From: Vermamoeba vermiformis
Taxonomy: Eukaryota
Assembly (NCBI GenBank): GCA_045837725.1
Contig: JBEWZL010000036.1
Coordinates: forward strand, 183,706-203,705
Length of the DNA stretch: 20,000 nt
Reading direction: 5' to 3'
Numbering within the stretch: position 1 is the first letter of the stretch; every line of letters begins with the position of its first letter. The notes under the pieces were generated by a model. The model was not told where the DNA came from. It was given only the letters and a program-made list of their open reading frames with translations, and did not search any database. Below are positions 1-20,000 of this stretch, piece by piece. The position numbers and the translations under genes are program-made.

Positions 1-7
1 GCCTTTA

Positions 8-2847
8 ATGGCCCGTAAAAAACCACCAGAATCGCAGTGAAGTACGTAGACGCTTACTGAATCGTACCGAAGGCTCGAATTATTTATTTAAATATCCAGT
101 AATTATTTCATTTTGCGGTCGATCGAGGGAAGATTGACGAGCAAGTCTGGTCTTGGCTTACGAGCATAGTCTGACCTCTTATTACTAGCTCCTCCTGATG
201 AACATCAGAATTGACGAAGGTCACCACGATAAGCGTAGCTGGGAACCTTGGAGTCAAGAGGAAATTAAAGTTTTTTTCGATTCGATCGTAAAATACGGCA
301 GAAACTGGGCTCTCATCGCGAAAGAAATTGGAACAAAGCGCCAAGAACAAGTAATTATTATCCCGATAATTATCAAGCCTTAATCAATTAATCAATAATT
401 CTATTTTTATTTTGAAAATAATGGCCAATTTAATTTCCAAAACCTCGTTTGCTTTTGCTCAAATCACACTAATATGTGATAAATAATTGATTATGTAATA
501 TTGTTAAATTAATGGCATTATTTAAATTCGTGTGAACGGTCAGCGGCCTCATCTCTTTACTCTCACTTGTGCACGTACTAATAATACTTTCCACTTCAGG
601 TTAGAACATATTTTTATAGATTACTTAAGAAGGTCACTAAATTGCTCGAGCCACTTCACTTTACTTTCGATTCTCGCGATCGGATGGACACTTTGATCGC
701 ACTCGTTTGCTATTGGGAAGCTAAGCGCGATCTTAATATACCAGAGGCGCCAAACCCATCTGCAACAGCGAGCTTAGCTAGAGCAGTGCGCGACAGAATT
801 ATTAAGTAAGTTCTAACAATATGGTTGAATTTCGTTTGAAAGTTTAGAGTACTTTGAACTTCCGTAATTAGTAGAAAGTGAAGTTCAAAGTAAGGAAATA
901 TGACCGAAAGAGCAAACAGTATTAATATTTATTTTCTCCAAAGACAACGCAAAGAGCTAGAACTGATGCGGTCGCGACGACTTCCAGCACCCGAGAAAAT
1001 TACATTCCAGCTCGTTCCTATAAGCAATGACATGGCGTCTGACTTATCGCAAGCTGGGTGTAACCCGCGATTACAGTAAGCGTCATTTTGGTCTTCTAAG
1101 AAATTAATTCTTGAAATTTACTAGCCGTTACACGAGCTAATTAAATTCGTGCAGGCTCACTGTTAAGTCAAGCAAGCGACTGTCGTCCATCATTCAGCAC
1201 TTAATGAGCAAGTGGACACGTCCTGGCAACGAAGGCAAGCGTGTCTCAATTGCCACTGGCCCTATTCGGTTGTTTCCGCACCTAAAAATGGGACATCCGG
1301 GTTGGGGAGTTGAGGACGAGGAAGTTACAGCGCTGAAGTTGTTTCATGCACTAGGGTGTCCTGAGATATGCAAAGTAGATTATAGTTGGAAGGCTGTACC
1401 AACTCAACCGACGCAACAACAGCATCTGGGATCGGATCTTAGTGCAGCGGAGCTCGAGCAATATTATCAATTATTCAATAATGCAGAAGGAAATGTTGCA
1501 ATCAAGAATGAAGGAAGCAATCATAGTGGCGAGAATAGTTATTCACCAGAAGGCCACTATTTTACGCTGGATGATTTTCATCACTCGGATGAGGACCACT
1601 TTGACGATCTGAACATCAAGTTGTCGTCGAATGATGCCTTTGGATTCGAGTCAGGCGAGAGTCACAGCTACAGCGTCGAAGAAAGACAAGTTATACTGCC
1701 GGACATTTCCATGAACACGTTAAACAATTTGTTGAACTCCGGTGGAGCGAGCACGAATCAAAGAACAGCTTGAATACCAGTCAAAGCGGACTCAATCTAT
1801 CTCCTGTATCGATCAACAACGCCAGCATCAACAACGTCACTGTTCAACAACAAGAACGAGAGAATGCAAACCAGCGAAGCATGTTGAACGCAAGTTTTTC
1901 CATACTTCACGATGCTTCGTCAATGGGCTTTGATGCGTCTAACGACATGTTTGGCACTGGCTTCAAGCACGCTACGTCATCGTTCTCAACTGCAGTGAAT
2001 AACTTGAAGGTCGAGAAGATCCAATCCGATCAGTCGCCGCCACCGTTCCTCGGAACTAACAATGGCACCAATGGGCAAGGCTATCCATCAAGGCCATCTC
2101 CTGTTACTAACGCTAAGCGAAGGTACGTTGGAAACATAACCACAATTTTTTCGATCGCAAAAGCGGATCAAAAAACCGAATCTGGATGCGCGAGTTGTTT
2201 AACCTCGTTAGATCGGCGCAGGAAGTACTTGTGGGCGTTCTTTGTTAGTGTTCGCAAGTAGTGACCCGAACACGATGTTGCAAAACGTCTCGGGCACGAC
2301 CACACTAACAAGAATGCACCGCTTCCCGTCCGATCAGCGAAGTTAAGCTTGTTCAGGCCTTCTTAGTACTGGGGTAGGAGACTACCTGGGAATCGGAGGT
2401 GTTGTGCTCTTTACTTTTTGCTTTTTTGCTTCGCTGCTTGGCTACCCGTACCCTTATTTCGCGTTATCATTATATCACCGAACATCTTTCGGCCTCCACA
2501 TCCAGATTCGAATCCGATTTCACTTTTTTTTGCTTATTGTTTTCAGACGGCATTACTAACGCGCAGTATTTAGATTACAACCGGAGTCCTTATTCAAAGA
2601 GGATTCGCTGGATGTTAGCGAGGTTCCTTTACGCGCATCAGCTGGTTCACGTAACAACGGCCCAAGTACCAACAACAAGACGTCTCTCGGTGTTCGACTC
2701 AACGAAAATGGCAAGCGAGACTTGCAGTCGTTCATTGAGGAGACGTCTTTCGTGCCATTTCGCTCTCAGGTATTCGGATCTGGCAGCACGCAGGAAGACA
2801 ACGACGGTTCTGCTGCTAAAAGGCGAAAGCTGGATTCGGTGCCTTGA
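8..2847 (+). CDS. CRAMP1: Cramped-like / TSL-kinase interacting protein 1 (TKI1)-like SANT/Myb-domain chromatin protein; one or two apparent 1-nt frameshifts
   Basis: Exons ~8-36/41, 209-350, 600-805, 944-1075, 1155-2122 (frame change near 1765), 2574-2847. Spliced product contains the SANT segment KRSWEPWSQEEIKVFFDSIVKYGRNWALIAKEIGTKRQEQ|VRTYFYRLLKKVTKLL and the Cramped/TKI1 block KITFQLVP...GCNPRLQ|LTVKSSKRLSSIIQHLMSKW. C-terminal NLS-like AKRRKL. The first exon is uncertain. Confidence 0.8.
2197..2269 (-). repeat. Degenerate inverted (antisense) copy of the 5S 5' half forming a fold-back with 2290-2348
   Basis: GTTTAACCTCGTTAGATCGG pairs with CCGATCAGCGAAGTTAAGC; GGAAG with CTTCC; GCGTTCTTTGTTAGTGT with ACACTAACAAGAATGC; GTAGTGACCCGA with TCGGGCACGAC. 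The blocks are in nested order. Confidence 0.9.
2292..2410 (+). rRNA. 5S rRNA gene, intronic, same strand as host gene
   Basis: 119 nt. Helix I GGGCACGAC (2292-2300) pairs fully with GTTGTGCTC (2401-2409). Conserved eukaryotic 5S segments CCCGTCCGATC, GAAGTTAAGC (box A), TAGTACT, GGAGAC (box C region) and GGGAA are present, followed by oligo-T runs. Confidence 0.95.
2410..2427 (+). terminator. RNA polymerase III oligo-T terminator of the 5S gene
   Basis: TTTacTTTTTgcTTTTTT directly after the 5S 3' end (T5 at 2415-2419, T6 at 2422-2427). Confidence 0.8.
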
Positions 2848-3093
2848 GCGAAGCTAGCAATTTAATTTCAGTGTACAATTACTACCCTTTCAACCGTAGC
2901 TTTAGCGAGAAAGCCAACCGATCTTTTCTTGTTTGAAGTTACGGATGGAGCTGTCGTGAGCGAAGAAGTGCAGTCGTTTAATTACAACTGCCTTCTTTAG
3001 CTTAGTTTTAAATCAGAGATATCAAAACAAGCGATAGACTCCTCAATGTAAATAAACGGATCAAATTATTTATTGTAACCCGATCTTCGTTTG

Positions 3094-4483
3094 TTACTTT
3101 CTCCCGTGTTCCGCGCTAGCATTTTTAGTACCAGAGTTGTTACGTGCGATCCATTCTCTCAGGTCAGTACTGCTAATAATGCGACAGGAGTGCTTCCAGA
3201 CAATTGTCAACGATTTCAAATTGAACTTTGATACTCGAAGTCCGTTCACATGATTGATGCCGTTGATGCCTGTAAAAGTCAGTTGTGCATACGTTATAAT
3301 GGTACTAATTACCTTCTTCGTTATTCTCGACAACAGCAGCCTCAATCTCCGGATCATTCATCAGCCTACATCCGTCCGAGTTCGGACACCTCGTTACAAT
3401 TTGAATCTATGCAATAAGTGATTAATCAAATCATTCTCATATGAAAATAAGTCTCTTACATCTTTTTCAGCGATTGTAGTGTCAATAATATCAAGGAAGT
3501 GTTTGACGCCTTCATTACGTGTTTCAATGCTCTCAATCAGCTCTTGATGCTTCTTGCCACCAAGTACAGCTAAAGGAAAATAATTAAGCCGGCACTTAGA
3601 CATAAAGGATATCAAGGCATACTGAGCACAGCTACTACAAGCTTTTTCTTGGCAACCAAAGTACCGAGGGTGATGAGCATTTTATGATCGAAATGAAGTC
3701 TGTCAAACGTTCCTAAGTGTTGAAAATGAGTTTAATTCTTGTAAAATTTGAACATTTTGCTTATTACCTGCTAATGAGACGCAATTGAACGATTTGTAAT
3801 TGAATTCGTGAGGCGTGTGATCTGTGGGCAAATTAGCTTCACCCAACGACTTTGATAGTTTGTGAATATGTTCTTCTTCTATTTGTTCTAATAATAAACT
3901 CGGAAGATTATTTTTCTGCCGCTTTTCATTCCATTGATTAAAAACTTCAGTGCCTAAAGCGAACTAGTTAGATCAGTTATCGTTATATTTCTATCAATTA
4001 ACTTACTATATGCAAATACATGCGTAATATCGTAAATTAAATATAGACGCACGCTATTGGGGAGTAAAATCGTTAAGTTTCGCGAGTAATCTTGGGCTGT
4101 TCGCTGGATGGCTGCAAAATGACCGTATACTCGAATCAGCACTTGTTGTGCTTGTTTAATCTATTATATTAGCGCGGGTTAGATGCATGCTACGCATTGT
4201 ACTCTTTAAGTTTCAATACGGCGTGAAAAGGTTGAAATTCGGTTTAAATATTTTAAAAAATACTTAAAAATCATACGTTAATAGGCCACGCCTCTGCAAA
4301 TGTCAAATATACATATAAGTGGCTGGTTTGTCTCCAACAATGCCTGGTAAATAATGGTGTCAGCAACGATACGGATCTAACTAAGTTTAGAATGGCGTAC
4401 TCGAGAAGTTCAAACGGAAATAATTCTAGATTATTTATTAGCAGCTCAATGCCGCCAATTTTTTGTTGTGCGTTGTGCTCCAT
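3094..4483 (-). CDS. Phosphopantetheine adenylyltransferase-like (CAB4/COASY PPAT domain; HIGH-family nucleotidyltransferase), divergent
   Basis: Exons 4483-4401, 4343-4277, 4160-4007, 3953-3768, 3712-3623, 3569-3460, 3406-3313, 3269-3094, all phase-compatible GT-AG. Motifs VSLAGTFDRLHFDHKMLI, KKHQELIESIETR, DPEIEAAVV, VNGLR and ISSTDLR. Confidence 0.8.
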
Positions 4484-4574
4484 AAAAGGACTGCGAGTTA
4501 AATTAATTTGTTTTTTTGTGCGCACGACTACGACCACGCAAGGCAACCAACAAAGCAATATAATAATAAGCACA
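4484..4574. promoter_or_regulatory. Putative bidirectional promoter (PPAT-like / MRI1)
   Basis: Only 91 bp between the divergent predicted ATGs at 4483 and 4575. Confidence 0.5.
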
Positions 4575-6433
4575 ATGAGTCACAACGATAAGGTTAAATT
4601 ATTGAAGGACTTTGAACAGATGGCTATGAGATGCCGAAACGGAAATTTGGAGGTAACAACGGATCTCGTCTTTCTCGTAATATTGCAATTATATTAATAT
4701 TTTATATAGGTACTTGACCAAAGATTATTGCCTACGCAAGAGGTTTGGTTGCCCGTTGAGCGTATTGAACAGATGCACGATTACATCTTGCAGTTGGCTG
4801 TTCGTGGTGCACCCTTAATTGGATGTGCCGCTGCTTTGGCCCTCGCTGTTCATGTCGTTAAGGCTTGGCCCAAGTATGCTTATTAATTATTCATTTAACA
4901 TGAAGCGAGATAATTATGTTTTCGGATCCGACTCGTGAAAATTATTTAATAATTACAATAGGTGTTAATTAATTATTATATTATTTGTGTAATATTTATA
5001 GACTGTAAAACAAATTCTAAAATTGTTAATAATTCCAGCGATCCAGACATGATTAAAACTGCTGCTTACATTCGTTCAGCCAGGTAAATATACGCGCATA
5101 GTATTTATAGCCATAGTATTAATTATATCGTATTATTTGTAGACCTACAGCAGTTAATTTGATGTACGCAGTGGACGAGATCTTGCAGTTGCAAAAACCC
5201 GAGAATGAACGATCGCACAGCCCTGAAACAGTTTGCGAAATTGCATATAAACTCATGGATGACGAGGTATGTTATTAGTGAAGCACTTCAGAGTCATACG
5301 TACCAGTAGAGGCTTGATCCGGATCCTACAAACTGATCCTCAAGTATTCTAGCTACAATGCCCTCATAATTAAACCAACCAAAATAACATATCAGCTTGA
5401 CATATATAGTCTTAATAATAAGAGTCCATTCTAAATTTCCGTTTGTTTCTAGATTGCCATGTACGAGCGAATGTCAAAGTTTGGCGCTGACTTGATCAAG
5501 GATGGTAAGCGAATTCAGTCCATAATAGCTTATATATAGAGTATCAGAAGGCTATGTATATCAATCGGAGCGGTTAATTCTACTTTTTGAAGTAATCAAA
5601 GATATTTTAAGGAACAACAATGTGACACGTGTCAATGAGAAGTCACTCATGTATTTTACTATAGGCGATAATATTCTTACTCACTGCAACACTGGCGCGT
5701 TGGCGACGCCGGGCATGGGTACCGCACTGGGTGTCATTCGCGAGGCTCATCGTCGTGGCTTGAAAATTCACGTCTATGTTGACGAGACGCGACCCTTGCT
5801 TCAAGGAGGTCGTTTGACTACTTATGAGCTTCAAAAGGAAAAGATTCCTTATACTCTTATATGCGACAATATGGCAGCTACTTTAATGCGTCAAGGCAAA
5901 ATTCAGCGAATTTTTGTTGGTGCTGATCGGATCGCGATCAACGGAGACTTTGCCAATAAGATCGGTAAGAGCTCGCAGATATATTATAAAATAGTACATT
6001 CATATTATATGCCATATTTAATATTAATACGCGGATAGTCAGCGATGGTGTATTTTAAATAATTTTTTATTAGTTTGAGCTATGCGCAAAGCAGTTTAAT
6101 TTGAAGCTGAATCTAGATTAACGATTCAATGTTCCAGGAACATATAGCGTAGCAGTTGCGGCAAAATACCACAATGTCCCTTTCCATCCCGTAGCACCTC
6201 AATCAACGGTCGATTTTGAATGTTTGAACGGAGATCAGATCCCGATCGAAGAGCGCAAGCACGAGGAGGTGCGCGGAGCTTTTGGAACACGTTGGGCACC
6301 CGAAGAATGCAATACTTGGAACCCTGCATTCGATGTAACGCCAGGTGAGCTCGTTACATCGCTGATCTTGGACTCAGGAGTCTATGATACTGCAGCATTG
6401 CGCGATCGTGTATTGCTGAAGCTCAAGAAATAA
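4575..6433 (+). CDS. MRI1: Methylthioribose-1-phosphate isomerase (methionine salvage)
   Basis: Exons 4575-4652, 4710-4873, 5039-5083, 5143-5266, 5453-5504, 5665-5964, 6138-6433. Motifs [65 protein letters not shown] and NPAFDVTP. Confidence 0.96.
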
Positions 6434-6748
6434 GTATAAACACACGTTAATATTATCAGACGGCTATGTTTAGTTATTCAAGCCCACGGAGATTAATCCT
6501 AGTATTTCGAAGAATTTCTTCGGTTATTCTTTACGACTAATTCAGTAGGGAAATACGCTAGCTGTTGTTCCTGCCAGAAGAGGTCTTAACGACCTCAAGA
6601 TCTTGAGCATTTTGGTCGCAACATCAAAGCTTGCAGGCATAGCTTTTTGATCTTAATGAAGTGACGACCATTTTGACAGCAGTAGTGACTGTAAAAGGTT
6701 GGATTAAAGTTTATATTGAATATTATATACATTCTCGACCGCTATGAT

Positions 6749-7484
6749 TTATATTGAATTTTTACGCGGTCTTATCATCTCTTCCCATAACTCGTTGTAG
6801 TACACGAACACTTTCTTCGAATTCTTGTAGCCCAGCGGTTTCAATCCAGTCTTTGCTTGCCGTTGTCGTACTAGCTCGTACATCTCTTTTGAAACACAAG
6901 AAAGCACATCAAGTGCCGCTCTAAAGCCCCACGTCTCACGCTCAGAAGGCCAGTATTGTTTTAATATGCTCAAGTCGTAGTGTTGTACGATACTTTGCAG
7001 TGCAGCGCGAGGAAACTGAGCTGGGTCAGAAATTGATTGCAATTCTTATTATGTACCTGATATGTTTCGAGTTTGCGACTGTACTCTGCCGACAGCCGCA
7101 TAAATTGTAGAAGAACGTACCTAGCCATAAACTACGTTAATTTCTTCTTCGAAAATTACTGCGTTATGAGATATTAATTACTCCGAGATTTCTTTGTATT
7201 GTTTGATCCGGGCAAAAAGCCCTAGGTTCCTTAATTTCAGAGGTCTATATCCTTTCAGTCTTCTCTGACGGACAATGAGTTCGTCCATCTCCCGCGACAC
7301 TTTCGATAACATTTCTAAGCCCAGAATAGTCGCTGCATTCCACGGAGTTTCTGGATAGTAGTCGCAATAGTGTTCGATAATTAACATCCACACTTCAGGA
7401 GGCAACGTGGGTACCTGGTAATAAATAATTAGCATTTAAAAGGATTTATTAGTTGAGGCTTAGAGTACCCCGGATTCATACCAT
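6749..7484 (-). CDS. Small protein with two tandem F-box-like repeats (could be two genes)
   Basis: Model: ATG 7484-7482, then 7414-7182, 7120-7057, 7015-6749. Repeat 1 LPPEVWMLIIEHY...LEMLSKVSREMDELIVRQRRLKGYRPL; repeat 2 FPRAALQSIVQHY...LDVLSCVSKEMYELVRQRQAKTGLKPL. Both resemble the F-box LP.E.W..I...L..VS+.+..L pattern with an insert. Confidence 0.55.
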
Positions 7485-7825
7485 TTTTTTCCATCTCTTT
7501 CGGGCTACAGAGTCGTTCGCTCTTGCATCATCTCCTTCGAATCTCCTTTTTGGCATTATTACTAACGAGTGTTGCTCTTGGTCGTAAATAATAAATTGAA
7601 AAGGTCCAGAATATTCGCGATAAAATTTGCCGTCGTTTATTTATTTGCACATTAGACATTCTACCGATGAAGTGCTTTATGATTTCTTTACGCAGCTTAG
7701 ACCGTCACCTGGGGTGCACTTGTTAGTCTGGACCTACTTCAGTGGTTTCAAAAACCGAGCGTTTTCAAACTAATTTTATTTTAATATTTAAAAAGATATT
7801 CGCTACAAAATAACTAATAATTAAT

Positions 7826-9532
7826 TTAAAAGGCAAGAGCGAGTGCCATCAAAGCAATTGCAGGACCAACAGCTGAAGCGCTGCCAGTTTTTGCCTTTGG
7901 AGTGGCGGCAACAGGCGCGTTATTAGCCACAGGAGCACCGGCAGGACCATTGCACGTGAATCCATCGCCAGTGAAGCCTTCATTGCACACACACGAGTAT
8001 CCGAACATCTCTTCGATGCACTTCGCGTTCGCTGAACACTTGTTGGCACTGGCAGAAGCGCACTGGTCGTTGGGAATGAGCCAGATGCTGTTAAACGTTG
8101 GAATTGCTGAAAAGGGGGCTGAACCACCACCCACAATGAACATATCGCCGTTGAAGTTGATGCCGTTTGTACGAGCAGGATAAGCCGCGCCAGTATAATT
8201 CGAGCCAGTCTGACGATAGTTCACGAAGGAGGTAGTAACGTTGGCATCAACAGTGTGCGTGTCGCCGTGCACGAGCTTCCATTGCTTCAAACTCTTGTTG
8301 TACAGCCACACTTGGTTCAACGGTCCCCAAGTTCCGGCGTCATTGTATCCAGCAGTAGGAACCATCATTGCAGTGCCGTCCATGCGATCAACAAACAACA
8401 TGCCTTCACCACTGCCAGGATGATTGTCGGGATGATAGTCAGATGACACAGACACAGGATATGCACCAACAGTGTCAGGACCGAACTCGAGCTCCCACTT
8501 TCTCTTGACACGTGTGTCAAAGGTCCAAATGCTGCCATAGTCTTCGTAGCCACCAGCAGTGGTTCCCCAGCCGCCGTAAAGCCAGGCACGATCGTTCTCG
8601 TCGATGAAACAACCAGGAGTCCATACACCGCCAAACAACGTAGCGGTATAATTGAATGGCTGTTCGGTTATACTGCCAGTGATGAACTTCCATAGCAACG
8701 ATGTCGTGTTGAAGTGCCAAACACTGCTCGTCATGCCGTTCTTGTTGTAACCAGACAACAGCCAGAGGTCGTTGTTGGAGTCAGTGACCAGGCAACCTCC
8801 TCCCGTGTATCCAGGCCCCACGTCCTCTCCAGGTTGACCAGGATTAGCGCCGATGCTTGGATTGATGGTGTCCGGAAAGAGTCCATGCATTCTGACGAAC
8901 ATCATGGATGTGGTGTTGAACATCCAAAACTCGCCTCCATACTCGTAAGTAGTGAACCAAATATTATCATTCTTATCAACAGTGATGCTACTGTAGCGGA
9001 TTCCACCAGGGTGGTTCGTTTCAGCAGGTACTCGAAGGTCGCCAGGGTTGCGTGGATTCGTTCTGGCAGTTTCGTTGCTTCCCCAAACATATCGATACTG
9101 ATCTGTTTTAGGATTGTAGTTCCATGCGTTGTATAAATAATTTATTCCATTGCGAAACGAAGACCCAAACATGATCCAAAGAACGCCTTTCGAATCCATC
9201 GCTGCTAAAGGGCATGCTCCACGAGAACCAGCGCCAATGTCGATAGTAGTCCAAACACCTTTCTCGACAGTGTAGCTCTCAAAAATATCGGCTAAATTAT
9301 CGGACGTTAGTTTCGGCAGTACAGATTAAAAAAAACGTAATCTAATTAAAACAAGCGCGGCTATAAAACTGTATTGGCGCGCATTATATCATTGTTTGTA
9401 AATTTACTCACCAATACCGGTTTCATTAACGGTGGTTGGAGAAATCCAGATGGGTTCAAACGAGGCAGCCGTAGCGGTTCTGTAAAGTCCGCTCACAAAC
9501 AAGCAAAGAGCGACTGTAAGGTAGAGTCGCAT
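7826..9532 (-). CDS. Secreted kelch-like beta-propeller + EGF-domain surface protein, probable GPI anchor (copy A)
   Basis: Exons 9532-9412 and 9291-7826. Signal peptide MRLYLTVALCLFVSGLYRTATA; repeated D.nd.W.fGG...W.yn....W blades; EGF C-SANAKC-IEEMFGYSCVCNEGFTGDGFTC; Ala/Pro stalk; C-terminal SAS + hydrophobic tail. Confidence 0.85.
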
Positions 9533-9894
9533 GGTGTTGTCTTGAAGTTGAATTAAGTTACTATTACTATTATGACCTTAGTAACGTTAGTCTTTGCAAG
9601 AATTCAGATATCTTCGATTTTTCCGGGTTTCCCAAAGCTGCCTGTCGACTATTGCCGATAATAGGTAAATACTCTGCGAAGAGTACTAAAGTATTAATTA
9701 ATACTCTGAGCAAGTATAAGTACTTCTTGTAAAACGGATCTTGTTTCTGATTTATTCTCAACAACAAAATCATGTCGTTCTCTTATACACCAAGAACGCT
9801 ACAGACAAAAGCTCTATCGTACTGAATATCGTTCCTTTACATTTGGTGAAGCAGAGCGGGGCAGGATCGATCCTGTCGACGGTACAACTCCGTA

Positions 9895-11290
9895 CTAAAC
9901 GTTCTCGTAGTCCGCTGGTTTGAAGCCGCGAGGGTACGACCTTCCCAAATAAGGATCAATCGAAGTCAACGGAGGGTCAATTCGATTATACATAACACTA
10001 AAGTTGACATTCGTGAGTGCTGCTTGCTGGTCCAAGTAATCTTTGCACAAATTTGTTTGCTCCGCTTCCGATGGTACCACGTGACTGTCCGAGCCATATA
10101 TGCAGTTCTGATGTGCCAGTAAGTACTTGATACATTTCATAAGGCCAGGCTCATCGTACACAGGCAAGACAACGCCCAATGAAAATCCCCAATCAGGCTC
10201 CTCTTGTGCCTCGACAGCTCTGCGGAGATATTCCGTCGCACGCTCCAAACAAGCCTGATTATTCCACTCGGCACCGTGCTCGTGTGCATATGATAAACAA
10301 TTATACGCGCCATTTTCACTCGCGACGAGACACGTGTCAAGGTGCCACGGGGCGCCATGTTCGTGCGCATACTGAAGTGCTGCCAATTGATTTTTCCGCA
10401 CGGCGATAGCGGTGATGTCATCGGGCCAAGAGTAACCATTGTTGTATGTATATTCGTACATTGATATATCTCCCTTTTCGTAGAAAAATTCGAATGATTT
10501 GATGTCCGCGCGATAATTTTTCTGGAGCAAGTTGTCCACCATACTTGCAAGCATTGGGTTGGAGATGATATAACTAGGAATTGATGTCCATTTGGGTCTA
10601 ATACCTTGAGCCCACAGGTACTCGCACTTCTCTAAGTACCCATATTGTATAGTCTTCTCTATGTCGTGTGGCACAAACGGGATCCGGACCATTTTGTGAA
10701 TATATTCCAAACAACGAAGATCCTTGCTTTCACTACCAATAATAATTGACTTGAGATTTTCCTGCGAATAAGGATGTCCGTGTGATATAAGATATTCTAA
10801 TATGTCGTAATTATCTTTTGTTGCTGCTGCGTCGATGATCCGAAAGTGGGTCAAGTTATCGAAGCCAAATCCGTTTTCGTGCGCGAATTTAATGCACGAT
10901 AAATTTCCATTACGCGCAAACTGCTCTAATATGAGTGTATAATCGAGGTGTTCTTCGTAATGAGCTAGAACGCTTGGATGTGTCTTGCAAAGTTGATGAA
11001 GTTGTTTGTTGACCAGTGGTAAGAATAAAAAACTCGCTCGTGCATATAAATCACGACCTAATGATGCATATCCAATACGATCAATAATAAGGTTCCAAAT
11101 ATCATTCGGAAGCTCCTGAAAAATAATAATAACGTTAGAAAAATATTATTAAATTTCACATCGAGGGCTAAGGACCAAAATAGTTAAAAAATAATTTCAT
11201 AAATAATTATACAAATAGAATGGATATGCTGATGTGCGCCGAATGCCAATTTAACGAAAATTAAAAAAAATATTAACTTTGTCTTACCAT
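9895..11290 (-). CDS. F-box-like N-terminus + ankyrin-like repeat protein (xLxYAHExGxPW type)
   Basis: ATG (11290-11288), intron 11287-11116, then one in-frame exon 11115-9895 starting ELPNDIWNLIIDRI. Repeats ARNGNLSCIKFAHENG, LAALQYAHEHGAPW and ASENGAYNCLSYAHEHGAEW. Confidence 0.85.
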
Positions 11291-11557
11291 GCCTGCCAGA
11301 AACAAACGCAATAATTTAACGAACAATATTCGTAATTGCTCCTTTCAGTGTTACTATTGTGCACAACTCGTTGTTGTGTTGTTCGTTTTGAACGCAGCCG
11401 TTAAAATTAGTCTTAAACCCAATATTTTCGTTGCTGCTTCTGCTAAGAGGCCCTTAAGTAGATAAAATATCATATTAGAGTCGCAGTATTATAGTGTTAC
11501 GCTTTTTATATTTACAGCAAGTTTCTTGGGCGAGTTGGATCCAAGAAGCGGTGAAGA

Positions 11558-12300
11558 TCAGTCTTCAAAATCTTCAGAACGGTACATCATGAGCTTAAGC
11601 GGTGATATTTTAGACAGTATAGGCTTCCAGTAATTAATATCAAAATCAGCAAGCAGATCTGGCTCGTCTTGGTATTTGTAAGCCCAACCTGAAAGAAACT
11701 CGGTCAGTTCGTTCAATAAATTGCGGATTGTGACGTGCTTACATTCAAATCCTCCAGCCAATAAGCATCTGAATAATATTAATGATTAGGATGTGTTATA
11801 TTAACTGTTTGTTACTAACGTTTTTGTCGGATGTCGTGCAGGTAACATTTCTTTAAACATTGCAGCGCACTTTGGACCTCTATTTTCGCTGTGCATGCAA
11901 TGAAATATGACAGCTTTTTTATCACGATATGTTTTAACGAGATCAGGCAGCATTGCTTCAAAATTTAAAGACGGGATGTGGACGCTAAGAAAGAATCACA
12001 AGTTAGTAGCAAGAATAAGTTAAGAATATAATATTCACTAATTAATTATGTTATATTAATCATACCTATTTGGTATTCGGCCGAATAAGACGTCTTCGTC
12101 TCGAACGTCAATTATAATAAAATCGTCTAAACGATTATCTCGAAACAATTTAGCCACTTCGGACGGAAGGACCTATAAATATACATAATAGCATTAGTAT
12201 ATATAATTTTTTAACATGAAAATATTGTAGACCGTCACAGAAACTATTTCTAGATCAGATCTAAACTTACGACTCGATAGGGTGTCTTGTATCGACTCAT
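11558..12300 (-). CDS. Cdc25-like rhodanese phosphatase / arsenate reductase (ACR2/Ych1/Ibp1 family)
   Basis: Exons 12300-12271, 12172-12066, 11984-11820, 11768-11743, 11688-11558. Motifs IIDVRDED...GRIPNSVHIPS, active site VIFHCMHSENRGPKCA (HCX5R) and LAGGFECW. Confidence 0.9.
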
Positions 12301-12446
12301 TAGTGATTATAAATATTATTATATCACACACTAGCAAATATACTCCGTTAATACTTCGGTTGTGTTCACCTAACGGTGCAGTGTCAAAAAATAGGAATGG
12401 ACCGATCGCGTTCATTTTTTAACTCGATCCAACTCTTTAAACAACA

Positions 12447-14194
12447 ATGCTAACACTATGGAGAGGTAGATCCCTCTTATTTAAGAATGATGCAATGCGC
12501 GGCTTCACTATTAGCACTCAACAGTGTGTAAGATCGTTTGCAACCGAAGCACATCCCGCTAAAGAAGAGTAAGAATTTTTTAAAATTATATGGGCACGAT
12601 ATCTTTTATCTAATATATGGTTGCGTATGAAGAATATCGTATTAGATTATTTGTATAATTTACTAATTTTTTGATGCCCGTAAAACCAACCTGCAGTAAC
12701 TTACAACGTTTCTTAGTAAGGGAATATTCAACAAAAAAGAAGCACAATCAATCAAAGGCAAATCTTCATCGTGAGTTCATAATTGGATTGTAGATCAGAT
12801 CGAACTAAAATTTGGTGTCAGATCAACTCAATGGCTACAAAGAAAATTCAACGATAAATTTACAAGAAAAGCTCACGAAGAGAATTTAATTTCACGAGCG
12901 GCATTTAAACTTCAAGAAATCCAACGCAAGTTTAGAATTATAAAACGAGGCAACATCGTCTTGGATCTCGGGTATGTGGCCTGATTAACAAATGAAGATA
13001 TCTTAAAATAATACTATATAACCAATAGAGCAGCACCTGGTGGTTGGAGTCAGGTAAGTTCTTGTTTAATTCGTCGCGTACTGGATCTCATCGAGCTCGA
13101 TCCTTTTAGATTGCTTCTCGATTATGCGTCTACAGTTCTGAAAAGAAAGCGGAGCTTGAAAAAGACGAAGAAGATCGAATGTCGAGAGGGCAGGTCTTTA
13201 GTGTTGATATTAAGGGTATAGACTCATTCGTAAAACTCCGAGATTGTGGATCGGAACTAAATTTTTTAATTTTAGAAATGGAACCTATTAGAGGCTGTAT
13301 ATGCCTTAAGCTGGACTTTACGGAAGATTCCGCTGTAAATACAATCAATTTAATGCTCCGCGGACGGACAACAAACGTCGTATTAAGGTAAGGGGATCCG
13401 GCCTTATTTGTCAAGTACTAACGATTGGTTTAGTGATATGGCCCCGTCATATTCCGGTCAAAAAGATATCGATCACATGCGATTGATGGTATGCAATTCC
13501 ATTGTATCAAATTTAAGTTTTTAGATGCAGACCTGGAAATTTACCGTCGAGTCCCAAATTGGTGCCAATTTAGTCTTTCATATGTGAACCGTTTTATTAT
13601 TAGTTTGTGTCTATCGTGATTTCCGTAGTTCATTTGCTGACAAGAAAATATACCGATCAGGATCTGAGCACTCGCGCGTTTGAGTTTGCAAAGAAAGTAT
13701 TAAAGTCCGGAGGTCATATAGTGCTTAAAGTGAGCCGCGGAGGAACAGAAGGACAGCTTAAAAAGAAGTTAGAAGAATGTTTCAGAAAAGTCCAATATTT
13801 CAAACCGGATTCATCGTTCAAAGATTCAACGGAGATATATTTAGTTGGCATTGGTTTTAAGAGGCCAAAGAGCGCTCAAAATGAAGATAGTTATCAATTC
13901 AATTACACGAGAGTCCCAAACACAGACACAAACATAGACAAGTTTGACCAAACGTTGACCGAAAAATCAAAGTCCACGGATCTGCCTCCAAATACTCAAA
14001 AGCCAGGCGCAAACGATACTATGAATACTAGTAGCACTATAGTTAAGGAAAATAGGAAGGTGCAGTCAGAAGTAAAGACAAGCAGTGAAACTCCAGCCGC
14101 GCAAGTACATCCACCTAAGAAAAGTTCTGCAGCAAGTAAGAAACAAGACAAGTATCAGATCAATAAGGTGTTTGGATACAAAAAGCTAATATAG
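12447..14194 (+). CDS. MRM2: Mitochondrial rRNA 2'-O-methyltransferase (RlmE/FtsJ family)
   Basis: Exons 12447-12568, 12717-12770, 12822-12971, 13029-13053, 13110-13215, 13276-13387, 13434-13488, 13661-14194. Presequence-like MLTLWRGRSLL...VRSFAT; motifs SSTQWLQR, SRAAFKLQEI, VLDLGAAPGGWSQ, LSDMAP and FKPDSS...STEIYLV. Confidence 0.93.
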
Positions 14195-14773
14195 CAATAC
14201 GATAAATAATAATGTCACTAGTTTGTGTTACGAAATGGATCTGCACCCGCATGGATCTTCTACTACTGCAACACGAGCTTGTGTTTCATGAACGAAGTGT
14301 GCTAAAGAGCCAATAGTACGATTAGGTCCATCGTACGATCGAAATCAAAAAAAGTGCTCCTCAAAAATGACTACGGAGAAGGACTCCAACGGGATCTGGA
14401 GATCCGGAAACGATAATTATAGCGTTCAATGTGACTCGATGACCATTTGGACACTACAAAGGGCAATTATATTTTTGACTGCACAACGCTACTCTCTCCG
14501 TCACACAATCGAATTTATTCTCATACTGGCGGCACGGTATCATCATGACTACGCACTATGCTTTCCTCAAGGAAACTGTCAGATAGCCCTGAGCTAAGTG
14601 TTAATAGTTCATTTGTCTTAAACTATCACAATCGAAACAAAACGCTCATAATTTTTCCGTTTTGACTTTTGAGACACATCCGCAAAATTTCGCTCATTTA
14701 TTTGCAAGGCACGTGTACAGATTCTTTTCAATAATTGCTCTTTATTTAATAGCGAACGTTTCCATGATTTGTA

Positions 14774-15543
14774 ATTCACAATAAAACGAAATTGGAGGAG
14801 CCCCACAAAAGGCTTGCAGAGCTTTTGGATGTCGGATTGCCAATGCGTTGCAACGCTGCCAATAAATTGGGATAATATGATGAAAGGAATAACACCTTGT
14901 TTGAGCTACGAGCCAGTGCGACAAACTCCCCGTCCAGATTGATCAAAACAGTACGCGATTACGTCAATTCAGGACTCAAGCCACAGCAAGAAATTGCAAA
15001 AGAGATTGGTTTAAGGTAAGTAGTTCACGCCGTCAGTGTTTCATTACAATTTGAGGGACAAATCTGCTTATGAAAATAATTGAAAAGGCTTTTACTAAAT
15101 ATCGATTGCACAGTCGCACAAAAATGAGCCAGTTTATGAATAATGCAAAGCGAGTCAAAGGCTGGACAGAAGTGGAGTTTAAATTAGACAAATGGATAAA
15201 AGAGTTTAAGAAATCAAAGCGAACAGCCCACATCCGCTTTCTGGAGAAGGTTTATGACTCCAAACCGGGTAAACCCGAGCGTCCCATAGTAGAAAATGTA
15301 TACAGAAGATCTCACAAGACTCTGCCAAGTGGCATATCACTGGATCCGCTCACACAAAATGAAACAATTTTCAATGTTATGGATGATAGAAATAGCTCTT
15401 ATAGTCTCAGTGAGCCCGAAGAAGATGTGGATAATGACTCATGCATTTCTGTGTCAAGCAAAGATAGCGAACAACAAGCAGCTATTTTTGAGTTCAAACG
15501 GACGAAGATTGTTGGTCTTCTTTTGAGATTAGCAAAGTGTTGA
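14774..15543 (+). pseudogene. Disrupted or 5'-unresolved gene with a Cro/C1 (lambda repressor-like) HTH
   Basis: Exon 14876-15015 joined through intron 15016-15113 gives LIKTVRDYVNSGLKPQQEIAKEIGLS|RTKMSQFMN...LDKWIKEF. Upstream, this frame has TAA at 14873, the alternative open frame ends in TGA at 14940, and no clean start is found. Confidence 0.45.
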
Positions 15544-15664
15544 ATATGTAAATAATGTAGTATATGACTTATTCGGCCTAATTTTTGTTTATACTTGGCC
15601 AAATAAAAGTCTGTGCAAGCAAATCTGGGTCCCGACTCAATTAACACGTCTTTATATCATTGAT

Positions 15665-17894
15665 TTATTTTCTAAATCCACCGCATTCCTCTTCGTAATT
15701 TGCAGGTATCAATTCTTTCGCTGTTTTCAAGAAATCTTCAACCGGACAAAGAGTGCGATCACATCCCTTCGGCAGCACTTCGTGGTGATTATAAATAAAC
15801 TTGACGAAGCGTTTGTTGCTAGTCTTATTTCTCCACAGCTCCCATACAATAAACGCGCCCATGTCTGGATGCTTATTATCAAATACCTATGCAATGTATA
15901 ATTAACGACTGCGGATCCAGGAAGAGACATTGCAAGTTTTGGATTGCCTTATTTAGAAAGTATTTCCGAAGCGAATCGGATCTTACCTTGAAAGCATTCA
16001 GCAGTGGTGATAAAGTATTGTCGTGACCTGAGTACAAGTACATCTTGGGCTTCAATTGTTTTTCGTGGCTCGGCGTGTCAATCTGTTCTTGGACCACATC
16101 CGTAAGATTTTTTATAAATCGACCAATGGCAAGACGACTAATTTCTTGCGAGCCAAACAAATCTGCGTATTCCTGACCACTCAATAAACCTACGAAAAGT
16201 TCGTAAGTAAGATAGGCCGATTGACAAAGTTTGAAATTTCACGGCTGAGGATCCATTAAATATATATTACGATTATACGCAGCACGTTATAACTATTATC
16301 ATATAATTTGGAAACACAAACTGAAATTTAGCATTATTGTCCGAAAATAAAATTTAAAACTTACCAATGTTATGCACGTCACCTGGCGAGATATTTTTAG
16401 GCAACGGAAAATCGTGATAAATCGCTGAATATAGCGTGTTGAATAGTGCTTGAAGCTCTTTTTTGGCCCACACACTGCACTCTTTTTGTTCTTCTTCGGA
16501 TTCGGCTCCCGCGCAAAACATTTTCTGACCAACATAGTATCTTATTAGTATAAGCTATATAATATAATACTAATCGATATAAAAGTACTAATTTACTGCT
16601 ATTGTTTAAGCAAGGTATTTCAACGACGAATTTTATTCTTAAAAGTTGATTTTCAAGCGGAATACCGTCGGTTGTATTTAGCGGTATTGAGCCGAAAGGT
16701 CCAGCGATAGTATTAAGAACGATATTGGAGTATTATAGTATTGTGTCTATAAATGTAAATGTATACCAAATTATACGTTTAGAATGCCAGTTTGTGTTTA
16801 AAAATACTTAAGCAATTCAATAATTCTTACCGTGATTTTCTCTTGTCTCTCGATCTGTTGCGGTGCTATTCGCAAGTCTTTGACGGCTTGATGAATTTTC
16901 GAGCAGGAATGTCTATAATTAGAAACGTTTTAGTCGAGGGAACTGAATCGACCCAAAATCCATTGATATCGCTTAATAACCGATGCTAATATAGAGTATA
17001 TGGCCTACGAACATACCTCGGATACATGTTCTCGCTGGCACGATCGAAGATATTAACAGTTAAAATTTCTAAAATAGGAAATAAAGTTAACTACTTTAGA
17101 CTACATTAAGGATATTATATGAGTACTTACGTCCGTCTGAACGAGTGTTACGAGGATATAAACCACTTAAGATAGTATAAGCGGTTTCAATTGTTCTTTT
17201 GGAATCGGTTGATCGAATCCACAACGAGTTCAAATCCAGGTTATGAGGCAACAGCTTGTACTCCTCAACGTAGCGATGACGAAGATATTCACCTGTCTTC
17301 TTAATGTCTTTCAAGCCTTTAGCTGTTAATTGGCCCATGTAACAGTTTCCAGCCTCGTTACGTCGCGTCACTAAAAAAAATTATTCTTAGCATTTATTCT
17401 TAATTTCTAAAAATATTATTTATATGTTTATAATATTGTAGACACTATTTCATCACAATCTAACTGTAATAGTCGCAAATTGAAAATTAAGATTTTGTCT
17501 AAAAATTCCTTTTCATTTTGCATCGTTAACTAGACGTTCAATTAAGCTAGAAGTAACTTAAATTATTATAATACGTACTTTTTTCAGCCTCAAATTGATT
17601 GTACGAGACTGGAGGTTCGCCGCCTCGCGAGATCAGAAGATCATGAATTTTCTCTTGCAAGTTGTCGCACTGCCATTCAGTCTTGTCATATGGATGAGGG
17701 TATCTACTAAGAGGTGTTCGAACTCCATGGCGGGTGATCACTTGGATTTGTTCCAGTTCGAGATTTGGATCGGTTGGATGTCTATGCTCGATGTGCGCAA
17801 GATATGGAAGTGTTTGAAGCAAGGACGATGGTGCACCAAAAGAGGTTATGCTTGTGGCACCATATACAGCGGATAGTAAGTGATAACCAAACAT
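15665..17894 (-). CDS. Histidine acid phosphatase (branch 2; ACP6/lysophosphatidic acid phosphatase-like)
   Basis: Exons 17894-17579, 17370-17131, 17068-17017, 16912-16831, 16524-16365, 16189-15987, 15886-15665. Motifs QVITRHGVRTP, GQLTAKG, IRSTDSKRTIETA, YSGHDNTL and LCPVEDF. Confidence 0.92.
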
Positions 17895-18053
17895 AATTAG
17901 TCTTGTTTTGTTGTCGTTGTATCTTGGCACAAAAATAAAATGAAAAGTTGAGAGCTTTTCCGGTTTTTTTGCTTGTTTTGATGACGTGTCCTAGCACCAC
18001 TATAAGTGCAAATATTTTGTGAAAGACGAAGAGAGTCGCAAAGATTTTTTTGG

Positions 18054-18806
18054 ATGGATGTCGATCAGTTTGGCGAAGATAATCGTCCTCCTGTTGAAAA
18101 ACGAGGAAAATTAGCTCGAGAATATGCAGAATTATTTAATAAGGTCGAAAAATTATCAATAGAAGAGCAGCAAATGTTATTGGCGTCGTTGAAAGCCGAT
18201 GAACTTTTGACGGATCTACCAGCAGAGATAGACAGTGATTATATAGAAAATTTGATTAAAATTGAGACTGGAAGCGCGTTCAATATTTACGTGGTTAAAT
18301 TCACTGGCGAGAAAATACGTAAGTTGTTATTTTACAATCTTAACAATTAACAAGGCTAATTCGTTGCCTTTTTGATTTTGAGCAAAATATTACTTAATAT
18401 GATAAATAATATTATTATGAGGCTTATGTCGTCTGTTGATTTTTGGATGCGCGTCTGGATCTAATTTTTATTTTCGTTTATGAAGCATTAGTGGTCTCAA
18501 GTGAATCAACCGTGCACGACGTTAAGCAAGGCTTGAAGCGAATTATTTCAAAACAAGAAGAAAGTGCAATGGAACCGAGAAAAATAAGCTGGTACGTACT
18601 TAGCAAACCGAATCTGCTTTAGAAACGAGTAAGTCTAACGTAGTCTATTGATACATAGGAAATATATTTGGCGCACATACGTCCTGCAGCACGGTAATAC
18701 GAAGTTGTCGGACGACAATGCCAGATTAGGTGATCTTGGTGTTGGCAAGGACAGCGAGCTCGTGTTCAACAAAGTTCGTCGTGAGAAATGGGCACAGAAG
18801 AATTAA
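18054..18806 (+). CDS. SNRNP25: U11/U12 small nuclear ribonucleoprotein 25 kDa protein (ubiquitin-like fold)
   Basis: Exons 18054-18318, 18486-18591, 18659-18806. DELLTDLP...IKIETGSAFNIYVVKFTGEKIPLVVSSESTVHDVK...ISWKYIWRTYVL...KLSDDNARLGDLGV matches the SNRNP25 pattern I recall (DPLLCDLP...ISWSYVWRTY). Confidence 0.9.
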
Positions 18807-18908
18807 AATTGGCATTTTTATATAAGAGGCAGGTGCGGATAAAAACATAGGCAATTTGTAACGGGTACATCTGCGCAAAAAATTGAGTTTTTTTTTAGTA
18901 TCTTGCTA

Positions 18909-20000
18909 TTTTATTTTAATATTAGAATATTCGCTACAAAATAACTAATAATTAATTTAAAAGGCAAGAGCGAGTGCCATCAAAGCAACTGCAGGACCAA
19001 CAACTGAAGCGCTGCTAGTTTTTGCCTTTGGAGTGGCGGCAACAGGCGCGCTAGCCACAGGAGCAGCAACAGGGGCAACGGGAATGGCATTGCAAGTGAA
19101 TCCATCGCCAGTGAAGCCTTCATTGCACACACACGAGTATCCGAACATCTCTTCGATGCACTTCGCGTTCGCTGAACACTTGTTGGCACTGGCAGAAGCG
19201 CACTGGTCGTTGGGAATGAGCCAGATGCTGTTATAATTTGGAGTCCCTTTATTGGTGCCTGGACCACCACCCACAACGTACATATCGCCGTTGAAGTTGA
19301 TACCATTAGTACGAGCAGGAAAGGTCACGCCAGTATAATTCGAACCAGTCTGACGATAGTTCACAAAGGAAGTAGTAATATCGGCATCAACCGTGTGCGT
19401 GTCGCCGTGCACGAGCTTCCACTGCTTCAACGTCTTGTTGTACAGCCACACTTGGTTCAACGGTCCCCAGTTTCCATCGTCGGTGTATCCAGCAGTAGCA
19501 ACCATCATTGCAGTGCCGTCCATGCGATCAACAAACAGCATGCCTTCACCACTGCCAGGATGATTGTCGGGATGATAGTCAGCGGACACAGACACAGGAT
19601 ATGCACCAACAGTGTCAGGACCGAACTCGGGCTCCCACTCTCGCTTGACACGCGTGTCAAAGGTCCAAATGCTGCCATAGTCTTCGTAGCCATTAGCAGT
19701 GTTTCCCCAGCCACTGTAGAGCCAGACACGATCGTTCTCATCGATGAAACAACCAGGATTCCATACACCACCAAAATATGTAGCATTATAATTGACTTTC
19801 TGTTCGGTAATGCTGCCAGTGATGAAAGTCCATAGCAACGATGTTGTGTTGAAGTGCCAAACACTGCTATGGACGCCGTAGCTGTTGTAACCAGACAACA
19901 GCCAGATGTCGTTGTTGGAGTCAGTGACCAGGCATGCTGCTTCCGAATATCCAGGCCACACGTCCTCTCCAGGTTGGCCAGGATTAGCGCCGATGCTTGG
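18909..20000 (+). repeat. Direct duplication of ~7775-8860, including ~50 nt of 3' flank
   Basis: Shared 3' flank ATATTCGCTACAAAATAACTAATAATTAATTTAAAAGG; 7956-8093 is identical to 19096-19233. Confidence 0.92.
18957..20000 (-). CDS. Kelch-propeller + EGF + GPI surface protein, copy B (5' part beyond window)
   Basis: Colinear paralog of 7826-8860 at an offset of about 11.1 kb. The ORF stays open to the window end. Confidence 0.88.
   Translation of the reverse strand, partial: PSIGANPGQPGEDVWPGYSEAACLVTDSNNDIWLLSGYNSYGVHSSVWHFNTTSLLWTFITGSITEQKVNYNATYFGGVWNPGCFIDENDRVWLYSGWGNTANGYEDYGSIWTFDTRVKREWEPEFGPDTVGAYPVSVSADYHPDNHPGSGEGMLFVDRMDGTAMMVATAGYTDDGNWGPLNQVWLYNKTLKQWKLVHGDTHTVDADITTSFVNYRQTGSNYTGVTFPARTNGINFNGDMYVVGGGPGTNKGTPNYNSIWLIPNDQCASASANKCSANAKCIEEMFGYSCVCNEGFTGDGFTCNAIPVAPVAAPVASAPVAATPKAKTSSASVVGPAVALMALALAF

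What the first reader, a model, noticed from the sequence alone, without database searches (positions are those of the whole stretch)
2123..2573. Intact 5S rRNA gene nested in a spliceosomal intron of a Cramped/TKI1-like gene
Seen: a 451-nt intron (GTACGT at 2123, TACTAAC at 2554-2560, TAG at 2573) whose removal restores the host frame through to TGA 2847. It contains a full 119-nt 5S with intact helix I, internal promoter boxes and an oligo-T terminator, as a single copy in sense orientation. Known: 5S genes are usually tandem, rDNA-linked or linked to other repeated gene families, and are dispersed in some fungi and Acanthamoeba. Inference: this is either a Pol III unit operating inside a Pol II gene or a 5S released from the excised intron, and it may represent a genome-wide intron-hosted 5S organisation.
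Basis: partly seen in the sequence, partly recalled or inferred. Interest (0 to 1): 0.85.

Follow-up and report, generated by a model that had tools for sequence, protein, structure and literature searches.

The report
5S rRNA gene inside a spliced intron
A complete 5S ribosomal RNA gene, one copy of a scattered high-copy family, sits inside an intron of a protein-coding gene that is still spliced normally, which is a tidy curiosity rather than a new mechanism.

Summary
Rfam places a full-length 5S rRNA at 2292-2410 (+), 104.7 bits against a cut-off of 38. It lies in a 451-nt GT..AG intron (2123-2573) of a SANT/Myb protein gene.

Spliced contigs from two runs of two studies join 2122 to 2574 and run on to about 3056. 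The DNA run does not show this joint.

The copy matches the majority sequence of a very high-copy 5S family that occurs in other flanks. Other copies share about 36 nt upstream of the gene and T-runs directly after it.

A second copy, 119/119 identical (L017), follows a tRNA-Ile gene in what appears to be an intron of an aminopeptidase gene, also in sense.

Most likely reading: an autonomous Pol III gene of a dispersed family, nested in a Pol II intron. Transcription of this copy was not tested. A genome-wide intron-hosted layout rests on one independent extra case, and no genome was available.

In a second organism with a related dispersed 5S family, the seven contexts I read were mixed: one intronic, one undecided, five not in a recognisable intron. 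Interest is modest.

The parts
198..350 (+). Host exon 1 from the first ATG after an in-frame stop; carries the SANT/Myb domain
   Evidence: PF00249 E 4.7e-8; ORF map. The exon 1/2 junction (351-599) is read from the sequence only and has no RNA support.
600..805 (+). Host exon 2
   Evidence: Frame. In X4 and X8 the 30 letters lying before 944 equal window 776-805, so intron 806-943 is removed in the RNA contigs.
944..1075 (+). Host exon 3
   Evidence: Joint 1075->1155 (skips 79, GT..AG) in X4 and X8, absent from DNA run X1.
1155..2122 (+). Host exon 4; the window has a frame break near 1745
   Evidence: ORFs 1141-1773 and 1635-2261 overlap in different frames. At 1745 the X4 contig has +T; X1 contigs have +T (depth 132.6) or -2 (291.8), both frame-restoring, and no X1 contig crosses 1745 in the window's form. 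Relatives P0001 and P0002 read straight through.
2123..2573 (+). Spliceosomal intron 4 (451 nt) that holds the 5S gene
   Evidence: GTACGT...TACTAAC...TAG. The spliced joint appears in one contig each of X4 and X8 and in none of X1. P0001 and P0002 end at or just past ...KRR, as an unspliced reading into a GTA... donor at this spot would give.
2255..2291 (+). Upstream block shared with other 5S copies; candidate Pol III upstream promoter region, including AGTAGTGACCCGA at 2258-2270
   Evidence: X1 contigs diverge from the window just before 2255 and 2257. Another X1 copy keeps AGTAGTGAC-T-CGA at the same distance while the 17 nt after it differ. L017 shares CGCAAGTAGTGACCCGA and CGTCTC. Function is inferred.
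2292..2410 (+). 5S rRNA gene, 119 nt, same strand as the host
   Evidence: RF00001 104.7 bits, full length. No variant letter at 10% or more across it in X1. 119/119 identical to L017.
2411..2427 (+). Trailer with T5 and T6 runs; presumed Pol III terminator
   Evidence: Sequence. L017 has TTAC followed by T8, and X1 copies diverge after 2412 and 2426. Termination is inferred.
2177..2188 (+). Left arm of a perfect 12-nt inverted repeat bracketing the 5S unit
   Evidence: I2. An inverted repeat of 12 nt or more arose in 2 of 1000 dinucleotide shuffles. It is paired in the MFE fold.
2499..2510 (+). Right arm of the 12-nt inverted repeat
2554..2560 (+). TACTAAC, presumed branch site 13 nt before the 3' splice site
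   Evidence: Sequence. Branch use was not tested.
2574..2847 (+). Host exon 5 coding part, ending at TGA 2845-2847
   Evidence: Frame; covered by the spliced contigs of X4 and X8.
2848..3056 (+). Host 3' UTR; AATAAA at 3051-3056
   Evidence: The X8 contig runs to 3056 and the X4 contig to 2952; sequence.

Best explanation
This is an autonomous RNA polymerase III 5S rRNA gene. It is one member of a high-copy dispersed 5S family, and it lies in sense orientation inside an older intron of a Pol II gene for a SANT/Myb protein.

Shown: the gene is complete and identical to the family's majority sequence. The intron is spliced out of the host mRNA. The same 5S occurs in other flanks.

Inferred: Pol III starts at G2292. 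It uses the internal control region of the 5S and probably the shared upstream block of about 36 nt. It stops at the T5/T6 runs at 2415-2427. Pol II reads through, the intron is excised with its embedded 5S sequence, and that copy is discarded. The 12-nt inverted repeat around the unit may draw the intron ends together and help splicing of an intron lengthened by the insertion.
For: - Full-length RF00001 match, 104.7 bits, all helices canonical.
- Summed contig depth on the 5S bins in DNA run X1 is 62,600-273,597 against 324-422 on the flanks. No variant letter reaches 10% within 2292-2410. Of 216 contigs laid, 19 run on into sequence that does not fit the window (they may lie anywhere in 900-3100). 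The 5S junctions shown lie before 2254, 2256, 2287 and 2291 and behind 2412 and 2426.
- L017 holds an identical 5S in a different gene, sharing CGCAAGTAGTGACCCGA upstream, CGTCTC directly before the gene and TTAC plus a T-run after it.
- One X1 copy keeps the AGTAGTGAC-T-CGA motif at the same distance while the spacer after it has diverged.
- In a second organism whose 5S is 94/119 identical, 22 distinct upstream flanks carry almost no information from -60 to -37 and become conserved from -36 to -1. 31 of the 36 downstream flanks tallied there start directly with T3 or more; the other five are L017 (TTAC then T8), L010 (TC then T5), the two copies of a deleted variant that throws the register out, and L012, whose flank was wrongly merged with those of L019, L022 and L034.
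- Intron 4 is 451 nt against 79, 138 and 249 nt for the other three. Relatives at 89% and 79% identity have ORFs that stop at the same exon end, so the intron position is older than these lineages.
- The intron flanks differ from X1 by indels at 2146 and 2465 and SNPs at 2209/2210, while the 5S is unchanged.
Against: - No RNA evidence for transcription of this or any 5S copy. X4 and X8 have zero depth on the 5S, which the tool says proves nothing. Raw-read run X21 laid no reads.
- The shared upstream block could reflect recent duplication rather than promoter function.
- In L017 the motif sits about 43 nt further upstream. One X1 copy shows no motif in its last 30 nt.
- The depth ratio is not a copy number, by the tool's own warning.
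Confidence: 0.7

Rival explanations
1. A silent passenger. The copy is intact but not transcribed, or hardly so, because Pol II passage or local chromatin blocks Pol III complex assembly. It looks perfect only because it was copied or gene-converted recently.
For: No expression data exist for this copy. With a family this large, individual copies are dispensable. X1 also holds a 5S variant with a 48-nt internal deletion (2337->2386), so dead copies do exist.
Against: The copy is identical to the majority sequence and to L017. Terminator and upstream block are intact. The 5S is unchanged while the surrounding intron carries indels and SNPs between the window and X1.
Confidence: 0.2
2. An intron-derived 5S. 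The mature RNA is cut out of the excised host intron, as intronic snoRNAs are, without Pol III.
For: Sense orientation in the window, in L017 and in L005. The intron as a whole folds well, z = -3.85, although the 5S itself contributes to that.
Against: T-runs directly after the gene and a shared upstream block have no use in this scheme. The host mRNA contigs are shallow, depth about 8-10, against a ribosomal demand. In the related organism, copies of the same design lie outside recognisable introns, for example after the EF-1alpha stop.
Confidence: 0.05
3. The 5S unit is cargo of a mobile element, or its insertion created the intron. The 12-nt inverted repeat would be terminal repeats, and the 10-nt direct repeat TTACTAACGC (2104 and 2553) a target duplication.
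For: An inverted repeat of 12 nt or more arose in only 2 of 1000 shuffles. TTACTAACGC recurs 449 nt apart, next to both splice sites.
Against: Taking the direct repeat as a target duplication gives a pre-insertion exon in the wrong frame (my reading). The repeated unit seen in X1 ends at about 2255 and 2426, well inside the inverted repeat. L017 shares no inverted-repeat arm in the part available. Relatives seem to have an intron at the same site. No flanking duplication surrounds 2255-2426.
Confidence: 0.05

Closest known systems
Dispersed (scattered) 5S rRNA genes of Acanthamoeba castellanii, Neurospora crassa and Schizosaccharomyces pombe
   Same: Single 5S genes scattered through the genome rather than in tandem arrays or in the rDNA unit. 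PMC1635290 calls this rare and names these three (passages read). Here too there is one copy per context, many contexts and its own flanking signals.
   Different: The passages I read say nothing about introns ('intron' occurs 0 times in that paper). Here the copy lies inside a spliced intron of a Pol II gene. The organism is unidentified, so membership in any of those lineages is untested.
[quoted passage not shown]
   Same: Pol III genes with internal promoters lying inside Pol II introns. In C. elegans the intronic share was not different from chance, and host promoters influence the nested tRNA (PMC4999229, abstract and passages; PMC3342880, listing abstract and passages). L017 shows a tRNA-Ile in the same kind of place.
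   Different: The cargo here is a 5S rRNA gene (type 1 promoter) from a very high-copy family. Host influence on its expression is untested.
Intron-encoded snoRNAs processed from pre-mRNA
   Same: A small structured RNA gene in sense inside a host intron (PMC3349704, abstract seen in a search listing only).
   Different: snoRNAs of that kind lack their own promoter and terminator. This 5S has T-runs and a shared upstream block, and sister copies of the same design in a related organism lie outside introns.

Membership tests
5S rRNA (Rfam RF00001) | Covariance-model score above the curated threshold over the full model | tested here: met
   104.7 bits against 38, model 1-120/120, E 2.1e-22; repeated on 2100-2600.
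5S rRNA (Rfam RF00001) | Closed helix I and canonical pairing in all helices | tested here: met
   No non-canonical pair is flagged in the cmscan alignment.
5S rRNA (Rfam RF00001) | Same sequence as the cell's main 5S species | tested here: inconclusive
   Identical to the majority of the high-depth genomic family (no variant at 10% or more in X1) and to L017. The mature RNA itself was not seen in any run laid.
Functional Pol III type 1 gene | Oligo-T terminator directly downstream | tested here: met
   T5 at 2415-2419 and T6 at 2422-2427; the same design in L017 and in copies of a related organism.
Functional Pol III type 1 gene | Transcription by Pol III (occupancy, triphosphate 5' end) | not testable with these tools
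   No suitable RNA or ChIP data. X21 laid 0 reads.
Spliceosomal (U2-type) intron | GT..AG ends, and removal seen in RNA but not in DNA | tested here: met
   Joint 2122/2574 in one contig each of X4 and X8 (two studies), none in X1. X4 and X8 are labelled RNA only by the tool's guess. Three precise intron removals and empty intron bins support that label.
Spliceosomal (U2-type) intron | Reading frame restored by removal | tested here: met
   AG|A forms AGA and the frame stays open to TGA 2845-2847.
Intron-processed small RNA (snoRNA-like) | No promoter or terminator of its own; depends on the host transcript | tested here: not met
   Own T-runs, and an upstream block shared among copies in unrelated flanks.
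Cramped / TKI1-like SANT proteins (host) | SANT/Myb domain | tested here: met
   PF00249 E 4.7e-8, 33.5 bits against 24.4.
Cramped / TKI1-like SANT proteins (host) | Family-specific region beyond the SANT domain | tested here: inconclusive
   No Pfam hit on exons 2-5. The atlas lists a 'cramped-like' cluster (PF27753) only at rank 7, score 0.76, below its own reliability line.
5S-derived SINE / retroposed copy | Tail, target-site duplication, truncated or altered 5S body | tested here: not met
   Full-length 5S. The shared unit includes upstream non-transcribed sequence. No flanking direct repeat surrounds 2255-2426.

The most novel reading that the evidence does not exclude
In this organism Pol III genes (5S and tRNA) are preferentially housed in sense orientation inside introns of Pol II genes. 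Their accessibility or output would then be coupled to host-gene transcription. Long-range intron stems, such as the 12-nt inverted repeat here, would have evolved to keep the enlarged introns spliceable. Support: the only independent second context found (L017) has a tRNA-Ile and an identical 5S, both in sense, after a GTAAGT donor in the middle of a peptidase domain.
Probability: 0.12. Interest if true: 0.7.

Novelty: new member of a known kind. Interest (0 to 1): 0.35.

Why it matters
The locus shows a complete, canonical 5S gene living inside a transcribed and correctly spliced Pol II gene. It is a natural test case for how Pol III complexes and elongating Pol II share one template: interference, roadblocks, or coupling to the host promoter as reported for intronic tRNAs in C. 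elegans.

It also documents another eukaryote with scattered 5S genes, an arrangement described as rare (PMC1635290). The compact gene unit is about 36 nt upstream, 119 nt of gene and a T-run.

If intron hosting proved to be the rule in this genome, that would be a new way of organising a ribosomal RNA gene family. On present evidence it is most simply the expected outcome of scattering hundreds of small self-contained genes through a compact, intron-containing genome.

Tried and rejected
- **Whole genome:** none is held, so the proposed genome-wide cmsearch could not be run.
- **More copies of this organism's 5S:** a 40-nt window-specific pattern gave 0 hits in genome contigs and 0 in viral contigs. 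The metagenome scan gave only L017 (1 of 43 copies on 40 loci).
- **Orthologous intron in relatives:** I searched the protein collection with the wrong-frame ORF that runs from the 5S into the last exon, and with the antisense ORF across the 5S and its upstream block. Neither found anything, not even the window's own ORFs. The contigs behind P0001 and P0002 could not be fetched, so whether relatives carry the 5S in this intron is unknown.
- **Raw RNA run X21:** 0 reads laid, so no test.
- **Decayed tRNA in the window's intron** (GATTCGAATCC-like stretch near 2505): rejected. There is no Rfam match at E<=10 and no ARAGORN gene.
- **Target-site-duplication reading of TTACTAACGC:** rejected on frame.
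- **A bracketing stem as a general feature:** not seen in the intronic copy L005 of the other organism.
- **Organism identity:** the two atlas searches gave only 'Eukaryota', so it stays unidentified.
- **Literature:** six searches turned up no report of a functional 5S gene in a spliceosomal intron. The library lacks most subscription journals, and supplements were not read.
Full report
**What is there**

The window is from an intron-containing eukaryote of unknown identity, with GC of 33-51% per kb. No whole genome is held.

Rfam finds exactly one RNA family match in the 20 kb. It is a 5S rRNA at 2292-2410 on the + strand: 104.7 bits against a gathering score of 38, covering model positions 1-120 of 120, with no non-canonical pair flagged. 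A permissive rescan of 2100-2600 finds nothing else. ARAGORN finds no tRNA in the window.

T5 (2415-2419) and T6 (2422-2427) follow the 5S.

**The host gene**

Reading frames and splice signals give this model:

| Exon | Coordinates |
|---|---|
| 1 | ATG 198-350 |
| 2 | 600-805 |
| 3 | 944-1075 |
| 4 | 1155-2122 |
| 5 | 2574-2847 |

Exon 1 carries a SANT/Myb domain (PF00249, E 4.7e-8). The other exons have no Pfam match. A language-model look-alike search lists a 'cramped-like' cluster only at rank 7, score 0.76, which by the tool's own scale is a lead and no more. So 'SANT/Myb protein' is shown, and 'Cramped/TKI1-like' is plausible but unproven.

The window has a frame break near 1745. Laid contigs carry either an extra T (the X4 contig; one X1 contig, depth 132.6) or a 2-base deletion (another X1 contig, depth 291.8). 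Both restore the frame, and no X1 contig crosses 1745 in the window's form. Two relatives, P0001 at 89% and P0002 at 79% identity, read straight through. The break is therefore an assembly or allele artefact, not a dead host gene.

**Is the intron real and does the host transcript cross the 5S?**

I laid window 900-3100 on four runs.

- X4 and X8 come from two studies. The tool labels them RNA by a guess.
- Each has one contig joining 2120 to 2572, equivalent to 2122/2574, GT..AG, skipping 451 nt, with 255 letters on the shorter side.
- Each also has one contig joining 1075 to 1155.
- In each, the 30 letters before 944 equal window 776-805, so a third intron (806-943) is removed as well.
- Both runs have zero depth in bins 2158-2527. 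Their contigs run on to 2952 (X4) and 3056 (X8), where AATAAA lies at 3051-3056.
- DNA run X1 covers exons and intron evenly and shows none of these joints.
- Raw-read run X21 laid no reads and is no test.

It ends about 650 nt beyond the 5S.

**The 5S is one of many copies**

In X1 the summed contig depth on the 5S bins is 62,600-273,597, against 324-422 on the flanks. The tool warns that this is not a copy number, but it does point to a very large family. No alternative letter reaches 10% within 2292-2410, so this copy carries the majority sequence.

Of the 216 X1 contigs laid, 19 run on into sequence that does not fit the window; they may lie anywhere in 900-3100. The 5S junctions shown lie just before 2254, 2256, 2287 and 2291 and behind 2412 and 2426.

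The repeated unit is therefore about 36-38 nt of upstream sequence, the 119-nt gene and a 16-nt T-rich trailer. One X1 copy keeps AGTAGTGAC-T-CGA at the same distance from the gene while the 17 nt after it differ. That pattern suggests constraint on the motif. Another copy shows no such motif in its last 30 nt.

**A second context**

A metagenome scan with a 33-nt core of the 5S returned 40 contigs holding 43 copies. Only one of them, L017, is 119/119 identical to the window's 5S.

On L017 the 5S (13-131, minus strand, 104.7 bits) is preceded on the same strand by a tRNA-Ile(AAT) gene (388-461; Rfam 65.4 bits). Before that come exons of an AMP_N plus Peptidase_M24 gene.

The last exon of that gene stops at M24 profile position 96 of 208, directly before GTAAGT. 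The other half of the domain must lie further on. Both Pol III genes therefore appear to sit in an intron, in sense. This is an inference, because the contig ends 12 nt after the 5S.

L017 shares with the window CGCAAGTAGTGACCCGA upstream (about 43 nt further from the gene), CGTCTC directly before the gene and TTAC plus a T-run after it. Otherwise the two introns are unrelated.

**A related organism as a comparison**

Of the other 42 copies, 41 belong to a different organism. Its commonest 5S (20 of the 34 full-length copies) is 94/119 identical to the window's. The remaining copy, L010, is a further divergent form (85/119).

- These copies lie singly, or in two cases as divergent pairs, on contigs up to 13.6 kb.
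- Across 22 distinct upstream flanks the information content is 0.0-0.3 bits from -60 to -37, and rises to 0.2-1.7 bits from -36 to -1.
- 31 of the 36 downstream flanks tallied start directly with T3 or more. The other five are L017, L010, two copies of a deleted variant and one wrongly merged flank.

This is the same gene-unit design as in the window.

Their contexts are mixed. I read seven in detail:

| Context | Reading |
|---|---|
| L005 | Between collinear parts of one short-chain dehydrogenase (adh_short_C2 positions 148-179 before the 5S, E 8.8e-6; 191-224 after it, E 0.017, weak alone), same strand: intronic |
| L027 | Methyltransferase domain starts at profile position 32 just after the 5S: may be intronic, undecided |
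| L012, L038 | About 215-290 nt after the stop of an EF-1alpha gene |
| L013/L018 | Between two minus-strand genes |
| L028/L029 (two copies) | Divergent pair next to the end of a LIM-domain gene |

That gives one intronic, one undecided and five not in a recognisable intron. I did not classify the remaining contexts. Some contigs share one flank but not the other, so a few may be mis-joined at the repeat.

**How it most likely works**

The best reading is a self-contained Pol III gene nested in a Pol II intron. Initiation would be at G2292, directed by the 5S internal control region and probably the upstream block. Termination would be at the T-runs. Pol II reads through, and the spliceosome removes the intron with its embedded 5S sequence.

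- Shown: integrity of the gene, its identity with the family majority, splicing of the host, and the presence of the same unit in other flanks.
- Inferred: everything about transcription of this particular copy.

The intron position seems older than the insertion. P0001 and P0002 end at or just past ...KRR, as an unspliced reading into a GTA... donor would give. This intron is also 451 nt, against 79-249 nt for the other three.

A perfect 12-nt inverted repeat (2177-2188 / 2499-2510) brackets the unit. An inverted repeat of that length or more arose in 2 of 1000 dinucleotide shuffles. It is paired in the minimum-energy fold (-141 kcal/mol against -117 +/- 6 for shuffles, z = -3.85). It could shorten the effective distance between the splice sites, but that is speculation, and L005 shows no counterpart.

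**Rivals**

- *A silent copy* cannot be excluded, since no run shows 5S RNA.
- *Release from the excised intron* would make the terminator and upstream block pointless. It would also tie a ribosomal RNA to a weakly represented mRNA (contig depth about 8-10).
- *A mobile-element or intron-creating insertion* is suggested by the inverted repeat and by the 10-nt direct repeat TTACTAACGC at 2104 and 2553. However, the implied pre-insertion exon is out of frame, and the family's repeat unit ends well inside the inverted repeat.

**Is intron hosting the rule?**

The window was picked because its copy is intronic, so it cannot be counted. That leaves one independent context (L017), which is intronic and sense. 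By my rough estimate, with introns at about a fifth of this gene (466 of 2408 nt without the 5S intron), such a placement has a chance of about one in ten. That is suggestive and nothing more.

**Comparison with what is known**

- Scattered 5S genes are described as rare and are named for Neurospora, S. pombe and Acanthamoeba (PMC1635290, passages).
- Pol III genes nested in introns are well known for tRNAs in Caenorhabditis. There the intronic share did not differ from chance, and the host promoter affects the nested gene (PMC4999229, abstract and passages; PMC3342880, listing abstract and passages).
- Six full-text searches found no report of a functional 5S gene in a spliceosomal intron. 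The library is incomplete and supplements were closed.

I therefore file this as a new member of a known kind, the intron-nested Pol III gene, drawn from a known kind of family, the dispersed 5S genes.

**Verdict**

- Observation: confirmed.
- Interpretation: partly supported.
- Mechanism: autonomous Pol III unit, confidence 0.7.
- Interest: 0.35.

Noticed in passing
window 1740-1746: The window's host gene has a frame break here. Laid contigs carry +T or -2 at 1745 (both restore the frame), and no DNA contig crosses the spot in the window's form. This is probably an assembly error at a heterozygous indel. X1 also differs from the window by -1 at 2146 (a T-run) and -8 at 2465.
   Followed up: partly
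L017 388-461 (-) and 13-131 (-): A tRNA-Ile(AAT) gene and an identical 5S gene lie one after the other, both in sense. They follow a GTAAGT donor that interrupts the Peptidase_M24 domain of an aminopeptidase gene at profile position 96 of 208. The contig ends 12 nt after the 5S.
   Followed up: partly
L001-L040 except L010 and L017: A second, unidentified organism has a dispersed 5S family (94/119 identical to the window's). It has 22 distinct upstream flanks that become conserved only from -36 to -1, in at least two sub-families, and a T-run directly after the gene. One copy (L005 3566-3684) lies between collinear exons of a short-chain dehydrogenase. Others follow EF-1alpha or form divergent pairs.
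   Followed up: partly
window 2104-2113 and 2553-2562: The 10-nt direct repeat TTACTAACGC lies 449 nt apart, one copy 9 nt before the 5' splice site (in the exon) and one at the branch site. TACTAAC occurs only 5 times on the + strand of the window. Relatives do not conserve the exon copy at protein level (VTNAK against VMGSK and VIGK). Unexplained.
   Followed up: partly
window 2337-2386 (seen in run X1): One X1 contig (depth 187.6) carries a 5S with a 48-nt internal deletion, so truncated 5S copies exist elsewhere in that DNA.
   Followed up: no
L010 282-314 (-): A 5S-like sequence shares the 33-nt core, but its 3' half is different (85/119 to the window). It is either a third organism's 5S or a degenerate copy.
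   Followed up: no
window 7826-9325 (-) and 18957-20000 (-): Two closely similar single-exon genes for Kelch-like plus EGF-domain proteins lie about 11 kb apart. They look like a recent duplication.
   Followed up: no
window 5529-6433 (+): Two exons match the IF-2B family (PF01008, profile 91-198 and 193-278). By my recollection of that family this looks like a methylthioribose-1-phosphate isomerase or an eIF2B subunit. Other neighbours are an ankyrin-repeat gene (9895-11145, -), an FtsJ-like methyltransferase (13604-14194, +) and a histidine phosphatase (17547-17990, -).
   Followed up: no

Follow-up and report, generated by a model that had tools for sequence, protein, structure and literature searches.

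An antisense half-copy of 5S rRNA next to an intronic 5S gene of Vermamoeba vermiformis, probably a decayed inverted duplication

Dispersed 5S rRNA gene families undergo birth-and-death turnover, and a partial, diverged fragment beside a gene fits such a family. Short inverted repeats can be extended by quasi-palindrome correction (intrastrand template switch), and the events described are usually tens of bases long and recent. In plants, a miRNA gene can be born when its target is duplicated in inverted orientation, and amoebozoans have RNAi machinery. In yeast, intron “zipper” stems shorten the effective intron, and in plants P5SM couples L5 levels to the alternative splicing of TFIIIA pre-mRNA. 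P5SM is described as a 5S mimic within a cassette exon of TFIIIA (PMC3378873), one review lists Neurospora, S. pombe and Acanthamoeba among the organisms with “linearly scattered” 5S genes (PMC1635290), and Pol III-type genes within Pol II introns are on record (PMC7722341; e.g. intronic tRNA-like elements affecting splicing). A literature search by titles and the beginnings of abstracts found no described equivalent of an inverted 5S half-copy abutting an intronic 5S gene.

The window (the whole stretch of 20,000 nt of V. vermiformis DNA that was analysed) had a GC content of about 0.33-0.51 per kb; the genome of the species is reported at 41.7% (PMC7125106), a compatible but uninformative value. 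A search with the methylthioribose-1-phosphate isomerase exon led, through a cluster at 85% identity, to an Echinamoeba exundans entry; this is a weak taxonomic pointer, as sequences labelled bacterial come to 78-79%, and the protein atlas yielded no usable taxon. It contains a complete 5S gene inside an intron of a protein-coding gene:

2123 to 2573, + strand: last coding intron of the host gene (451 nt, GT..AG), enclosing the arm, the 5S gene and the outer repeats
2292 to 2410, + strand: canonical 5S rRNA gene (RF00001, full model 1-120; 104.7 bits, gathering score 38; E 2.1e-22)

The intron was spliced out in one contig each of runs X4 and X8, from two studies (joint 2120>2572, 451 nt skipped, GT..AG, cut +2), and the reading frame continued across the joint (AG/A, with a stop at 2845-2847 after 90 codons), which bears out the proposal of an earlier, sequence-only reading that the 5S gene and its arm are embedded in a host intron. 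These contigs prove that splicing happens, not that it depends on structure. Runs X4, X6, X8 and X13 show related strains, with exons that deviate by about 2%. A single joint was seen in the RNA contigs, with no alternative splice form of the host, and the 5S-bearing intron was longer than the other introns of the gene (451 nt vs. about 80-250 nt, by eye). Host exon 198-350 encoded a Myb_DNA-binding domain (Pfam, E 4.7e-08), making this a Myb/SANT-domain host, and no Pfam family, hence no TFIIIA-type zinc finger, was found in four other host stretches (600-803; P0001 and P0003 among them). A switch of the P5SM type, with 5S-binding protein altering host splicing, had also been suggested; it found no footing in a Myb-domain gene with no 5S or TFIIIA link in the exons searched.

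Other copies of the 5S gene were available from DNA run X1 and from one further locus (L001), the only one returned by a 36-nt 5S pattern scan of metagenome_contigs (0 in genome_contigs and 0 in viral_contigs) and the sole other copy read with its flanks. Two features of the repeated unit emerged:

2253 to 2291, + strand: upstream block common to other 5S copies (17 nt, 2253-2269, identical in L001; jump in X1 depth)
2411 to 2427, + strand: T-runs after the 5S gene, likely Pol III terminator and also end of the repeated unit (from the sequence; loose contig ends at 2412 and 2426 in X1)

The window gene, a full-length Rfam 5S member by its covariance-model score above the gathering score, was highly repeated in X1 with many differing flanks (272 contigs, 42 of them matching the stretch only partly), and the stretch common to the other copies ran only from 2254 to about 2426. 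None of the variants among the rows listed for X1 fell within the 5S gene. The T-runs are what we take to be the terminator, going by the usual pattern of Pol III termination. The 5S of L001 read identically to that of the window, with the same Rfam score; ahead of it, a Peptidase_M24 domain is interrupted by a GT donor (profile position 96 of 208), and the gene is therefore probably a sense copy within an intron. L001 also carried a tRNA gene, reported inside an intron of a protein-coding gene. X1 was not letter-identical to the window (indels at 1745, 2146 and 2465) and, despite these indels, may be its source sample.

Upstream of the 5S gene, the intron contains a stretch that is predicted to fold back onto it:

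2197 to 2269, + strand: antisense arm, 5S nt -1..57 in diverged reverse-complement form (54 pairs with 2290-2348; alignment to the reverse-complemented 5S)
2274 to 2289, + strand: apical hairpin of 6 bp (pairs 2274:2289 to 2279:2284) closing the fold-back

The pair table recovered exactly the coordinates at which the 5S 5' half had been proposed to recur in antisense (2197-2269 vs. 2290-2348), and the RNAfold check on the fold-back was favourable: 2191-2351 folded into a single extended, imperfect hairpin (-69.4 kcal/mol), and none of 200 dinucleotide shuffles folded as well (mean -42.4, sd 3.6; z -7.43). The arm:5S helix (2197:2348 to 2269:2290, 5S nt -1..57) comprised 54 pairs, 49 Watson-Crick and 5 G-U. 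All four G-U pairs counted in the sequence-only reading (U2198, U2208, U2226 and G2237) were found and G2218:U2329 was added as a fifth, while its count of only one C-A mismatch had to be raised to two (C2204/A2341 and A2220/C2327). Pairing had also been described as running through box A; it does reach into this box, which we take to lie at about +50 to +64, but ends inside it at nt 57. About 8 substitutions and several indels separate the arm from the 5S, and the one 6-nt bulge and one 6-nt internal loop of the arm are read as decay, not maintenance.

At the DNA level, the arm aligned to the reverse-complemented 5S with a score of 27 (maximum of 300 shuffles, 22); under looser scoring the value was 48, and 1 of 500 dinucleotide shuffles did as well. 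The part of the intron upstream of the gene, duplexed with 5S nt 1-60, gave -62.1 kcal/mol (z -8.85). The arm thus shows the significant collinear similarity to the reverse complement of an adjacent gene that characterizes an inverted partial duplication. Its homology to 5S rests on this plain alignment and not on Rfam: with both strands of 2124-2289 scanned up to E<=10, the 5S covariance model found no match, and the arm is thus not recognisable by that model as a minus-strand 5S pseudogene. One Rfam match in the same interval, to an unrelated viral element (E 2.4), was discarded as chance. Comparison of minus-strand translations across the 5S gene and arm with the protein collection gave 1 candidate, and none scored. 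A fold-back assembly artefact was ruled out by a DNA-run contig covering 2179-2270 with 0 differences, together with the divergence of the arm from the 5S.

The arm and the gene differed sharply in copy number. Only two X1 contigs lay on 2179-2270 (depths 232.6 and 111.7), and their sum corresponds to the single-copy level of about 350; summed depth rose from this value to more than 100,000 from 2254-2256 onward and was 115,000-297,000 in the 5S core. The arm part 2197-2253 was therefore at single-copy depth and the 5S core hundreds of times deeper. The second of these two contigs showed 3 differences in 71 nt, including a T2209C/A2210G allele in which T2209C loses one pair. At least 17 X1 contigs from other copies lost similarity at 2254-2256, and one more broke at 2291; matching was at >=90% similarity, a threshold that more diverged arms at other copies would escape. 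The 9 loose ends at 2254 gave a 30-letter consensus with, by eye, some likeness to 2232-2253.

L001 had no arm: the fold z was -0.62 and the duplex z was -0.22 (170 nt upstream) or 0.1 (430 nt), vs. -8.85 in the window. Its likeness to the window upstream of the gene was confined to the proximal block with the 17 identical nt; the distal upstream part scored 31 against that of the window (shuffle mean 30.6, reached by 238 of 500) and, against the reverse-complemented 5S, a value reached by 33 of 500 shuffles, which is not significant. A check for arms of their own at other genomic 5S copies had been proposed, and the outcome was negative in L001 and in the X1 contigs that stop at 2254-2256.

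The arm is probably a locus-specific, largely neutral inverted partial duplication of the first ~57 nt of the 5S, since decayed. The first ~57 nt would have been copied in inverted orientation just upstream of a 5S gene of a dispersed family, and would then have decayed. In the conserved upstream block, 12 nt (2258-2269) that also form the proximal part of the arm are already complementary to the 5' end of the 5S (nt -1..9); this short quasi-palindrome may have primed an intrastrand template switch during replication or repair, the inverted repeat growing into the gene. In the Pol II pre-mRNA the arm would be made first and would pair with the 5S 5' half, keeping the embedded 5S from its native fold; transcription by Pol III presumably begins at +1, and its product would not include the arm. 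We judge that such masking of the 5S in the pre-mRNA would be a by-product and not a selected function, tolerated because the intron gets removed. Several points count against a neutral duplication. The template-switch origin is one that we purely infer, the armless comparison is one flanked copy plus X1 matches at the above similarity threshold, and the fold is more stable on the sense than on the antisense strand (-69.4 vs. -60.9 kcal/mol), the direction expected under selection on the sense RNA. In addition, the intron contains a second pair of complementary sequences:

2177 to 2188, + strand: outer inverted repeat, left arm, 12 nt (100% complementary to 2499-2510; single-copy X1 depth)
2499 to 2510, + strand: outer inverted repeat, right arm, 12 nt (outer stem in the whole-intron MFE structure)

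This perfect repeat brackets the arm, the 5S gene and 88 nt downstream (a segment of 334 nt); when the intron less 2197-2348 was shuffled 1000 times, a repeat this long arose 4 times (p about 0.004). In the MFE structure of the whole intron, the two repeats pair (2177-2188/2499-2510) around the arm:5S helix, and the splice sites lie 54 and 63 nt from this outer stem. Neutral decay predicts neither the repeat nor a rod joining the splice sites, and both are what would be expected if the arm and the 12-bp stem had been selected to fold the ~330-nt 5S insert into a rod that masks the 5S and brings the splice sites nearer. The arm-bound state was also about 20 kcal/mol better than the arm self-fold plus native-like 5S (-90.6 vs. 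-70.5 kcal/mol), the greater stability of the sense strand points the same way, splicing is seen in two data sets, and the intron exceeds the others of its host in length. This selected architecture is nevertheless unlikely: it rests on a single locus, the spliced contigs say nothing of structure dependence, and L001, probably an intronic sense copy, lacks the arm. The G-U pairs, seen earlier as a hint of selection on the sense RNA, do not bear this out, their excess over A/C mismatches (5 vs. 2) being not significant (one-sided binomial, 0.23) and 3 of the 5 deriving from C-to-T changes in the arm, i.e. from the commonest mutation class. A structure under selection would have its pairing kept elsewhere; it was not kept in L001, the arm is single-copy in X1, and the X1 allele loses a pair. 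The proposal that the arm blocks folding of the embedded 5S thus agreed with the energetics, whereas selection for that effect was not supported, the allele and the armless L001 speaking against it. It is decidedly unlikely that the locus is a functional intronic 5S gene with a selected mask present only in the pre-mRNA, formed by the 54-bp arm helix and the 12-bp zipper stem, which would lessen the decoying of 5S-binding proteins and keep the intron spliceable. The reading of the arm as a selected, built-in device is not supported; the outer 12-nt repeat keeps a splicing-related role open.

The arm might instead be ancestral, the founder 5S unit having had an upstream inverted fragment that decayed in most copies and was best kept here by youth or conversion. 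The proximal 12 nt of the arm do lie inside the upstream block common to many copies, L001 and one X1 contig can be aligned with the window back to about 2232, and, by eye, about 10 of the 19 nt of L001 equivalent to 2233-2251 agree with the reverse-complemented 5S. The distal upstream part of L001, as given above, significantly resembles neither the reverse-complemented 5S nor the distal arm of the window, and 17 X1 contigs break within 3 nt (2254-2256), which has the look of a unit boundary and not of gradual decay; we consider an ancestral arm unlikely. As a long imperfect hairpin of 54 bp within a Pol II transcript, the intronic structure could also be diced or edited, serving as a small-RNA source or dsRNA-processing substrate, but silencing of its own 5S would be harmful to the cell and the locus is unique, making this very unlikely; of 9.6 million reads in raw RNA run X21, 0 fell on the stretch, a result that carries no weight either way. 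The perfect 12-nt repeats around 334 nt resemble the termini of a foldback or MITE-like transposon carrying a dispersed 5S into the intron, which is extremely improbable given that the X1 bins with the repeats and arm are single-copy and not multicopy as such termini should be (497 and 318 vs. about 324-420), that no target-site duplication or flanking direct repeat was seen by eye, and that the other copies share only the 2254 to ~2426 stretch. We also considered one large palindrome, in which 2290-2510 was duplicated in inverted orientation and the left arm then lost sequence; by eye, the 8 nt separating the outer repeat from the arm had no convincing match to their expected partner.

If the inverted duplication was neutral, the locus would be a clean case of a short quasi-palindrome beside a repeated gene growing into a long hairpin. 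The presence of intact 5S genes (and of a tRNA gene in L001) in introns of protein-coding genes is useful for annotation and for understanding the spread of dispersed 5S genes. Should the arm and outer stem prove selected, they would represent a new insulation of the RNA of a Pol III gene from the enclosing Pol II transcript, and a selected mask would offer a route for Pol III genes to reside inside Pol II genes without cross-talk.

Compared with known systems, the locus resembles the dispersed 5S families of Acanthamoeba castellanii, Neurospora crassa and Schizosaccharomyces pombe in its many copies with differing flanks. Unlike the pseudogene fragments of such families, the arm lies head-to-head with an intact 5S gene, abutting it, in a spliced intron, and runs on collinearly from a short stretch in the conserved upstream block that is itself complementary to the gene. 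As in P5SM, a 5S-related structure is present in a pre-mRNA and could in principle meet 5S-binding proteins; P5SM, however, is a mimic in an alternatively spliced exon of TFIIIA, whereas here a genuine 5S gene is present together with an antisense arm that would block its folding, in an intron of a Myb-domain host with a single joint. Inverted-duplication small-RNA loci share the inverted duplication of part of a gene and the imperfect hairpin in a Pol II transcript, but here an essential rRNA takes the place of the “target” and the functional gene itself supplies the second arm. As intron zippers do, the outer 12-bp stem and the arm:5S helix would, in the modelled fold, loop out the insert. 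With quasi-palindrome correction, finally, the locus shares a short repeat (2258-2269/5S nt -1..9) continued collinearly by a longer one, and it differs from the described events in that about 50 nt were added here and then diverged.

Among Rfam families, only 5S rRNA was matched in the 20-kb window (104.7 bits, where the gathering score is 38), and the stretch from 2191 to 2351 was predicted to fold into one long imperfect hairpin, in which an upstream arm (2197-2269, a diverged antisense copy of the 5S 5' half) was paired with 2290-2348, or 5S nt -1 to 57. The minimum free energy (MFE) was -69.4 kcal/mol, compared with a mean of -42.4 (sd 3.6; z -7.43) for 200 dinucleotide shuffles, none of which folded as well. 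The helix comprised 54 pairs (49 Watson-Crick and 5 G-U); besides a handful of single bulges, it had mismatches at three positions (C2204/A2341, A2220/C2327 and A2260/G2298). At the DNA level, the arm aligned with the reverse-complemented 5S at a score far over those of shuffles, and a search of the arm against Rfam on both strands (E<=10) gave no 5S match. The pair table reproduced exactly the arm coordinates proposed in the sequence-only reading and contained all four of its G-U pairs, adding one further G-U pair and one A/C mismatch. The gene and the elements taken from the pair table were:

2292-2410, plus strand: 5S rRNA gene, full-length Rfam match, with T-runs directly 3'
2274-2279/2284-2289, plus strand: apical hairpin of 6 bp closing the fold-back
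2227-2232, plus strand: 6-nt bulge in the arm helix
2252-2257, plus strand: 6-nt internal loop in the arm helix

In one contig each of X4 and X8 (public runs from two studies, which the tool labels “RNA” by guesswork), 451 nt with GT..AG ends (2123-2573) were skipped. Across this splice joint the reading frame stayed open over 90 codons, up to a stop at 2845-2847, and the first exon encoded a Myb-like DNA-binding domain (198-350, E 4.7e-08). The 5S and its arm therefore occupy, in the sense direction, the last coding intron of a Myb-domain gene that is expressed and spliced. The host reading frame was shifted at 1745, where two ORFs (1141-1773 and 1635-2261) overlapped; every contig bridging this position had either one additional nucleotide (X1, the best public DNA run, X4 and X8) or two fewer (X1). 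Since each variant restored one continuous frame, a heterozygous indel has probably been rendered wrongly in the window by assembly or consensus calling. Within the intron, X1 showed a 1-nt deletion at 2146 and an 8-nt deletion at 2465, which are strain differences or assembly indels.

The following neighbours look like an ordinary eukaryotic housekeeping context:

5529-6038: methylthioribose-1-phosphate isomerase exon (IF-2B family)
9895-11145: ankyrin-repeat ORF
13604-14194: FtsJ-like methyltransferase exon

Taxonomically, a weak lead, on which no conclusion here depends, pointed to an amoebozoan close to Echinamoeba or Vermamoeba. Two paralogous genes with Kelch and EGF domains, about 11.1 kb apart (minus-strand ORFs 7826-9325 and 18957-20000), were 89-97% identical over segments of 7796-8224 and 18927-19364, and are a recent segmental duplication.

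In X1, 272 contigs were matched to 1500-3100, almost all on the 5S. The summed depth, which is not a copy number according to the tool's warning, was approximately 324-420 for the exons and the outer part of the intron and rose to 115,000-297,000 over 2256-2417, showing that the 5S unit is highly repeated. Only two contigs covered the arm region (2179-2270), with depths of 232.6 and 111.7, which together make up the single-copy level. Loose ends, the points where contigs of other 5S copies cease matching at >=90%, were clustered among those listed at 2254 (at least nine contigs), 2255 (at least two) and 2256 (at least six), with others at 2291 (one) and, downstream, at 2412 and 2426; one contig was alignable as far upstream as 2232. 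Depth, single-copy arm and clustered ends together place the repeated unit at roughly 2254-2426, which takes in no more of the arm than its proximal 12 nt (2258-2269, the complement of 5S nt -1 to 9). One X1 contig (depth 187.6) skipped 48 nt within the 5S (window 2337-2386); a deleted 5S pseudogene variant is present elsewhere in that genome.

A 36-nt 5S pattern had a single match in metagenome contigs (locus L001) and none in prokaryote genome contigs or viral contigs. The 5S of L001 was identical in sequence to that of the window, with an equal Rfam score:

L001 13-560, minus strand: second 5S copy and tRNA gene, downstream of a GTAAGT donor
L001 388-461, same strand as the 5S: tRNA gene, 257 nt upstream of the 5S

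This 5S is probably also intronic and sense, because a Peptidase_M24 domain is cut at the donor (position 96 of 208 in the profile), though the contig stops before the next exon. Sense Pol III genes within introns may be common in Vermamoeba vermiformis (both of the two 5S loci seen). No arm was detected at L001 by folding (z -0.62), and its upstream duplex with 5S nt 1-60 gave z values of -0.22 (170 nt) and 0.1 (430 nt), against -8.85 in the window. Its distal upstream region was not significantly similar to the window arm (score reached by 238 of 500 shuffles) or to antisense 5S (33 of 500). The proposed check on whether other 5S copies carry arms came out negative: at single-copy depth in X1 and missing from L001, the arm is, on the evidence obtained, not a general feature of 5S copies. 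An arm ancestral to the whole 5S unit is a decidedly improbable explanation.

Upstream of the 5S, the two loci had just one block in common, GG.CGTT.TTT..CGCAAGTAGTGACCCGA, its distance from the gene being 22 nt in the window but 64 nt in L001. Seventeen identical nucleotides (window 2253-2269, L001 approximately 197-213) were common to many X1 copies and included the 12 nt that complement the 5S 5' end. The block may be a promoter element, a unit boundary or a relic.

On the sense strand, transitions between arm and 5S account for 5 G-U pairs and 2 A/C mismatches (one-sided binomial 0.23), so the G-U excess read earlier as a hint of selection is not significant; three of the five G-U pairs go back to arm substitutions of C by T, the commonest type of mutation. 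Folding was more stable for the sense strand than for the antisense (-69.4 vs. -60.9), as selection on the sense RNA would predict, but the same seven sites underlie this difference. The second X1 contig over the arm differed at 3 of 71 positions, and its T2209C converted a U-A pair to C/A (allele MFE -68.6, one pair fewer). Within 2191-2425, the arm-bound fold had -90.6 kcal/mol, vs. -70.5 for the self-folded arm with a native-like 5S. Because of this lower energy, and because the arm is transcribed before the 5S, the 5S 5' half would be sequestered in Pol II read-through RNA, in agreement with the masking proposed earlier for the pre-mRNA; this is a consequence of the energies and in itself no evidence of selection. 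A selected masking or zipper function seems unlikely; the strongest point left in favour of a splicing-related architecture is a predicted outer stem:

2177-2188/2499-2510: 12-nt perfect inverted repeat, enclosing arm, 5S and the 88 nt that follow

When the intron without the arm and 5S half was shuffled 1000 times, only 4 shuffles reached a repeat of this length. In the whole-intron MFE structure the repeat formed a stem enclosing the arm:5S helix, with the splice sites 54 and 63 nt away. It was at single-copy level in X1 and was therefore ruled out as the terminus of a repeated transposon. The hairpin as a small-RNA source is very unlikely.

The most economical reading, and a reasonably probable one, is that a single, isolated partial duplication produced an inverted copy of the 5S 5' half. 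The short 5S-complementary segment of the conserved block possibly nucleated it, and template switching at a quasi-palindrome, a known mutation mechanism, may have extended the inverted copy, which would then have decayed; 5S masking would be a by-product of this duplication. A literature search at the level of titles and abstracts, weak evidence of absence, found no description of an antisense arm adjoining an intronic 5S. P5SM, located in TFIIIA pre-mRNA, mimics 5S (PMC3378873), and its defining context is not that of the window locus. Dispersed 5S families are described in Acanthamoeba, Neurospora and S. pombe (PMC1635290). The window arm is classed as a 5S-derived duplication fragment of a dispersed family.
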